Positions 1 through 64,000 of a stretch of 64,000 nt of DNA are shown here, piece by piece (within the stretch, counting starts at the first letter, position 1; each line of letters begins with the position of its first letter). The notes below the pieces were generated by a model, which had not been told where the DNA came from, made no database searches, and saw only the letters and a list, made by a program, of their open reading frames with translations. A program made the translations under genes and the position numbers. The stretch is taken from sequence record PV660448; one strand, written 5' to 3'. The stretch is from Escherichia phage LF82-4.

Positions 1-2317
<2,317 letters not shown>

Positions 2318-2344
2318 AAATAAAGCAAATTAAGAGGAATTAAA

Positions 2345-4324
2345 ATGGCACTTCTCTCTCCGGGCGTTGAGCTCAAAGAAACTACCGTACAGAGTACTGT
2401 AGTTAATAACTCCACTGGTACTGCTGCTCTGGCTGGAAAATTCCAATGGGGCCCTGCATTCCAGATTAAACAAATCACTGATGAAGTTGCATTGGTTGAT
2501 ATGTTTGGTACTCCTAATACGGATACGGCAGATTATTTCATGTCTGCTATGAACTTCCTTCAATACGGTAATGACCTTCGTGTTGTACGCGCAGTTGATC
2601 GTGATACTGCTAAGAACTCATCTCCTGTAGCAGGCAATATCGAATTCACAATCTCAGCTGCAGGTAGTAACTATGCTGTTGGTGATAAAATTATCGTTAA
2701 GTATTTGTCCGAAACTGTTGAAGCAGATGGTTATGTCACTTCAGTTGATGTCGATGGTAAAATCCTTAACATTTATATCCCAACCGGTAAAATTATTGCT
2801 CGTGCAAAAGAAATTAATGAATATCCGGCATTAGGTTCTAACTGGACCGCCGAAGTTGCCAGTTCTTCTGGACTCTCTGGCGTTATTACAATTGGTTCTA
2901 TCGTAACCGATTCAGGTATTCTGTTGACTGAAGTTGAAACTTCAGAAGAAGCTATTACTTCTCTAACTTTCCAAGAATCTATTAAAAAATATGGTGTCCC
3001 AGGCGTAGTTGCTCTTTATCCTGGTGAACTTGGCGACCGGCTCGAAATTGAAATCGTATCTAAAGCAGACTATGACAAAGGTGCTTCAGCCCAGTTAAAA
3101 ATTTATCCTGATGGTGGTACTCGCGCATCTACTGCTAAAGCAATCTTTGGGTATGGCCCACAAACTGATGACCAATATGCGATTATCGTTCGTCGTAACG
3201 ATGCTGTAGTCCAGAGTGTAGTTCTTTCTACTAAACGCGGTGAACGCGATATTTATGGTAGTAATATCTTTATTGATGATTTCTTTGCTAAAGGCGCAAG
3301 CAATTATATTTTCGCTACTGCACAAGGTTGGCCAAAAGGTTTCTCTGGTGTAATCAAACTGAGTGGTGGCTTATCATCTAATGAAACGGTTGACGCTGGT
3401 GATTTAATGGAAGCTTGGGATTTGTTTGCGGACCGCGAATCTGTTAATGCGCAGTTGTTTATTGCCGGTTCTTGTGCAGGTGAATCTTTAGAAGTTGCTT
3501 CTACAGTTCAGAAACATGTTGTAGCAATTGGTGATTCTCGACAAGATTGCTTGGTTCTTTGCTCACCACCACGTGCAACTATAGTCGGTATTCCTGTTAA
3601 TCGTGCAGTTGATAATCTGGTTGATTGGCGTACTGCATCAGGATCTTACACTGATAATAACTTTAATGTAAGTTCTACTTATGCTGCTATTGACGGTAAC
3701 TATAAATATCAATACGACAAATATAACGATGTGAATCGTTGGGTTCCGTTAGCTGCTGATATTGCCGGTCTTTGTGCTCGCACAGACAATATTTCTCAGC
3801 CTTGGATGTCTCCGGCCGGTTATAACCGTGGACAAATTCTTAACGTTATTAAGCTTGCAATTGAAACTCGTCAACCACAACGTGATCGTTTGTATCAGGA
3901 AGCTATTAACCCTGTTACTGGTACCGGTGGTGACGGATATGTTCTGTACGGCGATAAAACTGCCACTTCCGTTCCTTCACCATTTGACCGTATTAACGTT
4001 CGTCGTTTGTTCAATATGGTTAAAACGAACATTGGTTCAGCATCTAAATATCGCCTGTTTGAATTGAACAACGCATTTACCCGTTCTTCTTTCCGTACAG
4101 AGACTTCTCAATATCTACAGGGTATTAAAGCTCTCGGTGGTGTATATAACTTTAAAGTTGTTTGTGATACTACCAATAACACCCCAGCAGTTATCGACCG
4201 TAATGAATTTGTAGCTACTTTCTACTTACAACCCGCCCGCTCGATAAATTATATTACGTTGAACTTTGTAGCAACAGCAACTGGTGCCGATTTCGACGAA
4301 CTGATTGGTGCTGTAGGTGGTTAA
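2345..4324 (+). CDS. 18: Contractile tail sheath protein (gp18)
   Basis: 659-aa ORF (T4 gp18 length); SD AAGAGGA upstream; TATAAATA late promoter at 2310-2317. Confidence 0.96.
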   Translation: MALLSPGVELKETTVQSTVVNNSTGTAALAGKFQWGPAFQIKQITDEVALVDMFGTPNTDTADYFMSAMNFLQYGNDLRVVRAVDRDTAKNSSPVAGNIEFTISAAGSNYAVGDKIIVKYLSETVEADGYVTSVDVDGKILNIYIPTGKIIARAKEINEYPALGSNWTAEVASSSGLSGVITIGSIVTDSGILLTEVETSEEAITSLTFQESIKKYGVPGVVALYPGELGDRLEIEIVSKADYDKGASAQLKIYPDGGTRASTAKAIFGYGPQTDDQYAIIVRRNDAVVQSVVLSTKRGERDIYGSNIFIDDFFAKGASNYIFATAQGWPKGFSGVIKLSGGLSSNETVDAGDLMEAWDLFADRESVNAQLFIAGSCAGESLEVASTVQKHVVAIGDSRQDCLVLCSPPRATIVGIPVNRAVDNLVDWRTASGSYTDNNFNVSSTYAAIDGNYKYQYDKYNDVNRWVPLAADIAGLCARTDNISQPWMSPAGYNRGQILNVIKLAIETRQPQRDRLYQEAINPVTGTGGDGYVLYGDKTATSVPSPFDRINVRRLFNMVKTNIGSASKYRLFELNNAFTRSSFRTETSQYLQGIKALGGVYNFKVVCDTTNNTPAVIDRNEFVATFYLQPARSINYITLNFVATATGADFDELIGAVGG

Positions 4325-4335
4325 TAAGACGCCTG

Positions 4336-4357
4336 ATGGGCTATTTCGGTAGCCCAT
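4336..4357 (+). terminator. Stem-loop after gene 18 (ATGGGCTA-UUUCGG-TAGCCCAT)
   Basis: 8-bp perfect inverted repeat; 3' arm abuts gene 19 late promoter. Confidence 0.5.
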
Positions 4358-4364
4358 ATAAATA
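4357..4364 (+). promoter_or_regulatory. Late promoter TATAAATA (gene 19)
   Basis: Exact TATAAATA abutting the post-gene-18 hairpin. Confidence 0.75.
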
Positions 4365-4436
4365 TACTATATCGTTTAAAAATTAATTCTATGGGCATCT
4401 GGTTAATCCTAAGCCCATATTACTACAGAGGCTAAT

Positions 4437-4928
4437 ATGTTTGTAGATGATGTAACTCGCGCCTTCGAATCTGGTGATTTCGCTCGCCCTAACCTGTTCG
4501 AAGTAGAAATCTCTTATCTTGGGCAAAACTTTAGCTTCCAGTGTCGTGCTACGGCTCTTCCTGCTGCAATTGTTGAAAAGGTTCCTGTTTCTTATATGAA
4601 CCGTAAAATTAACGTGGCCGGTGATCGTACATTCGATGATTGGACTATTACAGTAATGAACGACGATGCTCATAGTATTCGTCAGAAATTTGTTGATTGG
4701 CAAGGTATTGCAGCAGGACAAGGTAATGAAATTACCGGTGGTAAACCTGCTGAATATAAAAAGACTGCTATCGTTCGTCAATTTGCTCGTGATGCTAAAA
4801 CTGTCACTAAAGAAGTTGAAATTGTTGGCTTGTGGCCTACTAACGTTGGTGAAGTATCTCTTGACTGGGACAGCAATAACGAGATTGAAACGTTCGAAGT
4901 AACTCTTGCTCTTGATTGGTGGGAATAA
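4437..4928 (+). CDS. 19: Tail tube protein (gp19)
   Basis: 163-aa ORF; position after sheath gene; late promoter at 4357-4364. Confidence 0.94.
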   Translation: MFVDDVTRAFESGDFARPNLFEVEISYLGQNFSFQCRATALPAAIVEKVPVSYMNRKINVAGDRTFDDWTITVMNDDAHSIRQKFVDWQGIAAGQGNEITGGKPAEYKKTAIVRQFARDAKTVTKEVEIVGLWPTNVGEVSLDWDSNNEIETFEVTLALDWWE

Positions 4929-4934
4929 TCTGGT

Positions 4935-4950
4935 TGGGGAGAAATCCCCA
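4935..4950 (+). terminator. Stem-loop after gene 19 (TGGGGA-GAAA-TCCCCA)
   Basis: 6-bp stem, GNRA-type loop, upstream of gene 20 late promoter. Confidence 0.45.
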
Positions 4951-4976
4951 GCTTCCCGTGATGACGGAGAAGTCCA

Positions 4977-4984
4977 TATAAATA
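4977..4984 (+). promoter_or_regulatory. Late promoter TATAAATA (gene 20)
   Basis: Exact TATAAATA ~30 nt upstream of gene 20. Confidence 0.75.
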
Positions 4985-5012
4985 TAACTATAATTCCCAT
5001 TCGGAGAATACA

Positions 5013-6584
5013 ATGAAATTTAATATCTTAAGTTTGTTTGCTCCATGGGCAAAAATGGACGAACGTGATTACAAAGACCAAGAAAAAGAAAATTTAGAAT
5101 CGATCACCACACCAAAATTGGACGACGGTGCGAAAGAATACGAAGTATCTGAAAATGAAGCACAGCAAACATATAATGCTATGTTTCAGAGAATGTTCGG
5201 TAGTCAAGAACCAGGGCTCAAATCAACCCGTGAATTAATCGATACGTATCGAAATTTGATGACGAACTATGAAGTGGATAATGCAGTCTCTGAAATAGTT
5301 TCCGATGCTATCGTATATGAAGATGATACAGAAGTCGTTTCTATAAATTTAGACAACACAAAATTTAGTCCAAATATCAAATCAATGATGTTGGATGAAT
5401 TTAACGAAGTGTTAAATCATTTATCTTTCCAACGTAAAGGTTCAGACCATTTTAGACGTTGGTATGTGGATTCTCGAATTTTCTTCCATAAAATTATTGA
5501 CCCTAAACGCCCTAAAGAAGGTATTAAAGAGCTTCGTCGTTTAGACCCACGTCAAGTTCAATATGTCCGTGAAGTTATTACAACCACTGAAGCCGGTGTT
5601 AAAATAGTCAAGGGTTATAAAGAATATTTCATTTATGACACATCACACGAATCTTATGCTTGTGATGGTCGCATATATGAAGCTGGCACAAAAATAAAAA
5701 TCCCTAAAGCCGCGATTGTTTATGCCCATTCTGGTTTAGTTGATTGTTGTGGTAAAAATATCATTGGTTATTTGCATCGGGCTATTAAGCCGGCGAACCA
5801 ATTAAAACTTCTTGAAGATGCTGTTGTAATTTATCGTATTACTCGTGCTCCCGATCGTCGTGTATGGTACGTTGATACAGGTAATATGCCTTCAAGAAAA
5901 GCAGCAGAACATATGCAACATGTTATGAATACGATGAAAAACCGTATTGCATATGATGCTACTACAGGCAAGATTAAAAACCAGCAGCATATTATGTCGA
6001 TGACCGAAGATTATTGGTTACAACGACGTGATGGTAAAGCAGTAACAGAAGTTGATACATTACCGGGTGCAGATAATACCGGAAATATGGAAGATGTACG
6101 TTGGTTCCGTAATGCGCTTTATATGGCTTTACGTATTCCTATTACCCGTATTCCAAGTGACCAAGGTGGTATACAGTTTGATGCTGGTACTTCTATTACA
6201 CGAGATGAATTGTCATTTGGTAAATTTATTCGTGAGCTGCAACATAAATTTGAAGAGATATTCCTAGACCCGCTTAAAACTAATTTAATTCTTAAAGGAA
6301 TTATTACAGAAGATGAGTGGAATGATGAAATAAATAATATTAAGATAAAATTTCATCGGGATAGTTATTTCTCGGAATTAAAGGATGCTGAGATTCTGGA
6401 GCGTCGCATTAATATGCTTCAGATGGCCGAACCATTTATTGGTAAATATATTTCTCACAGAACAGCTATGAAAGATATTCTTCAGATGTCTGACGAGGAA
6501 ATTGAACAAGAGGCTAAGCAAATTGAAGAAGAGTCGAAAGAGGCTCGTTTCCAAGACCCCGACCAAGAACAAGAGGATTTTTAA
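5013..6584 (+). CDS. 20: Portal vertex protein (gp20)
   Basis: 523-aa ORF, T4 gp20-like; late promoter at 4977-4984. Confidence 0.95.
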
Positions 6585-6823
6585 TGGACGATTTAATTCA
6601 AGCTATTAAATCAAACGACCTCGTTGCTACTCGAAAGTTTTTTGAAAGTGCAATGGCAGAAAAAACGGTTCGTTTGATTGAAGCACGCAAAGCAGAAATC
6701 GCTTCTCAATTTTTGATTGAAGGCGAAGAACCTGAAGAAGAAGAAAAGAAAGCTAAAGCTTCGGAAGACGACGCTGATGAAGGCGATGACGACGAAGACG
6801 AAGATGATGAGGACGATGAATAA
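6584..6823 (+). CDS. 67: Prohead core protein gp67 (acidic C-tail)
   Basis: 79-aa ORF with poly-Asp/Glu tail; start overlaps gene 20 stop. Confidence 0.85.
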
Positions 6824-7248
6824 TGTATCTTATCCCTGAATCTTATGAATTGGTACTCGAAAATGTCGAAGCACTTATTCCTGAAGCACAGGGCCGAATC
6901 GATGCATTGTCTTCTGCTCTCGATATTGACGATATAAATACTATTATCGAGAACATGCTTGAAACTGAAACGGATTTAGCTGTTGCAATGGCTTCCATTA
7001 TTAATGAAGAGCAGTTAAATGAGTTTATCGTTAAACATGTTTCTTCTCGTGGTGAAGTCACCCGCACTAAAGACCGTAAAACTCGTGAACGTAACGCGTT
7101 CCAAACAACCGGTCTTTCTAAAGCAAAACGTAGACAAATCGCTCGTAAGGTCGTTAAAGCTAAAAAAGCTAACCCTTCAGGCCAAGTTAAAGGCATGCGT
7201 AAGCGTAAAAAAGCTCTTAAACGTCGTAAAGCATTAGGATTAAGCTAA
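6823..7248 (+). CDS. 68: Prohead core protein gp68
   Basis: 141-aa ORF, basic C-terminus; overlapping stop/start with flanking genes. Confidence 0.85.
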
Positions 7249-7889
7249 TGAATAAACCCGAGTTACTTATTGAAACTTGGGGTCAACCCGGTGAGATTAT
7301 TGATGGCGTTCCAATGTTGGAATCTCATGATGGAAAAGATTCTGGCTTAAAACCAGGGCTTTATATAGAAGGTATTTTTCTTCAGGCAGAGGTTGTTAAC
7401 CGAAATAAACGTTTATATCCTAAACGTGTTTTGGAAAAAGCCGTAAGCGACTATATTAAAGAACAAGTCGCAACCAAACAAGCCCTTGGAGAATTAAATC
7501 ATCCACCTCGTGCAAATGTTGACCCTATGCAAGCCGCTATCATTATTGAAGATATGTGGTGGAAAGGAAACGATGTATATGGACGTGCTAGAATTATTGA
7601 AGGTGACCATGGTCCCGGCGATAAATTAGCTGCTAATATACGAGCTGGTTGGATTCCAGGTGTTTCCTCTCGTGGTCTTGGTTCTTTAACTGACACCAAT
7701 AAAGGGTACCATATCGTGAACGAAGGATTTAAATTAACCGTCGGTGTAGATGCCGTATGGGGTCCTTCTGCTCCAGATGCTTGGGTTACTCCTAAACAAA
7801 TATCAGAATCAGAAAATTCGGTGGAAATCACCAAAAACAGTGCTGATGAAGCATTTAAAGCTCTCGCAGAGAGTTTAAAAGCATTATAA
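7248..7889 (+). CDS. 21: Prohead core protease (gp21)
   Basis: 213-aa ORF, T4 gp21-like N-terminus ([12 protein letters not shown]...). Confidence 0.93.
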   Translation: MNKPELLIETWGQPGEIIDGVPMLESHDGKDSGLKPGLYIEGIFLQAEVVNRNKRLYPKRVLEKAVSDYIKEQVATKQALGELNHPPRANVDPMQAAIIIEDMWWKGNDVYGRARIIEGDHGPGDKLAANIRAGWIPGVSSRGLGSLTDTNKGYHIVNEGFKLTVGVDAVWGPSAPDAWVTPKQISESENSVEITKNSADEAFKALAESLKAL

Positions 7890-7892
7890 ATA
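7885..7892 (+). promoter_or_regulatory. Late promoter TATAAATA (gene 22)
   Basis: Exact TATAAATA ~30 nt upstream of gene 22. Confidence 0.75.
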
Positions 7893-7922
7893 ATAATGTA
7901 ATCTAAACCACAGGACACTAAA

Positions 7923-8735
7923 ATGATCAAAGAACAACTTTTGAAAGAAGCTCAGAACATCGAGACTTCAGTTGCTCTTAATAGTGTTTTCGAATCAGTA
8001 GAACTGTCTCCGGACGTTAAAGCTAATTTCAGCACTGTATTCGAAGCCACCGTTAAGCAGGAAGCAGTCAAACTGGCTGAATCTCATATCAAAGCCATCG
8101 CCGAAAAGGCTGAAGAAGAAGTTGAAAAGGCCAAAGAAGATGCTGAAGAGAAAGCTGATAAAAAATTGGCTGAACAAGCTTCTAAATTCCTAGACCATCT
8201 TGCAAAAGAATGGCTCGCAGAAAACCAAATCGCAGTTGATAAAGGCATTAAAGCTGATTTGTTCGAATCCATGCTTGGTGGTCTGAAAGAACTGTTTGTT
8301 GAACATAACGTTGTTGTTCCAGAAGAATCTGTAGATGTTGTAGCAGAAATGGAAGAAGAGCTGGCCGAACATAAAGAAGAAACCGCTCGTTTGTTCGAAG
8401 AAGTTACCAAACGTGATGCATATATCAATTACGTTCAGCGTGAAACCGCTATTAATGAAAGCGTAAAAGACCTGACTGAATCTCAGAAAGAAAAAGTTAT
8501 TGGCCTGGTTGAAGGTATGGATTATTCTGACGCATTTGGTACTAAGTTAACTGCTATTGTAGAAATGGTTAAAGGTTCTACTAAAGAAGAAGCCGCTATT
8601 ACCGAAAGTATAAATACAGTTGACAATGACGCTGCCGGTCTTAATTTTGTTGCCGAAGCAGTTGACACTACCACAACTCAGGTAGAACAGAATTCTAATG
8701 TAAGTTTATATGCGAAAGTCGCATCTCGTTTCTAA
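7923..8735 (+). CDS. 22: Prohead core scaffold protein (gp22)
   Basis: 270-aa Glu/Lys/Ala-rich coiled-coil protein; late promoter at 7885-7892. Confidence 0.92.
   Translation: MIKEQLLKEAQNIETSVALNSVFESVELSPDVKANFSTVFEATVKQEAVKLAESHIKAIAEKAEEEVEKAKEDAEEKADKKLAEQASKFLDHLAKEWLAENQIAVDKGIKADLFESMLGGLKELFVEHNVVVPEESVDVVAEMEEELAEHKEETARLFEEVTKRDAYINYVQRETAINESVKDLTESQKEKVIGLVEGMDYSDAFGTKLTAIVEMVKGSTKEEAAITESINTVDNDAAGLNFVAEAVDTTTTQVEQNSNVSLYAKVASRF
8609..8616 (+). promoter_or_regulatory. Late promoter TATAAATA (gene 23), inside 3' end of gene 22
   Basis: Exact TATAAATA ~137 nt upstream of gene 23. Confidence 0.7.
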
Positions 8736-8752
8736 TTTAAAGGTTAACACAA

Positions 8753-10321
8753 ATGACTACTATCAAAACTAAAGCTCAGCTCGTAGACAAATGGAAAGAA
8801 CTGCTGGAAGGTGAAGGCCTGCCGGAAATCGCTAATAGCAAGCAGGCTATTATCGCTAAAATCTTCGAAAACCAGGAAAAAGATTTCGAAGTATCCCCTG
8901 AATATAAAGACGAGAAAATCGCTCAGGCATTTGGTTCTTTCTTGACCGAAGCTGAAATTGGTGGTGACCACGGTTATAACGCTCAGAACATCGCAGCAGG
9001 TCAAACCTCTGGTGCAGTAACCCAAATTGGGCCGGCCGTTATGGGTATGGTTCGTCGTGCTATTCCTAATCTGATCGCTTTTGATATTTGTGGTGTTCAG
9101 CCTATGAACAGCCCGACCGGTCAGGTATTTGCTCTCCGTGCAGTATATGGTAAAGACCCTATCGCTGCTGGCGCTAAAGAAGCTTTCCATCCGATGTATG
9201 CCCCAGACGCGATGTTCTCTGGTCAGGGTGCTGCTAAGAAATTCCCAGCTCTGGCTGCTGACACTACTACTGTTGTAGGTGATATCTATACTCACTTCTT
9301 CCAAGAAACTGGTACTGTATATCTGCAAGCTTCTGCTGTCGTAACACTTGATTCCGGTGCAACTGATGCAGCTAAATTAGATGCAGAAGTTAAGAAACAA
9401 ATGGAAGCTGGTGCACTGGTAGAAATCGCTGAAGGTATGGCTACTTCTATCGCTGAACTCCAGGAAGGTTTCAACGGTTCTACCGATAACCCATGGAATG
9501 AAATGGGCTTCCGTATCGATAAACAAGTTATCGAAGCTAAATCTCGCCAGCTGAAAGCTGCTTACTCTATCGAATTAGCACAAGACCTCCGTGCAGTACA
9601 CGGTATGGATGCTGATGCTGAACTGAGCGGTATTCTGGCTACAGAAATTATGCTAGAAATCAACCGTGAAGTTGTTGATTGGATTAACTACTCAGCACAG
9701 GTCGGTAAATCTGGTATGACCCTGACTCCTGGTTCTAAAGCTGGTGTATTTGACTTCCAGGACCCGATTGATATCCGTGGTGCTCGTTGGGCCGGTGAAA
9801 GCTTTAAATCTCTGTTGTTCCAGATTGATAAAGAAGCAGTTGAAATTGCTCGTCAAACCGGTCGTGGTGAAGGTAACTTCATTATCGCTTCCCGTAACGT
9901 AGTTAACGTACTGGCTTCAGTTGATACTGGTATTTCTTACGCTGCACAGGGTCTGGCTTCCGGTTTTAATACCGACACTACTAAGTCTGTATTTGCCGGT
10001 GTACTTGGTGGTAAATACCGCGTATACATCGACCAGTATGCTAAACAGGATTACTTCACCGTTGGTTACAAAGGCGCTAACGAAATGGATGCAGGTATCT
10101 ACTATGCTCCTTACGTTGCACTTACCCCACTGCGTGGTTCCGATCCTAAGAACTTCCAGCCGGTAATGGGCTTTAAAACTCGTTACGGTATCGGTGTTAA
10201 CCCGTTTGCTGAAAGTTCCCTGCAGGCTCCAGGTGCTCGCATCCAGTCCGGTATGCCGTCTATCCTGAACAGCCTTGGTAAGAACGCTTACTTTAGACGC
10301 GTCTACGTTAAAGGAATTTAA
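8753..10321 (+). CDS. 23: Major capsid protein (gp23)
   Basis: 522-aa ORF, T4 gp23-like; TATAAATA at 8609-8616 inside gene 22; hairpin terminator downstream. Confidence 0.97.
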   Translation: MTTIKTKAQLVDKWKELLEGEGLPEIANSKQAIIAKIFENQEKDFEVSPEYKDEKIAQAFGSFLTEAEIGGDHGYNAQNIAAGQTSGAVTQIGPAVMGMVRRAIPNLIAFDICGVQPMNSPTGQVFALRAVYGKDPIAAGAKEAFHPMYAPDAMFSGQGAAKKFPALAADTTTVVGDIYTHFFQETGTVYLQASAVVTLDSGATDAAKLDAEVKKQMEAGALVEIAEGMATSIAELQEGFNGSTDNPWNEMGFRIDKQVIEAKSRQLKAAYSIELAQDLRAVHGMDADAELSGILATEIMLEINREVVDWINYSAQVGKSGMTLTPGSKAGVFDFQDPIDIRGARWAGESFKSLLFQIDKEAVEIARQTGRGEGNFIIASRNVVNVLASVDTGISYAAQGLASGFNTDTTKSVFAGVLGGKYRVYIDQYAKQDYFTVGYKGANEMDAGIYYAPYVALTPLRGSDPKNFQPVMGFKTRYGIGVNPFAESSLQAPGARIQSGMPSILNSLGKNAYFRRVYVKGI

Positions 10322-10348
10322 TGCTTTAACGTTAAAATACATAACCTT

Positions 10349-10370
10349 ATGGGAGACTTCGGTCTCCCAT
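10349..10370 (+). terminator. Intrinsic terminator after gene 23 (UUCG tetraloop)
   Basis: ATGGGAGAC-TTCG-GTCTCCCAT followed by TTCTTGTTTCT. Confidence 0.7.
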
Positions 10371-10378
10371 TCTTGTTT

Positions 10379-11038
10379 CTATAGCTTAAAACAATCATCG
10401 CGTTCATTAATCCAATTTCTTATAGTTTTTGCGGATACGTTAAAGAATTCGGCAGCGTAATCGTAGTGGTTAAATTCATGACTTTTAATAGAAATATCCA
10501 CAAATACAAATTTCTTACCTTTATTAGAATTCTTTCTAATTTTTGCTTTATGCTCTTCTGATAGTTTTCTACCTTTAAGATGAGAATCTCTATTTTTATA
10601 AAACTTTTTATTTGCTATAGATTTGTTTTCTCGATGTTCTTTAGATTCTTTAGAACCTAATTTCTTTTTAGATATTTTAGCCCGAACTTCTTCAGTCATA
10701 CCAGCTTTTGTCTTTTCGGATAACATCTCACGATACCAAGGTTCCTTTAAAGCTACTATAACAGGATTACCCTTACCGCCTAAGGCTGCATTATAAGTAT
10801 CTGTTCTCATGACAAAAGCCTCGTCAACTAGTTCGGCTTCCTTAGCATACATCTCTTCAGATGTTTCGAAATTGAAAAGGATTTCCTTTTTAAAATTCTC
10901 TAAACCGTATTTCTTTATGGATTTTACTATGTTAACCCCAGAACCCATATAAGAATCGTTAACATCTGTAGTGGCATGGGCTCCAACATAAATCTTGTTA
11001 TTAATGAGATTGGTTATTTTGTAAATTAAATAATTCAT
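10379..11038 (-). CDS. segD: GIY-YIG homing endonuclease (SegD-like)
   Basis: 219 aa; N-terminal GIY-YIG module (IYKITNLINNKIYVGA...) plus repeated basic SEEHKAKI-type motifs; sits between genes 23 and 24 as segD does in T4. Confidence 0.8.
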   Translation of the reverse strand: MNYLIYKITNLINNKIYVGAHATTDVNDSYMGSGVNIVKSIKKYGLENFKKEILFNFETSEEMYAKEAELVDEAFVMRTDTYNAALGGKGNPVIVALKEPWYREMLSEKTKAGMTEEVRAKISKKKLGSKESKEHRENKSIANKKFYKNRDSHLKGRKLSEEHKAKIRKNSNKGKKFVFVDISIKSHEFNHYDYAAEFFNVSAKTIRNWINERDDCFKL

Positions 11039-11041
11039 ATT

Positions 11042-11308
11042 TTACGCTGCTTTGACACGACGGTTGATGATATCACGGAAGTTGATACGATTTTCTTGGA
11101 TTTTCAGCCAGTTACCAGATTTGTCTTTGGTATGGGTAGAGTATTCACCATTCCACCAGAAGTCAGTTTCATAAGCCAGGGCTTCGTATTTCTTAACCAA
11201 TGCATTAACTGCATTACCGTTAGGATTGGTACCAAATTTTTCTACCAGGGCTTTGATATCTTTATCAAGAGCGGAAAGTGTAGTACGGATAAAGTTTAAC
11301 TTGTTCAT
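11042..11308 (-). CDS. Hypothetical 88-aa protein immediately upstream of the seg gene
   Basis: ATG with SD GAGGAG; stop 3 nt before seg start; early-promoter-like element upstream; no recognisable motif. Confidence 0.6.
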   Translation of the reverse strand: MNKLNFIRTTLSALDKDIKALVEKFGTNPNGNAVNALVKKYEALAYETDFWWNGEYSTHTKDKSGNWLKIQENRINFRDIINRRVKAA

Positions 11309-11334
11309 TTTTAATCTCCTCTGTAGTTGATAAG

Positions 11335-11368
11335 TCTATAGTATCACATACCAAATACGTTGTAAACA
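11335..11368 (-). promoter_or_regulatory. T4 early-promoter-like element (GTTTAC -35, TACTAT -10)
   Basis: Minus-strand GTTTACAACGTATTTGGTATGTGATACTATAG upstream of the 88-aa ORF. Confidence 0.55.
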
Positions 11369-11373
11369 ATCTT

Positions 11374-11381
11374 TATAAATA
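11374..11381 (+). promoter_or_regulatory. Late promoter TATAAATA (gene 24)
   Basis: Exact TATAAATA ~28 nt upstream of gene 24. Confidence 0.75.
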
Positions 11382-11408
11382 ATCTATATCACATAAGGAA
11401 AAAATGCA

Positions 11409-12692
11409 ATGAGTAAAATCCAAAAATTATTGCGTGAATCTACAACGTCTACTAGCAACTCAATCGGTCGCCCAAATCTCGTTGCTTTGACTCGCGCTAC
11501 GACTAAATTAATATATTCTGACATTGTGGCAACACAAAGAACTAATCAACCTGTTGCTGCTTTTTATGGTATTAAATATCTTAACCCAGACAACGAATTA
11601 ACGTTTAAAACTGGTGCTACTTATGCAGGTGAAGCTGGATATGTAGACCGAGAAAAAATTACCGAGCTCACAGAAGAATCAAAAGCCACACTAAATAAAG
11701 GTGATTTTTTCAAATATAATAATATAGTCTATAAAGTGTTAGAAGATACACCGTTTGCAGATATTCAGGAAAGTGATCTAGAATTAGCTCTTCAGATTGC
11801 GGTCGTTCATTTAAAGGTACGGTTATTTTCAGATGCAGCGGTGACAAGCAAATTTGAAAGCTCCGGTAGCGAAATTTCCGATGCAAGATTCCAAATTAAT
11901 AAATGGCAAACTTCAGTCAAATCTCGTAAACTTAAAACCGGTCTCACGGTTGAATTAGCGCAAGATTTGGAAGCGAATGGATTTGATGCCCCTAACTTCT
12001 TAGAAGATTTGCTTGCTACTGAAATGGCTGATGAAATTAATAAAGATATTCTTCAGTCTTTAATTACTGTATCGAAACGTTATAAAGTTAATGGAATTAC
12101 TGACACTGGATTTATTGACTTGAGCTATGCTTCCGCTCCAGAAGCAGGTCGTTCGTTATATCGAATGGTGTGTGAAATGGTTTCGCATATCCAAAAAGAG
12201 TCAACTTATACTGCAACGTTTTGCGTAGCTTCAGCTCGTGCAGCTGCTATTCTTGCTGCTTCTGGTTGGTTAAAACATAAACCAGAAGATGATAAGTATC
12301 TTTCACAAAATGCTTATGGATTCTTGGCAAATGGATTACCTCTTTACTGCGATACTAACAGTCCATTAGATTATGTGATCGTTGGCGTAGTAGAAAATAT
12401 CGGTGAAAAAGAAATTGTTGGATCAATTTTCTATGCTCCGTATACAGAAGGTCTCGACTTAGATGACCCGGAACATGTTGGTGCATTTAAAGTTGTAGTT
12501 GACCCGGAAAGCTTGCAACCGTCTATCGGTTTATTGGTTAGATATGCTTTATCAGCAAATCCTTACACAGTAGCAAAAGATGAAAAAGAAGCGAGAGTAA
12601 TTGATGGCGGGGACATGGATAAAATGGCAGGACGTTCAGACTTGTCTGTTTTACTCGGTGTTAAATTGCCTAAAATTATTATAGATGAATAA
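11409..12692 (+). CDS. 24: Capsid vertex protein (gp24)
   Basis: 427-aa ORF (T4 gp24 length), gp23 paralog; late promoter at 11374-11381. Confidence 0.95.
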   Translation: MSKIQKLLRESTTSTSNSIGRPNLVALTRATTKLIYSDIVATQRTNQPVAAFYGIKYLNPDNELTFKTGATYAGEAGYVDREKITELTEESKATLNKGDFFKYNNIVYKVLEDTPFADIQESDLELALQIAVVHLKVRLFSDAAVTSKFESSGSEISDARFQINKWQTSVKSRKLKTGLTVELAQDLEANGFDAPNFLEDLLATEMADEINKDILQSLITVSKRYKVNGITDTGFIDLSYASAPEAGRSLYRMVCEMVSHIQKESTYTATFCVASARAAAILAASGWLKHKPEDDKYLSQNAYGFLANGLPLYCDTNSPLDYVIVGVVENIGEKEIVGSIFYAPYTEGLDLDDPEHVGAFKVVVDPESLQPSIGLLVRYALSANPYTVAKDEKEARVIDGGDMDKMAGRSDLSVLLGVKLPKIIIDE

Positions 12693-12700
12693 ACGAAAAA

Positions 12701-12721
12701 GGGACCTTACGGTCCCTTTTT
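12701..12721. terminator. Bidirectional hairpin terminator between gene 24 and rnlB
   Basis: AAAAA-GGGACC-TTAC-GGTCCC-TTTTT between convergent genes. Confidence 0.7.
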
Positions 12722-12723
12722 CG

Positions 12724-13731
12724 TTATGATACTAATTCAATCCATGCAGGACGCAGAACATCTTGCACCATTCGGACTAATTCTTTCTTAACAAGATTCG
12801 GATTATCAGACGATGTTAATACAATACCTTCACGAGAAGTTTCTTCCAAAATATCTTGAACAGTTAGTCCCATCACTTTGCCAAAATCTTTTGGCGTTAC
12901 AGCCCCAATCTTAGAAATCACATTGTTAACACGATTTAATGTAACATAACAAGCTAGAACATCAAGCAAGTTCTTGTCAATTTCGGTTAATGGAACCTGA
13001 GTTTTAATAGGCTTATCAGACTTTTTCTTTTCACTGAATTTAGAGTTCTTGCACTTAATCGCTACACGAGTACCGTTTGGCAGCCATTTAGGGAAACAAG
13101 GCTTCAGAACATAACCTTCTGCAGTATTATCACCAATAACATTAGCATCAAATACACAATTATTTGCTTCGACAAGGTCTTCCGATGCCGTAGTGTTATA
13201 AGCGGCTAAGACGGAATCAAGGTCATTTGGAATCATGATAAGAGAATCAAATGTTCCACGACCAAGCATTGGTGCCATTTTAAAACCGAATTCATTACAG
13301 AAATCTTGCATTTCGTAATCACTCATGTAATAAGTATCAGCACTTTCTGTGTTTATGATGATATCGAATACATAGAAATCTTTTTCACCATAGTCAACAC
13401 CTTTCTGGATTCCACCACCAGCGAATTCACCAAAGACTTGATATGACACCGGCACTGAAGTTGAAATACTGTCCATGACTTCTTGAACGGCTTTAATAGC
13501 TTTATCATACTTCTTGAGTACGATTTCATAACCATAAAAATCTTCTGCTGGAAGAATAGGGCCTGTGCGCTTGGCGCATGTGACGTTGTCACGTTCAATT
13601 ATTAACGAGAAGTTGGTCCCGTGGATTTTCTCACGTGCTACCCAAACACCAGTAGTCAAACCATTAGTGTAGAGTTTTTCAATAAACTTAGAGTTGTAGT
13701 GGTTTTCAAGACTGCTGTATTTCTTAAACAT
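12724..13731 (-). CDS. rnlB: RNA ligase 2 (RnlB)
   Basis: 335 aa; nucleotidyltransferase lysine motif (EKIHGTN); T4 position after gene 24. Confidence 0.92.
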
Positions 13732-13850
13732 AAATCACCATTATAAATAATAATATCAAAATAATTAGCAGAGACTCTGTCTCTGACCAGATGTTTAATT
13801 TGAATGGATAGAACCTAGATTCATTATACCATCAAAAAATGTAAAGCATA

Positions 13851-14102
13851 TTAGAACTTGATTTCTATCCAATGACCATCACGCTGGTCGTGATTAATTT
13901 TGTACTGAAAGCCGTTATCACGAAGCCATTGACCGACTTGTTCAGTTATAGTTAAATCGTTCTTTGACGGGTAGTATGTAAATTGTGTCTGGCCTTTGTC
14001 AGCGGCTTTCTCTGCCATCACAGAGAAGTTAGTAATAAAATCACTCAACAAATTGGCTTTAATGGCCAGAGCCCTTTCTCTTAATTCCTGTGCAAAACTC
14101 AT
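13851..14102 (-). CDS. Hypothetical protein (T4 24.2 position)
   Basis: 83-aa ORF, start overlaps upstream ORF stop. Confidence 0.6.
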   Translation of the reverse strand: MSFAQELRERALAIKANLLSDFITNFSVMAEKAADKGQTQFTYYPSKNDLTITEQVGQWLRDNGFQYKINHDQRDGHWIEIKF

Positions 14103-14299
14103 TTCTTCACCTTTTTATTAATCAGACGTTTACGGTATACAACTTTTTCTTTTGCTTTAAACTTTGACCGAGCTGTCTCGGCTTTAGTCCATAGTAATCC
14201 AACTTCTTTAGGTTGTAAACCGATTTTTTGAGCAATTTCTACGAATGAAAATCCCGCCTCATGTAATGTATAAACTTCAACTTCAGCTCTCATAATCAA
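14099..14299 (-). CDS. Small basic HTH-like protein (T4 24.3 position)
   Basis: 66 aa; HTH-like segment FSFVEIAQKIGLQPKEV; lysine-rich C-tail. Confidence 0.6.
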   Translation of the reverse strand: MIMRAEVEVYTLHEAGFSFVEIAQKIGLQPKEVGLLWTKAETARSKFKAKEKVVYRKRLINKKVKK

Positions 14300-14372
14300 T
14301 CCCGTATTATTTGGTTTGTGCCATTATATACATCAATCTCAAGTTGTGTTTTGTATGCTTTAAAAACGAAGA

Positions 14373-14390
14373 AAGGGGCCGAAGCCCCTT
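14373..14390 (-). terminator. Terminator downstream of hoc
   Basis: AAGGGGC-TTCG-GCCCCTT on minus strand followed by U-rich tract. Confidence 0.6.
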
Positions 14391-14394
14391 ACGA

Positions 14395-15525
14395 TTATGG
14401 ATATGTATAGATGATACCAGTTTCTAAAGCAGTTTTATGAATGATGTATCCATTACGTGATTCTTGAACATCAACTTCTGGATAGTCTTTCATCATCTTC
14501 TGAAGCGTATAACGATGCAAGTAGTACTTACTACCCGGATCGTCGATTTTCCAATCTTTACCTTCTTCAGTCATTTTTTGGATTTCATCCATAACCCACC
14601 ATCCGCACCAGATGTAAGCTGAAGTACGATGTGGAAGAGGATGAACATAAGGTAGTTCACCTTCTGGTTCTGGAGCAACTTTATCAGTTACCTGAACTTG
14701 ACCTTCTGCTGTAATAGTTTTGCTATCATAATCAGTTGCAGTAACAGTTGCAGTCACTTCAATAGTTTGACTTCCAATAGTAGAAGTATCAACGGTATAT
14801 ACATTAGTTGATCCTTCTACTGGAGAAGAATCTTTCTTCCATGAATAGGTAATTTGTGCTTCTTCTGGAGCACCAGTCACATTAGCAGTAAATGTAGCCG
14901 AAGCATCTTGTTGAACACTAATAGAAGGAGGAGTCAATGTAACCTGTGGATTCATTGTCTTCTTATTAACCGTTAATGACACTTCATTAGAAGTAACTTC
15001 CTTTGCATCATAATCTGTCGCAGTTACTTGGGCTACACATTTAATTCTTTTTACACCACTTGTAGTTGGAGTATAGCTAAATGTAGAGTTAGTTTCTCCA
15101 CCAACCTGTGAATCATCTACATACCACTGATACGTAGCAGACGCTCCAACCGGTTGAGAAGCTAAGGCAGCAGTAAATTGAACCGTGGTTCCAATTACTC
15201 CAGCTGAAGGACTATTGGGAGTTACTGCCAAAGTAGTTGACTGAGTTTTATTTTTAACTGTGATAGTTGCAGTAGTTTCTGCTGTTTCAGCTTCAGCTTC
15301 TGGAACTGTATTTGTTGCAACTACTTTAATAGTCTTTTGACCGGCAGGTCCTTTTAGTACATAACTAAAAGTTGCTTCAGCTCCATCTTGCGGAACACCA
15401 TCCAAAGTCCAAGCATATGTAATAGTTCCACCTTCAGCCTGACCACTAGGTGTGGCAGTAAACTGCTGGGTCTGTCCTATAACTCCAGTAGGTGTTTTAG
15501 GAGTTATATTAACTGTAAAAGCCAT
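14395..15525 (-). CDS. hoc: Highly immunogenic outer capsid protein Hoc (Ig-like repeats)
   Basis: 376 aa (T4 Hoc length); Thr/Val-rich repeated beta-sandwich-like segments; hairpin terminator downstream. Confidence 0.9.
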   Translation of the reverse strand: MAFTVNITPKTPTGVIGQTQQFTATPSGQAEGGTITYAWTLDGVPQDGAEATFSYVLKGPAGQKTIKVVATNTVPEAEAETAETTATITVKNKTQSTTLAVTPNSPSAGVIGTTVQFTAALASQPVGASATYQWYVDDSQVGGETNSTFSYTPTTSGVKRIKCVAQVTATDYDAKEVTSNEVSLTVNKKTMNPQVTLTPPSISVQQDASATFTANVTGAPEEAQITYSWKKDSSPVEGSTNVYTVDTSTIGSQTIEVTATVTATDYDSKTITAEGQVQVTDKVAPEPEGELPYVHPLPHRTSAYIWCGWWVMDEIQKMTEEGKDWKIDDPGSKYYLHRYTLQKMMKDYPEVDVQESRNGYIIHKTALETGIIYTYP

Positions 15526-15534
15526 AAGTTATCC

Positions 15535-16203
15535 TTATTTTAATGTTACGAAAGAAGAATTACGAGTTTCACGAATTAGAACTGATCCATCACGATTAAT
15601 ATAATAAATTAAGCTAAATAATGTTTGGTGAGCAGAAGCGTGTACAAAACTAGTTGGGCGAGATTTCCAATCTGGGGTTTCGGCTATCCATTGATAAATC
15701 CACCAAGGAACAGTAACATACCCTGGACCTTTGCCTAATTTAATGAGTGTAGGACTAAAATTTTCAGGCAGAACAAATTTTACTTCTTTATTTACCTCTG
15801 ACTCAGGCTCTTTTTCAGATTCAACAACCTGAGTAATTGCTTCTTCGAATTTATCATGGTCGAATTCTTTTTCTTGTTCGACAACTTCTAATACTTCAAC
15901 TTGTTCTGTTGGAGAATCAAACAACAGAATAGCTTCTTCTTTAACCTCTTCGTTGGTGAAATTAACACCGTCCACATCATCTGCGGCAGTAATTAAATCG
16001 GTTATAGATAATCCATCAGTTTCAGGTAATGGTTCATCAGCCAGTGCGTTAAGAGCTTCTTCGATATCAACAACAATATTATCGAATGATTTTGTTTTCT
16101 TAACACTAATGCCAAATTGTTCCGCATATTCGAACAGTTTAGCTTTGGCTTCCTTTTTATCGGAAAGAGCACGTAACTCTTCAATATAGTCTTTATCGAT
16201 CAT
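15535..16203 (-). CDS. inh: Inhibitor of prohead protease (Inh)
   Basis: 222-aa acidic protein at the T4 inh position next to hoc. Confidence 0.8.
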   Translation of the reverse strand: MIDKDYIEELRALSDKKEAKAKLFEYAEQFGISVKKTKSFDNIVVDIEEALNALADEPLPETDGLSITDLITAADDVDGVNFTNEEVKEEAILLFDSPTEQVEVLEVVEQEKEFDHDKFEEAITQVVESEKEPESEVNKEVKFVLPENFSPTLIKLGKGPGYVTVPWWIYQWIAETPDWKSRPTSFVHASAHQTLFSLIYYINRDGSVLIRETRNSSFVTLK

Positions 16204-16216
16204 AGTATTTCCTCAT

Positions 16217-16224
16217 TATAAATA
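16217..16224 (+). promoter_or_regulatory. Late promoter TATAAATA (uvsW)
   Basis: Exact TATAAATA ~30 nt upstream of uvsW. Confidence 0.65.
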
Positions 16225-16253
16225 TAACTATATTTATTACATGGTAATTTGAC

Positions 16254-17768
16254 ATGACTGACATTAAAGTACATTTTCATGATTTTAGTCACGTTCGCAT
16301 TGAATGCGACGAAAGTACGTTTTACGAACTTCGTGACTTTTTTAGCTTTGAAGCCGACGGGTATAAATTTAACCCAAAATATCGCTATGGGCATTGGGAT
16401 GGTAGAATTCGACTTTTAGATTACAATCGTTTGTTACCATATGGTCTTGTAGGACAAATAAAAAAGTTCTGTAACAATATGAGTTATTCTATATGGATTG
16501 ACCCTAAAATCTTTGAGACTGAAGACCTTACCAGGGAAGATTTTGACGCGTGGCTTTCTAAACAAGAAATTTATTCAGGCAACGCCAAAATCGAACCACA
16601 TTGGTATCAAAAAGATGCAGTATATGAAGGACTAGTTAATCGTCGTCGAATTTTAAACCTTCCGACATCAGCAGGTAAATCACTAATCCAAGCACTTTTA
16701 GCTCGGTATTATCTAGAGAACTATGAAGGTAAAATTCTCATTATCGTCCCTACAACAGCATTGACAACCCAGATGGCTAATGATTTTGTTGATTATCGCT
16801 TGTTTAGTCATTCGATGATTAAGAAAATTGGCGGTGGTGCTGATAAAGCAGACAGAGCTAAAAATGACGCTCCAATTATTGTTGGCACGTGGCAAACGGT
16901 AGTTAAGCAGCCTAAAGAATGGTTCTCTCAGTTCGGTATGATGATGAACGATGAATGCCACTTAGCAACAGGTAAAAGTATTTCTTCAATCATCTCAGGA
17001 TTAAATAATTGCATGTTTAAATTCGGTTTATCCGGCTCATTAAGAGACGGAAAAGCCAATGTAATGCAGTACGTAGGAATGTTCGGTGAAATCTTCCGTC
17101 CTGTTAGCACGTCTAAATTAATGGAAGACGGACAAGTAACTGAGCTTAAGATTAATAGTATTTTCCTTCGTTATCCGGACGAATTCACCGTTAAATTAAA
17201 AGGTAAAACATACCAAGAAGAAGTTAAAATTATTACCGGACTAAAACGTCGTACAAAGTGGATTGCTCAACTTTCGGTCAAATTGGCTAAGAAAGACGAG
17301 AACGCCTTTGTAATGTTTAAACATGTTACACACGGTAAAGAAATATTTGAAGCTATTAAAGAGCTTGGATACGAAAAAGTTTATTACGTATCAGGTGAAG
17401 TTGATACTGAAACACGTAACGCACTTAAAGTCATGGCAGAAAATGGTAAAGGCATTATTATTGTCGCATCATATGGAGTATTCTCTACTGGTATTTCAGT
17501 CAAGAATCTTCATCATGTTATTTTTGCCCATGGTGTTAAATCAAAAATTATCGTACTTCAAACCGTAGGTCGCGTGCTTCGTAAGCATGGTTCTAAAGCT
17601 GTTGCTACAGTTTGGGATCTCATCGATGACGCAGGTGTAAAACCTAAATCATTAAATACTAAAAAGAAGTATACTCATCTTAATTACTTGTTAAAACACG
17701 GTATTGATCGTATCCAACGTTACGCTGATGAGAAATTTAACTATGTAATGAAAACAATTAATTTATAA
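16254..17768 (+). CDS. uvsW: UvsW DNA/RNA helicase (SF2)
   Basis: 504 aa; helicase motifs (LPTSAGKS Walker A, DECH box); late promoter at 16217-16224. Confidence 0.95.
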   Translation: MTDIKVHFHDFSHVRIECDESTFYELRDFFSFEADGYKFNPKYRYGHWDGRIRLLDYNRLLPYGLVGQIKKFCNNMSYSIWIDPKIFETEDLTREDFDAWLSKQEIYSGNAKIEPHWYQKDAVYEGLVNRRRILNLPTSAGKSLIQALLARYYLENYEGKILIIVPTTALTTQMANDFVDYRLFSHSMIKKIGGGADKADRAKNDAPIIVGTWQTVVKQPKEWFSQFGMMMNDECHLATGKSISSIISGLNNCMFKFGLSGSLRDGKANVMQYVGMFGEIFRPVSTSKLMEDGQVTELKINSIFLRYPDEFTVKLKGKTYQEEVKIITGLKRRTKWIAQLSVKLAKKDENAFVMFKHVTHGKEIFEAIKELGYEKVYYVSGEVDTETRNALKVMAENGKGIIIVASYGVFSTGISVKNLHHVIFAHGVKSKIIVLQTVGRVLRKHGSKAVATVWDLIDDAGVKPKSLNTKKKYTHLNYLLKHGIDRIQRYADEKFNYVMKTINL

Positions 17769-17793
17769 GGGCTTCGGCCCTTAGGAGATAAAA

Positions 17794-18027
17794 ATGGTAC
17801 TTGAATTTAAACAATTTTTATACGAAGCATCTATTGACGAATTCATGGGTAAAATTGCTAGTTGTCATACCTTAGAAGGGCTTGAAGAATTGGAAGCTTA
17901 TTATAAGAAACGTATAAAAGAAACGGAATTAAAAGATACAGATGATATTTCTGTCAGGGATGCCTTAGCAGGTAAGCGTGCCGAACTTGAAGGCGACGAT
18001 GATGAGGATGAGGAAGAAGACTTCTAA
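17794..18027 (+). CDS. uvsW.1: UvsW.1-like small acidic protein
   Basis: 77-aa ORF with SD AGGAG; acidic C-tail; separated from uvsW by a UUCG hairpin. Confidence 0.8.
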   Translation: MVLEFKQFLYEASIDEFMGKIASCHTLEGLEELEAYYKKRIKETELKDTDDISVRDALAGKRAELEGDDDEDEEEDF

Positions 18028-18083
18028 TTAAAAAAGGCCCGACCTTTTTGGAAGGGCCAAAACCATAGGCAAAAAAGGTAACA

Positions 18084-18251
18084 CTATAGTAAAAGTTGGG
18101 TTTCGTTCAATTGCTCTTCTGAACTTTCTGAAACCGGCAATTGTTGTACATAATTATAACAAGGACCAGGATGTGCTGGACCTTTGTCTGTTTCAACAAC
18201 CAATGCAGAATCGATTGGAGTTTTACAGACAACACAAATCTTATCTGACAT
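18084..18251 (-). CDS. Small Cys-containing protein (55 aa), not in the ORF track
   Basis: Hand-translated: MSDKICVVCKTPIDSALVVETDKGPAHPGPCYNYVQQLPVSESSEEQLNETQLLL; strong SD GGAGG 5 nt upstream; TATAAATA (minus sense) at 18281-18288. Confidence 0.5.
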   Translation of the reverse strand: MSDKICVVCKTPIDSALVVETDKGPAHPGPCYNYVQQLPVSESSEEQLNETQLLL

Positions 18252-18280
18252 GATTGCCTCCTAAGTTGAAATTACATATC

Positions 18281-18288
18281 TATTTATA
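18281..18288 (-). promoter_or_regulatory. Late promoter TATAAATA (minus sense) upstream of the 55-aa ORF
   Basis: Plus-strand TATTTATA ~30 nt upstream of ATG at 18251. Confidence 0.55.
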
Positions 18289-18508
18289 CCACTCGCATGC
18301 ACATATCGATACCCATATCTTTTGTATAAAAATACTCGTCGATGTACCCAGCAAACTTCCCTTTAATATAAAGGACGTCTTCGCCACAAGGGTGGTCTGC
18401 CAGGATACGAATATCCTGGCGTCGTAGACGATACTTTTCCATTAAGAATTTAATTTCAGTTTCAAATTCTTCATCATTATTAAAGGCATCTTCAATTGAA
18501 TAACGCAT
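18284..18508 (-). CDS. Hypothetical protein (uvsY.-2 position)
   Basis: 74-aa ORF directly downstream of uvsY with overlapping stop/start. Confidence 0.65.
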   Translation of the reverse strand: MRYSIEDAFNNDEEFETEIKFLMEKYRLRRQDIRILADHPCGEDVLYIKGKFAGYIDEYFYTKDMGIDMCMRVV

Positions 18509-18921
18509 TATTGCCCCGCTTCAAATTCTCGCATATCCTGGATATGTTTAAGTGCAAAACTACGAGACTTAACTGCATCAAGTGCACCACTACAGAACTC
18601 AAGTAAAATTCCCCAGTATTGTAAAGTAGTCTCTATTTTAAGCACATCTTTATCTGCGGCCAGGACAGTTTTCATTTCAGATTTCTCATATCGGTCCATA
18701 CTAAATTCATCACCGTCACCTCGTCCCGAGTAGTAGTCTAATCTTGCTTTTAGAGCAGTTTTCTTCTGAGTCTCTATACGCAACATTTCTTTACGAATAA
18801 ATGAGTGCTTACGTAGCCATTTGCTGTATAACTTAACATTATTCGCCGTCTCATATTGCAACTTTGTCGTATCAATAGCTAAGTCTGCGTCTAACTCTTC
18901 CTGTAAATCTTCCAGCTTCAT
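18508..18921 (-). CDS. uvsY: UvsY recombination mediator
   Basis: Internal ATG of the 164-aa track ORF gives 137 aa (T4 UvsY length) starting MKLEDLQEELDADL... Confidence 0.92.
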   Translation of the reverse strand: MKLEDLQEELDADLAIDTTKLQYETANNVKLYSKWLRKHSFIRKEMLRIETQKKTALKARLDYYSGRGDGDEFSMDRYEKSEMKTVLAADKDVLKIETTLQYWGILLEFCSGALDAVKSRSFALKHIQDMREFEAGQ

Positions 18922-19001
18922 AATGTTCTCTCTTTTAACTAATAATCTCCCGGCTGTATCGGAAGGACCTAAAACCATTATACATAGGTTGCCTTGAAGC
19001 A

Positions 19002-19400
19002 TTACACTCTATTGCTTGACGCTAACTGAAGTTTAATTTGTTCAATATCGTCAGGGTTGTCTACGACCGAAAATCTAATCTCTACTATAACCGTATAGTC
19101 ATCATATACTGGCGTTACACTTACAGAAAGTTTGTCGATGCGTGGCTCATAGTTACGAACAGCTGCCTGGATATTACGCTCAATAGTATCGGCTGTAAGT
19201 GGTGTCATGTTCTCGAAAAGTTCATCAACCAAATCGCATCCAAATTCAGGGTCGAAGGGGCGTGAGCCTTTTCTAGTTGTCACTATGCCAAGAAGACTAT
19301 TTTTAATAGAACGAAGTCCTACAGAACGAGCAACGTCCTTGTTCCAATCCATACGCATTTCTGGGTCGATATCTGAATAAAGTTTATTGATATTAGACAT
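19002..19400 (-). CDS. 25: Baseplate wedge protein gp25
   Basis: 132 aa (T4 gp25 length), gene order 26-25. Confidence 0.92.
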   Translation of the reverse strand: MSNINKLYSDIDPEMRMDWNKDVARSVGLRSIKNSLLGIVTTRKGSRPFDPEFGCDLVDELFENMTPLTADTIERNIQAAVRNYEPRIDKLSVSVTPVYDDYTVIVEIRFSVVDNPDDIEQIKLQLASSNRV

Positions 19401-20026
19401 TATAGTAACTCAAAGAATTCTTTGAGGCCTCGTATTGTGTGAACGTGTGACGCCCCGCATTTGGGACATTTAATAGGGGTTGCCAGATAAATTGATGGCG
19501 ACACCAAAAGATTTTTAATATTGATCATGTCATCTTCTGTTATAAGGCCATAAAGGTCGTTTATTTCTGCTTCAGTTAAATCTTCAACAGGGATGGACTC
19601 TCCATTGACAAAAACAGCCTCAATACATGAAGCAATCATTAATGCGATATTTTTATCATCAAATAATTTAGGTTGACGGAACTTAATTTTAATACCACTG
19701 AACGAATACCAGGGATCGGCCTGTTCGTCTAATTGAGTGTGCAATAAATTCATATAGACTTGAAATGAATGCCCACAGGAACAATTCCAGGTGTGTTCTT
19801 GATTCACTTCACCTAATGAATGTGCCCACAGATTTACCAACAATAACTCGGCTTCTTGTTTAGTCAAGTTTTTAGCGTTAGAGCAATTAGTGATAATATT
19901 GTTCACGGCTGATTCAATAGTACCGGTAGCCCGCGCACCTATGAGTCCTAAATATTCTTTTAAAGTAAAGGCTCTACAATTCACTTCTTTATCGCCTAAA
20001 CGTACGGTAAACGTATATTTGTACAT
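19400..20026 (-). CDS. 26: Baseplate hub protein gp26
   Basis: 208 aa; divergent from gene 51 with back-to-back late promoters. Confidence 0.88.
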   Translation of the reverse strand: MYKYTFTVRLGDKEVNCRAFTLKEYLGLIGARATGTIESAVNNIITNCSNAKNLTKQEAELLLVNLWAHSLGEVNQEHTWNCSCGHSFQVYMNLLHTQLDEQADPWYSFSGIKIKFRQPKLFDDKNIALMIASCIEAVFVNGESIPVEDLTEAEINDLYGLITEDDMINIKNLLVSPSIYLATPIKCPKCGASHVHTIRGLKEFFELL

Positions 20027-20044
20027 GTTAACTCCTTTATTGTG

Positions 20045-20052
20045 TATTTATA
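20045..20052 (-). promoter_or_regulatory. Late promoter TATAAATA (minus sense) for gene 26
   Basis: Plus-strand TATTTATA overlapping the divergent gene 51 late promoter. Confidence 0.65.
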
Positions 20053-20056
20053 AATA
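20049..20056 (+). promoter_or_regulatory. Late promoter TATAAATA (gene 51)
   Basis: Exact TATAAATA 18 nt upstream of gene 51. Confidence 0.7.
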
Positions 20057-20073
20057 ATAGAAAAGGAGTAATT

Positions 20074-20826
20074 ATGGCTAATATAATTCGTTGTAAATTA
20101 CCGGATGGTGTTCATCGTTTCAAGCCGTTCACTGTGGCGGATTATAGAGACTTTTTACTAGTTAGAAATGATATCGAACATCGTTCGCCGCAAGAACAAA
20201 AAGAAATAATTGCCGATCTGATTGATGATTATTTTGGCGAGTACCCTAAAACATGGCAACCATTTATATTCCTGCAAGTTTTTGCAGGCTCTATAGGCAA
20301 AACAAAAGTTCCCGTTATTTTCACTTGCCCTAAATGCTCTAAAGAAAAAACTGCACCATTTGAGATATATCAAAAGGAACTAGTCGAACCTGAACTTGAT
20401 GTTGCTGGTATAAAAATACGTTTTTCTTTCCCTGAAAAGTTTTATGACAATAAAGCATTAATGATAAGTGAAAACATAAAAGAAATATATTATAATGATG
20501 AATGGTACCCATGGAATGATTTGACTGAAGAGAACCAAATCCAAGTAATAGAAGCAATAGACATTGACTCGCTCGAGAAGGTTATTGCTTCTATGAACCC
20601 TATTAATTTGACCCTTAGATTAGGTTGTTGTGAACGTCATGTTAAAACATATACTGATATCTTAGAGGTTTTTAAATTGTTAGTTAACCCTGATGAGATT
20701 TTTACATTCTATCAGATAAACCATTCACTAGTAAAGAGTCAATACACATTGGATTCTATTATGCAAATGATTCCTGTTGAACGTGGTATTGCTTTAACAT
20801 TAGTAGAAAAGGACCATAAAAAATGA
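20074..20826 (+). CDS. 51: Baseplate hub assembly catalyst gp51
   Basis: 250 aa; SD AAGGAG; late promoter at 20049-20056. Confidence 0.88.
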
Positions 20827-21995
20827 CAGTATTCCAACGTCCAGGATATCCTAACTTAAGCGTTAAATTATATCAAGATTATTCGGCTTGGCAAGAAAAT
20901 AGATACGTTGAACTCGCGGCGACAATAACAACTTTAACCATGCGAGATTCGCTATATGGAAGAAATGAAGGGATTCTTCAATTTTATGACACTAAAAACA
21001 TCCACACTAAAATGGACGGTAGACAGATAGTCCAAATCTCTGTTTCAAATTCAAACACACCTCTCCAAGTTAGAACTCGAATTTACGGATGTAGACATTA
21101 TTCTGTGTCTGTGGACTCAAAAGGTGACAATATTATTGCAATTGAGCTTGGAACAATACATTCTATAGAGAACCTTAAATTTGGGCGACCATTCTTCCCA
21201 GACGCAGGCGAATCTATACGTGAAATGCTAGGTGTCATATACAAAGACCGTACGTTAATTACTCCGCCAATAAACACTATTAATGCTTATGTTCCTGATA
21301 TTCCTTGGACAAGCACATTTGATGATTATTTGGCATATGTCAGAGAATTAGGACTTGCTACAGCGAGTGATAAGTTCGTATTCGTATGGCAAGATATTTT
21401 AGGCGTAAACATGATTGACTATGATACTCTTATTGGTCAGGAAGGCATTAAGATGATTGTAGGTGAGCCAAATACTGTAGGTCAGTATATTCAAGAGCTT
21501 GAGTATCCATTAGTATGGGATTTTACCTGGATGACTAAAGCCAACCAATTTACAAGAGACCCTATTAAAAACGCCACGATATTCGCTCATTCATTTTTAG
21601 ATACATCTATTCCGGTTATTGTTACTGGCGATGGCGATAATGCTATTCTTGTGTCAAGATCCGGCGGATATTCCGAAATGACCTATCGTAATGGATTTGA
21701 AGAAGCAAGTCGTCTTCAGACAATGGCTCAATACGACGGTTATGCTAAATGCACTACTACAGGTAATTTTAACATAACGCCTGCTACTAAAATTATATTT
21801 GTTGACCAAAAGAACCAATTCAAATCCGAATTTTACGTGGATGAAGTTATTCATGAGTTATCAAATAACAACTCACAAACTCATCTGTACATGTTTACCA
21901 ACTCAATGGTGTTAGAACCTGTTAACCCAGTTAAGGTTAAAAATGAACTTAAATCTGATTCTACCTCTAAAGAAAATAATTCTACCACAGTCTAA
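20823..21995 (+). CDS. 27: Baseplate hub protein gp27
   Basis: 390 aa, T4 order 51-27-28-29. Confidence 0.92.
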
Positions 21996-22476
21996 TAAAA
22001 AGGTAATGATTCCCAAATTAGGGCTCAAACATTATAATCTTTTAAAGGACGTTAAAGGCCCTGATGAAAACATGAAAATCTTAGCTGATTCTATTTGTAA
22101 AAATATGAGTCCCGCAGATTTTGATTTTGCATGTCTACACATATTGGAATTTAATAACAAACTTAAGTCTGAAGTTGAAAAAGACGGATTCACATATAAG
22201 CTAGATGACGTCTATGTATGCCAACGAACAGAATTCCAATTCCAAGGCAATACTTTTTATTTTAGACCTCCAGGCAAATTTGAACAATTCGCTACAATCA
22301 GTGAAATGTTATCAAATTGCTTAATAAAAGTTAATGACGAAGAGAAAGAAATTTCTTTCCTTGAGATGCCTGCTTTTGTAATCAAATGGGCAGAAGACCT
22401 TTCGACAACTATTGCTATTCCAGGCCCTAATGGCCCTATTAAGGGTATAGCAGAAATTATTGGATTGCTTGAATGA
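21943..22476 (+). CDS. 28: Baseplate hub distal subunit gp28
   Basis: 177 aa (T4 gp28 length); overlaps gene 27 end in another frame. Confidence 0.88.
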
Positions 22477-24245
22477 AACCTGAAGAAATGAAATCCATGC
22501 GTAGAAATAAGGTCATTGCCGATAATAAACCACAAAAAGTAGCTGCAACAGCAGCTACCGATTCATTAGAAGCATTGAATGACATTTCATCAAAACTAGA
22601 CGATGTCCAAGCCGCGTCTGAACTCACATCTCAAAGTGTAGAAGATAAAGGCAATGGAATTATTGAATCAATTGGAGACTTAAAGAATTCGACAGATAAT
22701 ACTGCTGAAGGCACAGAGCTTATCGCAGAAGTTATTGAAAAACAAACTGAAGTCACTAAAAGTATAAACGAAGTTTCTAGTGCAATAAGCTCTAAGTTAG
22801 ACCGATTAGCTACATTATTAGAGCAAAAATTACAAACATCTACCGCTATTCAAAATACAGGAGGCACCTCTCTTGAAGTAATTGAGAACGCAATACCTGT
22901 TAAAGTGGTTGAGAATGAAACTTCTGATGAGTTGTTTAAAGCATTACCTACACCTGAAAAGATTGATAATAAGCCAGACGAAGATTTCTTCCCAGCCCCG
23001 GTTCAAGAAAGTGCTAATTCTACTTCCGATTCTAAAGGTGGAATTAGCTTTAAATTGAGTGATAAAATTGCAATGCTCACCAAAACAGTTCAAGCCGGGT
23101 TTAATAAATCAATATCAATTTCAGACAGAATTGCTGGAATGCTTTTCAAATACACTATAACGGCTGCTATTGAAGCAGCAAAAATGGCCGCACTTATTCT
23201 TGGTATTGTTATCGGTATTGATTTATTGATAGTCCATTTCAAATATTGGACAGACAAGTTCACTTCTGCCTGGGATTTATTTGATGAAAACTTTACTAAA
23301 TTCTCCGACGAAGCTAAAGAGTGGGGTAAATTCTTAAGTGATATATTCACTTCTATTGACTCGATAAAACAATTGTGGGAAGCTGGAGACTGGGGTGGTT
23401 TAACCGTTGCTATTGTCAAAGGTGTAGGAACAGCATTAATGAACTTAGGTGAACTAATTCAATTAGGAATGGCTAAACTCTCTGCGTCTATATTGCGTGC
23501 TATAGGTTTTGGCGATACCGCAGACGAAATAGAAGGACGTGCTTTGGAAGGATTCCAAGAAACTACTGGGAACAAATTAAAGAAAGAAGACCAAGAGAAA
23601 GTCGCTAAATATCAAATGAAGCGTGACGATGGGGAATTAGGAACCGTTTCTAAAGGTCTTGATATGTTACAACGCGGCAAAACATTCGTTACTAACTGGG
23701 TTCGTGGTAATGACAATAAAGAAGAGTTTAGTACAAGTGATGAGCGCGCTGCGGAATCAGCAAAATTAAAAGAGTTACCTGAAGAGGAGCGTAAAGAGGC
23801 GTATATAAAAGCTAATGAAACTCGTGCGGCACTAGTTAGATTTGAGGATTATATCGATAAAATCGATATGACTAATCCGGAAAATGCTAAAAACGTCGAG
23901 AAGTCTTATGCTGATTTAAGTAAACTTATTAAAGACCCTGAACTTAATAAAACTCCTGTTGTTAAAAAGGAAATAGATGCTAGATTTGAAAAGCTAAATA
24001 ATAAAATGGCTGAAGCCAAAAAGGCTCAGACAACAGTTAAGCCTGAATCTTCAACTAAATCTCCGGAAGCAAAACAAGTTCAGACAATAGAGAAAGGACG
24101 TGCTTCTGAATCTAAACAACAGCAACCGGTAGCGGCTATTAGTAACACAAATAATGTCGTCAAAAAGAATACCGTAGTCCAGAATATGACCCCTGTAACA
24201 AGTACAACGGCTCCTGGAATTTTCCATGCCACCGGTGTTAATTAA
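22473..24245 (+). CDS. 29: Tail-length tape measure / baseplate hub protein gp29
   Basis: 590 aa (T4 gp29 length); internal hydrophobic segment. Confidence 0.92.
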   Translation: MKPEEMKSMRRNKVIADNKPQKVAATAATDSLEALNDISSKLDDVQAASELTSQSVEDKGNGIIESIGDLKNSTDNTAEGTELIAEVIEKQTEVTKSINEVSSAISSKLDRLATLLEQKLQTSTAIQNTGGTSLEVIENAIPVKVVENETSDELFKALPTPEKIDNKPDEDFFPAPVQESANSTSDSKGGISFKLSDKIAMLTKTVQAGFNKSISISDRIAGMLFKYTITAAIEAAKMAALILGIVIGIDLLIVHFKYWTDKFTSAWDLFDENFTKFSDEAKEWGKFLSDIFTSIDSIKQLWEAGDWGGLTVAIVKGVGTALMNLGELIQLGMAKLSASILRAIGFGDTADEIEGRALEGFQETTGNKLKKEDQEKVAKYQMKRDDGELGTVSKGLDMLQRGKTFVTNWVRGNDNKEEFSTSDERAAESAKLKELPEEERKEAYIKANETRAALVRFEDYIDKIDMTNPENAKNVEKSYADLSKLIKDPELNKTPVVKKEIDARFEKLNNKMAEAKKAQTTVKPESSTKSPEAKQVQTIEKGRASESKQQQPVAAISNTNNVVKKNTVVQNMTPVTSTTAPGIFHATGVN

Positions 24246-24253
24246 GGATTATT

Positions 24254-25363
24254 ATGATTAGTGTAAAAGAAATAGTAGTAGATGCAAAGGATTTAAATAA
24301 AGCAATCCCAGTCTCAGAAAGTGCTGGGCAAAGCACTAAAACCGAAACAACTACTAAAACTTATGTTGCTCAATTTCCTACAGGAAGAGCAGCCGGAAAT
24401 GACTCCACAGGAGACTTCCAGGTAACAGACCTTTATAAGAATGGATTATTATTTACCGCGTACAATATGTCTGCACGCGATTCAGGATCCCTCAGGAATT
24501 TACGTCCGGCATACGCCGGGACTTCATCTAATGGTATCATATCAGATTTAACTGATAATGTGAAAGATGCGGTGACTAAATTCTCAAATGGATTGCTTCC
24601 TGCCGGAGCTAATAAGTCTACTATAAATAAAACTCCTGTTGCTAATATACTTTTGCCACGTTCCAAATCTGACGTTGATACAACTTCACATCGTTTTAAT
24701 GATATCGGTGATAGCCTTATTACTAAAGGTGGAGGTACTGCTACGGGTGTTTTAAGTAACATTGCTTCTACTGCAGTTTTTGGTGCATTAGATTCTATTA
24801 CTCAAGGGCTTATGGCTGATAATAACGAGCAGATTTATACGACTTCTCGTAGTATGTATGGTGGTGCCGAGAACCGTACTAAAGTCTTTACATGGGATTT
24901 AACTCCACGTTCAACTGAAGACCTTATGGCTATTATAAACATTTACCAGTATTTTAACTATTTCTCATATGGTGAGACCGGTAAATCACAGTACGCCCAA
25001 GAGATTAAAAGTTATTTAGACGAATGGTACCGTTCAACGTTTATTGAGCCTATGACACCGGATGATGCAGTAAAAAATAAGACATTGTTTGAAAAGATTA
25101 CTGCGTCATTAACAAACGTATTAGTTGTAAGCAACCCTACAATTTGGATGGTTAAAAACTTTGGGTATACGTCTAAATTTGATGGATTAACTGACGTATT
25201 TGGTCCATGCCAAATTCAAAGCGTACGTTTTGATAAAACTCCAAATGGACAATTTAATGGTCTCGCTGTTGCTCCTAACTTACCGTCAACATTTACGTTA
25301 GAGATAACAATGCGAGAAATTATTACATTAAACCGTTCTTCACTTTATGCGGGGACTTTCTAA
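24254..25363 (+). CDS. 48: Baseplate tail-tube cap gp48
   Basis: 369 aa at the T4 gp48 position. Confidence 0.92.
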   Translation: MISVKEIVVDAKDLNKAIPVSESAGQSTKTETTTKTYVAQFPTGRAAGNDSTGDFQVTDLYKNGLLFTAYNMSARDSGSLRNLRPAYAGTSSNGIISDLTDNVKDAVTKFSNGLLPAGANKSTINKTPVANILLPRSKSDVDTTSHRFNDIGDSLITKGGGTATGVLSNIASTAVFGALDSITQGLMADNNEQIYTTSRSMYGGAENRTKVFTWDLTPRSTEDLMAIINIYQYFNYFSYGETGKSQYAQEIKSYLDEWYRSTFIEPMTPDDAVKNKTLFEKITASLTNVLVVSNPTIWMVKNFGYTSKFDGLTDVFGPCQIQSVRFDKTPNGQFNGLAVAPNLPSTFTLEITMREIITLNRSSLYAGTF

Positions 25364-26325
25364 TGTACTCTTTAGAAGAATTTAATAACCAAGCTATAAA
25401 TGCAGATTTCCAACGAAACAATATGTTTAGTTGTGTATTTGCTACTACGCCATCGACCAAATCGTCTTCACTAATTTCGTCAATTGGTAGTTTTGCTTAT
25501 AATAACTTAGGGTTGGATTCTGATTGGTTAGGATTGACTCAAGGTGATATCAATCAGGGCGTAACAACCCTGATTACAGCAGGAACACAGAAATTAATTC
25601 GAAAATCGGGTATAAGTAAATATCTGATTGGAGCAATGAGCCAACGTACGGTACAAAGCTTGTTAGGTGAGTTCACGGTAGGAGCTTATCTGATAGACTT
25701 CTTCAATATGGCATATAATAATACAGGTTTAATGATTTATTCTGTAAAAATGCCTGAGAACCGATTATCTTATGAAACAGATTTCAACTATAACTCACCG
25801 AACATCCGAATTACCGGTCGTGAAATGGACCCGTTAGTAATAAGCTTTAGAATGGATTCCGAAGCATCTAACTTTAGAGCAATGCAAGACTGGGTAAACT
25901 CTGTCCAAGACCCTGTAACAGGTCTTCGTGCTTTACCACAAGACGTCGAAGCAGATATTCAGGTTAATTTACATGCGCGAAATGGTTTACCACATACCGC
26001 TGTCATGTTCACTGGTTGTATTCCTGTTAGTGTCTCTTCTCCTGAGTTAACGTATGATGGTGATAATCAAATAACAGTTTTTGATGTAACATTTGCTTAT
26101 CGCGTTATGCAATCAGGTGCTGTAAATAGACAGGCTGCTTTAGAATGGTTGGAATCAGGACTTATTAGTAGTGTTTCAGGAATGTTTGGGAATAATCAAA
26201 ATGATTCTGGGCTAGGAAGTGCAGTATCAAGACTTTCTAGATTAGGTGGGACTGCTGGAGGTGTGTCTAATATAAACACATTGACAGGTGTGGTGAATTC
26301 TGCGTCAAGAGTTTTAGGACTATAA
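25363..26325 (+). CDS. 54: Baseplate tail-tube initiator gp54
   Basis: 320 aa (T4 gp54 length); hairpin terminator downstream. Confidence 0.92.
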   Translation: MYSLEEFNNQAINADFQRNNMFSCVFATTPSTKSSSLISSIGSFAYNNLGLDSDWLGLTQGDINQGVTTLITAGTQKLIRKSGISKYLIGAMSQRTVQSLLGEFTVGAYLIDFFNMAYNNTGLMIYSVKMPENRLSYETDFNYNSPNIRITGREMDPLVISFRMDSEASNFRAMQDWVNSVQDPVTGLRALPQDVEADIQVNLHARNGLPHTAVMFTGCIPVSVSSPELTYDGDNQITVFDVTFAYRVMQSGAVNRQAALEWLESGLISSVSGMFGNNQNDSGLGSAVSRLSRLGGTAGGVSNINTLTGVVNSASRVLGL

Positions 26326-26330
26326 GAAAA

Positions 26331-26349
26331 AGGGAGACGTTGTCTCCCT
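26331..26349. terminator. Bidirectional hairpin between gene 54 and the alt operon
   Basis: AAAAA-AGGGAGAC-GTT-GTCTCCCT-TT between convergent transcription units. Confidence 0.6.
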
Positions 26350-26357
26350 TTAGGGGT

Positions 26358-26651
26358 TTATTTACGGAATGAAAGGAATGCTGGTGCTCGGAATGGAGTA
26401 TCATCTTTAGAGTATTTAACTAATACGACCATTGGTACCTCTGTTTCTAAATGACCTGTCACTACACCGATAAAAATTTGATCAGTGTGCTCAGGGTCAC
26501 GAAAGTTTTTAAGAGGTTCCATAGCAATATGGAATGCACCTGGGAATACTCGATTCAATTCGTCAATCACAGCTTCGTTAAAAGCATCATCCGCTGGGAT
26601 AGCATCTTCAACTACTAGTTCTTGACCATTAAAGCGAAGCATAGATTTCAT
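26358..26651 (-). CDS. Hypothetical protein downstream of alt
   Basis: Track ORF 26358-26723 overlaps alt; internal ATG at 26651 has SD GAGGA, giving ~97 aa. Confidence 0.6.
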   Translation of the reverse strand: MKSMLRFNGQELVVEDAIPADDAFNEAVIDELNRVFPGAFHIAMEPLKNFRDPEHTDQIFIGVVTGHLETEVPMVVLVKYSKDDTPFRAPAFLSFRK

Positions 26652-26679
26652 AACGTTTTCCTCATGTTGTTGATGGGAT

Positions 26680-26711
26680 GATAGTATCACACATCCATGT
26701 GTTTGTAAACT
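26680..26711 (-). promoter_or_regulatory. T4 early-promoter-like element
   Basis: Same GTTTAC...GTGATACTAT cassette followed by SD GAGGA; overlaps alt stop. Confidence 0.5.
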
Positions 26712-28797
26712 ATCCTTGGACAAATTTAAACGGAACTGATTCTAAATCCATTAAAGATGCTAACAATTTCAATCCTTTAGGTGCACTAGTTTTTTCTACA
26801 AATGAAGAGAACGATACCGGCTCATCCGATTCGATTTCACCCGTCATAGCAACCACCTCGCCTGTTTCCATGAGAACATCACCATCATAAATGACAGCTT
26901 CGTCCAACTGGTCCGAGGACATGACTTCAGCTTGAATAAATTTAAGGTTGGATTCTAAACCTGCACCAGTGTCAGATGACGCATCTGTAATTTTATTTAT
27001 TTGCAAGAGAATGCCTCTAGGCAAAATAATTTCTTGCTCATTAGGGTGATTACTCAACTGTCCTGGATAAATCACGTTAACTTTATGAGCGCCGTCAATA
27101 GCCCATCCAACGTTAACACGGATTTGTTCTGGCGCATGCATAGCTGTTCTTACTTGACTAGGAGAAATAGTAACACCTTCATCATTATTGTCAATGTTAA
27201 GCTCTTTGCGAACTTCTTCAGGAGCAAGTCCAAGGGCAACGTTCTCTTTAAACCCACCGAAAATAATAGGAGCTAGTGAAGTGGAAACATAGTTTCTGAA
27301 GTAGAATACCTTATTTTTAACCATTGCTTCGTAAATAGGCATTCTGATAGACTGAGCTCTATATAACGTTAGTCCTTCAGGTAAACGGTCTCCATTTAAA
27401 AACGCTGAATCAAGACCATCGATAGCGCGTTTAACTTCATCTTCATCTGCAACATCGTAAAAATCTGGTTTATAACGACCTAACAACATATTATTGATAT
27501 CGGTATACGCAGAAGAGGCATATTCGCGAATAGCTCGTTTTTCAGCAACAGAGTATTGTTTAGGGTCCCGATTCATTGTTATATTAAAGGTGCCTCTAGC
27601 CGATTCTCGTGCATAAGTATACATCACATTAGACAAGAACGCTGATTTACGTTGTTTCCAAGTTTTTTCAGATACTTCAGCTAAAACGTCGTCAGCCAGT
27701 TGGAAATTATCTCGTCTAAAATCTTCAAACCATTCGTCTTTAATAGAGTCTGCAATTTCATTTGCAGCTTCAACAAAAGCAGCTAATGCTTTAACAGATG
27801 TTGTTTTTTCAGTTTTAATTTTCTTAGCAAACTTTTCTAAAGTTGGCTTAATAACACTACCATAAGAAACTTCATCGGCAAATCTAAAGGATTCATCAAT
27901 ACGATTATAAATCTTATTTTCGATATCAGCAACTAAAGTGCCTTTTGCTGTGGACGATGCTTGGGCTAGTACGATTTCATATGCTTCAGGAAGTAATTCG
28001 GCTGTAGCTGGGCCACTAACTTCTTTAGCAGAATTTTCGTATTTCTGGAATAACTCGCCTTCTTGGCGGTCAGCTTCTAAAGATTGACTTGCTGCAATAG
28101 CACGACGAGAAATTTTGGTGCGAGCAATAACCGGCTTATCTTTACGTTTTTCTTCTACCGCGACAATAGAACCAGCGATAGCCGTTTCTTTTGTGACCTT
28201 TTCACCGGTCTTTTTACTCACATAAACTTCGCCAACATCAGAATCTACTTTCGTGTACAACTCTGTGTTAATGTTAGGGATGCCTTTAATATCCTCAATG
28301 TTGGCATTTTTACGAACCATCATCACATAGGTGTGTTTACCTGTGAATTGATACATTGCAGACAATACTTTAAAACGACCACCGGTTTTAGTAGAAACTA
28401 AACGAGCAAGAAGAGTTTGAAGTTGTTGTCCACGTCCTTTCAATTTCTTGGTAGGGAATCGAAACAGAACTGCATCCATACGAAGAGCTTTAACCTGTTC
28501 ATATACTGTATTGAAAACGGTGTTGATTGCATCAATAGGAGCAGGACCAAGGCCGTTTTTCAATTCAGCGAGATTACCCTTTTCAGACAGACTCATAATA
28601 ACAACATGAGCGTATTTGTCGCCAAGTTTAACTTGTTTTACAGCGTCGCCTTCGGAAAGGTAAGAGAATAAACGAACTACAATATTTGTATCAACATCAC
28701 CAATTTTCCAGACTTGTGGAACTTTAGCTTTAGGGTTCAAATTGACGACAGGAAGACTGCCTTCAGATTCAAACACTTCATTTAATTGTTCAGACAT
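26710..28797 (-). CDS. alt: Alt ADP-ribosyltransferase (capsid-packaged)
   Basis: 695 aa, T4 Alt-like, immediately downstream of DNA ligase gene region as in T4. Confidence 0.9.
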   Translation of the reverse strand: MSEQLNEVFESEGSLPVVNLNPKAKVPQVWKIGDVDTNIVVRLFSYLSEGDAVKQVKLGDKYAHVVIMSLSEKGNLAELKNGLGPAPIDAINTVFNTVYEQVKALRMDAVLFRFPTKKLKGRGQQLQTLLARLVSTKTGGRFKVLSAMYQFTGKHTYVMMVRKNANIEDIKGIPNINTELYTKVDSDVGEVYVSKKTGEKVTKETAIAGSIVAVEEKRKDKPVIARTKISRRAIAASQSLEADRQEGELFQKYENSAKEVSGPATAELLPEAYEIVLAQASSTAKGTLVADIENKIYNRIDESFRFADEVSYGSVIKPTLEKFAKKIKTEKTTSVKALAAFVEAANEIADSIKDEWFEDFRRDNFQLADDVLAEVSEKTWKQRKSAFLSNVMYTYARESARGTFNITMNRDPKQYSVAEKRAIREYASSAYTDINNMLLGRYKPDFYDVADEDEVKRAIDGLDSAFLNGDRLPEGLTLYRAQSIRMPIYEAMVKNKVFYFRNYVSTSLAPIIFGGFKENVALGLAPEEVRKELNIDNNDEGVTISPSQVRTAMHAPEQIRVNVGWAIDGAHKVNVIYPGQLSNHPNEQEIILPRGILLQINKITDASSDTGAGLESNLKFIQAEVMSSDQLDEAVIYDGDVLMETGEVVAMTGEIESDEPVSFSSFVEKTSAPKGLKLLASLMDLESVPFKFVQG

Positions 28798-28836
28798 AGA
28801 GTTTTCCTTTTAGTAATAATTTATATTTATGCCAAA

Positions 28837-28854
28837 AAGAGCCCGAAGGCTCTT
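28837..28854 (-). terminator. Hairpin terminator upstream of alt (end of ligase operon)
   Basis: AAGAGCC-UUCG-GGCUCUU followed by UUUUGG on minus strand. Confidence 0.6.
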
Positions 28855-29041
28855 AATCCACAATCGGGAGCAAAGTACGATAAACTTCAAAATTAGGGCC
28901 TTTTTCGTACTTATCAAAATTGTCCATAAAAATATGATAGGAATCGTTATTAGGAAAATCTAATACAATTTGGGAACAAGAGGTGGAAACATCACCACCG
29001 TCTTTATTAGCGACAACTACTGTTTCTAAATAAGCTTTCAT
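28853..29041 (-). CDS. Hypothetical small protein between ligase and alt
   Basis: Internal ATG shares TAATG with the ligase stop (~62 aa). Confidence 0.5.
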   Translation of the reverse strand: MKAYLETVVVANKDGGDVSTSCSQIVLDFPNNDSYHIFMDNFDKYEKGPNFEVYRTLLPIVD

Positions 29042-30534
29042 TATAAACCTGTCTGGGACCACGGTCCAAATACGTCTTCAAATGAATCCGCTTCTGTTTT
29101 ATCAAAACGGAACCCTTTAATAATTGGAAGGAAAATACCTACAGTGCCTTCACGGCCTTTAGAATGAACCCAACCATTACATTCACAATCAGCGATACGT
29201 CCAATTAATTTACCTTCACGAGCTTCGGTCATTAATCGTTCACGGTCTAAATCATGACGCTCGTCTAAAGGAATAAGAACCTTTACACCGTCAACTGTTT
29301 TATGAGTTGTATCTTTAAAACCTGAACCACAATCGGTTGTAATACGACGACAACGTGATACGAGTTCGACACCACCTAATTTGTTAGGGTCTTTAGAGTG
29401 TTCATAGTATCCTACAACTTCTAAAGCGATATCAATAACTTCTTTAAATTTAATTAGGTTCTTAGAGCGTTTGTTTTCCCAATATGAATCACGGTTTTTA
29501 AGGATAATACCTTCAAGACCTTGGTCAACATATTTTTTATAAACCACTTTAGCTTCGTCAAGATTACGAACTAACTGATTTTCAATTGGCTCAATTCGCT
29601 TAAAGCCTTCAGCCATATTTTCAAGAGCAGCAAAACGAACATCGTATTTCTGACCTTTAATTTTGCCATCAGAATAGACTTCATCTAAAGGAACATAGTC
29701 CCAGGCTTGAAGAACCATACCTTCCGCTTCTTTAGGAGAAATAGTCCCTTGAAGAGATTTATTTGCTAAACCATTTGAAGTGCTACGGTCTGCAACTTGT
29801 ACTTCTTCAGATTCTTCATTATCACCAAATAAGAACGACAGGTCATTTCCTGAGCTCACAGCCTTTTTAATATCAAATGAATGATAAACTAATTCACCGT
29901 CAATTAAAACCCCATTAGGGTGTCTTTCACGAGCTTCTTTAGTCATTTCCATTAGTTCATCCGCTAATAGGGTAAGACCATGGTATTCATTACCAGCACG
30001 AGAAAAGAATTGAACACCATCATCGCGAACTTCAGCGAAACAACGAGCGCCATCGGCTTTTAATTGAGCAAATGCAGGCCATTTAATATTTTTAGTAATC
30101 AATTTCTCGTCATATGCAGATGCTAACATCTGCGGTTGCAATTGAATAAGTCCAGGCCATACCTTATTCGCGATAGACACTGAAGCACCTACTTCAAGGT
30201 CTCGCATCATTACACGACGTAGTACTTCTACATCATCAGGTTTACCGTCAGCGATATAACCCATGAGCTCTTTAATTGCTGCATTACCAGTGAGCTTACG
30301 AGTGGCTAATGTGAACTCAATAAAATCCAACATGTCATCTAATTCAAGAAGTCCATACGCTTGAGACCTTTCACCTGGTCCTGGCCATTTCTTAATATAA
30401 TACTGAATGCCACGTGCATACGTTAAACGATATACACGTTCAAGTAATTTGTTGTCCTTATTTTTCTTAAGGATTTCCTGTTTTGTTTTAGTAGAACCGA
30501 TCGCAGCTATTTGGTTTAAAATATCTAAAATCAT
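29041..30534 (-). CDS. 30: ATP-dependent DNA ligase (gp30)
   Basis: 497 aa; adenylation motif KADGAR; N-terminus MILDILNQIAAIGSTKTKQEIL... matches T4 DNA ligase. Confidence 0.97.
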   Translation of the reverse strand: MILDILNQIAAIGSTKTKQEILKKNKDNKLLERVYRLTYARGIQYYIKKWPGPGERSQAYGLLELDDMLDFIEFTLATRKLTGNAAIKELMGYIADGKPDDVEVLRRVMMRDLEVGASVSIANKVWPGLIQLQPQMLASAYDEKLITKNIKWPAFAQLKADGARCFAEVRDDGVQFFSRAGNEYHGLTLLADELMEMTKEARERHPNGVLIDGELVYHSFDIKKAVSSGNDLSFLFGDNEESEEVQVADRSTSNGLANKSLQGTISPKEAEGMVLQAWDYVPLDEVYSDGKIKGQKYDVRFAALENMAEGFKRIEPIENQLVRNLDEAKVVYKKYVDQGLEGIILKNRDSYWENKRSKNLIKFKEVIDIALEVVGYYEHSKDPNKLGGVELVSRCRRITTDCGSGFKDTTHKTVDGVKVLIPLDERHDLDRERLMTEAREGKLIGRIADCECNGWVHSKGREGTVGIFLPIIKGFRFDKTEADSFEDVFGPWSQTGL

Positions 30535-30800
30535 TTGATATCCTCGATTTTGGTTACGGTTCTATTATAAGCCACTTCATCTAGAAGCGATTTCAGCGTT
30601 TTCTGATAAGTGGTAATCCATTTACCGAGTCCTTCAACATAATATTCTGAAATGTAGATGAACCCTTGTTCAACACACTCTTTAAATATTTCTGCGTCTT
30701 TTACTGAACGAAACACCGGCCAGTCTCGAAAGAACATGTTAACGTGACCGTAGTCACGTGTGGTGTTTTTGCCATCTGTAATATCATGAACTACAAACAT
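30531..30800 (-). CDS. Hypothetical protein (30.1 position)
   Basis: 89-aa ORF overlapping ligase start. Confidence 0.6.
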   Translation of the reverse strand: MFVVHDITDGKNTTRDYGHVNMFFRDWPVFRSVKDAEIFKECVEQGFIYISEYYVEGLGKWITTYQKTLKSLLDEVAYNRTVTKIEDIK

Positions 30801-30809
30801 AATTAGCCC

Positions 30810-31634
30810 TTAACAATTTATAGACCAAGTCCATTTAGACGAATCTAAAGGAAAGTTTTGAATCGTCCACCATGGCTGCATATCGGTTGGTCCTGGGGTT
30901 CGCCAGGTATATGGAGTACGTGTTGTCGAGGGGCCACCAATTTGATTAGGCCATGCACCTGGACTTGTTGCACCAGATTCTTTAAGCAAATCCGCCAATC
31001 GTTTTAAAAGGTCTTCACGATCTGAATCTGAATTATGCTCTGGCGGAACCAATCGAGATTCAATATCATCCCACGTGTGTACACGTTGTGCAGTGCGAGG
31101 AATATCATCACGTTCACCACGAGCCAACCAATAAATCGGTACATTAAGAATTTCTGCCGCATGGTCACAGTGATGAGCTAAATCGTCAACGTAACAAATC
31201 ACGTTATATTTTGTTTTAGCTAGTTCGAATAATTGTTCCTTTGAAGAATCATGACCACACATCATTACTTCAGAGAAAGCGCCTGGGAACAAAGCATTCA
31301 AATTAAATTGTCTATTCAATCGAGCATCAATTGAATCACCTAGCGCCGTCACGGCTACAAAATTATAGTCTTCTTTTAGTTTATTGATAACTCGAAGAGC
31401 ATCTGAATAAGGCGCTAAGTAACGAATAAAATCAGAGCTATTATATTTTTCTATTAATTGTTTACCAAGGTTATCGTCGGTATTGAACAGTTTACCAGGA
31501 GAAATAAATTTTTCGTCCTGAATCATTTTTAAAATATGTTCTAATGGAAGATTATATTTTTGGGCAAAATAAGGAAGTCCAGATTGCCAACTTAAACATA
31601 CACCATCAATATCAGTCAAAATAGTAGGCTTCAT
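30810..31634 (-). CDS. HAD-like hydrolase-fold protein (30.2 position)
   Basis: 274 aa; N-terminal ILTDIDGV (DxDG-type HAD motif I); Trp/Pro-rich C-terminal tail. Confidence 0.65.
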   Translation of the reverse strand: MKPTILTDIDGVCLSWQSGLPYFAQKYNLPLEHILKMIQDEKFISPGKLFNTDDNLGKQLIEKYNSSDFIRYLAPYSDALRVINKLKEDYNFVAVTALGDSIDARLNRQFNLNALFPGAFSEVMMCGHDSSKEQLFELAKTKYNVICYVDDLAHHCDHAAEILNVPIYWLARGERDDIPRTAQRVHTWDDIESRLVPPEHNSDSDREDLLKRLADLLKESGATSPGAWPNQIGGPSTTRTPYTWRTPGPTDMQPWWTIQNFPLDSSKWTWSINC

Positions 31635-32098
31635 AAAGAGTCTCTTAATAGGTTTAACACATCAATAAATTCAGCTTCAGTTAGTATTGTATCATCTTTT
31701 GTTAGGTGGCTGGCCATGCTATGCTTCAAAATTTTTCCTTTAGAGGCTTGTAAGGCATCACGAAATCCCTTATTTTGGATCGCTGCTTCAAAATATGCAT
31801 TTGTGTATAATTCTTTCCACGCTTCAGAGTATCTTGAAAATGGAACTCCCAACCAGAAGAGGGTCCCACGGTCCTGAGCTCTTGCATAAGACCTTCCAGC
31901 TTGTTGGGCGGCAAGCCCGGATAGCCCAAATATACGTCTTTGTTGTTCAACATTTTTCACCTTACATCCTTGGAGAAACCCTTCAAGACCTCCGAATTGA
32001 ATACCGTCCATAACAAAAGGCCATTGAGCAAAGTTACTTAATGCACATGACGGCCACTTGAAATTACTTCTTATTTCTAATTCAGACATCTTTAACAC
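31631..32098 (-). CDS. NADAR (YbiA-like) domain protein (30.3 position)
   Basis: 155 aa; LSNFAQWPFVMDG closely resembles the YbiA/NADAR core motif FSNFAAWPIKVDG. Confidence 0.7.
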   Translation of the reverse strand: MLKMSELEIRSNFKWPSCALSNFAQWPFVMDGIQFGGLEGFLQGCKVKNVEQQRRIFGLSGLAAQQAGRSYARAQDRGTLFWLGVPFSRYSEAWKELYTNAYFEAAIQNKGFRDALQASKGKILKHSMASHLTKDDTILTEAEFIDVLNLLRDSL

Positions 32099-32300
32099 TT
32101 ATAATTTCAACATCAGCCCAATGACCATATCCGGGTATACGGTCTTCGATAGATAAATTTCCGTCATTTTTAGGCATTTTAATTGACGTAACGTATGGTT
32201 CTAAACGGTTTTCTGCATAATACGGAAAAACGTCTGTTACACGATAAGTAACTTCAATCATTTCCGTACCAAACAATTTCTGGATTAATTTATTCAACAT
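32082..32300 (-). CDS. Hypothetical protein
   Basis: 72-aa ORF in tightly packed leftward operon. Confidence 0.5.
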   Translation of the reverse strand: MLNKLIQKLFGTEMIEVTYRVTDVFPYYAENRLEPYVTSIKMPKNDGNLSIEDRIPGYGHWADVEIISVKDV

Positions 32301-32487
32301 GTTTCAACCCTTTAATAGGAGATAACTCTTTACCCATACGTATGTCAGAAGTCCAATCAACCCATTGAACAGCATACGCTTCATTGATAATTCCAGCGGC
32401 GGTTTTAAATTCAGGGAGAACTTTAAAAATCACCCCAGGAATTCCAACACCTTTTAATTGGACTGTTTGTGCTATTAAAAATTTCAT
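32290..32487 (-). CDS. Hypothetical protein
   Basis: 65-aa ORF in tightly packed leftward operon. Confidence 0.5.
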   Translation of the reverse strand: MKFLIAQTVQLKGVGIPGVIFKVLPEFKTAAGIINEAYAVQWVDWTSDIRMGKELSPIKGLKHVE

Positions 32488-32541
32488 ATTTTTCCACTTA
32501 CTAAAGAAATCATTATACTCTAATCCGTCCTTGGATGTAAA

Positions 32542-33156
32542 CTACTTAATGAAATTAATTTCTACCGGATGAACAACAGGTTGAGCAGTGATATATTGAG
32601 TAATTGCTTTCATGACTAGAGCTTCAGAGCCAGGATTTTTCTCAACGAATTCACGTGCTTGGTTATGAGCTTCAAGTTCACTTAGTAAACCACTTCGTTG
32701 ACATCCACGGTCTTGAGTACCCTGTTCAGATAAAAAGGCGACGATGTATTTTTCATCGTCATAAGGTTTAGGCAGTTGAGCAAACGTTCCTTTACTTCCG
32801 AAAGGAGAGTTATGACGCCACATATCGCCGTGAGGAGTTTCAACCTTCGTATATTCGTGCGGGCCATTTTTCTTAATTTCTTGATGTGGAACTTCATGGA
32901 CCTTAGGGTTAGGACATTCAATAAAATGCTCGTCTAAATCGGTCGAGAATATTAAAGTAAAACAATTACTGAATTTACCAACACCTGCCTGATAAATTTT
33001 ACCTTCAGAAGTTCTAATTTCACAAACTGAGCCGGCATCAGTAACTTCTAAAACTTCAAAAGGCTCGATAAGGTCATATGAGAACATGTTTTTAAGGCGT
33101 GGAGTAATATCCCCATTTTTAAAATTCATTTTATAAAAAGTATTAACTTTAAACAT
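32542..33156 (-). CDS. Hypothetical protein (204 aa)
   Basis: ATG with SD GAGGA; UUCG hairpin just upstream. Confidence 0.6.
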   Translation of the reverse strand: MFKVNTFYKMNFKNGDITPRLKNMFSYDLIEPFEVLEVTDAGSVCEIRTSEGKIYQAGVGKFSNCFTLIFSTDLDEHFIECPNPKVHEVPHQEIKKNGPHEYTKVETPHGDMWRHNSPFGSKGTFAQLPKPYDDEKYIVAFLSEQGTQDRGCQRSGLLSELEAHNQAREFVEKNPGSEALVMKAITQYITAQPVVHPVEINFIK

Positions 33157-33191
33157 AATTTCCTCAGTGGGAGCCGAAGCTCCCAGTTAAA

Positions 33192-33557
33192 TTAGATATC
33201 GAATTCATTAAGAACTACATCAAAGATTGCTTCCAGGTGTTCAGGTTTAGCTCGGTTGCTCAGGATGTGACGAATCCAAGTTTTAACCAGAAGCTTACGA
33301 TTAACACCGTTCCAGCAAGGATGAGTACCTAAATCACGCTGACGGAAATCGTCATCTAATGCAATTTTGAAGTTGGAACCTTCCATCGTGATTGAAACCG
33401 TGATGCCATTTTCAAATCGCATATAAACGTAATTAGGAGTCATGCACTGTTCGATTTCACATACTGAACCATTTTTATGTTTCCATAAGCAAATAACTTC
33501 AGAAGAACCAGCGATACCGTTAGAAACATATTTACGTTCGAAGTTGATGTAGTTCAT
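33192..33557 (-). CDS. Hypothetical protein (~121 aa)
   Basis: Internal ATG (MNYINFERK...) with SD GGAG; upstream promoter-embedded hairpin. Confidence 0.6.
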   Translation of the reverse strand: MNYINFERKYVSNGIAGSSEVICLWKHKNGSVCEIEQCMTPNYVYMRFENGITVSITMEGSNFKIALDDDFRQRDLGTHPCWNGVNRKLLVKTWIRHILSNRAKPEHLEAIFDVVLNEFDI

Positions 33558-33585
33558 TTTATTCTCCAGATGTTTAAGTTGTTTG

Positions 33586-33627
33586 TTGGTACAGGTATAT
33601 AATAACATAACCTGTACCAAAGTAAAC
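33586..33627 (-). promoter_or_regulatory. Early-promoter-like element with -10 inside a stem-loop (PeSL-like)
   Basis: GTTTAC at 33622-33627; 10-bp inverted repeat TTGGTACAGG/CCTGTACCAA (33586-33620) enclosing TATATAAT. Confidence 0.5.
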
Positions 33628-33631
33628 TGTT

Positions 33632-34000
33632 TTATGCAACTTTAATCCAATTGTCTAAATTTAAAACACCTTTGGCTTTCATTTTTTCGATCAGGTTATC
33701 TGCTGTAATGCGTCCATTTTGATACCATGTAACATCTTCAGAGTAACCAGTTTCTTCGTCAACATATGTTTCTGAACGAATTTTACCTGTAATAATAGTT
33801 TTTAATTCGTATGTGTCACCTGTGAAAAAGTTTGCTAACACAATTTTCCAAGAGAAATCATCAGAAGGACCTTCAGGGGTCATACAACCTACGAACTCAA
33901 ATTGCTCTTTGTATAACATCCACTGGAATTCTTTAATTTCGATAGCTTTATAACCGTCGTGGTCTTTACATTTGATGTATGAGTTCAGATTGATTTTCAT
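33632..34000 (-). CDS. Hypothetical protein (122 aa)
   Basis: ATG with SD GGAGAA; early-promoter-like element upstream. Confidence 0.6.
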   Translation of the reverse strand: MKINLNSYIKCKDHDGYKAIEIKEFQWMLYKEQFEFVGCMTPEGPSDDFSWKIVLANFFTGDTYELKTIITGKIRSETYVDEETGYSEDVTWYQNGRITADNLIEKMKAKGVLNLDNWIKVA

Positions 34001-34037
34001 TTTGTTCTCCGGTTTGTTTTATTGATTAGGTGGTACA

Positions 34038-34071
34038 AGTCTATAGTAACACATCCTACAGGAGAGTAAAC
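34038..34071 (-). promoter_or_regulatory. T4 early-promoter-like element
   Basis: GTTTAC...TGTTACTATAG cassette upstream of ORF 33632-34000. Confidence 0.5.
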
Positions 34072-34108
34072 ACTTTTTTTAAACTTTTTCTGCCCTAAAC
34101 GCACAAAA

Positions 34109-34126
34109 GGGAGACCGAAGTCTCCC
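34109..34126 (-). terminator. Hairpin terminator after the 59-aa basic ORF
   Basis: GGGAGAC-UUCG-GUCUCCC followed by UUUUGU on minus strand. Confidence 0.65.
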
Positions 34127-34131
34127 TAAAA

Positions 34132-34311
34132 TTATGCAACAACCTTTCCAAAACGAGAAGCATCATCTCGAAGAACTGCACGTGCTCTGCGCATGATCTT
34201 CTCAACTGTTTGATTAATACGAGAGTTCGACCCACGCTTGTATCCAGCGCGTTTAGAGGTACCATCAACTTTCTTTTCAACTGCTTTCTTTGCTTTAGCT
34301 TGTTTTGCCAT
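34132..34311 (-). CDS. Small highly basic protein (59 aa), not in the ORF track
   Basis: Hand-translated: MAKQAKAKKAVEKKVDGTSKRAGYKRGSNSRINQTVEKIMRRARAVLRDDASRFGKVVA; followed by GGGAGAC-UUCG-GUCUCCC terminator. Confidence 0.55.
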   Translation of the reverse strand: MAKQAKAKKAVEKKVDGTSKRAGYKRGSNSRINQTVEKIMRRARAVLRDDASRFGKVVA

Positions 34312-34474
34312 TATAAATTCTCTTTAAATGAAAATGCAGGACTTATTGACATTGCCTGCGCAAGCCCTCAAGGGGAACATAGGTTTTGGATATTTAACGA
34401 CAGGATAACCATAAACCCGTCATCATACCTACCATGACTTACACAGCTAACCTTTTGCTGACGCATGATAGCAA

Positions 34475-34723
34475 TTATTTCAAAGTAATAACAAAATGAC
34501 GAACTGCTTTACGAGCTGCAGAAGCCAGAGGCTTAGCATATTTCAGTTCATCTTTTGCTTCCAGTTCAGCAGCCAGAGTAGCCTGAGCAGGATTCAGATG
34601 TTTGAAATATCGCAGGATTTCCAGTGCTTCGGCTTCAACATCAATTGAAGCGCCGTAGTTTTCGTGACCGTTATTCCATGCGTTGCGTTGCAGTTCAAGA
34701 GCGTGTTGTAATTGTTTAATCAT
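34475..34723 (-). CDS. rIII: rIII lysis-inhibition accessory protein
   Basis: 82 aa (T4 rIII length) upstream of gene 31 in transcription order. Confidence 0.8.
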   Translation of the reverse strand: MIKQLQHALELQRNAWNNGHENYGASIDVEAEALEILRYFKHLNPAQATLAAELEAKDELKYAKPLASAARKAVRHFVITLK

Positions 34724-34847
34724 TTTAAATTCTCAATTCGAGATAATATTTAGTAGCCACGTTCGTCTGAATTTCACCTTCTTTCGACAAGTCTCTCAGT
34801 TGTAGGCTACCGCTTAGAAGAGTGTTCTCTTCATATAGTTATTTATA

Positions 34848-35180
34848 TCACTTATAAAGACACGGAATAGCTTTATAGTGGCATGTTACGAATTTCTGTT
34901 TAATTTCTTTAGGTTGTTTAAGTCCCAAAGCCACAAATGGATGTGGAACATTTCGAATTTGTCCAACTGGTAGTGGAGTCAAATCACCGACTTCAACAAA
35001 ACCTTCAGGAACATCAGGACCTACAGAATGAACTACGCATAGTTCAGGAACTTCACCTTGAACACGTTTACCAATCACAAGTCCTGATTCGGTAACTTCT
35101 TCATCACCTGCTTGAGCGGGTTCAGAAACCAGAATGACATATTCACCAACAGCACGAATTGGGAGTTGTACTTCAGACAT
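34848..35180 (-). CDS. 31: Co-chaperonin gp31 (GroES analogue)
   Basis: 110 aa, T4 gp31-like. Confidence 0.92.
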
Positions 35181-35237
35181 CTTATTTCCTTGTTGTTTGA
35201 CGATAGATTAATAATACCATACTATTCGTAAAGCATA

Positions 35238-35546
35238 TTACATAAGAAGCAAACGTTCTACCGGAGTACCATCAACCGAAATTACTTTATCAAGGCGGAA
35301 AGAACGCCACTGACCTAACTTGGTATCGAATGCTCGAACTGATTCACGAGGTTCATAACGAACTTCTGTTGCTGGATTGTTATTGACATATTTGACTTCA
35401 AGTTCATCGCGCGAAGCAAACATAGTGCGTACATCACCGTTAGCCTTTTCAAATACAACACAATGAACGCCTACAGACAGAATAGTTTTAATACGTTCAC
35501 GAAGAACCATAGTTTCTTGTTCAGTTAAAATCATATTATTCACCAC
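35238..35546 (-). CDS. Hypothetical protein (31.1 position)
   Basis: 102-aa ORF between cd and gene 31. Confidence 0.6.
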   Translation of the reverse strand: MVNNMILTEQETMVLRERIKTILSVGVHCVVFEKANGDVRTMFASRDELEVKYVNNNPATEVRYEPRESVRAFDTKLGQWRSFRLDKVISVDGTPVERLLLM

Positions 35547-36117
35547 AAAAGTTTCGGATTTGTTCCCAATTCAGAGAACGAAGATTATTACGAGAGTACT
35601 GAATTACTTCAATACCAGCTTGTTTTAGAATATCTGCCCAATTTTCAGGAGATCGGTCGTATAATTCTGCGTATACAACCTTTTTAATACCTGACTGCGT
35701 AATAGCTTTAGTGCAATCAGGACACGGAGAAAGCGTAGTATATAACGTAGCACCTTCAATAGAATTACCTTTACGAGCGGCAAACAAAATTGCATTCAAT
35801 TCTGCATGGATTTCATTATTAGCAGACCATGCACTATGAGCAGCTCGATGTTCTTTGGCTAAAACAAAATTATCTACCCGTCCAAATGCTGTAGTGCCTT
35901 CTTTATGTCCAGCAACGATGACTGGGATTGGTTTATTCTTCAACCAACCATTTTCAGATGCATGTTCGCAACAGTTAACGCCACCTGCAGGTGAACCGTT
36001 ATATCCAGTAGAGATAATGCGTCCATCTTTTTCAATGACGGCACCAACTTTCCATGAACAACATTTTGATTCTTGAGAAATCAGATATGCAATCTGAAGG
36101 TATGTGCTAGCTTTCAT
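35536..36117 (-). CDS. cd: dCMP deaminase
   Basis: 193 aa (T4 Cd length); zinc-binding HAE...PCxxC (HAELNAILFAARKG, SPCPDCTKAI). Confidence 0.95.
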   Translation of the reverse strand: MKASTYLQIAYLISQESKCCSWKVGAVIEKDGRIISTGYNGSPAGGVNCCEHASENGWLKNKPIPVIVAGHKEGTTAFGRVDNFVLAKEHRAAHSAWSANNEIHAELNAILFAARKGNSIEGATLYTTLSPCPDCTKAITQSGIKKVVYAELYDRSPENWADILKQAGIEVIQYSRNNLRSLNWEQIRNFCGE

Positions 36118-37109
36118 TATTGAACCTTATTAATATAAGTTAACAGCTCTTTAGTTTGTTCCCAACTGATGCACGCATCGGTAACGGAAACGCCATAGGA
36201 CATATTATCAGAAATTTTTTGATTTCCTTCATGTAGGAACGATTCTATCATAATTCCTTTGACCAAATCATTAGCTGCTAAATTTTTACCAATACCAATT
36301 TGATTGCTATAATGCCCATCAGCGTTTGCATGGCTACAGTCAACCATTACATAATGATTCAGACCTACTGCCCTTGCTTTGTTAGAAGCTTCTTGAATAT
36401 CAGAAGAATGATAGTTCGGGCCGTTGGTCCCGCCACGCAATACGATATGCGTATTCTGATTACCTTCAGCTTCAACAATGCCTACAGTACCATCGACGTC
36501 CATACCCATATACCGATGAGGCCAGGCGGCACTATACATCGCGTCTGTAGCTACTTTAATAGAACCATTGGTTGCGTTCTTGAAGCCTACGCACATCGGT
36601 AGACCTGAAGCAATTTCACGATGTGTCTGACTTTCAGTCGTACGGGCGCCAATAGCAACCCATGAGAAAATACCAGAAAGATACTTAATCGTGAATGGGT
36701 CTAATACTTCAGTTGCTAATGGAAGTCCCATACGTAGAAGTTTACGACACAATGTTCGTGCAACTATAAGACCGTGGTTCATATCAAAACTTCCGTCAAG
36801 ATATGGATCATTTACAAGACCTTTCCAACCTACGGTAGTTCGAGGCTTTTCAAAATAAACGCGCATCACTAACAGAACATTAGGAAGACGAGTTTGAAGT
36901 TCAGCCAGACGTTTGCCGTATTCAACCGCGGCAATAGGGTCATGAATTGAACAAGGACCTACAACAATAAGTTTGCGTGGGTCTTCACCGTTCATAATCG
37001 AATTAACTTGTTCGCGATGAGAAGCCACTTGTGATGCGTAAGCTTCCGACAAAGGAATAATCTCAGCCAGTTCTTTTGGAGAAATAAGTTTTCCGACGAC
37101 AGGTAACAT
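36117..37109 (-). CDS. 3-deoxy-D-arabino-heptulosonate-7-phosphate (DAHP) synthase, class I (AroF/AroG-like)
   Basis: 330 aa; motifs GPCSIHDP, VMRVYFEKPRTTVGWKGL, DCSHANADG, IMIESFLHEGNQ, YGVSVTDACISWE; SD AAGGA; stop overlaps cd start (TAATG). Confidence 0.92.
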   Translation of the reverse strand: MLPVVGKLISPKELAEIIPLSEAYASQVASHREQVNSIMNGEDPRKLIVVGPCSIHDPIAAVEYGKRLAELQTRLPNVLLVMRVYFEKPRTTVGWKGLVNDPYLDGSFDMNHGLIVARTLCRKLLRMGLPLATEVLDPFTIKYLSGIFSWVAIGARTTESQTHREIASGLPMCVGFKNATNGSIKVATDAMYSAAWPHRYMGMDVDGTVGIVEAEGNQNTHIVLRGGTNGPNYHSSDIQEASNKARAVGLNHYVMVDCSHANADGHYSNQIGIGKNLAANDLVKGIMIESFLHEGNQKISDNMSYGVSVTDACISWEQTKELLTYINKVQ

Positions 37110-37229
37110 AACAATCCTTAGGAGATATAAACAGATTCTGATTCAACAATACCTTTAACCGGATTAGACAGGCTAAGTTGGTAGTGCTCAGATTTATGAC
37201 CATTCTCGATAGTAATGAGATAGCTCTCA

Positions 37230-37466
37230 TTATAGTGTTCCATATACTCGAGTTGCTTCAACAAGACCATCACTGCCTAATTTAAGATTAGTAATTTGGT
37301 CACCATCTTTAGGATTAACGATTATGAGAAAAGAACGTGGAGATTCTTGAATAACTCGTAATGTTGCATCCTGGAAACGTTCAGACACTTTATTGATGAG
37401 TGCTTGAGCAAATTCTTTTACTTTAATCTGAAATTCGTGTACTGTAATTGGATTTTCACTTAGCAT
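37230..37466 (-). CDS. Hypothetical small protein
   Basis: Internal ATG (MLSENPITV...) with SD GAGGA; early-promoter-like element at 37492-37525. Confidence 0.45.
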   Translation of the reverse strand: MLSENPITVHEFQIKVKEFAQALINKVSERFQDATLRVIQESPRSFLIIVNPKDGDQITNLKLGSDGLVEATRVYGTL

Positions 37467-37491
37467 TTCAATTTCCTCATTTGTTGGTAGA

Positions 37492-37525
37492 GTTATAGTA
37501 TCACAACTCCACCATGTTGTAAACT
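37492..37525 (-). promoter_or_regulatory. T4 early-promoter-like element
   Basis: GTTTAC...GTGATACTATAA cassette upstream of small ORF 37230-37466. Confidence 0.5.
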
Positions 37526-37800
37526 TAAATTGCAAAACATTTAATTTCTTGTGAATCGAAATCAACTTCACACTGAATTACTAGTTCAGCATCAAGACCA
37601 AACACAACAATCACATGAGCCGAGCTGGGCAACAATGTAACAGACACAGAATCCACTTGGTCAGGCACCAGAGTATTCAAAACGTAGAGTAGTTCAGAGT
37701 GGACCTTAAGCTCGGTAGCAGTATCCAGCTTATCAAAGAAATGATTTGCGATAATCTGACTAAAAACGACCTTTACAATTTCAGAATATTTAGGGAACAT
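37525..37800 (-). CDS. Hypothetical protein
   Basis: 91-aa ORF in the cd-pseT interval. Confidence 0.5.
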   Translation of the reverse strand: MFPKYSEIVKVVFSQIIANHFFDKLDTATELKVHSELLYVLNTLVPDQVDSVSVTLLPSSAHVIVVFGLDAELVIQCEVDFDSQEIKCFAI

Positions 37801-37807
37801 AATTACC

Positions 37808-38032
37808 TCAGTGTACAGTATTTACTTTAACTCGAACAACAAATTGCTCGGTCGGTTCGCCTACAGGAACAAACTCTACATGATATTCGCCTTTGTAACG
37901 AGTATTCAGGTCGTTACGAATTTCGGTAAGCTTGTTGATTAATGTAGAACTCATATTAAGTCCTACTAGTTTACGAAGCATTTTGTATGCTTCATCTTCG
38001 ATTTCATGATGTTTATCGTACATAATTTTCAT
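37808..38032 (-). CDS. Hypothetical protein
   Basis: 74-aa ORF in the cd-pseT interval. Confidence 0.5.
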   Translation of the reverse strand: MKIMYDKHHEIEDEAYKMLRKLVGLNMSSTLINKLTEIRNDLNTRYKGEYHVEFVPVGEPTEQFVVRVKVNTVH

Positions 38033-38203
38033 TTAACCATTCAATTGCCTGGTCGACGTTATCAAATATACCACCGTCCAAACGTTCTTCATGCTCATAG
38101 TCCAGCACATCAATACCGAACTGTCCATTTACTAAAGGCCAGGCTACAAACAAATATTCTTTATGCTGTTCGATGGCCTCAATCACTTCATATAATCGTT
38201 TCA

Positions 38204-38204
<1 letters not shown>
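38013..38204 (-). CDS. Hypothetical protein
   Basis: 63-aa acidic ORF immediately downstream of pseT. Confidence 0.5.
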
Positions 38205-39290
<1,086 letters not shown>

Positions 39291-39291
<1 letters not shown>

Positions 39292-39590
39292 TATTTTATT
39301 CCTAAGAAAGTTTCAAGAATACGAATGTTATGCTCGCGCCGGTCTTTATTAATTTCAGCAACGTTTTTATTAATTGACGTACTTCTAACGTTTGAAGAAA
39401 TAAATTTAATCATATGACTTTTGAGTTGTTGCAAATCCAACCCTTTTTCTTTAGCAGCTTTACGAAGAGCTTTACCTGCTTCATCTAGTGCCTTTGCTGC
39501 ATCTTTGTCATAATTGCCAAGTGACATTCCACGACAGATATCAATATACTCATCAGACCGTTTGATGTAATTCTCTAGTAATGTTTTCAT
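39291..39590 (-). CDS. Hypothetical protein
   Basis: 99-aa ORF. Confidence 0.55.
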
Positions 39591-39647
39591 TTAGATTTCC
39601 TCAATTATCCATAGGAGCATTATAATCTGCTCCTGAGAGTTTGTAAA

Positions 39648-39872
39648 CTATTTTACTAAAGATTCAATATACTCGTGAAGAGCTTTAGTCGCTACTGCCC
39701 ACTTATTCTGATATTCATTTTTCAGATTAGCACGAGACTGAACTAACAATCGGTCATTAGTCGGAGGCAAAGATTCTAATCGTTGAATCTGGCGCCCATA
39801 AATCATAGCCGCCATTTCAGATTCATAGATAAGCCCTTTAATGTGTTCATGCTGTTCTTTAGTCATTGGCAT
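39648..39872 (-). CDS. Hypothetical protein
   Basis: 74-aa ORF. Confidence 0.55.
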   Translation of the reverse strand: MPMTKEQHEHIKGLIYESEMAAMIYGRQIQRLESLPPTNDRLLVQSRANLKNEYQNKWAVATKALHEYIESLVK

Positions 39873-40153
39873 TTTTCCTCTTTTAAACCACTACGATAAT
39901 AACATAACATAGTCTTCTGGTCATGTACATATCTTTTTACGTCGTTTAACCAGATACGAAATTCTTGAGAGTCTTCAAATGGCATTCCAACCCATGGATT
40001 ACCATCAATAACCTTTACTTGCCATTTCTGGTTATATTCAACAATAGATTCAGGCCATTGTGGATGTAAAGTTTCTTTAGGGCTTAAGGGCACATCCTGG
40101 GCACATCCAGCCAAAATGCCAATAGATAATACAACTGCGGATAATTTAATCAT
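39863..40153 (-). CDS. Outer-membrane spanin lipoprotein (o-spanin)
   Basis: 96 aa; signal peptide with lipobox LAGC; overlaps upstream i-spanin gene by 4 nt. Confidence 0.75.
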   Translation of the reverse strand: MIKLSAVVLSIGILAGCAQDVPLSPKETLHPQWPESIVEYNQKWQVKVIDGNPWVGMPFEDSQEFRIWLNDVKRYVHDQKTMLCYYRSGLKEEKCQ

Positions 40154-40506
40154 TCTGAGAGCTTCCTGAGGTCTTCTGCAAAGGAATCGAAGGACCTGTT
40201 GATTTGTTTTTCGACCAATCCTGGCTTACTTGCCACCACGTTCTTCTTCTTCGAATCCTTACGGAGCTTTTCATTTTCAGCCTTAAGTTGGTCAACTAAA
40301 ACACGGTTCTTATAAGTCATTTCTTCGATTGACTGATATTGAACTTTGAAGTCGTCTAATACTTTAGCATTGTTTTTAGCAGCCTCTTTAACAGAGGCCA
40401 ATTCAGTATTCAACGAATCAACTTTGTTGTTTAAGACAACTATTGTTACCGTAGAAACTAGAGCAAAAGCTGCTACTATAGCGTAAATCGGATTTACTTT
40501 AAGCAT
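40150..40506 (-). CDS. Inner-membrane spanin (i-spanin)
   Basis: 118 aa; N-terminal TM helix then coiled-coil-like Lys/Glu-rich periplasmic region. Confidence 0.75.
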   Translation of the reverse strand: MLKVNPIYAIVAAFALVSTVTIVVLNNKVDSLNTELASVKEAAKNNAKVLDDFKVQYQSIEEMTYKNRVLVDQLKAENEKLRKDSKKKNVVASKPGLVEKQINRSFDSFAEDLRKLSE

Positions 40507-40994
40507 GTTTTAATAATCTCAATGATTTCATCTCGGGATAATCCATTGATAAGAACGGTTTTCAAACCATCACACTGGATTTTGTACGATTCAAACAATA
40601 CACACAACTCTTCTGCTGTATGATATGGACTTGAGATTCCGAGGCGGTTGAATTTGTCGGTAAGAGGGTCGCAAATAATGTAGAATTTTATGCCTGCGAT
40701 ATGTACGTTTGGTTGACTAATATTAATGAACACATTAGCGTCATATTTAGTCAAATTGTTTTGAAGAAATTCTACCATAGCATTAACTGCTTCCGGCATC
40801 GCTTCACGTTTCTCTTCGGTGTAACGTGTTGAATATTCCTTTTGCTTTAACTTCTTTTTAGCATTTTTCGCTAGAGTAGTACGAAGGTCCGTAAGATAAC
40901 CAACTGCACGGCCTTTCTTAAAGACCCGGATTCCATCTGTAGAATCACCAAATGCTGCCACAACCATATCGTTAGTAATCAATTGCATATTCAT
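40494..40994 (-). CDS. alc: Alc-like host transcription terminator
   Basis: Internal ATG with SD GAGGAG gives 166 aa; T4 alc position between rnlA and pseT region. Confidence 0.65.
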   Translation of the reverse strand: MNMQLITNDMVVAAFGDSTDGIRVFKKGRAVGYLTDLRTTLAKNAKKKLKQKEYSTRYTEEKREAMPEAVNAMVEFLQNNLTKYDANVFINISQPNVHIAGIKFYIICDPLTDKFNRLGISSPYHTAEELCVLFESYKIQCDGLKTVLINGLSRDEIIEIIKTCLK

Positions 40995-41021
40995 AATTTT
41001 CTCCTCGTGTTGTTGATAAAA

Positions 41022-41055
41022 ACCATAGTAACACCATCCTTGGTGTTTGTAAACC
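41022..41055 (-). promoter_or_regulatory. T4 early-promoter-like element (alc)
   Basis: GTTTAC immediately after rnlA stop, -10 TTACTATGG, SD GAGGAG before alc ATG. Confidence 0.5.
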
Positions 41056-41056
41056 A

Positions 41057-42190
<1,134 letters not shown>

Positions 42191-42236
42191 TCAGTTAGTT
42201 TTTTTAAATTGTACCACAATCCTTGTGGTATGTAAA

Positions 42237-42647
42237 CTACTTTTTCTTATGTTGGATATTCCAAGGCGGGTTGAACTTTTTGATAAAAAGTGGTTCTTCA
42301 AGGTCCATTGTTGCAATGGTCATTGAACCAAGTTCGTTAGTGACTGAAAGGTCAAAACATTGGCGGGCCCAGAATTCAACCTTTTTGCCTTGCATTAAGG
42401 CATCCAAAATCATAAGTGATTTTCTTGAATCTGAAGTCTGGTCTTTTCGATTTATGGCTGTTCGATAATAGTTAATGCGTTTCTTTAAATTCTTGGTTTT
42501 ACCAATATACACAAGTTCGTCATCTATAGCAATAGCGTATATGACATTTTTCTTATTAGGGGCATCAATGGTTTTAATTGTTGCATCTTCTAATAGCTCC
42601 AATTCTATATATTTAATAAAGGAATATTCGGCGGCAATATCTTTCAT
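42237..42647 (-). CDS. denA: Endonuclease II (GIY-YIG-like)
   Basis: 136 aa (T4 DenA length); VIYAIAIDDELVYIGKT. Confidence 0.9.
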   Translation of the reverse strand: MKDIAAEYSFIKYIELELLEDATIKTIDAPNKKNVIYAIAIDDELVYIGKTKNLKKRINYYRTAINRKDQTSDSRKSLMILDALMQGKKVEFWARQCFDLSVTNELGSMTIATMDLEEPLFIKKFNPPWNIQHKKK

Positions 42648-42673
42648 AATAAAGTGGGACCGAAGTCCCGTCC

Positions 42674-43852
42674 TTAGAAATATTTTTTGTATGAATTGAT
42701 TACATTTTGGTCTACATCATTATCAATTTGTGCAACAAGATAAGAACTGATTTCAACTTCCTGAGGAGCTGCTTGAACTAAATCAGAGTTCAGATATTCA
42801 CGAATCCAAGGATACGGATGCTTGGTCGGAGCGTCAGTGATTGGGCATGGCAAACCGCACTGTTTCATACGAGACACAGACAAGTAATCAACAAAAGCAC
42901 ACATACTCTGCGTATTGATACCTGGACATGTACCATCTTTAAAAAGGTGTGCAGCCCATTCCTTCTCTTGACTATTTACTTCCATAAAAATGTCAACTGC
43001 TTCTTGTTCACATTCTTTAGCAATTTGAACCCACTCATCACCGTCAGTACCAGATTGAAGTTGACGGATAATGTACTGAGTACCCTTGAGATGGAGTTGT
43101 TCGTCACGAGCAATGAACTTCATAATCTTTGCATTGCCTTCCATAATTTCCATATTTTTATGGAAGTTGAAAGTACATGCAAATGATACGTAAAAACGAA
43201 TAGCTTCTAAGGCGTTGATAACATGCAAACAGAGATAAAGAGACTTCATTAGGTCATGTTTACATTCTTCCATGTGCATAAGACTATTTGAATATGCATC
43301 TAAATCATATTCATTTTCGGAAAAACATTTAAAAATTTCTTTAGCATTTTCCCATTCACGTGTTTTAACTAGAACATCATCATAATATTTGCCGATTGAT
43401 TCCGCACGTTTCATAATTGCTTCATCTAATACAATCTCATCAAATACCTTCGATGGATCAGTATAAAGATTTCGCATGATATGAGTATATGAACGAGAGT
43501 GAATGGTTTCACTGAATGTCCATGTAGCAACCCATGTATCTAATGAAGGGTCAGAAATCAGTGCCATAAGTACCGCAGATGGGGCCCTGCCTTGGATAGA
43601 ATCTAATAACGATTGATACTTAAGATTGTTTGTAAAGATATCCTGTTGAAACTGAGGAAGCTTATTGAACTGCGCAGAGTCCAACATCAAGTTTACCTCT
43701 TCCGGGCGCCAAAAAAACGACAATTGCTTTTCAATAAGCTCTTCAAAAACTTTATGGCGTTGAATATCGTAACGCGCAAGGCCAAGACCGGAACCAAAGA
43801 ACATTGGTTCATTCAAAACATCAACTTTTTGGGTATTAAAAACTGTACTCAT
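42674..43852 (-). CDS. nrdB: Ribonucleotide reductase small subunit, uninterrupted
   Basis: 392-aa continuous ORF with ferritin-like diiron protein features; no intron. Confidence 0.95.
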   Translation of the reverse strand: MSTVFNTQKVDVLNEPMFFGSGLGLARYDIQRHKVFEELIEKQLSFFWRPEEVNLMLDSAQFNKLPQFQQDIFTNNLKYQSLLDSIQGRAPSAVLMALISDPSLDTWVATWTFSETIHSRSYTHIMRNLYTDPSKVFDEIVLDEAIMKRAESIGKYYDDVLVKTREWENAKEIFKCFSENEYDLDAYSNSLMHMEECKHDLMKSLYLCLHVINALEAIRFYVSFACTFNFHKNMEIMEGNAKIMKFIARDEQLHLKGTQYIIRQLQSGTDGDEWVQIAKECEQEAVDIFMEVNSQEKEWAAHLFKDGTCPGINTQSMCAFVDYLSVSRMKQCGLPCPITDAPTKHPYPWIREYLNSDLVQAAPQEVEISSYLVAQIDNDVDQNVINSYKKYF

Positions 43853-43902
43853 TATATTCTCTCAATAGTGACTCATCCATGAGTCAATTATAAACAAAAT
43901 TC

Positions 43903-46158
43903 TTAAAGCTTACAAGCGGAGCAATCTTCAGCTTTAGGCGTTTCTAACTCATAGTCATCTGTACCAGAACCATCTCGAGTGTTATGATAGTAAAGGTTCT
44001 TACCACCAAAGTACCAGAAGTAAAGCAAGTCATCAAGCATTACAGACATTGGCACTTTGCCTTTCTCAAAGACTGAAGGGTCGTAGTATGTATTAGCAGA
44101 AGCAGATTGGCACACCCATTTTAACATGATAACAACTTGTGTCAGATAAGGCTTATTACCTTTCTTAGAGAGTTTCCACGCATAGTCATAAAGACCCATG
44201 TTGTGTTCAATATTAGGAACTACTTGACGGAAATTACCTTCTTTAGATTCTTTAATACTTACTGGGCCACGAGGTGGTTCAATACCATTTGTGCTATTTG
44301 AGACCTGGCTGCTTGATTCGCATGGCATGAGAGCACTGAGTGTACTGTTACGAATCCCGTGTTCTTTAAGTTCGGCTCGTAGTTCTTCCCAATCACATAC
44401 ATAGTTTGGGGCTGCGATTTGGTCAATCTTTTTATTGTACCAGTCGATAGGTAATTCGCCTCGAGACCATTTAGTGTCTGAATAATACTCGCAAGGTCCT
44501 TTTTCTTTGGCGAGTTTGATTGAAGCTTTGATAAGGCCATATTGCAATCTCTCAAACAATTCATGAGTCAAATCGTTAGCGTCTTCATATGAAGCAAAGT
44601 TAGAAGCTAACCATGCAGCATAGTTCGTCACACCAACACCGAGATTTCGACGCTTTTTGGCTTTTAAAGCTTCTGGAACCGGATAGTCTTGATAGTCTAA
44701 CAGGTTATCAAGTGCACGTACTTGTACTTCAGCAAGTTCATTAATTTTATCTTGGTCTTGCCAATCAAATTTATCTAATACAAAAGCAGATAACGTGCAT
44801 AAACCAATTTCAGCATCAGGGCCATTCACATCATTAGTTGGAATAGCGATTTCACAACATAAGTTACTCTGACGAATTGGAGCTTTTTCACGAATAAATG
44901 GAGTGTAGTTATTCGTGTTATCAACAAACTGTGGATAAATTCGAGCAGTACCAGAACGTTCAGTCATGAACAATTCAAAGAGTTCTAGTGCTTTGATTCT
45001 TTTCTTTCTGATTGTTGGGTCTTTTTCAGCTTTCTCATAAAGCTCACGGAATTTATCTTGATCTTCAAAGAACGAGTAATATAGTTCGCCTGACATTTCG
45101 TGAGGGCTAAATAAAGTAATATAATCATTTTTGCCAAGGCGTTCCATCATGAGGTCATTAATCTGAATTCCATAGTCCATATGTCGAATACGGTTTTCAT
45201 CCACGCCTTTGTTATTTTTCAGAACTAATAGGTTCTCTACTTCTAAGTGCCACATCGGATAATACGCTGTAGCAGCACCACCACGAATACCACCTTGAGA
45301 ACAAGATTTTACTGCAGTTTGGAAATGTTTCCAGAATGGAATAACACCTGTATGTCGAACTTCACCCATACCAATCTTAGAACCTTCTGCACGAAGCATA
45401 CCAACGTTGATACCGATACCAGCTCGTTTAGAAATATATTCAATAATTGATGCTGAAGTTTTGTTAATAGATTTTAACGAATCACCGGCTTCAATAACTA
45501 CACAACTAGAGAACTGGCGAGTTGGAGTACGAGCACCTGCCATAATTGGGGTTGGCAATGAAACTTGATGAGTAGAAACGGCATCATAAAAACGAATAAT
45601 ATGTTTCAAACGGTCATGAGTTTCGTCTTGATGTAAGGCCATGCCAATAGCCATGATAGCAAACTGCGGAGTTTCATAAATCTTACCGGTTGTTTTATCT
45701 TTAACCAGGTATTTTTCTTTAAGCTGCATAGCACCAGCATAAGTCAAGTCAAAGTCTCGTTCATGTTTAATCTGTGAATCGAGATAAATGATTTCTTCTG
45801 CTGAATATTGAGACAACAGCTCAGGGTCGTATTTGCCTTCATTAACACAATAAGAAATATGGTCGATAAAAGCAGGCGGTTCAAACTGCCCATATACATC
45901 TTTACGAAGTGCAAACATTAATCCTTTAGCGGCAACATATTGATAGTCAGGTTCTTCGACAGAAATCAAGTTAGCTGCAACTTTAATACAAATCTTCTGG
46001 ATATCTTTGGTGCTCATCCCATCAACCAGATGAGTCTTAATTTCTTCATACAATTCGTATGGGTCGATTTGTGTTCCTTCACATTGCCAAGTTAAGACTT
46101 GAATAATTTTCTGTGCATCAAAATTTTGGGATACCCCACTGCTCTTAATTACTTGCAT
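43903..46158 (-). CDS. nrdA: Ribonucleotide reductase large subunit
   Basis: 751 aa; ATP-cone N-terminus; class Ia active-site motifs (NLCCEI). Confidence 0.97.
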   Translation of the reverse strand: MQVIKSSGVSQNFDAQKIIQVLTWQCEGTQIDPYELYEEIKTHLVDGMSTKDIQKICIKVAANLISVEEPDYQYVAAKGLMFALRKDVYGQFEPPAFIDHISYCVNEGKYDPELLSQYSAEEIIYLDSQIKHERDFDLTYAGAMQLKEKYLVKDKTTGKIYETPQFAIMAIGMALHQDETHDRLKHIIRFYDAVSTHQVSLPTPIMAGARTPTRQFSSCVVIEAGDSLKSINKTSASIIEYISKRAGIGINVGMLRAEGSKIGMGEVRHTGVIPFWKHFQTAVKSCSQGGIRGGAATAYYPMWHLEVENLLVLKNNKGVDENRIRHMDYGIQINDLMMERLGKNDYITLFSPHEMSGELYYSFFEDQDKFRELYEKAEKDPTIRKKRIKALELFELFMTERSGTARIYPQFVDNTNNYTPFIREKAPIRQSNLCCEIAIPTNDVNGPDAEIGLCTLSAFVLDKFDWQDQDKINELAEVQVRALDNLLDYQDYPVPEALKAKKRRNLGVGVTNYAAWLASNFASYEDANDLTHELFERLQYGLIKASIKLAKEKGPCEYYSDTKWSRGELPIDWYNKKIDQIAAPNYVCDWEELRAELKEHGIRNSTLSALMPCESSSQVSNSTNGIEPPRGPVSIKESKEGNFRQVVPNIEHNMGLYDYAWKLSKKGNKPYLTQVVIMLKWVCQSASANTYYDPSVFEKGKVPMSVMLDDLLYFWYFGGKNLYYHNTRDGSGTDDYELETPKAEDCSACKL

Positions 46159-46245
46159 ATATTCCTCAGTATAGGTTGATAGACATTACTCCAAACGGGA
46201 TAGTATTTATCCCGTTAATTTATTATACACTTTTAAACTGAAGCG

Positions 46246-46500
46246 TTAATTATCCTCAGCAATAATTTCTTCATATTCTTTAGGAGTTAAGACTGTAATA
46301 TCGAAATAAACCAGAGGCTCTTTTTCCATACCGAATCCACCACAGAATTCACGATATTCATAAATTCGTTCATGTGAATGGCAAATGAATCGTTCACCTT
46401 TAACTGTGATTTCACTATTCGGTGAAGGGATATCCAGTTCACTTGGATTTTTCATTTCAAAAATTGTGGTGCCATATGAATTAATAAAACGTAAAATCAT
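46246..46500 (-). CDS. Hypothetical protein (nrdA.1 position)
   Basis: Track ORF begins with GTG inside td exon 2; internal ATG at 46500 gives ~84 aa. Confidence 0.5.
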   Translation of the reverse strand: MILRFINSYGTTIFEMKNPSELDIPSPNSEITVKGERFICHSHERIYEYREFCGGFGMEKEPLVYFDITVLTPKEYEEIIAEDN

Positions 46501-46501
46501 T

Positions 46502-46813
46502 TTATACCGCCATTTTAGCTTTGATAGCTGGATGTGATTCGTAATTTTTAAGAATGAAATCACTCGGATTCATATGCTCTGTTACCCAATGAAGCTGTAA
46601 TGTCGTGCTCCAATCAGAGAATCCTTCAGGCCAATCAATTTTAAGTTCACACAGTTCTTTAGGCTCACGACGAAGAACTTCTTTGCATTGTTCTACATGA
46701 TTGCTGTAGATATGCGTGTTGCCGCCTGAGAACACTAAATCACCTGGGATAAGGTTACACATCTTCGCTACAATATGCGTCAAGGCAGCGTACGAGGCAA
46801 TGTTGAATGGTAG
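46502..46813 (-). CDS. td: Thymidylate synthase, exon 2
   Basis: Encodes LPFNIASYAAL...AIKAKMAV, the conserved C-terminal part of ThyA; continues exon 1 (…DVFLG). Confidence 0.93.
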   Translation of the reverse strand, partial: LPFNIASYAALTHIVAKMCNLIPGDLVFSGGNTHIYSNHVEQCKEVLRREPKELCELKIDWPEGFSDWSTTLQLHWVTEHMNPSDFILKNYESHPAIKAKMAV

Positions 46814-47830
46814 CATTATGTTCAGATAAGGTCGTTAATCTTATCCCGGAATTATATCCAGCTGCATGTCACCATGCAGAGCAGACTATATCTCCAACTT
46901 GTTAAAGCAAGTTGTCTATCGTTTCGAGTCACTTGACCCTACTCCCTAAAGGGATAGTCGTTAGGCATTTATGTAGAACCAATTCCACTTATCAGATTTT
47001 ACACGGTAAGTAACTAATCCTGATGAAATTTCAAAATGTCTAGCCGCATCGGCTGCACATTCAAAAATAATCCCGTCGCATGAAATCTTTTTGATGTTAG
47101 CTGGCTTTTTGCCTTTCATCTTTTCAGATAGTTTAGTTTTAGTTTTTTCTGAATGTTTGTGATTAAAGAACGGGTTATTTTCAGCTGAACGTTTTCGACA
47201 CTTTCCACAAGTGTTGGCTGAAGTTGGTATACGAACACCACATTTACAAAACTTGTGGTTTTCCGGATTCCATCTACCATTTTTACTTCCGTGTTTACCA
47301 TAAATAGCTTTTCGACCATCAGATCCAAGCTTAAGCATCTTAGCTTTAACAGTTTCAGCTCGTTTCTTAGCAATTTCTTCCTTTAATGGATGATTCGAAA
47401 ATGTATCACCAAAGGACGCATCGGCGATATTATATCCATTAATTTTAGAATTTAGCTCGTTAATCCAAAAATTTTCTCGTTCAATAATCAAATCTTTCTC
47501 ATATGGAATTTCTTCCAATATAGAGCATTCAAAAACATTACCGTGTTTATTAAAAGATCTTTGAAATTTTATAGAAGAGTGAACACCATTTTCAAGGTCT
47601 TTAAAATGTCTCTTCCATCTTTTCTCAAAATCTTTAGCACTTCCAACATACACTTTACCATTTAAAGTGTTTTTAATCTGATAAATTCCACTTTTCATAA
47701 ACACCTCTTTAAAATATAGAAGTATTTATTAAAGGGTGGTCCTACAATTTAGCACGGGATTGTCTACTAGAGAGGTTCCCCGTTTAGATAGATTACAAGT
47801 ATAAGTCACCTTATACCCAGGCCTAAATTA
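46814..47830 (-). mobile_element. Group I self-splicing intron in td (~1017 nt) carrying I-TevI
   Basis: Intron 5' end reads UAAUUUAGGCCUGGGUAUAAGGUGACUUAUACUUGUAAUCUAUCUAAACGGGGAACCUCUCUAGUAGACA (td-intron-like); exon reading frame resumes after AUG at 46814. Confidence 0.9.
46961..47698 (-). CDS. I-TevI: I-TevI GIY-YIG homing endonuclease (intron-encoded)
   Basis: 245 aa from the ATG with SD AGAGGTG; MKSGIYQIKNTLNGKVYVGS... GIY-YIG domain, zinc finger CKCGVRIPTSANTCGKC. Confidence 0.93.
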   Translation of the reverse strand: MKSGIYQIKNTLNGKVYVGSAKDFEKRWKRHFKDLENGVHSSIKFQRSFNKHGNVFECSILEEIPYEKDLIIERENFWINELNSKINGYNIADASFGDTFSNHPLKEEIAKKRAETVKAKMLKLGSDGRKAIYGKHGSKNGRWNPENHKFCKCGVRIPTSANTCGKCRKRSAENNPFFNHKHSEKTKTKLSEKMKGKKPANIKKISCDGIIFECAADAARHFEISSGLVTYRVKSDKWNWFYINA

Positions 47831-49201
<1,371 letters not shown>

Positions 49202-49203
49202 TT

Positions 49204-49395
49204 TTATTTCCTCAGATATTTTTTGACCATATAGTATTGGAATTCAAACATTCTTGAATCAATAACAAAAATTTGTTTTCTTGGGCATTCATTTAATCGT
49301 ACAGCTGAACACCCAAACGCAAGTTCATGATATTGTTTCTTTTCTATTTCTGAAAGGAAAGTTCTAAGATAACGGAAAAATAGACAGTTAATCAT
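49204..49395 (-). CDS. Hypothetical protein (frd-32 interval)
   Basis: 63-aa ORF. Confidence 0.5.
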   Translation of the reverse strand: MINCLFFRYLRTFLSEIEKKQYHELAFGCSAVRLNECPRKQIFVIDSRMFEFQYYMVKKYLRK

Positions 49396-49397
49396 AA

Positions 49398-49646
49398 TTA
49401 TTTCCTCAGATTTTTCTTAACAACTTTCCAATCGGCTTTAAACGATTCAACATCAGAATGGTGAATCCAGAATCCTGCGCTTTCACCATCTTCGTAGAGT
49501 GGACATCCATCACATTCTTCATTCCAACCCATTTCACGTAAAGATGTTTCAGCTTGTTCAAGGAGTTCAGCATCTTTATCAAGGATGTTGAAGTACCATT
49601 TGCCTTTAACTTCAGAGTCGTTAATGCTTTGGCGTTGTAATTTCAT
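49398..49646 (-). CDS. Hypothetical protein (frd-32 interval)
   Basis: 82-aa ORF with SD GGAGAA; promoter-embedded hairpin upstream. Confidence 0.55.
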   Translation of the reverse strand: MKLQRQSINDSEVKGKWYFNILDKDAELLEQAETSLREMGWNEECDGCPLYEDGESAGFWIHHSDVESFKADWKVVKKNLRK

Positions 49647-49675
49647 TTTATTCTCCGTTGCTTCATTTGTTTTGA

Positions 49676-49712
49676 CAGGGTAATAGTATCACACCATTAC
49701 CCTGTTGTATAC
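49676..49712 (-). promoter_or_regulatory. Early-promoter-like element with -10 inside a stem-loop (PeSL-like)
   Basis: 9-bp inverted repeat CAGGGTAAT/ATTACCCTG (49676-49704) enclosing AGTATCACACC; -35-like GTATAC adjacent. Confidence 0.45.
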
Positions 49713-50074
49713 TATTTTATTCCAAAAATTTCTTTAATTTCTGCAATCACATCTCGAGCATTTTCTGTAGTCACTTCAAAGATGAGTGATTGTTTAGAAA
49801 TAGACTCTGGAGATACCTCGATGAAGTGTTTAAACTCATCATCATAAAGCTCAAAATATGAACCTGGCTTACCATCAAAACCGAATTCAGTACCGTCTCG
49901 CATAGTTACACGGGTTACACATTTATCATCATCATAATCTGTGTTCATGTCTTTTACAACAAAACTAGGACCATGAAGCTCAATCAAAGCCAGCATATCG
50001 GCGTTTTGTGGGCATTCATTGGCGAAGATAGCTTTACATTCTGGATTGATGATATAAGTTTTTCCAATTTTCAT
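49712..50074 (-). CDS. Hypothetical protein, paralog A of a tandem pair
   Basis: 120 aa; N-terminal ~90 aa clearly similar to the adjacent 128-aa ORF (IINP...FANEC...HGPSFVV...RVTM.DGTE). Confidence 0.6.
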   Translation of the reverse strand: MKIGKTYIINPECKAIFANECPQNADMLALIELHGPSFVVKDMNTDYDDDKCVTRVTMRDGTEFGFDGKPGSYFELYDDEFKHFIEVSPESISKQSLIFEVTTENARDVIAEIKEIFGIK

Positions 50075-50135
50075 TTTGATTTCCTCTCATTTGTTTTGAT
50101 AGGACTACTATAACATAGCCCTATCTGATTGTACA

Positions 50136-50522
50136 CTACTTTTTAAAAGTTTTTTGCAAAAGTTTGATGATTTCGTCGACGTTGGTTTCATCTACGATAC
50201 AATGGATTTTTGTTACACCTAAAGTTATACCTTCGTTAGTAGATTGAGGCTTTTCTAAAGTTACCTCAGTAAAGTATTTGAATTCTTCAGAGTAAATCTC
50301 AAAATACGTCTCAAGTGGGCCACCAGCCATGTATTCAGTGCCGTCTTCCATAGTTACACGTACCACACAGTCACCAGCACAATCATCACTTTCCATTTCA
50401 TCTACAACAAAACTAGGTCCGTGCTTCTCTATTAAATTTAGCATCATTACATTGCAACGGCACTCGTTAGCAAAGTCATCTTTAAATAAAGGGTTAATGA
50501 TATAAGATTTTCCGATTTCCAT
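50136..50522 (-). CDS. Hypothetical protein, paralog B of a tandem pair
   Basis: 128 aa; SD GAGGA; own early-promoter-like element upstream. Confidence 0.6.
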   Translation of the reverse strand: MEIGKSYIINPLFKDDFANECRCNVMMLNLIEKHGPSFVVDEMESDDCAGDCVVRVTMEDGTEYMAGGPLETYFEIYSEEFKYFTEVTLEKPQSTNEGITLGVTKIHCIVDETNVDEIIKLLQKTFKK

Positions 50523-50547
50523 TTTGATTTCCTCATGTTGTTGATAG

Positions 50548-50581
50548 GTTTATACTAACACATTCAGGGAAGAAGTAAACA
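50548..50581 (-). promoter_or_regulatory. T4 early-promoter-like element
   Basis: GTTTAC...TGTTAGTATAAA cassette then SD GAGGA upstream of the 128-aa ORF. Confidence 0.5.
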
Positions 50582-50611
50582 ACTTTTTCAGCAATTTACA
50601 GATACTCAAAA

Positions 50612-50629
50612 GGGAGACCGAAGTCTCCC
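50612..50629 (-). terminator. Terminator downstream of gene 32
   Basis: GGGAGAC-UUCG-GUCUCCC followed by UUUUGAG, 6 nt after gene 32 stop. Confidence 0.7.
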
Positions 50630-50635
50630 AATTTA

Positions 50636-51535
50636 TTATAGACCAGCTAACAGGTCATCGAGGTCGCCATCGTCAGAAGACGAGGAACTCATGAAGTCAT
50701 CTTCAGTTTTTGCAGAACCAAAGGCTTCCATGTCTTTATCAAAATCGTCGAGGTCAGAAGCAACTTTATCTGCAACAGAAGCTGCTGCGGCTGCTGCACC
50801 ACCGAGAGCGGCAGTACCAAGAACCTTAGCGAAAGATTCATTTAATTTTTCAAAGGACTTGAACTGGTCTTTAGCCGTCAAAGTAGTAAGGTCTACCATC
50901 TGGTCATATAGTTCTTTCTGGAATGCTTCGTCATTAATACGAGGAATTTCAGATTGTCCCAAGAATTTAGATTCGTCATAGTTGCTAAAACCAGAAACCT
51001 GCTTAGCTTTCAGAACGAAGTTGGCACCTTCAAACGGGCAAGTAACATCAACCGGAGTTTCACCCATTTCGGTATCAACTGCAATCATTGCATTGATTTT
51101 GTCCCAAATCTTTTTACCGAAACGATATTTAAATACTTTACCTTCATTATCTGGAGCTTGAGGGTCTTTAACAACCAGAATATTAGCCCAATAAGAAGTT
51201 TTACGTTTCAGTTGAGAATATTCAGTTTTGTTGGTATTGTACAGGTCATTTTTACTAATGTACTGACATACAGGACAAGAGTCGTAATCACCATGTGTAG
51301 AAGAGCAATTTTCAATATACCATTTACCATTTTTCTTGAAACCGTGGTTAACAAGAATTGCAAATGGTAGTGCGTCATCAGTTTTTGCTGGCAGGAAACG
51401 AATTACCGCTTGACCATTACCTGATGCATCTAGCTTCAGCTTCCATTCGCCTTTATCTTCTGAAGAGAAACCTTTGTTACCGTTCAGTTTAGCCATTTGA
51501 GCAGCGAGGTCAGCAGTAGATTTACGTTTAAACAT
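50636..51535 (-). CDS. 32: Single-stranded DNA-binding protein gp32
   Basis: 299 aa; zinc-site Cys/His in [14 protein letters not shown]; acidic Ser/Asp-rich C-tail; leader operator upstream. Confidence 0.97.
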
Positions 51536-51600
51536 TATATTTACCTTTATTTAGATTATTTAGATTATTTAATTTATTTACAGTTGGTTGCTACGACACT
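51536..51600 (-). promoter_or_regulatory. Gene 32 translational operator (autoregulatory leader)
   Basis: mRNA leader ...CUGUAAAUAAAUUAAAUAAUCUAAAUAAUCUAAAUAAAGGUAAAUAUAAUG: reiterated (U)AAAU(A) elements before SD, as in T4 gene 32. Confidence 0.6.
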
Positions 51601-51623
51601 TATACCTCGTAGCTGGTATGATT

Positions 51624-51631
51624 TATTTATA
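51624..51631 (-). promoter_or_regulatory. Late promoter TATAAATA (minus sense) upstream of gene 32
   Basis: Plus-strand TATTTATA ~90 nt upstream of gene 32 start. Confidence 0.6.
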
Positions 51632-51660
51632 AAGTAATTTTAACACACAAGAAATAAAGC

Positions 51661-52314
51661 TTAATACTTACATGATTTGATTGTTTCTATGAACAATTTC
51701 TTAGCAGCATTTCCATCGATTTGAAGTATTTTTCGATATGCCTTTAATTTGGTAGAATAATTTTGCCAGACTAAATTGTCAGTAAGTTCGTCATGCTTAT
51801 CTATAATATTCAAGAATGAATCCAACAACAAGAAGGTTTCAAATGAAATTATATTGCTTTGTAGCAATTTAAATATGTAGCTCGACTGAACTTTATTATT
51901 ATAATCAAATATCTCTTGAAGCGCACTAACTTCCACTTTCTTGCTGAAATAGTAGATGTTACGTACATCTTCAGCAAACGTCTCCTTGGCTTGTTTGAGA
52001 CGTCCAATATATTCCCTATAGAAAACTAATGCATCAGCGTCTGATATCTCACCAATCCACGCATCTTGGTTAGCAACTAAGTTACTGATGAATATCAAGG
52101 TGAGTTCCTTTAACTTATATTTCTCTGCTAGTTTCTCAAAGAAATATTTATCTCGGCGTTTTTGATACGCATTATCCGAAACACGCATGCACCAGTTATA
52201 TTTGATTACGTCATACCGACCACCAAAATGGTTTTTGCACATCAAGTATAGTTTGTATACCGATTTTCCATTAATATAACGTTCTCCATCAGGAGGCATA
52301 CGTATTTTAATCAT
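51661..52314 (-). CDS. 59: Helicase loader gp59
   Basis: 217 aa (T4 gp59 length). Confidence 0.93.
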   Translation of the reverse strand: MIKIRMPPDGERYINGKSVYKLYLMCKNHFGGRYDVIKYNWCMRVSDNAYQKRRDKYFFEKLAEKYKLKELTLIFISNLVANQDAWIGEISDADALVFYREYIGRLKQAKETFAEDVRNIYYFSKKVEVSALQEIFDYNNKVQSSYIFKLLQSNIISFETFLLLDSFLNIIDKHDELTDNLVWQNYSTKLKAYRKILQIDGNAAKKLFIETIKSCKY

Positions 52315-52649
52315 AATAAGAAATCTAACGTATTAGTTTTTTCACCACGAGCAACTGATGGGCGAAGCATGTTTTCGTCAATTGCTTCGCTTGTAATTTT
52401 TTCAACAATTCCTGTAGGAATAAATTTAGCAAATTGTGTTTCTGGAATAGAATTTTCTTCCAAGAAAGCAGTTGTTGCTTCTAAATAAGACATACCAAAT
52501 TGTTCAACCATAGATTCGATAATGAATCCGTTTTCTTGACGGTCAAGCAATTTAGCGATATCATCTTTATCGTGTTTTACTGCTAATTCTTGTTCAGATA
52601 AACCGGCCTCATCAACCGGTTTAATATCACTTAGTGAAAACTGTGTCAT
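52311..52649 (-). CDS. 33: Late transcription co-activator gp33
   Basis: 112 aa (T4 gp33 length), order 59-33-dsbA-rnh. Confidence 0.88.
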   Translation of the reverse strand: MTQFSLSDIKPVDEAGLSEQELAVKHDKDDIAKLLDRQENGFIIESMVEQFGMSYLEATTAFLEENSIPETQFAKFIPTGIVEKITSEAIDENMLRPSVARGEKTNTLDFLL

Positions 52650-52896
52650 AAAGCTCGACTACCTCTTCGTTTTCAGCTTCAAATTGGTCACGAGCATCTT
52701 TATGATAAAGAGCTAACAAACGATTAAACATTTTTCCATCGACACCAAGCTCTTCTTTAGCACGAGTACGAATGTCTTTAATCAGTTCATTATAACCAGA
52801 AATTTTAAGTTTGTTATCGGAAGCTTCCTTGACTAGTTTAGCCAGTTCTTCACCATGCACATCTTGATTAAATTCAACTGCTTCTTTCTTAGCCAT
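52627..52896 (-). CDS. dsbA: dsDNA-binding protein DsbA (late transcription enhancer)
   Basis: 89 aa (T4 DsbA length). Confidence 0.85.
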   Translation of the reverse strand: MAKKEAVEFNQDVHGEELAKLVKEASDNKLKISGYNELIKDIRTRAKEELGVDGKMFNRLLALYHKDARDQFEAENEEVVELYDTVFTK

Positions 52897-52903
52897 GTTT
52901 ACC

Positions 52904-53821
52904 TCAGAATTCGTTAATTACACTTGTTAATTTAGAAAGACCCGATTTTACAAAGTATGAATAAATCTTGCCTTTAGGTTGTTGTTTATACGAGTTATAA
53001 TACTCTATAATGGTTGAAGCAATATTATCAGGGATATAATCAAAATCAATGAGAACCAAATTTTCTTGATACCGTTTATATTCTTCTGCACTTAATAATA
53101 CTTCAGCTTGAGAACGGTCATTGGCAATTGCTTCAATAATCGTTGTTTTCATGCTTGGAGTTCGTTCGCCTTCAACTCGAGTAAACCAGAAGTCACCACG
53201 AACTCGAACAGACGCAACACCATCTTTACGGTCGCCTTTAAGAATTTTAGTCATGCAATCAATTTCAGCAGAACCATTCTTAATTTTAACCCATTTTTTC
53301 TGCGGTGGCGACCACTGTTTAACGTTAGGGTACTTGTGTAATTGTGTAAAGTCACCATCTGATGCAACAATACACACCTTATGACCAGCTAATGACAAAT
53401 ATTTAGTTAATACACCGATATGGTCATCCGCTTCGTATTTGTCAATATCCATTACAACGTATGGCATATATTTCTTAATCTCATCAACAACTTGATGAAG
53501 TGCAGTAAAATATCCTTCCCAATCCCACTTTGAAGCTTCACGATCGGTTTTACGATTTTTCTTATAATAGTAAGCAAAGTCACGACGCCAATATCCAGAA
53601 GTAGCGTTATCCATGCACAATACAAATTTTGTATAACCTTGCTTACGGAACATCACTACGTTTTTACGAATTGAATTCAAGACTACATGGCGAACCATCG
53701 GAACAGTAATTTTATCACCGTCTTCAAAGTTGTTTAATGCAGCTGCCAATGCAATGTTACTAAAGTCGGCAAGTGCAATACCTTCTTTGTAATCTTCATT
53801 CAACATCATTTCTAAATCCAT
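52904..53821 (-). CDS. rnh: RNase H / 5'-3' flap exonuclease
   Basis: 305 aa (T4 RNase H length); FEN-family acidic clusters. Confidence 0.94.
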   Translation of the reverse strand: MDLEMMLNEDYKEGIALADFSNIALAAALNNFEDGDKITVPMVRHVVLNSIRKNVVMFRKQGYTKFVLCMDNATSGYWRRDFAYYYKKNRKTDREASKWDWEGYFTALHQVVDEIKKYMPYVVMDIDKYEADDHIGVLTKYLSLAGHKVCIVASDGDFTQLHKYPNVKQWSPPQKKWVKIKNGSAEIDCMTKILKGDRKDGVASVRVRGDFWFTRVEGERTPSMKTTIIEAIANDRSQAEVLLSAEEYKRYQENLVLIDFDYIPDNIASTIIEYYNSYKQQPKGKIYSYFVKSGLSKLTSVINEF

Positions 53822-53849
53822 ATGAACCTCTTGTTCAGTTAGTCAACTT

Positions 53850-53886
53850 GGACTATAGTAACATACTAGTTCGAAAGCGTAAATAG
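53850..53886 (-). promoter_or_regulatory. Early-promoter-like element upstream of rnh
   Basis: ATTTAC -35-like and TGTTACTATAG -10-like on minus strand in the rnh/gene 34 divergent gap. Confidence 0.4.
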
Positions 53887-53899
53887 TCTTTTACTCATT

Positions 53900-53907
53900 T
53901 ATAAATA
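53900..53907 (+). promoter_or_regulatory. Late promoter TATAAATA (gene 34)
   Basis: Exact TATAAATA ~35 nt upstream of gene 34. Confidence 0.75.
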
Positions 53908-53941
53908 GTAAAATAGAACACATAATGATAAGAGGACTACC

Positions 53942-56900
53942 ATGGTTGACATCAAACGTAAGTTCAGGGCCGAAGATGGTCTTGACGCAGGCGGTGATAA
54001 GATAGTTAACGTTGCGCTTGCTGACCGCACAGTTGGCACCGATGGCGTGAACGTTGACTTTTTGGTGCAAGAAAACACCGTACAGAATTATGACGATACG
54101 CGCGCGTATACAAAAGATTTTATTGTTCTTTATGATAATCGTTTTTATCAAGCTTTAAGCGATATTCCAGCTCCGGCAGGCCCTTTCTCTTTGGCTAAAT
54201 GGAAGGCAACTCGTACAGATGCAGATTGGATTACAGTTCAAGGCGGAGATTTCCAATTATCAGTAGGTAACTCTATTGCGGTTGATACTTCAGCTGGCAC
54301 TGATATTAATTTCACTTTGCCTCAAAATCCTTTAGATGGCGATACAGTTATTTTGTCTGATATTGGTGGTAGAGTAGGCTATGTAAAAGTTCAAATTACT
54401 GCAGAGGCTCAAAGTATTGTAAACTTTAGAGGACAACAGGTTCGTTCAGTTTTAATGACGCACCCAAAATCTAAAATGGTCTTCATTTTTAGCAACCGCC
54501 TATGGCAAATGTATGTTTCTGATTACGAACGTAATGCAGTCACAGTAACTCCTGCTAAGCCATATCAGGCGCAACCTAACGATTTTATCATTCGACGTTT
54601 TACATCAGCCGCTCCTATTAATATTACATTGCCTCGCAATGCTAATAATGGCGATATTATTAATTTAGTTGATTTAGACAAATTAAACCCGTTATATCAC
54701 ACAATTGTCAAAACTTACGATGATACAACTTCTATACGAGAAGCCGGTGTTCATGTAGCAGAAGGACGTAATACTGCGGAAGCATTCTTTGTTTATGATT
54801 CTGCTAATAGCTTATGGCGTGTTTGGGAAGGTGACCAGAAATCTCGTTTACGTATAGTTCGTAATGATACTGATTTACGCCCTAATGAAGAAGTTCTTGT
54901 TTTTGGAACTAATAATGATACAATCTCGACGGTAAATCTTACTTTGCCTACAGATATTTTGTCTGGTGATACTGTTAAAATATCGTTGAATTATATGCGT
55001 AAAGGGCAAACTGTAAAAATTAAAGCTGCTGAAGGCGATACAATTGCTAGCAGTATTTCTTTATTACAGTTCCCAAAACGTTCAGAGTATCCACCTGATG
55101 CACAATGGGTTTCTGTTAGTGAGCTGGAATTTAATGGCGATACTTCGTATGTACCTGTACTTGAGTTAGCTTATATAGAAGATTATTCATCTGAAACAAA
55201 ATATTGGGTAGTTCAACAAAACACTGTAACCGTCGAACGAGTCGATGCATCGAGCAATACAACTCGAGCTCGTTTAGGTGTTATTGCTCTTGCTTCTCAA
55301 GCGCAAGCAAATGTCGATTTAGAAAATGCTCCTGGTAAAGAACTTGCTATTACTCCGGAAACATTAGCAAATCGTACAGCAACTGAAACTCGTCGTGGTA
55401 TTGCTCGTATTGCAACAACTGCACAAGTTAACCAGAATACCGATTTTGCATTCCAAGACGACTTGATTATTTCTCCTAAGAAATTGAACGAACGTACAGC
55501 AACTGAAACCCGTAGAGGTGTTGCTGAAGTTGCAACTCAGGATGAAACTAATGCTGGCATAGATGATACCACTATTATTACTCCTAAGAAATTGGATGCC
55601 CGTCAAGGTTCTGAAGTTTTATCTGGTATTGTAAAATACACATCTACGACTGGTACTACAGCGGCTACTGTTCGTGGTAATGCTGGGACTAACGTTTATA
55701 ACAAAGCCGTAGATAATTTAACTATTTCTCCAAAGGCTCTTGACCAGTATAAAGCTACACATACTCAACAGGGCGCAGTAATTCTTGCTATTGAAAGTGA
55801 AGTTATCGCTGGTGAATCACAAGCCGGTTGGGCTAATGCTGTAGTGACTCCTGAAACTCTGCATAAGAAAACTTCTACTGATGGACGTATTGGTTTAATT
55901 GAAATTGCTACGCAAGCAGAAACTAACACTGGGACTGATTATACTAGAGCAGTAACGCCTAAGACGTTAAATGATAGGAAAGCTACGGAAGGATTATCCG
56001 GCATAGCCGAACTTGCTACGCAAGTTGAATTTGATACTGGAACTGATGATACTCGTATCTCGACTCCACTGAAAATTAAAACTCATTTTGATTCTTCTGG
56101 CCGTACCAGTGTTAATTCTGATTCCGGACTTATTGAAGAAGGAACCTTGTGGAACCATTATACTCTTGATATTTCTAAAGCAAATGAAACACAACGTGGT
56201 ACACTTCGCGTAGCGACTCAGGCAGAATCTAATGCCGGAACTTTAGATGATGTTCTTATTACTCCTAAAAAACTTTTAGGGACTAAGTCCACTGAAACGT
56301 CTGAAGGCGTGATTAAGGTTGCTACTCAGGCTGAAACTGTAACAGGAACTTCTGCTAATACTGCTGTATCGCCTAAGAATTTAAAATGGATTGTCCAGGA
56401 TGAACCAACATGGGCTGCTACTACGGCAATTCGTGGATTCGTTAAAACTTCATCCGGTTCTATTACATTCGTTGGTGACGATACTCAAGGTAGTACCCAG
56501 GATCTGAATCTTTACGAGAAAAATAGTTATGCTATTTCTCCATATGAATTAAACCGTGTACTTGCTAACTATTTGCCATTGAAAGCTAAAGCTGTAGATA
56601 GTAATCTGTTAGATGGTCTAGATTCTCTTCAGTTCATCCGTAGAGACATCGACCAGACGGTTAATGGTTCTTTAAGTCTTACTAAACAGACCAACCTGAG
56701 TGCTCCTTTAGTATCTACAAGCACTGCTTCTTTTGGATCTGAAGCATCTGTTACTCGTAGATTAACTCTTAATGACTCTAGCGGTTCCGAAATAGTTTTC
56801 ACTAAAGGAACTCAATCTCTTAGTAATAAAGAGAATTTCGTTGTTAGAGCATGGGGTAATAGCGCTACAGATGGTGCCCGTGATACAGTATTTGAAGCGG

Positions 56901-57775
56901 GTGACGAAACTGGATACCATTTCTATTCTCAGCGCGCTTCTGATAATAAAGTATCATTTAATATTAATGGAACACTTTATTCAACAGGCATTGTTTCTAC
57001 AAATGGATTAAACGTTACAGGTGTTTCTACCTTTACCGGGCCTATTAGTGCTACAGGCGAAATTGTTTCTAGTTCTCCTATTGCATTCAGAGCTATTAAC
57101 GGTAACTATGGTGTTATGCTTTATAATGCTGGTAACAGTTCTTATATTGCATTAACTAACTCAGGTGACCAGACTGGGACGTTTAATAACTTACGCCCGA
57201 TCACGATTAACAATGCCACAGGACTGGTTCGTCTTGACAACGGTGTTCAAATCACAAGTGGTGCAACAATAACTACCGGTGGGTTAACTGTAAATAACAG
57301 AATTATTTCTAACGGCGTTAAAACTGCCACTGTTTATACCGATAAACCAACAGCTTCTACTGTAGGTTTTTGGTCTATTGACATTAACGATTCTGCTGTA
57401 TATAGCCAATTCCCTGGATACTGGACGCGTGATAACAAAGGTAACCGTGACCAAGAAATTAAATATCCTGGTACTTTGACTCAATTTGGTAATAGCTTAG
57501 ATTCGCTTTATCAGGATTGGATTTGTTATCCTACAGGTGCAAATGGTGGTAGTATTCGTTATACTCGTACCTGGCAGAAAAATAAAGATGCTTGGACTTC
57601 ATTTGCAATGGTATTTGATAGTGGCAACCCACCTTCACCTAGCGATGTCGGTGCTATCCCGTCTGATAATGCTGTTATTGGAAACCTTACTATTCGAGAC
57701 TTCTTACAATTAGGAAATGTGAGAATTGTTCCAGACCCGGTTAACAAAACAGTTAAATTTATATGGGTTGAATAA
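53942..57775 (+). CDS. 34: Long tail fiber proximal subunit gp34
   Basis: 1277 aa; internal tandem ~40-aa repeats; late promoter at 53900-53907. Confidence 0.95.
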   Translation: MVDIKRKFRAEDGLDAGGDKIVNVALADRTVGTDGVNVDFLVQENTVQNYDDTRAYTKDFIVLYDNRFYQALSDIPAPAGPFSLAKWKATRTDADWITVQGGDFQLSVGNSIAVDTSAGTDINFTLPQNPLDGDTVILSDIGGRVGYVKVQITAEAQSIVNFRGQQVRSVLMTHPKSKMVFIFSNRLWQMYVSDYERNAVTVTPAKPYQAQPNDFIIRRFTSAAPINITLPRNANNGDIINLVDLDKLNPLYHTIVKTYDDTTSIREAGVHVAEGRNTAEAFFVYDSANSLWRVWEGDQKSRLRIVRNDTDLRPNEEVLVFGTNNDTISTVNLTLPTDILSGDTVKISLNYMRKGQTVKIKAAEGDTIASSISLLQFPKRSEYPPDAQWVSVSELEFNGDTSYVPVLELAYIEDYSSETKYWVVQQNTVTVERVDASSNTTRARLGVIALASQAQANVDLENAPGKELAITPETLANRTATETRRGIARIATTAQVNQNTDFAFQDDLIISPKKLNERTATETRRGVAEVATQDETNAGIDDTTIITPKKLDARQGSEVLSGIVKYTSTTGTTAATVRGNAGTNVYNKAVDNLTISPKALDQYKATHTQQGAVILAIESEVIAGESQAGWANAVVTPETLHKKTSTDGRIGLIEIATQAETNTGTDYTRAVTPKTLNDRKATEGLSGIAELATQVEFDTGTDDTRISTPLKIKTHFDSSGRTSVNSDSGLIEEGTLWNHYTLDISKANETQRGTLRVATQAESNAGTLDDVLITPKKLLGTKSTETSEGVIKVATQAETVTGTSANTAVSPKNLKWIVQDEPTWAATTAIRGFVKTSSGSITFVGDDTQGSTQDLNLYEKNSYAISPYELNRVLANYLPLKAKAVDSNLLDGLDSLQFIRRDIDQTVNGSLSLTKQTNLSAPLVSTSTASFGSEASVTRRLTLNDSSGSEIVFTKGTQSLSNKENFVVRAWGNSATDGARDTVFEAGDETGYHFYSQRASDNKVSFNINGTLYSTGIVSTNGLNVTGVSTFTGPISATGEIVSSSPIAFRAINGNYGVMLYNAGNSSYIALTNSGDQTGTFNNLRPITINNATGLVRLDNGVQITSGATITTGGLTVNNRIISNGVKTATVYTDKPTASTVGFWSIDINDSAVYSQFPGYWTRDNKGNRDQEIKYPGTLTQFGNSLDSLYQDWICYPTGANGGSIRYTRTWQKNKDAWTSFAMVFDSGNPPSPSDVGAIPSDNAVIGNLTIRDFLQLGNVRIVPDPVNKTVKFIWVE
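55321..56400 (+). repeat. Tandem degenerate ~120-nt coding repeats within gene 34
   Basis: About 8 reiterations of a ~40-aa module (TATETRRGIARIATTAQVNQNTD / TATETRRGVAEVATQDETNAGID / GLIEIATQAETNTGTD / GIAELATQVEFDTGTD / GTLRVATQAESNAGT / GVIKVATQAETVTGT). Confidence 0.7.
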
Positions 57776-57783
57776 GAGGTTAT

Positions 57784-58908
57784 ATGGAAAAATTTATGGC
57801 AAGGTTTGGACAAGGATACGTCCAAACGCCGTTTTTATCGGAAAGCAATTCAGTTAGATTTAAGCTAAGTATAGCGGGTTCATGCCCGCTTTCAACAACT
57901 AATCCGTATATTTTGTTCCAAAATGAGCCTTTAGGGTTGCAGTCTTTTGGTATTGGACTAAATGTTAGGGTGATAAATCCGGAAAATGGAACTATAGTTG
58001 ATAGTAAATTATATAATTTTGCGCCTACAAATAATGCAACTTCAGCTGCATTTATTTCGTTTGTTAATACATACGCAGATAATTTCATTTTCGCATTTAT
58101 TTCTAATAACAAATTTAATTTGCCGCCGGAAATAATTGAATGGTTTAAAGCTGCTGGGAGTTCAGTTATACCGTCAATTGAAATTGCTAGTCTTGTTGAT
58201 ATTTCATATTCAGCGTTTTATGTTTCAGGTAAAAATACTATTGCATTAGAACACATAAAATACAGTAATAAAAAAACAATTTCTGATTACGCAACCCCAT
58301 TAGATATTGTATATGACTCTATTGCTGATATAGGTGCTACCGGTTATCCTAGACGTACATATGAAGCTCTAGAAACGTTTTTATCTCCTGTTGGAGGAAC
58401 TAACAATGAAATAAAAAGGATGCCTACGTCATCCCTTGTTACTCCTATCGCAAACTACGGATTAAAGCCTACAGATTTTCTTTATTTGAAATTTCAATTA
58501 ATGGCTGATGAAGAATTATTAGAGGAAGGAACCACAAGACTTTCAATTCGTTTCTTTAAGTCTTCATCTAGCTCTCCTATATCATCTAAAGATATAAACT
58601 TTGATGGAACTGCCGGGGAGTGGAAGTTATACGAAGAATACGTTGAAATACCAGCTGAAGCCGATGGCTTTACAGTATATTGTTACCGTACGGCCCCAGT
58701 CGGTCAAGGTGGACTAAGAAATGTTATTTTCACTGAAGTATCATGTAACGGAAGTATAGCAAAACCCGCCGAGTTTGGTATAAACGGTATTCGTGTTAAT
58801 TACATTGATGAATCATTAACCGGTAATGATATAATGGACTTGCCTACCCAGTTATCTAACGACACAGGTAAGGTATTTGGGCAGGAATTTAAAGAGTACA
58901 CAGAATAA
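57784..58908 (+). CDS. 35: Long tail fiber hinge (knee) protein gp35
   Basis: 374 aa between 34 and 36. Confidence 0.9.
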   Translation: MEKFMARFGQGYVQTPFLSESNSVRFKLSIAGSCPLSTTNPYILFQNEPLGLQSFGIGLNVRVINPENGTIVDSKLYNFAPTNNATSAAFISFVNTYADNFIFAFISNNKFNLPPEIIEWFKAAGSSVIPSIEIASLVDISYSAFYVSGKNTIALEHIKYSNKKTISDYATPLDIVYDSIADIGATGYPRRTYEALETFLSPVGGTNNEIKRMPTSSLVTPIANYGLKPTDFLYLKFQLMADEELLEEGTTRLSIRFFKSSSSSPISSKDINFDGTAGEWKLYEEYVEIPAEADGFTVYCYRTAPVGQGGLRNVIFTEVSCNGSIAKPAEFGINGIRVNYIDESLTGNDIMDLPTQLSNDTGKVFGQEFKEYTE

Positions 58909-58926
58909 AGGAGACTTCGGTCTCCT
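58909..58926 (+). terminator. Terminator after gene 35
   Basis: AGGAGAC-TTCG-GTCTCCT followed by TTTCG, 1 nt after gene 35 stop. Confidence 0.65.
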
Positions 58927-58933
58927 TTTCGCG

Positions 58934-58941
58934 TATAAATA
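58934..58941 (+). promoter_or_regulatory. Late promoter TATAAATA (gene 36)
   Basis: Exact TATAAATA ~27 nt upstream of gene 36. Confidence 0.75.
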
Positions 58942-58967
58942 CTTTAATATTAATAAGGAGACACGAA

Positions 58968-59624
58968 ATGGCCGATTTAAAAGCCGGAAGTACAGTTGGT
59001 GGTTCCGTCATATGGCATCAAGGCAATTTTCCTTTAATGCCAGCTGGCGATGACATCCTATATAAAACATTTAAATTATACACCGAATATAACAAGCCAA
59101 AAGCGGCTGATAACGATTTCGTATCTAAAGCAAACGGCGGGACATATCTCAAAAAGGTAATCTTTAACGAAGGTGTTGCAGTCAAAACAGCTGATGACCA
59201 AACGAATGGTATTTTTTCTGGTGGTGGTGACGCCGCGACATTTGACCAAACAAACATGGATATTGTTTCGTGGTATGGTATTGGGTTTAAATCATCTCAA
59301 GGTACAGGTGAAAGAACTGTTGTAATTGATACTCGCACCGGTAATATAAGTTCTAAAGGCGTTATTGAAGCATCTCAATTCAGAGCCACAACGTTAGCAC
59401 CTTTAAATAATTATGACCTTACTCGCAAAGATTATGTTGATAGTCAAATAAATACAGTTAATGCTAATGCAAACAGTCGTGTACTCCGTTCAGGAGATAC
59501 GATGACCGGTGCGCTAACCGCCCCAAACTTTTTCTCACAGAATCCTGCATCTCAACCATCGCATGTTCCACGATTTGACCAAATTGTTATTAAGGATTCT
59601 GTTCAAGATTTCGGCTATTATTAA
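58968..59624 (+). CDS. 36: Long tail fiber distal connector gp36
   Basis: 218 aa; late promoter at 58934-58941; SD AAGGAG. Confidence 0.9.
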   Translation: MADLKAGSTVGGSVIWHQGNFPLMPAGDDILYKTFKLYTEYNKPKAADNDFVSKANGGTYLKKVIFNEGVAVKTADDQTNGIFSGGGDAATFDQTNMDIVSWYGIGFKSSQGTGERTVVIDTRTGNISSKGVIEASQFRATTLAPLNNYDLTRKDYVDSQINTVNANANSRVLRSGDTMTGALTAPNFFSQNPASQPSHVPRFDQIVIKDSVQDFGYY

Positions 59625-59632
59625 GAGGACTT

Positions 59633-63749
<4,117 letters not shown>

Positions 63750-63779
63750 TTTGAATAAATATCCTTAAAAGGAGGGTCT

Positions 63780-64000
63780 ATGGCAGCACCAAAAGTATCA
63801 TTTTCGCCTAGTGATATTTTATTTGGGTTGCTAGACCGCATTTTCAAAGATAACGCCTCTGGAAATATTCTTATTTCCAGAGTTGCTGTTGTAGTTCTTT
63901 TGTTCCTAATGGCACTAATATGGTACAAAGGGAATATTTTTATGGATTATTACGTGAGGTCGAAATATGATACTTACACAGAAGTAATTCAAAAAGAAAG
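63780..64000 (+). CDS. t: Holin T, N-terminal part (continues beyond window)
   Basis: Hand-translated MAAPKVSFSPSDILFGLLDRIFKDNASGNILISRVAVVVLLFLMALIWYKG...; SD AAGGAGGG; single TM segment. Confidence 0.88.
   Translation, partial: MAAPKVSFSPSDILFGLLDRIFKDNASGNILISRVAVVVLLFLMALIWYKGNIFMDYYVRSKYDTYTEVIQKE

Follow-up and report, generated by a model that had tools for sequence, protein, structure and literature searches.

Between genes 23 and 24 of the window, by which the whole analysed stretch of 64,000 nucleotides from Escherichia phage LF82-4 (sequence record PV660448) is meant, two ORFs of 219 and 88 aa are found on the minus strand. The locus consists of the following features, each given with the basis of its assignment:

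8753..10321, plus strand: gene 23, major capsid protein, 522 aa, the left flank, Mosigvirus-type (ORF list and annotation)
10349..10370, no strand assigned: G+C-rich hairpin, GGGAGAC-UUCG-GUCUCCC on the plus strand, the gene 23 terminator (terminator scan)
10372..11315, minus strand: imported cassette of 944 nt, Dhakavirus-type 88-aa ORF plus segD, in place of the resident Mosigvirus allele (comparison with LF82-41)
10379..11038, minus strand: segD, free-standing GIY-YIG homing endonuclease, 219 aa (phrog_314, alignment to T4 SegD)
11039..11041, minus strand: spacer AAT, 3 nt, from the TAA stop of the small ORF to the segD ATG (sequence read)
11042..11308, minus strand: small basic protein of 88 aa, phrog_6003, JS98 ORF173c / VR7ORF190c type, predicted early (profile match)
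11316..11321, minus strand: Shine-Dalgarno sequence GAGGAG of the 88-aa ORF, 7 nt ahead of its ATG, and right tract boundary (sequence read, junction mapping)
11338..11367, minus strand: early-type sigma-70 promoter, GTTTACA-N-TG-n-TACTAT, of Mosigvirus origin (promoter scan)
11374..11381, plus strand: late-promoter box TATAAATA of gene 24, whose ATG at 11409 lies 27 nt downstream (pattern search)
11409..12692, plus strand: gene 24, capsid vertex protein, 427 aa, the right flank, Mosigvirus-type (ORF list and annotation)

A two-ORF islet between the capsid genes had been proposed in the initial annotation of this DNA, and all the elements described there were found in place, the 3-nt spacing of the ORFs included; the same is true of the inh-uvsW junction, said to lack segE, where the 50 nt between the inh homologue (15535-16203, minus strand) and a UvsW-type helicase (16254-17768, plus strand) contain no ORF. 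The record of Escherichia phage LF82-1, which is 100% identical, gives both flanking ORFs of the islet as “major head protein”, and related records name the second of them capsid vertex protein, i.e. gp24. The gene 24 late-promoter box and the early promoter of the small ORF stand back to back. The hairpin at 10349..10370 is the same in relatives with segD (seg-plus) and without it (seg-less) and delimits the imported tract on the left. A minus-strand early transcript would also be expected to run into this hairpin, with its termination there being uncertain because no U-tract is adjacent in the minus direction. No second copy of the region was found within the window, the sole other match being one of 32 nt to a terminator-like hairpin at 34106-34136.

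The likeness to SegD noted earlier for the 219-aa protein holds over its full length, as alignment gives 57.5-58% identity to T4 SegD across all 219 residues, and the T4 gene also occupies the 23-24 interval and is also antisense to both neighbours; judged by its sequence, the protein is an orthologue of T4 SegD. It matches phrog_314, “homing endonuclease”, with E = 1.9e-53 and the PADLOC HEase profile with E = 1.8e-22. The domain order is an N-terminal GIY-YIG domain, a NUMOD3-like linker and a C-terminal helix-turn-helix, with the Pfam matches to these (GIY-YIG, NUMOD3, HTH) being weak; the scores fall just under the curated thresholds for Pfam SegE_GIY-YIG (20 bits vs 25), GIY-YIG (16.2 vs 22.6) and TIGR01453 (55.6 vs 56.05). 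Residues invariant with respect to T4 SegD are I5-Y6, Y17-G19, Y30-M31-G32-S33-G34, E67, and Y82-N83. In each of the six copies examined the gene is intact and evolves under purifying selection (dN/dS 0.08-0.24), its GC content is 31.5% against 38% for the window, and it is free-standing, i.e. an intergenic ORF flanked by two complete genes; an Rfam scan of 10200-11500 returned no match to a group I intron or to anything else. Among close relatives segD is polymorphic, being absent from the sibling phage LF82-41 and from approximately 120 other Mosigvirus records. The comparative signature of the locus (flanks, recombination endpoints and tract boundaries, described below) is compatible with homing by this SegD.

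As for expression, a “strong SD” and an “early-promoter-like element” had been assigned to the 88-aa ORF, and both assignments are borne out by the GAGGAG sequence 7 nt ahead of the ATG and by a promoter of a stereotyped class. The promoter scan places TTTACA-17-TACTAT, together with its upstream TG, at minus-strand positions 11366-11338. The class GTTTAC-N17-19-TANNNT occurs 12 times in the window, always on the minus strand, where 2.8 +/- 1.7 occurrences are expected and none of 100 shuffles reached 12. The promoter segment is 100% identical to those of phages ST2 and LF82-41. The fraction of optimal codons in the 88-aa ORF is 0.714, which ranks it third of 82 ORFs, right behind gp23 and gp22, with other alleles of the small ORF at 0.55-0.73 and the window median at 0.49. 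These features suggest that the gene is expressed early and probably abundantly, and the early-type promoter may well drive both the 88-aa ORF and segD. For segD itself, the sequence read shows no Shine-Dalgarno sequence ahead of the start codon, which suggests that its translation is coupled to that of the small ORF, and the junction shows neither RNA structure nor a hairpin that would mask the start of segD (z = +1.1).

The small ORF had been called impossible to assign to any family, and this stands in part. A Pfam search gave only DUF5380 with E = 0.17, NCBIfam nothing credible (a single hit of chance level, 11.9 bits where the cut-off is 600 bits), PADLOC no match, and a PDB sequence-profile search a best E of 0.02 for a chance helical match; a literature search by locus names returned nothing relevant. 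The part that did not stand concerns phrog_6003, to which the ORF aligns from end to end (E = 1.2e-48; its residues 1-88 cover positions 1-88 of the 90-position profile), making it a full-length member of the family of hypothetical proteins that includes JS98 ORF173c, VR7ORF190c, and EpJS10_0170. The proteins of MX01 (ORF174) and JS10, which share site and orientation, are 97% identical to it, and the only difference from the family lies in the last residues, KAA in seg-plus alleles and KIA in seg-less ones. The protein is basic (pI 9.6), and its AlphaFold2 model predicts an alpha/beta topology of the order helix-helix-beta hairpin-helix with a pLDDT of 89; Foldseek comparison of the model with the PDB, capsid proteins included, gave nothing at E <= 0.001, and a search of a viral structure library with the model recovered the protein's own family only. 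Large repeat proteins that surfaced in an exhaustive profile search (best E = 3.7e-13) were rejected as homologues; when the two best were rescored, their totals proved to be the sum of 9-12 weak matches, each of at most 12.6 bits, to a W-x-G-x-x-S-T...SGNW hairpin motif or to a helical segment. One match of 160 aa was set aside as well, as it looks like a chimeric assembly.

The phrog_6003 family is present at the 23-24 interval in approximately 240 T-even phage records, of which approximately 200 have no SegD; ORF and segD occur together in only 37 records. Three allelic types can be told apart, namely Dhakavirus, Gaprivervirus (65% identical), and Mosigvirus (32% identical), with 119 records of the Dhakavirus/Gaprivervirus type and 121 of the Mosigvirus type. 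Members are annotated as hypothetical and are found at the site in Dhakavirus, Gaprivervirus, some Tequatrovirus, and, as the 32%-identical allele, in most Mosigvirus genomes, mostly without an endonuclease, and all inspected copies share the identical site and orientation. The antisense position between 23 and 24, with an own promoter and the shared hairpin, is seen in MX01, VR7, JS10, Bp7, SQ17, G28, and a metagenomic contig, and ST2 and LF82-41 carry the diverged allele in the same syntenic position. A tblastn search covering only residues 1-72 in seg-less phages had seemed to indicate that segD replaced the C-terminus of the ORF; this was a search artefact, and direct alignment shows the whole ORF to be conserved. 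Phage T4 has segD without the small ORF, and in T2 the interval is empty and 83 nt long, so that the small gene is dispensable. The initial annotation had also considered that the ORF could be a conserved annotated T4 gene; literally it is not, being absent from T4 and T2, yet it is a conserved resident of the site in relatives of T4. Distant homologues in an Acinetobacter phage and a metagenomic contig lie among small genes of unknown function, with neighbours that show no Pfam match, no endonuclease annotation, and no adjacent annotated capsid gene. In sum, many T-even phages carry this small, presumably early gene as a resident between genes 23 and 24.

The backbone of the window phage is of Mosigvirus type, and the pair of genes has been imported into it. 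Over its last 300 nt, gene 23 shows 99-99.7% identity with Mosigvirus relatives and 80-83% with Dhakavirus, and over its first 300 nt, gene 24 shows 95-97% with the former and 74-76% with the latter; the 88-aa ORF reaches 91-94% identity to Dhakavirus, where its flanking genes reach 74-83%. Over 10000-10371 and 11316-11395 the seg-less sibling LF82-41 has the same sequence as the window; it diverges only between these segments, and the native allele that was replaced in the tract 10372-11315 is only 32% identical to the incoming ORF. These data establish the import of the Dhakavirus-type ORF and segD as a block, with exact boundaries, into a Mosigvirus backbone. Seg-plus copies from Dhakavirus (IME08, 04086) and Mosigvirus (the window) have the common junction GTCAAAGCAGCGTAAAATATG, where seg-less alleles read GTTAAGATTGCATAGTACAGAAAC, with the end of the ORF changing from KIA-stop to KAA-stop in the seg-plus forms. 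There is hence one shared insertion junction, which points to a single insertion of segD. The synonymous divergence (dS) of segD is 0.41-0.57 between the window and two Dhakavirus copies and 0.03-0.17 between the window and other Mosigvirus copies, and the seg-plus Mosigvirus phages show three different upstream recombination endpoints. Where a Dhakavirus-type ORF stands on Mosigvirus-type flanks, segD is present in 29 of 30 records, although the 29 are non-independent, since 11 of them come from near-identical LF82 isolates and the others may belong to one clade. The Dhakavirus-type ORF without segD is found in one Mosigvirus (SQ17) and in Tequatroviruses such as G28, from which it follows that the ORF can move, or segD can be lost, independently. 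The earlier suggestion that the small gene is hitch-hiking cargo is thus apt at the level of the allele, a 944-nt block of the incoming ORF and segD having displaced the resident allele; the ORF itself is not endonuclease-specific.

What the small protein does can be narrowed by the same evidence. That the ORF is a chance open frame and no gene at all is suggested by its small size and the lack of a known domain, and by nothing more; a dN/dS of 0.04-0.14 with dS up to 0.65, which indicates purifying selection, a full-length family with members 32-99% identical, a confidently predicted structure, and a strong ribosome-binding site and promoter make this reading vanishingly improbable, and it is already refuted by the pattern of conservation. 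The proposed role as an accessory factor of the endonuclease is not borne out either. A dedicated SegD partner (a specificity, immunity or regulatory subunit) in a two-gene mobile module would agree with genes 3 nt apart on the same strand behind a single promoter and with their joint import in the window phage; such a partner is disfavoured by the co-occurrence data, since the approximately 200 family members at the site without SegD are matched by SegD homologues of T4, Cronobacter, and Klebsiella phages that have no such ORF (in Cronobacter, the inspected phage leN), and is highly improbable also in view of the sharp contrast in optimal codons (0.71 vs 0.48) and GC content (39% vs 31.5%) between the ORF and segD and of the neighbours of the distant homologues. 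A capsid-related function, e.g. as a chaperone of assembly, as an internal protein, or as a factor that protects against host defences which sense the capsid, would explain the fixed position between 23 and 24, and synteny kept in four Tevenvirinae genera and codon optimality comparable to that of gp23 and gp22 speak for it, as would L-V-E at residues 21-23, which resembles the prohead-protease cleavage consensus. However, VR7 has LVN, so that L-x-E is not conserved, and the capsid-targeting or protease-site reading of the motif was rejected for this reason; moreover, the gene runs antisense to the late genes behind a promoter of the early type rather than behind TATAAATA, the capsids of T4 and T2 assemble normally without it, the distant homologues are not annotated beside any capsid gene, and the predicted model has no significant match to solved structures, capsid proteins included. 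A capsid-related role is on balance improbable. Our best guess is a nucleic-acid-binding factor or one interacting with the host or a competitor. A further-reaching and quite speculative possibility, which we would put forward as unlikely but worth stating, is that phrog_6003 comprises abundant early effectors with an undescribed small alpha/beta fold (e.g. nucleic-acid-binding ones serving host takeover or anti-defence), with the divergent alleles (32-65%) reflecting adaptation to host or competitor targets and the SegD cassette acting as a drive that sweeps one type from Dhakavirus into Mosigvirus. If true, this would mean that the version of an accessory phenotype found in a phage is set by a selfish endonuclease.

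The observations can be combined into a model in which the resident gene, antisense to the late capsid genes, would be transcribed from its early promoter, translated from a strong ribosome-binding site into a basic and probably abundant protein of approximately 90 aa, and terminated at the gene 23 hairpin. An insertion of segD would have occurred once, within the final three codons of the Dhakavirus-type allele and immediately ahead of this hairpin. Having no promoter and no Shine-Dalgarno sequence of its own, segD is presumably co-transcribed from the early promoter of the small gene, and, with its ATG only 3 nt past the stop of the small ORF, it may be translated at a low level through termination-reinitiation. 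The unit of Dhakavirus-type ORF and segD would then have moved into Mosigvirus genomes, that of the window phage included, most likely by a SegD double-strand break in a co-infecting seg-less genome and its repair from a seg-plus genome. Because the resident and incoming alleles have almost no nucleotide homology, repair would resolve outside of them, in the shared promoter/ribosome-binding region and the shared hairpin, dragging the whole ORF along. SegD cleavage as the initiating event is what we infer from this arrangement.

The principal alternative is a passive import, in which ordinary homologous recombination between co-infecting T-even phages moved the block with SegD as a passenger, possibly as unable to home as its T4 counterpart, and the linkage reflects descent from one recombinant. 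T4 SegD has been reported as non-homing (2018, Virology 515:215, going by the title as cited in PMC10448857), so that cleavage-driven transfer is not assured for the window orthologue; besides, mosaicism is pronounced in T-even genomes, the 29 seg-plus records include many near-identical ones, and SQ17 and the Tequatrovirus G28 have the Dhakavirus-type ORF without segD. Against this stand the tract ends, which coincide exactly with the edges of the ORF-plus-segD unit, the three upstream endpoints, which point to repeated recombination focused at the site, the integrity and purifying selection of segD in all copies examined, and the presence of SegD-family genes in the 23-24 interval of T4 and Cronobacter phage leN as well (in the annotated regions inspected), which is typical of site-specific invasion. 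Passive import is accordingly a serious alternative, if a rather unlikely one. The account preferred here, i.e. a resident small early gene, a single segD insertion, and a block transfer across genera driven by SegD breaks, appears, taken as a whole, reasonably probable. If it is right, the locus is a clean natural case of a homing endonuclease dragging a divergent accessory allele between phage genera, with boundaries defined to the nucleotide, and LF82-1 (seg-plus) and LF82-41 (seg-less), which share host and source, form a pair that allows a direct test by crosses. The small protein is of interest in its own right, as a well conserved and probably abundant early protein without a known fold that over 200 sequenced coliphages carry, therapeutic candidates among them.

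The closest known system is T4 SegD, the least understood of the Seg proteins, which shares with the window protein not only identity over the full length, domain order, interval, and antisense orientation but also the placement of its stop codon a few nt from the gene 23 terminator hairpin. A homologous promoter-like element, TTTACA-17-TATTAT, lies upstream of T4 segD, in contrast to the statement in a review from 2010 that no promoter was found there (PMC2988022). In T4 the gene follows directly behind this promoter and a GGAG sequence without a small ORF, whereas the window segD has no Shine-Dalgarno sequence and follows 3 nt behind the 88-aa ORF; the T4 arrangement could derive from the ORF-plus-segD arrangement by loss of the ORF. 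The endonuclease-specific promoters of T4 are middle or late (PMC2988022), and in this the window differs, as the only promoter upstream of its segD is of the early type.

The SegD cassette is a known kind of element, and current understanding is not overturned by it. Nuclease genes at the boundaries of genetic exchange between phages are a subject of Barth et al. 2023 (PMC10448857), and the window offers a similar picture, with an endonuclease gene exactly at the edge of a foreign tract in the near-identical pair LF82-1/LF82-41. For T4 SegB, SegE, SegF, and SegG, homing that co-converts flanking markers is established (PMC2988022; PMC2330249), and localised marker exclusion and co-conversion are associated with SegF (gene 56), SegG (gene 32), SegB (tRNA region), and SegE (uvsW). 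Like these, the window gene is free-standing and of the GIY-YIG kind, is polymorphic between close relatives, and has a transferred flank and varying endpoints. It differs from them in that the co-converted flank comprises the whole allele, a highly divergent one, of an adjacent accessory gene and in that the transfer crosses genera, from Dhakavirus to Mosigvirus.

The interval between the major capsid gene (gene 23) and the gene of the capsid vertex protein (gene 24) holds two antisense genes, and across this segD/small-ORF region the window is matched at 100% identity by Escherichia phage LF82-1 and by ten of its sibling isolates. The features of the locus are as follows.

8753-10321, plus strand: gene 23, left flank (annotation of related records)
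10349-10370: G+C-rich hairpin 3' of gene 23 (terminator scan)
10379-11038, minus strand: segD endonuclease, 219 aa (ORF listing and direct sequence reading)
11042-11308, minus strand: small ORF, 88 aa (ORF listing and direct sequence reading)
11366-11338, minus strand: small-ORF promoter, TTTACA-17-TACTAT with upstream TG (promoter scan)
11374-11381, plus strand: late-promoter box TATAAATA of gene 24, divergent from the minus-strand promoter
11409-12692, plus strand: gene 24, right flank (annotation of related records)

The placement of the small ORF 3 nt upstream of segD, made in the initial annotation, is confirmed by the ORF listing and by sequence reading (the spacer is AAT), and the strong Shine-Dalgarno sequence and early-promoter-like element described there are borne out by a GAGGAG ending 7 nt ahead of the ATG and by a promoter of the class GTTTAC-N17-19-TANNNT. 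Across the window this class is represented by 12 sites, exclusively minus-strand (11338, 14191, 25871, 26681, 32512, 33599, 34043, 37495, 39619, 41025, 42208 and 50552), against 2.8 ± 1.7 expected, with 12 sites reached in none of 100 shuffles; its -10 region is frequently GTGATACTAT or GTGTTACTAT, and the class fits T-even early promoters. At the start of segD, sequence reading and a structure check revealed neither a Shine-Dalgarno sequence nor an RNA hairpin. A 32-nt stretch at 34106-34136 resembles the gene-23 hairpin region (positions 41-72 of the query 10300-11420) in inverted orientation, at 87.5% identity, and is probably a further terminator of the same type. At the inh-uvsW junction, said to have no segE, an inh homologue and a UvsW-type helicase lie 50 nt apart, and segE is indeed lacking.

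The endonuclease, rightly called SegD-like at the outset, is a new SegD-group member and occupies the canonical site of that group. It is 57.5-58% identical over its full length to T4 SegD, whose gene is likewise antisense in the 23-24 interval, and profile searches link it to phrog_314 ("homing endonuclease", E = 1.9e-53) and to the PADLOC HEase models, with scores slightly below the curated cut-offs for the GIY-YIG models of Pfam and TIGRFAM. The gene is AT-rich (GC 31.5% vs 38% for the window), average in codon usage, and intact in all six copies examined (dN/dS 0.08-0.24). SegD-like genes of 45-51% identity occur in Cronobacter, Klebsiella and Raoultella phages; in the one whose gene neighbourhood was inspected, Cronobacter phage vB_CsaM_leN (L006, 2501-3139), the gene lies in the 23-24 interval, co-oriented with genes 23 and 24 and without the small ORF. 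Since the genes of the window and T4 are antisense, the family has colonised the interval in both orientations, and this hints that SegD targets a conserved part of gene 23 or 24 and not the small ORF.

The small ORF, which the initial annotation could place in no family, matches phrog_6003 end to end (E = 1.2e-48) and is a member of this already catalogued family of hypothetical proteins. Of the 119 phage records in which it was found by tblastn, only 37 pair it with segD, and T4 has segD without it; the accessory-factor role initially considered does not hold. The proposed comparison of T-even genomes shows the ORF conserved at the site in several genera, though absent from T4 (segD only) and T2 (an empty interval of 83 nt). 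It is antisense at the same site, without an endonuclease, in the Dhakavirus phages MX01 and JS10 (whose proteins share ~97% identity with that of the window) and Bp7 (~94%), in Gaprivervirus VR7 (65%), in Tequatrovirus G28 and in a metagenomic T4-like contig. In typical Mosigvirus phages the position is taken by an 89-aa ORF that shares the promoter and the hairpin and that, judged by its match (only 32% identity, BLASTP E = 2e-13), is clearly homologous; 121 records carry this diverged allele. In an Acinetobacter phage and in a metagenomic contig, distant homologues (35-40% identical) are embedded in series of small genes on one strand. The occurrence of each gene without the other implies that neither needs the other; the small ORF is a resident of the site and not specific to the endonuclease.

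G28 (L023, 672-938), classed as Tequatrovirus, carries a Dhakavirus-type ORF (~93% identical) without segD; given its absence from T4 and T2, the ORF also entered Tequatrovirus, or segD was lost after entry. EP01, W143, KIT06 and GEP001 share the coverage pattern of G28, with T4-like flank identity of ~86%. Beside the small ORF, VR7 (L002, 1-2395) and the metagenomic T4-like contig (L008, 2338-4897) have two tandem copies of gene 24. The metagenomic protein P0015 (160 aa, ENA, 701-nt contig), whose C-terminal 35 residues are identical in type to the small-ORF core VKALVKKYETMAYATDFWWNGEYSTHTKD and whose N-terminus is unrelated, is most likely an assembly chimera.

The backbone of the window phage is that of a Mosigvirus; the Mosigvirus identities of the flanking genes were taken over ATK47, mobillu, ST2 and SQ17.

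Identity of the window to Mosigvirus and Dhakavirus phages along the locus
Segment; Mosigvirus; Dhakavirus
Gene 23, last 300 nt; 99-99.7%; 80-83%
Gene 24, first 300 nt; 95-97%; 74-76%
Small ORF; only 35 nt at 80% to the resident allele (ST2); 91-94%
segD; resident allele without segD; 83-90%

LF82-41, a seg-less sibling from the same host and source, is identical to the window at 10000-10371 and 11316-11395 and differs only between, so that the foreign tract is 10372-11315 (944 nt), which all but coincides with the interval initially flagged; its edges lie immediately beyond the hairpin and in the spacer that separates the Shine-Dalgarno sequence from the small-ORF ATG. The suggestion of hitch-hiking cargo thus holds for the allele, a Dhakavirus-type ORF accompanying segD in this tract. 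The Dhakavirus copies (IME08, 04086) and the Mosigvirus copies share one segD/ORF junction, and the ORF ends in KAA-stop in seg-plus vs KIA-stop in seg-less alleles: segD was originally inserted once, within the three terminal codons of an ORF of the Dhakavirus type. Three distinct upstream endpoints are found among seg-plus Mosigvirus phages: at the Shine-Dalgarno sequence (window), ~10 nt further up (ATK47 and mobillu) and upstream of the promoter (F2). Among ~150 records with Mosigvirus-type flanks, 29, phylogenetically non-independent, carry ORF and segD, one (SQ17) the Dhakavirus-type ORF alone, and ~120 the native allele. A Dhakavirus origin of segD with recent spread in Mosigvirus would fit its dS, which is larger between the window and two Dhakavirus copies (0.41-0.57) than between the window and other Mosigvirus copies (0.03-0.17).

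In the model proposed here, the small gene would be transcribed early from its own promoter and segD co-transcribed with it, since segD is located behind the small gene and ahead of the hairpin; translation of segD would probably be low, by reinitiation 3 nt past the small-ORF stop. Transfer into Mosigvirus is most plausibly attributed to co-infection, in which SegD would cut a seg-less genome and a seg-plus genome would serve as template for the repair; such homing with co-conversion is established for further Seg proteins of T4 (PMC2988022, PMC2330249). Because the resident and incoming alleles have just 35 nt in common (80% identity), repair could resolve only in the common promoter/ribosome-binding region and at the common hairpin, and the complete ORF would for that reason travel with segD. 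Passive recombination, as another route of both genes into Mosigvirus, is considered rather unlikely but stays a serious rival, because T4 SegD is reported not to home (according to a title cited in PMC10448857), SQ17 and G28 carry the ORF without segD, and the seg-plus Mosigvirus records are not independent.

Several signs suggest that the small protein is abundant and early, and its fold is unassigned. The small ORF is under strong purifying selection (dN/dS 0.04-0.14, dS up to 0.65), and its fraction of E. coli optimal codons (0.714; 0.55-0.73 in other alleles; window median 0.49) ranks third among 82 window ORFs, exceeded only by the values for the major capsid protein (0.771) and for the scaffold protein (0.716). 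Proteins of the phrog_6003 type are all basic (pI 9.3-9.8). An AlphaFold2 model (11-sequence alignment, pLDDT 89) predicts helices at 3-25, 31-48 and 77-87 and a beta hairpin at 52-61/67-71, with an invariant N-G-N in the loop between helices 1 and 2. No function emerged: Foldseek gave no match in the PDB and, in a viral structure set, only the Acinetobacter-phage homologue, and PDB sequence profiles, NCBIfam and PADLOC yielded nothing credible. Large repeat proteins from an exhaustive search were rejected as homologues, the scores of the two best, which were re-scored, being sums of weak repeats.

Public records label segD "homing endonuclease" and the small ORF "hypothetical protein". An intact 223-aa SegD ORF is unannotated in phage 04086 (L012, ~330-1000), as are both genes in the ATK47 records (L016/L021), whose GenBank version calls gp24 "homing endonuclease". 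The taxonomy lines of F2 (L017, Tequatrovirus) and ST2 (L018, Guernseyvirinae/Kagunavirus) look wrong, the gene 23/24 flanks of both being 97-99.7% identical to Mosigvirus phages.

The ORF-plus-segD pair is a known kind of element, to which are added here the small-gene family's residence at the site and its allelic structure, the nucleotide-level edges of a segD-linked allele replacement between genera, the signs of an abundant early small protein, and a promoter-like element ahead of T4 segD. The latter (L005, the T4 region, 2443-2471) reads TTTACA-17-TATTAT with an upstream TG, matches 10 of 12 consensus positions, and is placed where the small-ORF early promoter sits in the window (11338-11367); a 2010 review (PMC2988022) states that no segD-specific promoter has been identified in T4. 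Since T4 segD has this corresponding element and the seg-less T2 has neither gene nor element, the T4 cassette may go back to an ancestor with both ORF and segD from which the ORF was lost.

Follow-up and report, generated by a model that had tools for sequence, protein, structure and literature searches.

The stretch analyzed here (the window) comprises 64,000 nucleotides of sequence record PV660448 from Escherichia phage LF82-4. Across positions 30500-33200, the sequence is shared at 100% identity with Escherichia phage LF82-1 and sibling phages; a megablast search with this segment matched 695 phage records. The gene order 30.5-30.4-30.3-30.2-30.1-lig is common to the window and T4. The window is a genome segment of a Tequatrovirus, a T4-like coliphage. 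An earlier reading made from the sequence only had flagged a 155-amino-acid (aa) open reading frame (ORF) with a NADAR-like motif. This ORF is real: it extends from a GTG codon on the minus strand at 31631..32098, and its translation contains CALSNFAQWPFVMDG. It is gene 30.3 (adfN) of a T4-like phage. The features needed for the argument, in their order on the minus strand, are as follows.

32512..32541, minus strand: sigma-70-type promoter match, TTTACA-18-TATAAT, 11/12 positions; a consensus match only, candidate early promoter.
32082..32300, minus strand: gene 30.4, 72 aa, phrog_2042; its stop shares 8 nucleotides (nt) with the adfN start.
31631..32089, minus strand: adfN (gene 30.3) coding sequence, 152 aa plus stop; predicted NADAR-fold DNA ADP-ribosylglycohydrolase.
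32030..32038, minus strand: codons for S18-N19-F20, core of the N-terminal "ALSNF" motif; A16 to F20 do not vary among 56 family members and align with FSNF of YbiA.
31961..31984, minus strand: codons for E36 to K43 (EGFLQGCK), with predicted catalytic Glu36 and Lys43; E36, G37, F38, Q40, and K43 are invariant, and the segment corresponds to E48 to K55 of YbiA.
31721..31723, minus strand: codon for H123, a marker of the gp30.3 clade, invariant in 56/56 members; it replaces the last-strand Glu of YbiA or Asp of DarG1.
31631..31678, minus strand: last 15 codons plus stop, C-terminal helix (138-151 in the model), identical to T4.
30810..31634, minus strand: gene 30.2, 274 aa, with ILTDIDGV; predicted HAD-fold hydrolase with a disordered C-terminal tail, given as context.
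28818..28853, minus strand: UUCG hairpin and T-run, then a box resembling a late promoter, in front of alt; the arrangement in T4 is the same.

The ORF matched the Pfam family PF08010 (Phage_30_3) over the full model (positions 1-138 of 138) with an E value of 1.9e-69 and a score of 232 bits against a cutoff of 36, and it also matched PHROG 652. Homologs of gp30.3 were found by tblastn in 1,510 of 50,697 phage records; together with the PF08010 match, this indicates that the ORF is not a chance occurrence. In GenBank the product is labeled "hypothetical protein," both here and in almost all phage records among the matches listed. Translation most likely begins at the ATG at 32089, which yields 152 aa, rather than at the GTG at 32098, because the homologous gene is annotated from the equivalent ATG in both T4 (NC_000866) and LF82-1 and because the protein read from this codon aligns with T4 gp30.3 without gaps over 152/152 residues, 147 of them identical (97%). 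At both ends adfN shares nucleotides with its neighbors: 8 nt between its ATG and the stop of gene 30.4 (ATGTCTGA), and an ATGA junction between its stop and the start of gene 30.2.

Assignment of gp30.3 to the NADAR family rests on the family profile and on fold comparison, since searches with the single sequence were empty: the window protein alone did not match Pfam NADAR (PF08719) at an E value of ≤1, and nothing was found when the ORF was searched against PDB sequences, NCBIfam, or PADLOC. We gathered 107 homologs, of which 56 could be aligned at full length, with identities down to 35%. Eighteen of these 56 members matched PF08719 individually (best E value, 1.5e-7), and the family profile searched against PDB sequences retrieved Escherichia coli YbiA (2b3w) with an E value of 0.0022. 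The Pfam check proposed along with the sequence-only reading was thus negative for the single protein and positive for the family. In the profile alignment, the stretch LSNFA..PF..DG was paired with FSNFAAWPIKVDG of YbiA (2b3w residues 29-41), so that the YbiA motif which that reading had given is correct and does align with the stretch it had singled out, and gp30.3 E36 and K43 correspond to YbiA E48 and K55. The invariant columns among the 56 aligned members include A16-L17-S18-N19-F20, E36-G37-F38, Q40, K43, and H123, and the Glu and Lys of the E-x-x-F-Q-x-x-K helix as well as the N-terminal SNF motif are conserved in the gp30.3 family. An AlphaFold2 model built on the family alignment without the T4 row had a mean pLDDT of 94.2 and a pTM of 0.89, and its top three Foldseek matches in the PDB were YbiA, the Phytophthora NADAR with ADP-ribose (8bau), and the Geobacter lovleyi NADAR (8bat). 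The predicted structure confirmed gp30.3 as a protein of the NADAR alpha+beta fold, and the family membership proposed from sequence was borne out by the helix, the SNF motif, the profile relationship, and the fold alike.

The function of the T4 protein has been established experimentally. T4 gp30.3 was named AdfN, for "anti-DarT factor NADAR," and was reported to remove ADP-ribose (ADPr) from guanine in DNA and to be both necessary and sufficient for resistance of T-even phages to DarTG1 (Johannesman et al., Nat Commun 2025, PMC11825919). Mapping by recombination between the resistant phages T2 and T4 and the sensitive phage RB69 led to the 3' end of 30.3; in RB69, a frameshift removes the last 15 residues, which renders the phage sensitive to DarTG1, and ectopic adfN rescues it. 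Deletion of adfN in T4 or T2 abolished plaquing on DarTG1 hosts, the purified protein stripped ADPr from DarT1-modified DNA in vitro whereas the E36A variant was inactive there, and E36A and K43A both impaired AdfN-T4 (PMC11825919). Earlier in vitro work had shown that T4 gp30.3 hydrolyzes guanine-ADPr and not thymine-ADPr (PMC11125620). In an independent transposon screen of T4, insertions in 30.3 were lost specifically under DarTG1 (bioRxiv 10.1101/2025.11.20.689424); the values taken from this screen cover the part of its HIDEN-SEQ DarTG1 table that runs, in table order, from gene 26 to rnlA, and 30.3 is given in Data S6 with a log2 fold change (log2FC) of -7.25 and an adjusted p of 0.

The window allele retains E36, K43, H123, and the entire C-terminal helix and does not have the truncation of the RB69 type. 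Relative to T4 it has five substitutions, conservative or of the surface type (window to T4: K11R, E89P, I120V, M125I, and H128G), none of them in an invariant column. At the nucleotide level, adfN is 90.6% identical to its T4 counterpart, with 32 synonymous and 5 nonsynonymous codon differences, a pattern that indicates strong purifying selection on the coding sequence. A recent recombination patch was considered as the source of a 97% identical 30.3 amid flanks of 53 to 69% and was rejected on the basis of the nucleotide identity and these codon changes; strong purifying selection suffices, and no transfer is needed. We regard it as very probable that the gene is the ortholog of T4 adfN and encodes a NADAR enzyme that counters DarTG1, and the conservation of its key residues lets us predict with high confidence that the allele is functional. 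As the T4 protein with demonstrated activity and phenotype is 97% identical, the same behavior is expected of the window allele: by analogy, its product should hydrolyze guanine-ADPr, and adfN should be required for growth of the phage on DarTG1 hosts. The suggestion that this gene acts as a phage anti-DarT factor is therefore supported by published activity of AdfN from T4 (PMC11825919, PMC11125620). The function is already known from experiments on that protein, and the window gene is an unremarkable, well-conserved representative of a known family.

AdfN would be made as a small single-domain NADAR enzyme, probably early in infection. In a host carrying DarTG1, the DarT1 toxin would ADP-ribosylate guanines of the phage DNA and block replication; AdfN would then cut the N-glycosidic bond between guanine and ADP-ribose and restore the DNA, allowing the phage to replicate in DarTG1-carrying E. 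coli. As an orphan enzyme, AdfN would in this way mimic the antitoxin DarG1. The neighbors of adfN in the window are 30.4 and 30.2 and include no DarT1 toxin, and PADLOC gave no defense-system match for genes 30.2 to 30.5 or for the 204-aa ORF upstream of them; being an orphan, adfN does not qualify as the DarG1 antitoxin of a toxin-antitoxin operon. In contrast to DarG1 (for example, from E. coli C7 and Geobacter lovleyi, 8bat), gp30.3 has no N-terminal extension, carries His123 in place of the catalytic Asp, and shows approximately 14% identity in structural alignment, and T4 gp30.3 cannot substitute for DarG1 in uninfected cells. AdfN-Bas32 and AdfN-Bas60 (from T5-like phages and Vequintavirinae) are likewise orphan phage NADARs that counter DarTG1, but they belong to other NADAR clades, were acquired independently, and, according to the published description, work without T-even infection. 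The closest relation is with AdfN-T4 itself, which shares the gene order, the overlapping start and stop, and all of the residues discussed above, although the flanking genes are far more diverged. An LF82-infecting T4-like phage thus appears to carry an intact counterdefense gene against DarTG1, and recognizing such genes would help to annotate therapeutic T4-like phages and to predict their host range.

The mechanism of AdfN is incomplete as it stands. AdfN-T4 does not neutralize DarT1 in uninfected cells and rescues non-T-even phages just partly, which implies that a T-even factor or context is needed; the AdfN authors themselves propose a further T-even factor. Gene 30.4 could be such a factor, or part of it, required by AdfN-T4 for full activity. 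Homologs of 30.4 were found only beside a gp30.3 of at least 84% identity and are confined to the T-even group. Within the part of the screen table from gene 26 to rnlA, 30.4 is the sole other significantly depleted gene, its insertions having a log2FC of -1.79 under DarTG1 (adjusted p, 0.014), and it is absent from the main text of that paper (bioRxiv 10.1101/2025.11.20.689424). The 8-nt overlap between 30.4 and adfN is kept in 14/14 close relatives and suggests that the two genes are translationally coupled. The simplest explanation for the depletion of 30.4 is that insertions there exert a partly polar effect on adfN, the coupled gene downstream. The gp30.4 of the window is 53% identical to that of T4, while adfN is 97% identical. 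We consider it unlikely that 30.4 is the T-even factor.

An alternative to the AdfN reading is that the main role of the enzyme is not antidefense and that it instead reverses or edits the ADP-ribosylation of host proteins or RNA by Alt, ModA, and ModB. This was raised in the sequence-only reading, which placed the gene in the same operon as alt. The Alt ADP-ribosyltransferase gene lies on the same strand at 26710..28797 (Pfam ADPrib_exo_Tox; E value, 6e-28), with its start 2.8 kb downstream of adfN; strand and distance are as described, but the claim of a shared operon goes too far and was rejected in that form, because the spacer between alt.1 and alt contains a terminator-like hairpin and a late-promoter-like box. 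Directly after alt.1 is a UUCG-loop hairpin (AGAGCC-TTCG-GGCTCT) with a T-run at 28853..28834, which the promoter and terminator scan did not call, and after the hairpin comes a box close to the late-promoter consensus at 28831..28818 (TATAAATT / CATAAATA). At the homologous place, T4 carries this hairpin too, together with an exact TATAAATA. Having this hairpin and box in front of it, alt seems to form a late transcription unit by itself. Of the sigma-70-type matches in the region, the best (TTTACA-18-TATAAT) directly precedes 30.5-30.4-30.3-30.2-30.1-30. Judged by these consensus matches, genes 30.5 to 30 would belong to an early unit and alt to a late one, and adfN would be expressed early from the promoter-like site upstream of 30.5.

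Other evidence also speaks against editing of the phage's own modifications. All tested NADARs act on guanine-ADPr, in which the bond to the base is N-glycosidic, and not on thymine-ADPr, and no activity on protein-ADPr is reported in the NADAR literature cited here. In the portion of the published screen considered, T4 insertions in alt, modA, and modB proved neutral under DarTG1. T4 gene 30.3 is nonessential on K-12, where Alt and the Mod enzymes act normally. Most of the distant gp30.3-family loci have no Alt homolog within 4 kb. With neutral alt, modA, and modB insertions in that portion of the screen and a separate late-like unit for alt, the proposal that the enzyme edits Alt or Mod products did not hold up, and we judge it very improbable.

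It is also highly unlikely that gp30.3 acts as a YbiA-like N-glycosidase on small molecules, whether intermediates of the riboflavin pathway or soluble immune signals derived from ADPr. YbiA has a housekeeping role as an N-glycosidase of riboflavin intermediates, but the Glu that defines the YbiA clade is replaced in gp30.3 by the invariant His. This last-strand His, at the place of Glu in YbiA (2b3w) and the Phytophthora NADAR (8bau), to which gp30.3 is 19 to 21% identical, has been described as a marker of the gp30.3 clade (PMC11125620, PMC11543638), and the published phylogeny places that clade nearest to the NADARs associated with DarT1. Moreover, the T4 protein directly de-ADP-ribosylates DNA and has a phenotype specific to DarTG1. 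The preferred reading remains that of an AdfN enzyme acting on DNA.

The gene that adjoins adfN downstream, 30.2, encodes the 274-aa protein in which a HAD-like hydrolase had been recognized, with the suggestion that it belongs to the same functional neighborhood. The first part of this claim stands. From sequence alone the HAD assignment is borderline, but the motif set is complete (D8/D10, T96, K132, and D150-D151, conserved in 42 homologs), and the AlphaFold2 model, with a pLDDT of >90 across approximately 200 residues, supports the conclusion that gp30.2 does have a HAD fold. The functional link fared less well. That 30.3 and 30.2 form a two-gene module in which gp30.2 processes the released ADP-ribose or a phosphorylated intermediate might be argued from their ATGA stop/start overlap, from the whole HAD catalytic motif set and fold of gp30.2, and from the need of AdfN-T4 for an additional T-even factor, but we hold it to be extremely improbable, since T4 insertions in 30.2 (71 sites) are neutral under DarTG1 in the portion of the screen considered (log2FC, -0.12; p = 0.61) and since most gp30.3-family loci outside the T4-like 30.x-ligase block have no 30.2 homolog within 4 kb. 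Among 80 viral gp30.3-family loci, a nearby 30.2 homolog was found only in that synteny block; most loci at 38 to 45% identity had none within 4 kb, and the genes downstream of gp30.3 in two distant loci (L003 and L008) are unrelated to 30.2. A conserved 30.3-30.2 module was rejected on these grounds, the adjacency being limited to T4-like phages. As far as the values considered go, the published screen argues against both 30.2 and alt as the T-even cofactor of AdfN. The C-terminal tail of gp30.2 (approximately residues 225-274; 30810..30960, minus strand) is rich in P, W, and T, is predicted to be disordered (pLDDT, <50), and could not be aligned with the T4 tail, while the HAD domain is 69 to 80% conserved.

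A further ORF of 75 codons lies in the +1 frame inside adfN (31726..31953, minus strand) and corresponds to the gene annotated in T4 as 30.3'. We rejected it as a second gene: of 14 close relatives, 8 have lost its ATG start, and one carries an in-frame stop. Over the same DNA, identity to T4 is 83% in the 30.3' frame and 97% in the main frame, and an ATG-initiated ORF of 75 codons in this frame arises in 5% of synonymous-codon shuffles. Judging from these comparisons, 30.3' is probably not a gene.

The surroundings of adfN (26710..35200) are strongly mosaic relative to T4 (L001 in the locus comparison). The products gp30.3, 30.7, 30.9, rIII, and gp31 are 94 to 97% identical to those of T4, while identities are 42% for Alt, 64% for the ligase, 58% for gp30.1, 69% for gp30.2, 53% for gp30.4, and 37% for gp30.8. 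In the place of T4 30.6 is the 204-aa ORF (32542..33156, minus strand; phrog_17531), for which searches of Pfam, NCBIfam, and PADLOC gave no match. Among the loci compared, only LF82-1 and a single metagenomic relative (L011) have this ORF, which suggests mosaic replacement of T4 30.6. Farther upstream, at the place of T4 cd.1/cd.2 and directly upstream of the dCMP deaminase, the window encodes a 330-aa DAHP synthase of the AroFGH type (36117..37109, minus strand; NCBIfam TIGR00034; E value, 2.4e-128); this auxiliary metabolic gene occurs in 212 phage records.

Follow-up and report, generated by a model that had tools for sequence, protein, structure and literature searches.

Known promoter and hairpin arrangements in T4-type phages

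The closest described counterparts of the elements considered here are the PeSLs, in which a stem-loop and an early promoter share the same short stretch of DNA. In the paper that defined them (Arbiol et al. 2010, PMC2839356), stem-loops overlapping the -10 box are listed among the commonest subclasses, the stem-loop most often lying between the two boxes or across the -10. The paper cites earlier IP-locus observations on T-even phages and finds the promoters to be very strong, with about 13,000 Miller units for a wild-type phi1/RB49 PeSL; one phi1/RB49 stem-loop lowered the expression of a downstream lacZ to the same degree as rrnB T1. PeSLs were extended to the T-even pair PST/T4 by Comeau et al. 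2014 (PMC4122927).

Hairpins that sequester the ribosome-binding site form a second group of related systems, known from T4 e, soc, 49, I-TevI and segB and from Aeh1 mobE. Here too the promoter lies inside the hairpin DNA, so that long transcripts fold while transcripts from the internal promoter lack the 5' arm. The reviews consulted describe this arrangement for late genes only (PMC3014915, PMC2988022).

A third point of reference is the T4 early promoter itself, for example Pe133295 between cd.3 and cd.2, with the layout GTTTAC N17 TAnnnT. To our knowledge, the T4 promoter consensus as commonly given contains no complementarity between the spacer and the start site.

Early promoters and hairpin cassettes of the window

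The DNA analysed, referred to as the window, is a 64,000-nucleotide stretch of Escherichia phage LF82-4 (PV660448), a Mosigvirus (RB69-like T-even phage). Over 2 kb around the cassette at 33586-33627, the sequence matches Escherichia phages LF82-1 and LF82-9 at 100% identity and other Mosigvirus members at 98-99%. A leftward early region running from alt to rnh has the gene order of T4:

26710-53821, minus strand: alt, 30, 30.1-30.9, rIII, 31, cd, pseT, alc, rnlA, denA, nrdB/A, td, frd, 32, 59, 33, dsbA, rnh

For genome-wide counts, the whole genome of the 99%-identical relative phiEC1 was assembled. A single-protein search of IMG/VR returned only relatives of 93-98% identity, and other genera were reached by an alignment-based search. 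An Rfam search of the entire window gave no matches.

Scanning the window for GTTTAC (one mismatch allowed), a spacer of 16-18 nt and TAnnnT yielded about 13 minus-strand sites that are credible as early promoters, and a Shine-Dalgarno (SD) sequence and an ATG follow each of them. In their layout, GTTTAC is separated by 17-18 nt from TAnnnT, and an A/C-rich leader then leads to the SD and the ATG. The exact pattern GTTTAC-N17/18-TANNNT occurs 11 times in the window, always on the minus strand, against 2.0 +/- 1.5 in shuffled sequences, and 49 early-type promoters were counted in phiEC1. A generic sigma-70 promoter scan of the window was uninformative (61 sites against 59.8 expected), and the promoters could be picked out only with the T4-specific motif.

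Five of these promoters carry a stem of 10-14 bp whose 5' arm lies in the spacer and whose 3' arm lies just past the -10. They are named below by the position of the -35 (33627, 49712, 50136, 37524 and 39648), and are listed with the other promoters and terminators that serve for comparison.

33555-33634, minus strand: cassette 33627, between 30.8 and 30.7; TAA of 30.8 at 33632-33634; -35 GTTTAC at 33622-33627; perfect 11-bp inverted repeat with 5' arm TTGGTACAGGT at 33610-33620 and 3' arm ACCTGTACCAA at 33586-33596; 13-nt loop containing the -10 TATTAT at 33599-33604; predicted +1 near 33592; A/C-rich leader; SD GGAG at 33564-33567; ATG at 33555-33557
49644-49714, minus strand: cassette 49712, between frd.2b and frd.1; stop TAG at 49712-49714 overlapping the -35 GTATAC at 49707-49712; perfect 10-bp repeat with 5' arm at 49696-49705 and 3' arm at 49675-49684; -10 TACTAT at 49683-49688, partly within the 3' arm; predicted +1 near 49676; SD at 49653-49656; ATG at 49644-49646
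50072-50138, minus strand: cassette 50136, between frd.2a and frd.2b; stop TAG overlapping the -35 GTGTAC at 50131-50136; 5' arm at 50115-50125 and 3' arm at 50098-50108, a stem of 9 bp with one G.T, or 11 bp as RNA; -10 TATAGT at 50107-50112; predicted +1 near 50100; SD at 50083-50086; ATG at 50072-50074
37464-37527, minus strand: cassette 37524, between cd.3 and cd.2; -35 GTTTAC at 37519-37524; -10 TACTAT at 37495-37500; 5' arm at 37502-37514 and 3' arm at 37485-37497; SD at 37475-37478; ATG at 37464-37466
39588-39650, minus strand: cassette 39648, between pseT.1 and the RB69ORF231c-like gene; -35 GTTTAC at 39643-39648; -10 TATAAT at 39619-39624; 5' arm at 39628-39638 and 3' arm at 39608-39619; SD at 39599-39602; ATG at 39588-39590
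42208-42237, minus strand: early promoter with a hairpin wholly in the spacer (-8.3 kcal/mol), the PeSL subclass "between the boxes"
41025-41054, minus strand: early promoter between rnlA and alc with a 7-bp hairpin in the spacer (-8.6 kcal/mol)
50522-50629, minus strand: canonical terminator GGGAGAC UUCG GUCUCCC UUUU (50612-50629) after gene 32
50552-50580, minus strand: early promoter behind the gene 32 terminator, with no enclosing hairpin
34000-34127, minus strand: canonical terminator at 34108-34127 after 30.9, followed by the early promoter of 30.8 at 34043-34071

All three elements noted in the preliminary description (33586-33627, 49676-49712 and 50098-50136) are present on the minus strand, with some differences in detail. 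The claimed -35 of GTTTAC is perfect at 33627; GTATAC at 49712 departs from it by one mismatch, and 50136 has GTGTAC. Likewise, the -10 sits in the loop at 33627, as had been described, while at 49712 and 50136 it is partly in the stem. The exact CAACAACAUGAGGA leader belongs to the promoters at 50580 and 26710, and the leaders of the three cited sites are CAAAACAAAUGAG.../CAACAAACAAC... variants. Two strong cassettes, 37485-37524 and 39608-39648, had been overlooked. In a search for perfect inverted repeats, those of 33627 and 49712 were among the few long intergenic ones, the remaining intergenic hairpins being short-loop UUCG terminators.

The five hairpins have loops of 8-13 nt. Against dinucleotide shuffles, the RNA of cassette 33627 folds at -20.0 kcal/mol (z = -5.0), that of 49712 at -19.1 kcal/mol (z = -4.8) and that of 50136 at -16.0 kcal/mol (z = -5.2); the values for 37524 and 39648 are -16.9 kcal/mol (z -4.4) and -12.2 kcal/mol (z -3.2). 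The 10 nt before the -35 are 70-90% A/T, compared with 62% for the window, and the downstream ORFs encode 78-121 aa.

Comparison with PeSLs and T4 early promoters

The window cassettes belong to the kind of element published as PeSLs between 2010 and 2014, and the core idea is thus already known. The PeSL-like identity proposed in the preliminary description stands, as every sequence-level PeSL feature is found: a T4-type early promoter (GTTTAC/GTATAC/GTGTAC, a 17-18 nt spacer and TAnnnT), an overlapping stem-loop of -12 to -20 kcal/mol (z -3.2 to -5.2), an upstream stop codon and an A/T-rich flank at the -35, the SD and ATG of a small downstream ORF, and repeated occurrence, as judged from the 49 early-type promoters of phiEC1 and from dispersed copies with 20-29 nt matches. 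The order of parts in the published PeSLs is the same, from the stop, A/T-rich stretch and -35 through spacer, -10 and stem-loop to the SD and ATG of a small ORF, and both kinds of cassette are repeated across early or hyperplastic regions next to indels and swaps. There are also differences. The PeSLs of RB49/phi1 combine TTGACA/TATAAT with G-run/C-run stems, whereas the window has a GTTTAC -35 and mixed-sequence stems that vary by cassette. In the PST/T4 comparison (PMC4122927) the stem-loop is drawn just upstream of the promoter, whereas the window stems surround the -10.

The match to T4 early promoters such as Pe133295 extends to the -35, the spacing, the -10, the A-rich flank and the A/C-rich leader, and three window cassettes have direct T4 orthologs whose stems are the same or nearly so. 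The 30.8/30.7 site is already marked in the public annotation of the close relative SA79RD as an overlapping terminator and T4 early promoter. What the present analysis adds is modest: evidence that folding takes place in coding-strand RNA, the occurrence of the hairpin where a promoter abuts the upstream stop codon, and the pairing of the spacer with the SD in related promoters. No report of the strand bias or of the link to abutting stop codons was found in the available portions of Arbiol 2010 and Comeau 2014 (PMC2839356, PMC4122927).

The stems exceed chance and are conserved

Since shuffling destroys the promoter consensus, chimeras were used in place of shuffles as controls, the spacer and -10 of one promoter being joined to the segment past the -10 of another and the sequence from the -35 to about +15 being folded. 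Five of the 14 native window promoters fold at <= -12 kcal/mol, compared with 3 of 182 chimeras (Fisher p = 4e-5), and at <= -15 kcal/mol the counts are 4/14 and 0/182. Genome-wide in phiEC1, 14 of the 49 early-type promoters fold at <= -12, against 3.0% of 2352 chimeras, and enclosing hairpins were recognised at 14-17 of the 49. The stems in the five cassettes are thus far beyond chance.

Conservation of the inverted repeats in relatives, on which the preliminary description had made its proposal depend, was found in T4 and extends to distant genera, where the stem sequences are unrelated; compensatory changes are also seen. Orthologous cassettes lie in T4 at 129918 (30.8/30.7), 133331 (cd.3/cd.2) and 146143 (after frd.2). 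The stem at T4 129918 is the same as that of window 33627 (GGTACAGG/CCTGTACC). At T4 133331, where the T4 RefSeq record names the early promoter Pe133295, the stem differs from that of window 37524 by two one-sided changes, both of which give wobble pairs on the coding strand. The cassette at T4 146143 is homologous to both frd.2 cassettes of the window.

The region upstream of gene 30.7 was sampled more widely, in 35 IMG/VR loci and six GenBank phages from other genera. With two exceptions, GTTTAC is present and a strong stem opens with its 5' arm 1-4 nt later; one exception is a degenerate stem (Shark_ER15 and L052), and in the other (S13 and L057) the stem encloses the -10 of a promoter that has TTGCGC in place of GTTTAC. 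The stems themselves are unrelated between lineages (TTGGTACAGG, GCTGATTGAGTGT, TTGGTGTAGGAGTA, CGGTGAGGGTCT, TTGGGTGGT..., CAAGGGCATCTT), with at least six unrelated stem sequences among the 28 distinct orthologous sequences in which the scan located a GTTTAC-type promoter. Column-by-column covariation across genera is ruled out at this site by shifts of the helix register between lineages, and for this reason cross-lineage chimeras were used there. The mean fold of the 28 sequences is -19.3 kcal/mol, compared with -8.7 for the chimeras, and 89% of the native sequences but 6% of the chimeras reach <= -15 kcal/mol.

Formal pair counts were made within one paralogous family only, that of window 39648, phiEC1 82103 and phiEC1 52060, whose flanks are nearly identical. 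Compensatory double changes occur at 3 of its 7 stem pairs, and at none in slid-partner controls. The variants of cassette 50136 in APCEc01 and Mizar change their pairs via wobbles. This cassette is a member of a dispersed family, TAGGACT...AGTCCTA, found at eight or more phiEC1 loci (...TAGGACTATGTTATAGTAGTCCTATCAAA...) with 20-29 nt of exact identity between copies:

phiEC1 positions of the 50136-type family: 156537, 85794, 79289, 77997, 67189, 28350, 7356 and 6844

Taken with the chimera controls, these observations establish the hairpin around early promoters as a real, selected feature.

Strand bias and position of the hairpins

A transition in a stem leaves either a G.T pair, which is tolerated in the RNA of that strand, or an A.C pair, which is not. 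The coding-strand helices of 16 enclosing hairpins of phiEC1 contain 27 G.U pairs and a single A.C mismatch, and stability favours the sense RNA over the antisense in 15 of the 16 (mean -3.9 kcal/mol, p = 0.0006), while the 29 phiEC1 promoters without hairpins have no strand bias. The same preference is seen among relatives and in the window cassettes, for example at 50136 (antisense -8.9 kcal/mol) and at 37524 (antisense -8.1 kcal/mol, z -0.6). The excess of G.U on the coding strand and the scarcity of A.C mean that RNA is what folds, and they speak for selection on the RNA structure of the coding strand rather than for a cruciform or a site bound as duplex DNA.

Which RNA carries the hairpin depends on the start site. 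With the usual spacing of about 7 nt past the -10, the predicted +1 falls within the 3' arm in all five window cassettes, and therefore only read-through RNA from the upstream gene should be able to form the hairpin; the promoter's own transcript, given this predicted start, would lack the 5' arm and most of the 3' arm. A literature search found no T4 start-site maps covering these promoters, and the window cassettes are taken to be active promoters by their homology to those of T4.

The hairpins are also tied to the end of the preceding gene. Each of the five window cassettes has the upstream stop codon either overlapping its -35 or at most 4 nt from it. Window promoters at divergent junctions (53884 and 11367) or behind a terminator (50580 and 34071, the latter being the promoter of gene 30.8) have no enclosing stem; at 50580 the spacer UUCUUCC can pair weakly with the SD GAGGAA. 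In phiEC1, a promoter was counted as abutting if the first base of its -35 is no more than 12 nt from the stop codon of an upstream ORF in the same orientation. By this measure, enclosing hairpins occur at 15 of 27 abutting promoters and at 2 of 22 others (p = 0.0008). None of the four phiEC1 promoters behind a separate UUCG terminator has one, and five of the 27 abutting promoters have no hairpin of any kind.

This complementary distribution invites comparison with the UUCG terminators of the same phage, which likewise mark the 3' end of a co-oriented gene. The enclosing hairpins differ from them in having no U-run, loops of 8-13 nt in place of a tetraloop, and a lower stem G+C. None of the five cassettes has a U-run after the hairpin, the tails being A/C-rich, and identity with a canonical intrinsic terminator was rejected on that ground. 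A generic intrinsic-terminator scan left all five unflagged, although it found the canonical UUCG terminators. Efficient intrinsic termination at the five hairpins is doubtful because of the missing U-run, the loops of 8-13 nt and the negative scan. The published terminator test, moreover, was made with a G/C-rich RB49 stem.

Pairing of the spacer with the Shine-Dalgarno sequence in relatives

At some early promoters the spacer pairs with the SD over 9-14 bp, including sites upstream of gene 30.7 (L038-L055). In CGG4-1- and PG7-like phages the spacer CUCCGUUGUAU at the 30.7 site pairs with the SD AUACAACGGAG, and one locus (L053) differs from its relatives by three compensatory changes in this pairing. 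Duplexes of 13-14 bp between spacer and SD occur at four of the 49 phiEC1 early promoters, against 0.19 expected, and two T4 promoters, those of 30.8 and alc, resemble this design:

phiEC1 (L062/L063): spacer-SD promoters at 74971, 71304, 29662 and 16601
T4 (L017): promoters with spacer-SD-like pairing at 130310 and 136336

Judging from these pairings, a read-through RNA would be untranslatable. They also show a general pattern in which the promoter spacer is used to house the 5' arm. Between genera, the -10-enclosing and the spacer-SD forms replace each other at gene 30.7.

The likeness to the ribosome-binding-site hairpins described above is twofold, in the promoter lying inside the hairpin DNA and in the predicted division between long transcripts that fold and internal-promoter transcripts that lack the 5' arm. 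The known cases, however, have late or middle promoters and a paired SD/AUG, whereas the window cassettes have early promoters and a free SD. Pairing of the 3' arm with the SD or start codon is seen in none of the five window cassettes; among relatives it occurs at the orthologous 30.7 site and at the four phiEC1 promoters.

Proposed function and alternative explanations

The reading that we consider probable is that these are PeSL-type composite cassettes in which the hairpin is the 3' structure of the upstream message, packed into the next promoter. Each cassette contains a T4-type early promoter, which would be read by the host sigma-70 RNA polymerase. In such a promoter, two segments are free to vary, namely the spacer just past the -35 and a few start-site bases just past the -10, and in the hairpin cassettes these segments are complementary to each other. 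As a structure at the 3' end of the upstream message, the hairpin may attenuate or terminate read-through, block 3' exonucleases, or both. It would be squeezed into the promoter, since the promoter starts 0-12 nt past the upstream stop. In an intergenic space of 60-75 nt that also has to accommodate a promoter and a leader, no positions other than the spacer and the start-site segment are free, which would explain why the hairpin encloses the -10. Each small early gene could then be a self-contained module of promoter, gene and end-hairpin. The action of RegB and RNase E on T4 early mRNAs suggests that protection of the upstream message from 3' exonucleases may come into play after cleavage in the leader or SD.

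The hairpin could instead select transcripts for translation, by hindering ribosome loading or re-initiation on read-through RNA. Expression of the downstream gene would then depend entirely on its own early promoter and be confined to the first minutes of infection. The spacer-SD pairing at the 30.7 site of CGG4-1 and PG7, its compensated variant in L053, the excess of 13-14 bp duplexes in phiEC1 (4/49 against 0.19) and the similar look of the T4 promoters of 30.8 and alc all speak for this, and the same logic is proven for the late genes e, soc, 49 and I-TevI (PMC3014915, PMC2988022). In all five window cassettes, however, SD and ATG are unpaired, and the stem ends 18-35 nt upstream of the ATG at a variable distance, so that for these cassettes we think the explanation unlikely.

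Two further explanations do without a role for RNA. In one, the inverted repeat acts as DNA: it might form a cruciform, be a palindrome bound by a protein, or be a recombination site, and in this way tune the promoter or target exchange. Perfect or near-perfect palindromes within promoters, breakpoints located in cassettes, and the speculation by Arbiol et al. on a DNA-binding protein recognising PeSL stems (PMC2839356) would agree with such a role. Yet the stems share no recognition sequence, being unrelated between cassettes and genera, and the strand asymmetry (27 G.U against 1 A.C, sense favoured in 15/16) is unexpected where both strands pair; a cruciform or operator was rejected on these two grounds, and we regard any DNA-level role of the repeat as very improbable. 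In the other, the hairpins are functionless by-products of the promoter consensus or of chance complementarity in A/T-rich intergenic DNA. It is true that a motif recurring at the start sites of these promoters (AGTCCTATC / AGACCTATC) makes up part of the 3' arm and that one stem family recurs at eight or more loci. But chimeras that retain the consensus fold far worse, which led to rejection of this explanation, and the compensatory changes, the upkeep of stems of unrelated sequence at one orthologous site across genera, and the association with promoters abutting an upstream stop codon also stand against it; its probability is close to nil.

The 3'-structure reading and the spacer-SD variants might be joined in a broader proposal, which we put forward tentatively and rate below even chances: hairpins straddling the start site would be a genome-wide T-even device, present at about half of the early promoters in two interconvertible forms that separate read-through from local RNA. 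The -10-enclosing form may mark or insulate the upstream message, while the spacer-SD form may limit translation to the gene's own immediate-early promoter. If this is true, the spacer-SD form extends to early genes a control that reviews describe for late genes only.

Cassettes, gene shuffling and differences from T4

The preliminary description had held that the cassettes flank exactly those ORFs that differ from T4. This is overstated: it holds for frd.2, 30.8 and RB69ORF231c/230c, but not for DAHP synthase or for four non-T4 ORFs that have no cassette:

49204-49395: non-T4 ORF without a cassette
48956-49201: non-T4 ORF without a cassette
37808-38032: non-T4 ORF without a cassette
32542-33156: non-T4 ORF without a cassette

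The paralog pair is flanked as claimed, with a cassette on either side of each frd.2 paralog (50136-50522 and 49712-50074). Among relatives, APCEc01 and JS09 have one frd.2 copy, ESh15 has the two types in reverse order, and the alignment breakpoints fall within cassettes and leaders. The claim for the 30.x ORFs was upheld at gene 30.8, which has 37% identity to T4 and lies between 30.9 (96%) and 30.7 (94%); nucleotide identity to T4 resumes after 30.8 exactly at the GTTTAC of cassette 33627. Cassette 39648 and the next two ORFs (RB69ORF231c and 230c) are missing from T4. Cassettes 33627 and 37524 themselves are present in T4, with stems that are the same or nearly so. The DAHP-synthase neighbourhood did not hold up: together with a small ORF, the DAHP synthase gene replaces T4 cd.1, and it lies one gene downstream of the cd.3/cd.2 cassette, which T4 also has, so that it was rejected as a cassette-flanked gene.

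When ESh15, JS09 and phiEC1 were compared over the 27-kb region, only one of five structural differences lay at cassettes. The other four are the td intron with an I-TevI homolog, the 664-nt insertion between 59 and 33, which has the size of a homing endonuclease gene, and two plain indels, a 99-nt insertion after rIII and a 419-nt indel at 48969-49387. The link between cassettes and shuffling therefore holds only in part, at frd.2, 30.8 and RB69ORF231c/230c and not everywhere. From these loci we infer a role of the cassettes in recombination, for which their conserved parts, with 20-29 nt exact matches between dispersed copies, would offer plausible crossover points. The intergenic position of the boundaries may, however, only reflect the survival of recombinants with unbroken genes.

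Meaning of the arrangement

Among the genes of T-even phages are dozens of tiny early ones whose function is unknown, and many of these are host-takeover or anti-defence factors with fast turnover between strains. If each gene is a module of promoter, gene and hairpin, its addition, loss, duplication or reordering spares the neighbours, and its expression is kept independent of upstream transcription. For annotation, such hairpins should not be labelled as plain terminators, and the internal promoters should be marked. For phage engineering, the cassettes resemble natural insulated insertion points.

Other observations on the region

Several features of the early region were noted in passing. 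In the window, td is split by an insertion of about 1 kb (46814-47831) that contains an I-TevI homolog at 46961-47698 with 88% identity to T4. The insertion is missing from LF82-9, ESh15, JS09 and phiEC1, and the Rfam search of the window gave no group I intron match at the gathering score. The 664-nt insertion of phiEC1 between genes 59 and 33 corresponds to window 52300-52315, where the window has no such gene; the T4 homing endonuclease gene segG, between genes 32 and 59, is one junction away from this site. The 419-nt segment at 48969-49387 comprises most of two small ORFs between frd and frd.1; Mizar, ESh15 and phiEC1 lack it. A 33-nt repeat at the ORF junctions (49195-49227) is common to its ends, which have no promoter cassette.

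The DAHP synthase gene (phospho-2-dehydro-3-deoxyheptonate aldolase, 330 aa) that takes the place of T4 cd.1 is at window 36117-37109. Its stop codon overlaps the start of cd, and the gene is common to JS09, ESh15 and SA79RD.

Between the frd.2 cassette and frd.1, the window is without a small ORF that is conserved, and unannotated, in T4 and ESh15. There, a 22-codon ORF with its own SD follows the frd.2 cassette and precedes frd.1, and its product resembles a hydrophobic mini-protein:

T4 (L017), 22003-22148, minus strand: 22-codon ORF, MFAPYIMAAVMLVCLYLLIKAC
ESh15 (L061), 713-860, minus strand: 22-codon ORF, MLAPYIMAVVMLVCLYLLIKAC

Follow-up and report, generated by a model that had tools for sequence, protein, structure and literature searches.

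The pseT-cd interval of Escherichia phage LF82-4 (record PV660448; the window below is the whole stretch of 64,000 nucleotides that was analysed) contains a gene whose product is, as judged from its sequence and a structural model, an intact type I-alpha DAHP synthase that is competent for catalysis and would convert PEP and erythrose-4-phosphate to DAHP. The gene is a member of an already catalogued family of auxiliary metabolic genes from T4-like phages (Straboviridae) of Enterobacterales. A clade-wide alteration of the inhibitor pocket, with which the phage enzyme may ignore the host's normal brake, is newly recognised here. We lean towards the view that these proteins form a distinct natural subclass in T4-like phages, with a short N-terminus and the residues I-K-G-P-Y-A at AroG positions 150, 151, 155, 180, 209 and 223, which would be either feedback-insensitive or under a phage-specific signal. 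The features of the locus are listed in Table 1.

Table 1. Features of the DAHP synthase locus (positions are those of the window).
Feature	Position	Strand	Basis
DAHP synthase gene (type I-alpha, 330 aa, ATG start, stop included)	36117..37109	-	ORF with Pfam, NCBIfam, PDB, AF2 and PHROGs matches
AAGGA, Shine-Dalgarno-like, 5 nt 5' of the DAHP synthase ATG	37115..37119	-	consensus resemblance only, read from sequence
TAATG junction, DAHP synthase stop and cd start	36115..36119	-	one-base overlap in sequence
cd (dCMP deaminase gene), directly 3' of DAHP synthase	35536..36117	-	Pfam dCMP_cyt_deam_1 E=1.6e-26; cd in the annotation of relatives
cd.2, 78-aa DUF7320 protein, resident 5' neighbour	37230..37466	-	Pfam DUF7320 E=4e-35; phrog_1504
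41-aa ORF filling the 120 bp that separate cd.2 from the DAHP synthase gene	37118..37243	-	DUF7320 E=1.3e-6; phrog_15876, phrog_1504
Left junction TAATGAGAGCTATCTCAT	37215..37232	-	window aligned to the empty site of phage vB_Eco_mar005P1
Codons 132-171 (ATEVLDPFTIKYLSGIFSWVAIGARTTESQTHREIASGLP), alpha-helical segment with I141, K142, G146 and P171	36597..36716	-	clade-specific residues

The assignment to DAHP synthases is based on family scores far beyond chance. The protein matches Pfam DAHP_synth_1 at E=5.2e-75 (252 bits, cutoff 25.5), the NCBIfam aroFGH equivalog TIGR00034 at 427.7 bits (cutoff 173.2) and PRK12755 at 455 bits (cutoff 343), and the best match in a PDB sequence search is E. 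coli AroF (6AGM, E=5e-105). Every motif that the preliminary description had quoted as a hallmark of class I-alpha enzymes is present: GPCSIHDP (Cys53), VMRVYFEKPRTTVGWKGL, DCSHANADG (His260), IMIESFLHEGNQ (Glu289) and YGVSVTDACISWE (Asp311). The catalytic set is complete. The metal ligands Cys61, His268, Glu302 and Asp326 of AroG correspond to C53, H260, E289 and D311, and its PEP- and E4P-binding residues R92, K97, R99, R165, K186 and R234 correspond to R83, K88, R90, R156, K177 and R225; all ten are the same in each of the 123 homologues aligned, of which 25 are from phages and 98 from cells. The AF2 model (pLDDT 91.8) is a (beta/alpha)8 barrel with an internal beta-hairpin formed by strands 198-203 and 209-214, and it superposes on 1KFL, 1QR7 and 4HSN (AroG/NmeDAH7PS) with TM 0.95 and rmsd 1.6 A. 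No close match was found in the BFVD library of viral structures, where the best hits were KDO8P synthases of giant viruses.

The gene lies between cd.2 and cd, that is, inside the pseT-cd interval, where the preliminary description had placed it, and its length of 330 residues, leftward direction and AAGGA box are as described there. The TAA codon (36119-36117) shares one base with the ATG of cd (36117-36115), and this overlap suggests translational coupling of DAHP synthase to cd. The resident cd.2 is 99% identical to that of phage vB_Eco_mar005P1. A scan of positions 34000..40000 for sigma-70 sites showed no enrichment (17 sites against 18.2 expected), and thus no promoter was assigned. Two further sites, one MotA-box-like (38511..38487) and one of the form TTTACA-17-TATAAT (39647..39619), are consensus matches only.

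Homologues are present in 212 phage records. In 139 of these the identity reaches 95% or more, and DAHP synthase is the usual annotation. Dozens of Mosigvirus genomes encode an identical protein; the phages with a 100% match include Shf125875, O157 typing phages 3, 6 and 13, p000v and phiC120, and RefSeq Mosigvirus genomes (e.g. NC_025437, NC_041863, NC_055781) label the protein at the same locus as phospho-2-dehydro-3-deoxyheptonate aldolase, AroG or AroF. The novelty claimed earlier for the gene therefore fails, and as a discovery it carries no weight, since hundreds of phage genomes have it annotated and it is already catalogued among the auxiliary metabolic genes. Indeed, the match to phrog_5045 covers the full length (residues 1-330, E=3.2e-182) in a T4-like context, and PHROGs counts this family among auxiliary metabolic genes, in its group 'moron, AMG and host takeover'. 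Phage DAHP synthase is mentioned in PMC8022965 and PMC11845039, the latter (2025) treating the gene as an auxiliary metabolic gene. The earlier statement that T4 has no aro gene here agrees with the absence of DAHP synthase from T4-type phages and RB69.

The protein is conserved in several phage genera, at 55-77% identity. In Mosigvirus, Marfavirus, Bragavirus and Kanagawavirus, as in an uncultured T4-like contig, the gene is located between pseT and cd. Junctions with cd about as tight as that of the window are seen in Marfa (2-nt gap), Kanagawavirus (abutting genes) and metagenomic contig L008 (4-nt overlap). The DAHP synthases of T4-like phages are monophyletic, with the nearest cellular proteins 50-55% identical, and a midpoint-rooted NJ tree contained no identifiable cellular donor of the phage clade. 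The gene has 41.7% GC and a GC3 of 30.6% in a window of 38.1% GC, compared with 52-53% GC and a GC3 of 50-57% in the aroF, aroG and aroH genes of E. coli. Since the composition is phage-like and the monophyletic clade is so distant from cellular enzymes, the gene is, on these compositional and phylogenetic grounds, long-resident phage cargo, in agreement with the preliminary description, which had pointed to AT-rich composition. Recent host DNA or a decaying pseudogene, a reading to which only the absence of the gene from RB69 and T4 lends anything, is refuted by the intact frame with its invariant catalytic residues, the phage-like GC3, the identity of only 43-51% to AroF, AroG and AroH from E. 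coli, and the conservation over several phage genera.

The gap upstream of the gene retains a trace of its arrival. The last 36 residues of the 41-aa ORF align as a C-terminal fragment of a Kanagawavirus-type protein of the cd.2 family. This fragment is 94-100% conserved across the Mosigvirus genomes that have the DAHP synthase gene and is missing from the empty sites of RB69 and mar005P1. An empty site is seen in RB69 and a few relatives; as RB69 and mar005P1 do without the gene, it is dispensable. The left junction TAATGAGAGCTATCTCAT resembles the start of cd, TAATGAAAGCTAGCACAT (36102..36119), so that an imperfect direct repeat flanks the inserted module. On the evidence of these alignments, the cd.2 fragment is a recombination scar, which is newly recognised here. 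It shows that the gene reached Mosigvirus by recombination from another T4-like phage: in the best explanation, a module consisting of the 3' end of cd.2 and the DAHP synthase gene was acquired by the Mosigvirus lineage from a Kanagawavirus-like phage. A donor-derived 5' part of cd was also sought by comparing the window with the empty-site phage, and identity dipped to 81% only at bases 101-200, which does not decide the matter. The scar is a clean, datable case of module exchange between T4-like genera.

The regulatory part of the enzyme differs from that of its cellular relatives, as the preliminary description had suspected from the shortened termini. The catalytic Cys is preceded by 52 residues in the window protein and by 48-52 in the phage clade, as against 59-61 in E. 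coli AroH, AroG and AroF and at least 58 in the 98 cellular homologues. The N-terminus is thus 7-9 residues shorter than in the E. coli enzymes, near the 8 estimated earlier, and the equivalents of D6 and D7 are missing from the phage clade; the C-terminus is shorter as well. The clade has lost the N-terminal extension, which in type I-alpha enzymes builds the Phe site together with the beta-hairpin and supplies part of the partner subunit's allosteric site (PMC4735112); the extension bears on regulation and not on catalysis.

Just six alignment columns separate the phage clade from the 98 cellular homologues, corresponding to AroG P150I, Q151K, D155G, S180P, F209Y and T223A. Four of them belong to the nine residues that PMC9529685 lists as the inhibitor site (P=3.9e-6), and five are among 14 inhibitor-site or feedback-resistance positions (P=3.8e-7). 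AroG variants P150L and S180F are feedback-resistant, P150L completely so, and Q151 and S180 touch the main chain of the inhibitor; the roles of the AroG and AroF counterparts of I141, K142, G146 and P171 are described in the same paper (PMC9529685). Three or more of the six phage residues were found in none of 248 cellular or uncharacterised homologues. A cluster look-up of metagenomic proteins with a short N-terminus, S180P and F209Y gave singletons. Against a loss of inhibition, Gly at AroG position 211 (the Tyr-type residue), Leu179 and Asp146 are kept in the phage enzyme. Of the AroF inhibitor residues P148, Q152, D156, S181 and F210, only the proline, at AroG position 147, is retained. 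The phage change from Pro to Ile corresponds to AroG P150, the site of P150L; equating it with AroF P148L or AroFcg P155I was considered and dropped, as those sites correspond to AroG 147, which is Pro in the phage.

Taken at the level of residues, the phage DAHP synthase is probably not inhibited by Tyr, Phe or Trp. The earlier suggestion that feedback regulation may differ is thus strongly reinforced by the short N-terminus and the substitutions, and the comparison of allosteric residues proposed there shows a substituted pocket beside fully retained catalytic residues. In the full-text literature phage DAHP synthase receives passing mentions only; no biochemical or genetic study of any phage member was found, and so the case for insensitivity is drawn from the residues.

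Several GenBank records label the protein as an ordinary Tyr-sensitive isozyme of the AroF type, which would simply add regulated capacity. Indeed, AroF is the best match among solved structures, Gly at AroG 211 and Pro at 147 are as in AroF, and the hairpin is retained in the AF2 model. However, the scores with the AroG equivalog (363 bits, cutoff 568) and the AroH-specific model (386 bits, cutoff 463) of NCBIfam are below the cutoffs. The output contained no AroF-specific equivalog. Moreover, Q151, S180 and D155 are replaced, P150 is Ile at the position where AroG P150L is fully resistant, and the protein lacks the N-terminal residues by which one subunit completes the site of the other. We consider this label unlikely to be correct.

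Another possibility is that the pocket has been re-tuned rather than lost, and that entry into the shikimate pathway is under phage-specific control through another effector or through a partner protein from phage or host. The substitutions are fixed, and over the 40-residue segment 131-170 conservation is 97-100% in phages as against 77-96% in cells, which argues that a new state is under purifying selection; new polar groups are brought by Lys at 151 and Tyr at 209. A fixed pocket together with a retained hairpin is no less compatible with a remodelled, still functional site than with a dead one. On the other hand, no result points to a candidate ligand or partner, and the segment also takes part in the tight-dimer interface (PMC4735112), so that its conservation could reflect repacking after the N-terminal loss. 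Control by such a new signal appears rather unlikely.

The overall explanation that we regard as likely is that of an active DAHP synthase from a known auxiliary gene family, recombined into Mosigvirus, freed of feedback as far as its residues indicate, and serving aromatic supply. The gene would be read leftward with the early/middle genes of the pseT-cd interval. By escaping feedback from Tyr, Phe and Trp, as its residues predict, the enzyme would keep carbon entering the shikimate pathway once the expression of host genes has been shut off, with the remaining six pathway enzymes of the host completing the route. The phage would benefit mainly from Phe, Tyr and Trp, needed in its burst of protein synthesis, and secondarily from cofactors made from chorismate, among them folate. 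The ORFs of the window contain 3.9% Tyr and 4.3% Phe, compared with approximately 2.8% and 3.9% in E. coli proteins, which weakly supports an aromatic demand.

The preliminary description had instead tied the gene to the nucleotide-metabolism cluster, the enzyme raising chorismate, and hence pABA and folate, for phage synthesis of dTMP, a rationale that would extend to hydroxymethyl-dCMP. The gene is directly 5' of cd in four T4-like lineages, contig L008 has frd and td a few kb away, and the TAATG overlap suggests co-expression with cd. However, the gene is often but not always next to cd: two ORFs separate the genes in Proteus phages, and contigs L009 and L010 have no cd beside the DAHP synthase gene. 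In each genus that was examined, variable cargo genes of small size occupy the pseT-cd interval, and no pab or fol biosynthetic gene was seen beside the DAHP synthase gene. Folate cofactors are recycled (by frd), not consumed, and only a tiny fraction of the chorismate flux enters the folate branch. The only paper on the role of the gene, PMC11845039, proposes aromatic amino acids and metabolites derived from them. Overall, aromatic amino acid supply is the more plausible rationale, and the folate rationale, weakly supported, seems improbable.

A further reading is that the enzyme acts as a metabolic sink in host takeover, draining PEP and erythrose-4-phosphate and so redirecting central carbon (e.g. 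the non-oxidative pentose-phosphate pathway), the products being irrelevant. It would fit the presence at the locus of only the first pathway enzyme, apparently deregulated, and the PHROGs grouping with host takeover genes. However, it is pure speculation. Overexpression of feedback-resistant DAHP synthase in E. coli is a classic route to higher aromatic flux (PMC9529685), and thus product formation is the simpler expectation; we give the sink very little credence.

The phage clade resembles a natural experiment on the committed step of the shikimate pathway, whose feedback control has been removed or rewired. If this is true, a virulent phage overrides an allosteric checkpoint of its host instead of just adding enzyme, the database labels 'Tyr-sensitive AroF' should be corrected, and compact, naturally deregulated DAHP synthases become available for the production of aromatic compounds.

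Within the phrog_5045 family (Mosigvirus, Kanagawavirus, Marfavirus, Bragavirus and related T4-like phages), the window protein occupies the same slot between pseT and cd and shows no material difference from other members; the Mosigvirus copies add the upstream cd.2-fragment scar. The homologue of Aeromonas phage HJ05, which is not T4-like, is also phage-encoded, of the DAHP_synth_1 family and intact in its catalytic set. However, it is only 38% identical to the window protein, has 387 residues with a long N-terminus, differs in the pocket residues, and is a separate acquisition. With AroF, AroG and AroH from E. coli (6AGM, 1KFL, 1QR7), the phage enzyme shares the fold, the metal ligands, the PEP- and E4P-binding residues including the KPRT motif, and the beta6a/6b hairpin. 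It differs from them in its sequence (43-51% identity), a shorter C-terminus, two small internal deletions and a phage codon composition. In addition, R124 of AroG is replaced by Ile. The closest parallel to its altered pocket is provided by engineered feedback-resistant enzymes (AroG P150L, S180F and D146N; AroF variants). The phage changes fall at the same positions 150 and 180 and also at the inhibitor-contacting residues 151, 155 and 209. The engineered replacements are laboratory Leu and Phe, whereas those of the phage, whose effect on inhibition is predicted from the residues, are natural, multiple and clade-fixed Ile, Pro, Lys, Gly and Tyr. If the prediction is correct, the phage subclass is the natural counterpart of the engineered enzymes.

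The DAHP synthase gene is intact and conserved, adjoins cd, the dCMP deaminase gene, and encodes an enzyme whose catalytic apparatus is complete. Its stop codon TAA overlaps the cd start (TAATG), and AAGGA stands 5 nt 5' of its ATG; both features had been noted in the preliminary description. Every motif quoted there was found in the ORF, and the identification as a DAHP synthase is correct. The protein matches Pfam DAHP_synth_1 (E=5.2e-75) and scores above the curated thresholds of both the NCBIfam aroFGH equivalog (427.7 bits against 173.2) and PRK12755 (455 bits against 343). By sequence, E. coli AroF (6AGM, E=5e-105) is its top relative of solved structure. An alignment of 49 sequences gave a confident AlphaFold2 model (pLDDT 91.8, pTM 0.91), which is close to AroG and the Neisseria enzyme (TM 0.95, rmsd 1.6 A). 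The phage-like composition was also confirmed: the gene (GC 41.7%, GC3 30.6%) is near the window (GC 38.1%) and far from aroF, aroG and aroH of E. coli (52-53% GC, GC3 50-57%). No close structural match was found in the BFVD viral structure library, where giant-virus KDO8P synthases were the top viral matches (TM 0.58). The phage family seems to be absent from BFVD, though widespread.

The window belongs to Mosigvirus, that is, to an RB69-like T4-type phage; in region 35000-38300 it shares 99.6% identity with Escherichia phage CCU7. A tblastn search of 50,697 phage records with the protein yielded homologues in 212. Identity to the window protein is at least 99% in 100 records, 95-99% in 39, 60-80% in 47 (phages of Klebsiella, Enterobacter, Edwardsiella, Serratia and Erwinia) and below 60% in 26 (Proteus, Acinetobacter, Aeromonas, faecal contigs). 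Most carry the annotation phospho-2-dehydro-3-deoxyheptonate aldolase, DAHP synthase, AroG or AroF. In RefSeq records such as NC_025437 an annotated DAHP synthase gene occupies the same slot between cd.2 and cd, and PHROGs v4 lists the family as phrog_5045 (E=3e-182) in the category 'moron, auxiliary metabolic gene and host takeover'. Since the gene is thus already annotated at this locus and catalogued, the initial claim of novelty is refuted. The domain is mentioned in passing in the phiC120 genome paper (PMC8022965), and in a 2025 Klebsiella phage paper the copy in Kanagawavirus is classed as an auxiliary metabolic gene and proposed as a source of aromatic amino acids or of metabolites derived from them (PMC11845039). 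T4-type phages lack the gene, as the preliminary description had it for T4: Tequatrovirus matches reach the flanks only.

The pseT-cd interval is home to the gene in several phage lineages. In Marfavirus it lies directly 5' of cd, and in Bragavirus two small ORFs intervene. In the deepest-branching phage member, an uncultured T4-like contig, the gene and cd overlap by 4 nt; another T4-like contig has the gene without an adjoining cd. The gene order in Kanagawavirus (Entb_45, PEi26) is pseT - orf - cd.3 - cd.2 - DAHP synthase - cd, and the DAHP synthase of this genus is the closest outgroup (77% identity). In Mosigvirus vB_Eco_mar005P1 and RB69 the site is empty: cd.2 abuts cd with no DAHP synthase gene between them, and their stop and start codons, respectively, overlap (TAATG).

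Features of the locus and examples of middle-promoter-like sites (window coordinates)
Feature	Position	Strand	Remarks
cd.2, full-length	37230..37466		followed by 120 bp, then DAHP synthase gene
41-aa ORF	37118..37243	minus	in the 120-bp gap; phrog_15876
DAHP synthase ORF	36117..37109	minus	ATG start, 330 aa
cd	35536..36117		
Middle-promoter-like sites	38511..38487, 35235..35211, 13848..13823, 56182..56157	minus	TGCTTNA-N11-13-TANNNT

The gap between cd.2 and the DAHP synthase gene contains a recombination scar. The last 36 residues of its 41-aa ORF match the cd.2 family (DUF7320, E=1.3e-6; phrog_1504) and align better with the Kanagawavirus cd.2 C-terminus (SYLITIE.G...VES.SVY) than with the resident Mosigvirus cd.2. 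The stop codon of this ORF lies inside the Shine-Dalgarno sequence of the DAHP synthase gene. The ORF is a 'hypothetical protein' in some relatives and unannotated in others, and the fragment is 94-100% conserved across roughly 139 gene-bearing Mosigvirus records. The scar is an addition of this analysis and documents how Mosigvirus gained the gene. On its simplest reading, a module made up of the 3' part of cd.2 and the DAHP synthase gene would have passed from a Kanagawavirus-like phage to an ancestor of Mosigvirus through two crossovers, one within cd and one where cd.2 meets cd, at a short stretch of homology. The left junction TAATGAGAGCTATCTCAT resembles the cd start TAATGAAAGCTAGCACAT. 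The alternative has the opposite polarity, with the gene deleted in RB69-type genomes between imperfect repeats.

The cd gene of RB69 (L014 4743..5252) is annotated with 169 aa, whereas that of the window, like that of other Mosigviruses, has 193 aa. RB69 also shows a gap of 76 bp ahead of gene 31.1. Either the C-terminus or the annotation may account for the difference. Matches to TGCTTNA-N11-13-TANNNT, a pattern like that of T4 middle promoters, number 16 in the window against 3.8 expected, a count reached in none of 100 shuffles. The sites are mostly on the minus strand, and one lies inside pseT, upstream of the cd.4-to-cd gene run.

The catalytic residues C61, R92, K97, R99, R165, K186, R234, H268, E302 and D326 (AroG numbering) are all invariant in 123 of 123 sequences. 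The regulatory parts differ. The catalytic Cys is preceded by 48-52 residues in the phage clade against at least 58 in cellular homologues, and equivalents of AroG D6/D7 are missing; in type I-alpha enzymes the Phe site is furnished by the N-terminal extension together with a beta-hairpin (PMC4735112). We screened all columns for positions with one fixed residue in the phage clade and another in the 98 cellular proteins, and only six passed: P150I, Q151K, D155G, S180P, F209Y and T223A. The inhibitor site comprises nine residues, the equivalents of AroG 147, 151, 155, 179, 180, 209, 211, 212 and 214 (PMC9529685). Four of the six columns belong to it (P=3.9e-6), and five are among the 14 positions of the site or of feedback resistance (P=3.8e-7). 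Q151/Q152 and S180/S181 touch the main chain of the inhibitor, D155 makes a stabilising salt bridge, and feedback resistance is complete in AroG P150L and D146N and present in S180F (PMC9529685). No member of a more diverse set of 150 representatives (50%-identity clusters) carries more than two of the six phage residues; S180P is accompanied by F209Y in a few unnamed metagenomic singletons whose N-termini are short. Residues 131-170, which bear the pocket changes, are 97-100% conserved in the phage clade, above the cellular level, which suggests that the site is remodelled and held rather than decaying. This clade-wide remodelling, with loss of the N-terminal extension, is statistically sharp and is likewise added here.

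The identical 330-aa protein is variously labelled in GenBank as 'hypothetical protein', 'putative aldolase', 'AroG', 'DHAP synthase class 1' or 'aroF, Tyr-sensitive'. The 'Tyr-sensitive' label is a transfer by similarity, and the pocket residues do not justify it. The equivalent of AroG R124, the Arg of the tetramer-interface salt bridge E24-R124, is I115 in the window protein and variable across the phage clade. Loss of the corresponding NmeDAH7PS pair, E27-R126, leads to a dimer; with Ile in place of the Arg, the phage enzyme may be dimeric instead of tetrameric.

DAHP synthase is the flux-controlling first step in the shikimate pathway and undergoes feedback inhibition; feedback-resistant variants raise aromatic output (PMC9529685). 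The pocket and N-terminal changes lead to a simple prediction of natural feedback insensitivity, and we infer from the alignments that the phage enzyme would escape Tyr/Phe/Trp inhibition at the canonical site. A re-tuned allosteric site instead of lost inhibition is a serious alternative, because the new residues are strictly conserved in the phage clade. If inhibition is lost, the enzyme, expressed from early/middle leftward transcripts, would keep DAHP production going once the host aro genes are no longer inducible. On flux grounds, the favoured end use is aromatic amino acids for phage protein synthesis. Tyr and Phe make up 3.9% and 4.3% of the window ORFs, presumably somewhat above the E. 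coli level, which is weak evidence. The folate supply suggested initially has the position of the gene as its sole basis, and is weakened by the exceptions to adjacency with cd and by the recycling of cofactors; this role is unsupported.

Among the best 120 database homologues, those with at least about 55% identity are 319-343 aa long and come from T4-like genomes or contigs wherever context is available. Cellular proteins, from many phyla, start at about 55%, and enterobacterial AroF has only about 52% identity. A neighbour-joining tree unites the 25 phage-type sequences in one monophyletic clade, free of cellular intruders, and a donor lineage is not identifiable in this tree. The monophyletic clade and the codon composition support long residence in phages, as had been supposed. 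Several database homologues have roughly double the usual length or carry fused extra domains (one of 799 aa, P0121, and other representatives of 600-770 aa). In P0121 two stretches match the query, suggestive of a tandem duplication of DAHP synthase. A homologue of 387 aa was observed in Aeromonas phage HJ05 (OQ594355.1, 79 kb, not T4-like; L011 3899..5062). It is annotated as hypothetical, has a long N-terminus and 38% identity to the window protein, and looks like an independent phage acquisition. Like the window protein, it has an intact catalytic set, whereas its pocket residues are yet another set.

Follow-up and report, generated by a model that had tools for sequence, protein, structure and literature searches.

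A td-type group I intron with an I-TevI orthologue in a Mosigvirus, and the probable footprint of its recent homing

The thymidylate synthase (td) gene of Escherichia phage LF82-4 is divided by an insert that is very probably a mobile group I intron, orthologous to the td intron of phage T4, which resides in the td gene of a Mosigvirus and bears the footprint of recent homing. The window analysed is the whole stretch of 64,000 nucleotides from sequence record PV660448. The intron is not T4's own copy, and the phage that bears it, a Mosigvirus, is related to T4 and RB69-like. Mobile introns of bacterial viruses were first exemplified by the td intron and its endonuclease I-TevI, and the same arrangement, two thymidylate synthase pieces and a homing endonuclease, is present in about 194-198 GenBank phage records; as a kind of element the insert is thus already known and adds nothing new.

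The split td gene and its ribozyme

The first-pass annotation had described a td frame that breaks off after ...RSVDVFLG at 47831 and is taken up again at 46813 with LPFNIASYAAL, separated by about 1017 nt resembling the T4 td intron. This description was correct to the base: the intervening sequence runs from 47830 to 46814 on the minus strand, begins with TAATTTAGGCCTGGGTATAAGGTGACTTATACTTGTAATC at 47830, and is like the T4 intron in a colinear alignment in which the td region measures 1878 nt in both phages.

47831..48379, minus strand: td (thymidylate synthase) exon 1, 549 nt, ending GTT TTC TTA GGT (VFLG)
46814..47830, minus strand: group I intron, td-type, subgroup IA2-like, 1017 nt, an exact insertion relative to LF82-9 and LF82-1
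46502..46813, minus strand: td exon 2, 312 nt including the stop codon, beginning CTA CCA TTC (LPF...)

The intron boundaries are fixed independently by phage LF82-9, whose td lacks exactly these 1017 nt. The first U of the intron follows the terminal U of the exon, and its last base is the terminal G (omega-G; ...CATAATG at 46814), which gives ...CAUAAUG/CUACCA across 46814/46813, a boundary set by the intron-less allele. Removal of 47830-46814 yields an uninterrupted ThyA that spans positions 1-266 of the 266 in Pfam PF00303 and equals the LF82-9 protein; the joined exons give 286 aa, the length put forward initially, with PF00303 matched end to end (E 5.8e-97). Outside the conversion tract considered below, exon 1 is identical to LF82-9 td. 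For annotation, this means that the two td pieces belong joined as one 286-aa gene.

In T4 (NC_000866, td 143235-145112) the intron occupies the same point between VFLG and LPFN and has the same length, 1017 nt by the coordinates of that record. Both introns hold an open reading frame (ORF) in the P6 loop with its stop codon in the P6 3' strand, a common 22-nt segment and a hairpin involving the Shine-Dalgarno sequence and AUG. Identity to T4 is 94.7% and 98.6% for the two RNA parts of the intron (the latter being the 3' half), compared with 86.4% for the ORF and 78.5% and 68.6% for the exons, and the host phage here is a Mosigvirus whereas T4 is a Tequatrovirus. The colinear alignment with T4 td, together with matches of the ORF product to I-TevI chains in the PDB, argues that the likeness of intron and ORF is not due to chance, and supports the reading of the insert as an orthologue of the T4 td intron at the same thymidylate synthase codon.

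47739..47836, minus strand: ribozyme 5' half, comprising P1, P2, the P3 5' strand, P4, P5 and the P6 5' strand
46814..46966, minus strand: ribozyme 3' half, comprising the P6 3' strand, P7, P7.1, P7.2, the P3 3' strand, P8, J8/7, P9, P9.1, P9.2 and the terminal G

All helices from P1 to P9.2 are predicted to be able to form. P1 would pair the exon sequence UUAGGU (47836-47831) with the internal guide GCCUGG (47822-47817), leaving a U.G wobble at the 5' splice site; it is 100% paired in nine alleles, in which three of its pairs vary compatibly, and it is kept in T4, where the guide is GCCUGA and the exon UUGGGU. The core helices P3-P8, the P3/P7 pseudoknot, the guanosine-binding P7 (GACUA/UAGUC, in the 3' half) and the GACUA ... 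AGAUAUAGUC elements were all found. A minimum free energy fold of the ORF-deleted RNA contains P1 with the splice-site U.G, P2-P5, P7.1, P7.2, P8, P9, P9.1 and P9.2, and an explicit structure that includes the pseudoknot is 99.4% paired across the nine alleles, as against 30-47% when the partners are slid. Wherever the window and T4 differ within a helix, pairing is kept. Six compensatory double changes were counted (one in P7.2, three in P8 and two in P9.2) in the divergent copies L014 and HMGUkp2; counting was by hand because MAFFT placed the P8 change of HMGUkp2 out of register. Support from covariation comes from these two copies, for in the nine-allele alignment the signal did not exceed the shuffle control, a comparison that is uninformative because the core is so conserved (98% of columns invariant, mean column identity 98%). 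A candidate P10 (UAG with exon CUA; 3 bp in the window, 2 in T4) was paired in only 89% across alleles and was set aside as not well supported.

A covariance model search had been suggested as a check, and its outcome was divided. Rfam RF00028 gave no match at its gathering score in the whole window or the whole intron, but both ribozyme halves were matched when searched separately: the 5' half on model positions 1-113 (18.8 bits, E 0.0038), with P1 as the first helix of the model, and the 3' half on positions 135-253 (29.8 bits, E 2.9e-6). The two halves fall collinear on the model coordinates, and the consensus aligned to AACGACUA and GAGAUAUAGUCU in the window intron. It had also been proposed that a model missing the P1-P9 core would refute the intron. 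As worded this is invalid, since the experimentally proven td intron of T4, used as a control, likewise misses (40.3 bits against a 50-bit cut-off), and for that reason the miss is not counted against the intron here. The explanation is that a loop of about 770 nt bearing the ORF splits the core of td introns; ORF-less relatives pass at 54-97 bits. A permissive search of the whole intron gave 34.1 bits (E 1.2e-6) on the 3' core, but wrongly put the 5' part within the ORF, at its 3' end, and the search by halves was used instead. The td intron will be missed by automatic pipelines and by Rfam at default settings.

By analogy with T4, from which the present intron is nearly indistinguishable in its RNA parts, we infer guanosine-dependent self-splicing with exon ligation. 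The pre-mRNA would fold to the P1-P9 ribozyme and excise itself with a guanosine cofactor, and splicing would join ...VFLG to LPFN... to make the 286-aa enzyme. The mechanism in T4, on which this account of splicing and those of endonuclease activity and regulation below are modelled, is taken from PMC2988022 and PMC5009752.

The endonuclease and its predicted regulatory elements

46961..47698, minus strand: ORF of the I-TevI orthologue, 245 aa, with Pfam and PDB matches
47715..47736, minus strand: putative promoter/operator segment CCCTTTAATAAATACTTCTATA, 22 nt, identical to T4 in alignment
47697..47729, minus strand: predicted regulatory hairpin, AUAAAUACUUCU (47729-47718) with AGAGGUGUUUAU (47708-47697)

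The large P6 loop would encode a GIY-YIG endonuclease of the I-TevI type. The 245-aa GIY-YIG ORF with its own Shine-Dalgarno sequence that had been proposed, starting MKSGIYQIKNTLNGKVYVGS, was recovered with its ATG at 47698, its stop at 46961 and GAGG five bases before the ATG; the frame can be extended to an upstream GTG (247 aa), and the ATG start agrees with T4 I-TevI. Its last codons and stop (GCC UAA) sit in the P6 3' strand. The product matches PF01541 (E 8.7e-17), PF22635 (E 1.8e-16) and PF20987 (E 1.8e-31), as well as PDB I-TevI chains at E 1e-56 to 1.6e-65 (1mk0/1ln0, E 1e-56; 1i3j, E 1.6e-65, residues 130-245), and is laid out as a GIY-YIG nuclease domain followed by a linker that holds a Cys4 zinc finger and by a C-terminal DNA-binding domain. 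Catalytic R27, E75 and N90 are kept, as are Y6, Y17, H31 and H40, and the zinc residues C151, C153, C164 and C167 are present. Identity to T4 I-TevI is 88% at the amino acid level, and the best nucleotide identity to any GenBank phage is 95.5%. These matches support assignment of the product as an I-TevI orthologue, a homing endonuclease of the GIY-YIG class.

In T4 the same 22-nt stretch contains the late promoter of the endonuclease, AATAAATA, and an overlapping I-TevI operator (PMC2988022). The putative late promoter AATAAATA lies here at 47730-47723 on the minus strand. The predicted hairpin, whose role in T4 is described in the same work, buries the Shine-Dalgarno GAGG and the AUG of the ORF; it folds in 12 alleles at -15 to -17 kcal/mol, its stem being kept through U-A/U.G and U.G/C-G changes. 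We infer from the T4 precedent that promoter, operator and hairpin work in the same way. Read-through transcripts would have the ribosome binding site and start codon of the endonuclease locked in the hairpin, and these would be freed only in transcripts from the late promoter within the hairpin's 5' arm; the endonuclease probably represses this promoter through the overlapping operator.

Genes for homing endonucleases are expected to decay when their targets have become saturated (PMC5009752), and one explanation to be considered is that the element is decaying, either because the ribozyme splices poorly, leaving td partly inactivated, or because the endonuclease is inactive, as for T4 I-TevIII. 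The 29 amino acid differences from T4 I-TevI would fit such decay, and three of them (C39V, T95S and Q158P) are at positions known to modulate cleavage. However, the ORF is not truncated and lacks none of the catalytic and zinc ligands, and codon differences from T4 I-TevI are in synonymous excess (59 synonymous, 29 non-synonymous), which suggests purifying selection on the endonuclease and so lends indirect support to cleavage activity. The helices are all intact, with pairing preserved by every helix substitution, the regulatory hairpin and the promoter/operator segment are retained, and the footprint described below implies very recent activity. Decay is consequently held to be extremely unlikely.

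A probable co-conversion tract next to the intron

The case for a mobile intron with a recent history turns on a comparison with LF82-9, to which the window is 99.9% identical and in which td is uninterrupted. Against a background of 9 differing sites in 53 kb, the two td genes differ by the exact 1017-nt indel and by 12 synonymous sites packed into 97 bp, from -28 to +69 relative to the insertion site; given that background, the Poisson probability of 12 sites in 97 bp is about 8e-31.

47831..47858, minus strand: upstream co-conversion tract (minimum), six synonymous sites at -28, -25, -24, -22, -16 and -4
46745..46813, minus strand: downstream co-conversion tract (minimum), six synonymous sites at +1, +3, +36, +48, +60 and +69
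47853..47857, minus strand: CAACG, the cleavage motif of I-TevI, at -27 to -23 relative to the insertion site

At all 12 tract sites the window has states found in the intron-plus Mosigviruses a20 or TH12, whereas independent phages without the intron (ATK47, CAU_ECP01 and O157 typing phage 3) have the same 12 intron-minus states as LF82-9. The next informative upstream sites (-103, -105 and -106) are of the intron-minus type, and, as a point against the homing reading, +6 in the window is a recipient-type base; the tract measures 97 bp at minimum and about 250 bp at maximum if the donor was a20-like. It spans the cleavage site at -23/-25. The CNNNG motif, in which C1 and G5 are required (PMC5009752), and its 23/25-nt offset upstream of the insertion site are known from earlier work (PMC5009752, PMC2988022), and intron-less LF82-9, ATK47 and CAU_ECP01 have CAGAG in place of CAACG at -27 to -23.

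The td gene of the window is, by these site patterns, an intron-minus haplotype, identical to LF82-9 beyond -28 to +69, that carries the intron together with 97 bp or more of adjoining exon sequence of an intron-plus haplotype. We read the 12-site patch and the indel as a co-conversion footprint, left by a single recent homing into an LF82-like genome; the pattern lends further, indirect support to site-specific double-strand cleavage by the endonuclease. In a mixed infection the endonuclease would bind intron-less td around the insertion point and cut 23/25 nt upstream at CNNNG, and repair would then copy the intron and some flanking exon off the intron-bearing genome. Crosses of T4 with T2 likewise gave precise insertion with conversion of exon markers on both sides, across the 23/25-nt cut (PMC2988022). 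Those were experimental crosses, whereas the event here would be a natural one, as judged from two field isolates, and unlike in the crosses the tract is short and the recipient-type site is CAGAG, not CAACG.

A comparison of two genomes is symmetric, and the opposite history would have an intron-plus ancestor from which the LF82 lineage lost the intron by recombination with an intron-less td, so that the patch would lie in LF82. Both flank haplotypes are established in nature and the 12 LF82 phages, which come from one study, may be a single lineage, as this history would allow. However, in a comparison with LF82-9 and LF82-1 it is the window that stands alone at 71 of 72 sites, and outside the tract its exon haplotype is intron-less in isolates from the USA and Korea (ATK47 and CAU_ECP01, with only 7-8 further differing sites), whereas intron-plus alleles, a20 and TH12 among them, differ from the window exons there at 45-66 sites. 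The tract also takes in the cleavage site, and in mixed infections the endonuclease drives gain, more than 95% of naive genes being converted in experimental settings (PMC5009752). From this haplotype distribution and mechanism we argue for gain of the intron in the window over loss in LF82, and regard the loss as very unlikely.

Another possibility is that an LF82-like phage and a second, intron-bearing Mosigvirus were present in the sample and that assembly crossed from one to the other within td. A mixed lysate assembled into a chimera would give the same pattern, the tract ends lie in sequence identical between the haplotypes, and the window has further patches that diverge from LF82-9 (35037-36100 and the tail fibre genes). 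Against this, the intron allele is unique (96.7% at best), and a second phage not seen otherwise would have to be supposed; T4-like phages in nature show just this kind of mosaicism, and the 35037-36100 patch matches other phages (CAU_ECP01 and phiEC1) than the intron does. An artefact of assembly has accordingly only a very slight probability, and recent homing remains the favoured reading.

That the patch at 35037-36100 came from the donor of the intron was rejected, because its best matches are not among the best intron matches; one of them, CAU_ECP01, has an intron-less td.

The donor, cleavage preference and wider meaning

The closest relatives of the window intron are the TuIa-type alleles (TuIa, AY262157; Mosigviruses a20, TH12, AV109-118 and JM17), which are 96-96.7% identical over intron and flanks and share its endonuclease class, V39/S95/P158. 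Their flanking exon equals that of the window from -60 to +90 except at +6. They differ from the window by nine to ten amino acids in the endonuclease, by 1 nt in length and in the guide (GCCUAG, against GCCUGG in the window), and with td exons that differ at 45-66 sites outside the tract no member is the donor. No donor with an identical intron was found among GenBank phages, in which the best match is 96.7%, so the intron-plus phage that would have donated to the LF82-like recipient is one absent from GenBank. When IMG/VR was scanned for exact matches to the 5' variant of the window, one contig was returned, only 75% identical. A scan with a conserved 21-mer, GATATAGTCTGCTCTGCATGG, returned 80 contigs, all of which except L014 hold other introns that are not td orthologues. 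Among them are compact phage group I introns (L028, L081, L085, L092, L093 and others) that share the P7'-P9 block, the exact 21-mer and a P9 hairpin with a GNRA loop, and that RF00028 recognizes at 54-97 bits. Their P8 and P9.1/P9.2 differ, they are on other contigs and most are without an ORF in P6; they were rejected as orthologues of the td intron, for which only L014 qualifies.

One suggestion that follows from the intron-less haplotype, and that we consider rather doubtful, is that a TuIa-type I-TevI (V39/S95/P158) invaded a td allele with CAGAG in place of the canonical CAACG and so has a broadened or shifted cleavage range. Directed evolution has altered I-TevI's cleavage preference at positions 39, 95 and 158 among others (C39R, T95S and Q158R), and of these changes only T95S is the same residue change as in the natural window allele. 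The preference of natural T95S homologues is not to be judged from their sites, because all adjoin CAACG (Roy et al., 2016). As a general rule, central triplets rich in A/T are cut better than those rich in G/C (PMC12663268); a published activity value for I-TevI on CAGAG was looked for in that study and none is given.

The window and LF82-9 make up a natural before-and-after pair, nearly isogenic and differing in the presence of the intron, which could be used to gauge homing, the length of co-conversion tracts and the fitness cost of the intron in a Mosigvirus background. The pair also lets one ask whether the natural V39/S95/P158 enzyme is better on CAGAG than that of T4. If the suggested change in cleavage range is true, the two phages would be field evidence for it, and the intron could keep spreading into target sites that have drifted.

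Structure of the td intron and relation to T4

The first 183 residues of thymidylate synthase, as far as ...RSVDVFLG, are encoded by the minus-strand frame that opens at 48379; its final sense codon (GGT), ending at 47831, is followed by an in-frame TAA. The ThyA frame picks up again at 46813 with CTA CCA TTC AAC (LPFNIASYAAL...) and runs through 46502. The first-pass annotation had placed both edges of this split correctly to the base, and the intron start that it quoted, TAATTTAGGCCTGGGTATAAGGTGACTTATACTTGTAATC, matches exactly the first bases past 47831. The 1017 nt insert carries, as was also claimed, a 245-amino-acid ORF with its own Shine–Dalgarno sequence (GAGG, 5 bases upstream of the ATG), and the joined exons give the expected 286 amino acids, which match the entire Pfam Thymidylat_synt profile (1–266 of 266, E = 5.8e-97).

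Features of the interrupted td gene
48379–47831, minus strand: td exon 1 (ORF reading)
47830–46814, minus strand: td intron, 1017 nt (ORF reading)
47698–46961, minus strand: endonuclease ORF, 245 amino acids, ATG to stop (ORF reading)
46813–46502, minus strand: td exon 2 (ThyA frame)

The phage is T4-like, with frd, td, nrdA and nrdB in the T4 order, and the proposal that the insert is a T4 td-type intron with a GIY-YIG endonuclease is supported. Each 1878 nt long, the td regions of the window and T4 are colinear, with identities of 78.5% in exon 1, 68.6% in exon 2, 86.4% in the endonuclease ORF and 94.7% and 98.6% in the two non-coding segments of the intron. The ORF product is 88% identical to T4 I-TevI, keeps R27, E75, N90 and the four zinc cysteines, has three Pfam domains (GIY-YIG, I-TevI_ZnF and I-TevI_DNA-bd) and matches the I-TevI DNA-binding (1i3j, E = 1.6e-65) and nuclease (1mk0/1ln0, E = 1e-56) structures in the PDB. 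Codon differences from the T4 gene comprise 59 synonymous and 29 non-synonymous changes, an excess that points to purifying selection. The T4 copy differs in its host genus, in 29 endonuclease residues, in two pairing-neutral P1 changes and in a few loop bases; in both phages the terminal codons and stop of the ORF sit in the 3′ strand of P6. A megablast search of 50,697 phage records found the split td gene with its endonuclease in 194–198 of them, mostly annotated 'thymidylate synthase (x2) | homing endonuclease'.

A 22 nt segment, CCCTTTAATAAATACTTCTATA (47736–47715), is completely identical to its T4 counterpart, which contains the endonuclease gene's late promoter along with the operator for repression by I-TevI (PMC2988022). 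A predicted hairpin, AUAAAUACUUCU paired with AGAGGUGUUUAU, buries the Shine–Dalgarno sequence and AUG; it was predicted in all 12 alleles folded (−15 to −17 kcal/mol), the stem being kept through substitutions. In T4, the hairpin confines translation to late transcripts starting inside it and protects splicing (PMC2988022). By identity, we infer the same promoter, operator and hairpin roles in the window.

Predicted ribozyme core and covariance model scores

The group I core that a covariance model had been expected to find was not matched as a whole. At gathering score Rfam reported no RNA family anywhere in the 64-kb window, tRNA included, and in permissive mode only the 3′ core of the intron (34.1 bits, E = 1.2e-6). 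Self-splicing of the T4 td intron is experimentally established. This positive control scored 40.3 bits in permissive mode, and there was again no match at gathering over the 12-kb T4 locus, so that the type member also falls below the operational cut-off. When the halves were searched alone, 47841–47737 matched positions 1–113 of the model (18.8 bits, E = 0.0038) and 46968–46862 positions 135–253 (29.8 bits, E = 2.9e-6), collinearly and with the expected helices aligned. As the T4 control fails alike and the halves match, the miss reflects a limitation of the model with approximately 770 nt in the P6 loop, and is not counted as evidence against the intron. Scores of 54–97 bits on RF00028 were reached by compact phage introns without an ORF that have a 21-mer, GATATAGTCTGCTCTGCATGG, in common with this one.

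This 21-mer, spanning the P7 3′ strand through the P9 5′ arm, is exact in at least 80 IMG/VR viral contigs, with 63 distinct contexts among the matches listed (loci L015–L093); the listed contigs all have the P9 hairpin CUGCAUGG-NRA-CAUGCAG, their introns being otherwise different. Three such introns lie inside 1.3 kb (483–1753) of a single 4.9-kb contig (L093).

Folding of a construct with the ORF-bearing loop deleted and 12 nt of each exon added recovered P1, with the terminal exon U paired to the internal guide G, together with P2, P3, P4, P5, P7.1, P7.2, P8, P9, P9.1 and P9.2. P7 is absent from the minimum-energy fold because it is pseudoknotted with P3; its strands, GACUA and UAGUC, are both present and complementary. 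Placed on a nine-allele alignment, the full structure gave standard pairs in 99.4% of cells, compared with 30–47% when the 3′ partners were slid by 1–3 columns. Covariation among the nine alleles was almost nil and did not exceed the shuffle control, as 98% of columns are invariant. Two divergent copies, the IMG/VR orthologue L014 (75% identical overall) and that of phage HMGUkp2, supplied six compensatory double substitutions, in P7.2 (U-A to C-G), P8 (A-U to U-A, U-A to C-G and G-C to C-G) and P9.2 (A-U to C-G and A-U to G-C), and one broken pair, in the approximately placed P6. All helix-located differences between the window and T4 preserve pairing: exon position −4 is A in the window and G in T4, facing U; the internal guide has G where T4 has A, facing U; and a G.U in T4 P9.2 is A-U.

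L014 lies on the minus strand of a 160-kb viral contig (IMGVR_UViG_2706796116_000001). Its first 32 intron nucleotides are exactly those of the window, GCCUGG guide included, its P8 is shortened and its endonuclease has 243 amino acids (A39/Q86/S95/S158).

By each criterion examined except the Rfam cut-off, the element belongs to the T4 td intron/I-TevI system, and it would be expected to work like it.

An intron-less sibling and a probably converted exon tract

A 24-kb query around td matched LF82-series Mosigviruses at 99.4–99.5% identity, the matched span in LF82-9 falling short of the query length by about 1 kb; in LF82-9 and LF82-1 td is uninterrupted (861 nt). Setting aside a patch at 35037–36100 and the tail-fibre genes, the window differs from LF82-9 at nine sites in 53 kb. 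Within td it differs by exactly the 1017 nt insert and 12 substitutions, all synonymous, at −28, −25, −24, −22, −16, −4, +1, +3, +36, +48, +60 and +69 relative to the insertion point, where the background rate predicts 0.016 differences in the 97 bp (P ~8e-31). At all 12 the window has the base of the intron-bearing Mosigviruses a20 and TH12; +6 retains the recipient-type base, and td outside the tract matches LF82-9 at every base. The closest informative sites, −103 and, if the donor was a20-like, +150, are both of intron-minus type. The tract covers the I-TevI cut site at −23/−25.

The window td thus reads as an intron-minus haplotype into whose centre intron-plus sequence has been inserted; an insert with converted flanks is the expected product of intron homing with exon co-conversion (PMC2988022). 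An intron-plus donor would have given an LF82-like td both the intron and its flanking tract. Loss of the intron from the LF82 lineage instead appears improbable: the same 12 intron-minus states occur in ATK47, CAU_ECP01 and O157 typing phage 3, intron-less phages that were isolated independently, and in the comparison with LF82-9 and LF82-1 it is the window that stands alone at 71 of 72 sites. Outside the tract, the window exons differ from ATK47 and CAU_ECP01 at only 7–8 sites, and from a20 and TH12 at 45–66. A chimeric assembly, which would likewise join two haplotypes, we rate as more improbable still. We conclude from these comparisons that homing probably brought the intron into an LF82-like genome recently. 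The collections searched contained no donor: the intron was matched best by a20 (96.7%), and the best endonuclease gene match reached 95.5%.

In LF82-1 (L003, 7851–8492) and most LF82 phages, but in neither the window nor LF82-9, nrdA and nrdB are separated by a 642-nt 'homing endonuclease' gene; 28 differences between the window and LF82-1 cluster beside its insertion point (43718–43918, nrdB/nrdA junction), in what looks like a second co-conversion-like footprint, from a free-standing endonuclease. The 35037–36100 region, from the head-assembly chaperone to dCMP deaminase, has 40 substitutions relative to LF82-9 in about 1 kb and best matches CAU_ECP01 and phiEC1 (99.8%); it is a separate recombination patch with a source other than that of the intron. 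The 55759–63278 region shows around 500 differences, with 26 indel columns, relative to LF82-9, most densely in the long tail fibre genes; such host-range mosaicism is usual in T4-like phages. In LF82-9, the two major-head-protein paralogues flank an opposite-strand gene annotated as a homing endonuclease (window ~10380–11040); the window, 99.9% identical there, should carry this gene too. The window nrdB (42674–43852) is uninterrupted; in T4 the gene contains an intron whose I-TevIII is defective.

Endonuclease allele and the cleavage motif

This kind of element is already known and the lineage has been sequenced many times; what is new here is limited to this allele and the natural before/after pair. 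The allele is of the TuIa class (V39/S95/P158), whose members are the nearest described relatives of the window intron; the T4, G8, LH2, JE01 and G2285 endonucleases have C39/T95/Q158. C39R, T95S and Q158R are among the few directed-evolution substitutions that broaden I-TevI tolerance of the CNNNG central triplet, and according to the same authors natural T95S homologues all adjoin CAACG, so that their preference cannot be judged (PMC5009752). The motif position is CAGAG in the intron-minus haplotype and CAACG in the converted window. A literature search found no published I-TevI cleavage measurement for CAGAG; as A/T-rich central triplets are generally cut better than G/C-rich ones (PMC12663268), AGA may be readily cleaved. 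Should the homing reading be true, a TuIa-type enzyme would have cut a CAGAG site in nature, which we offer as a lead and not a finding.
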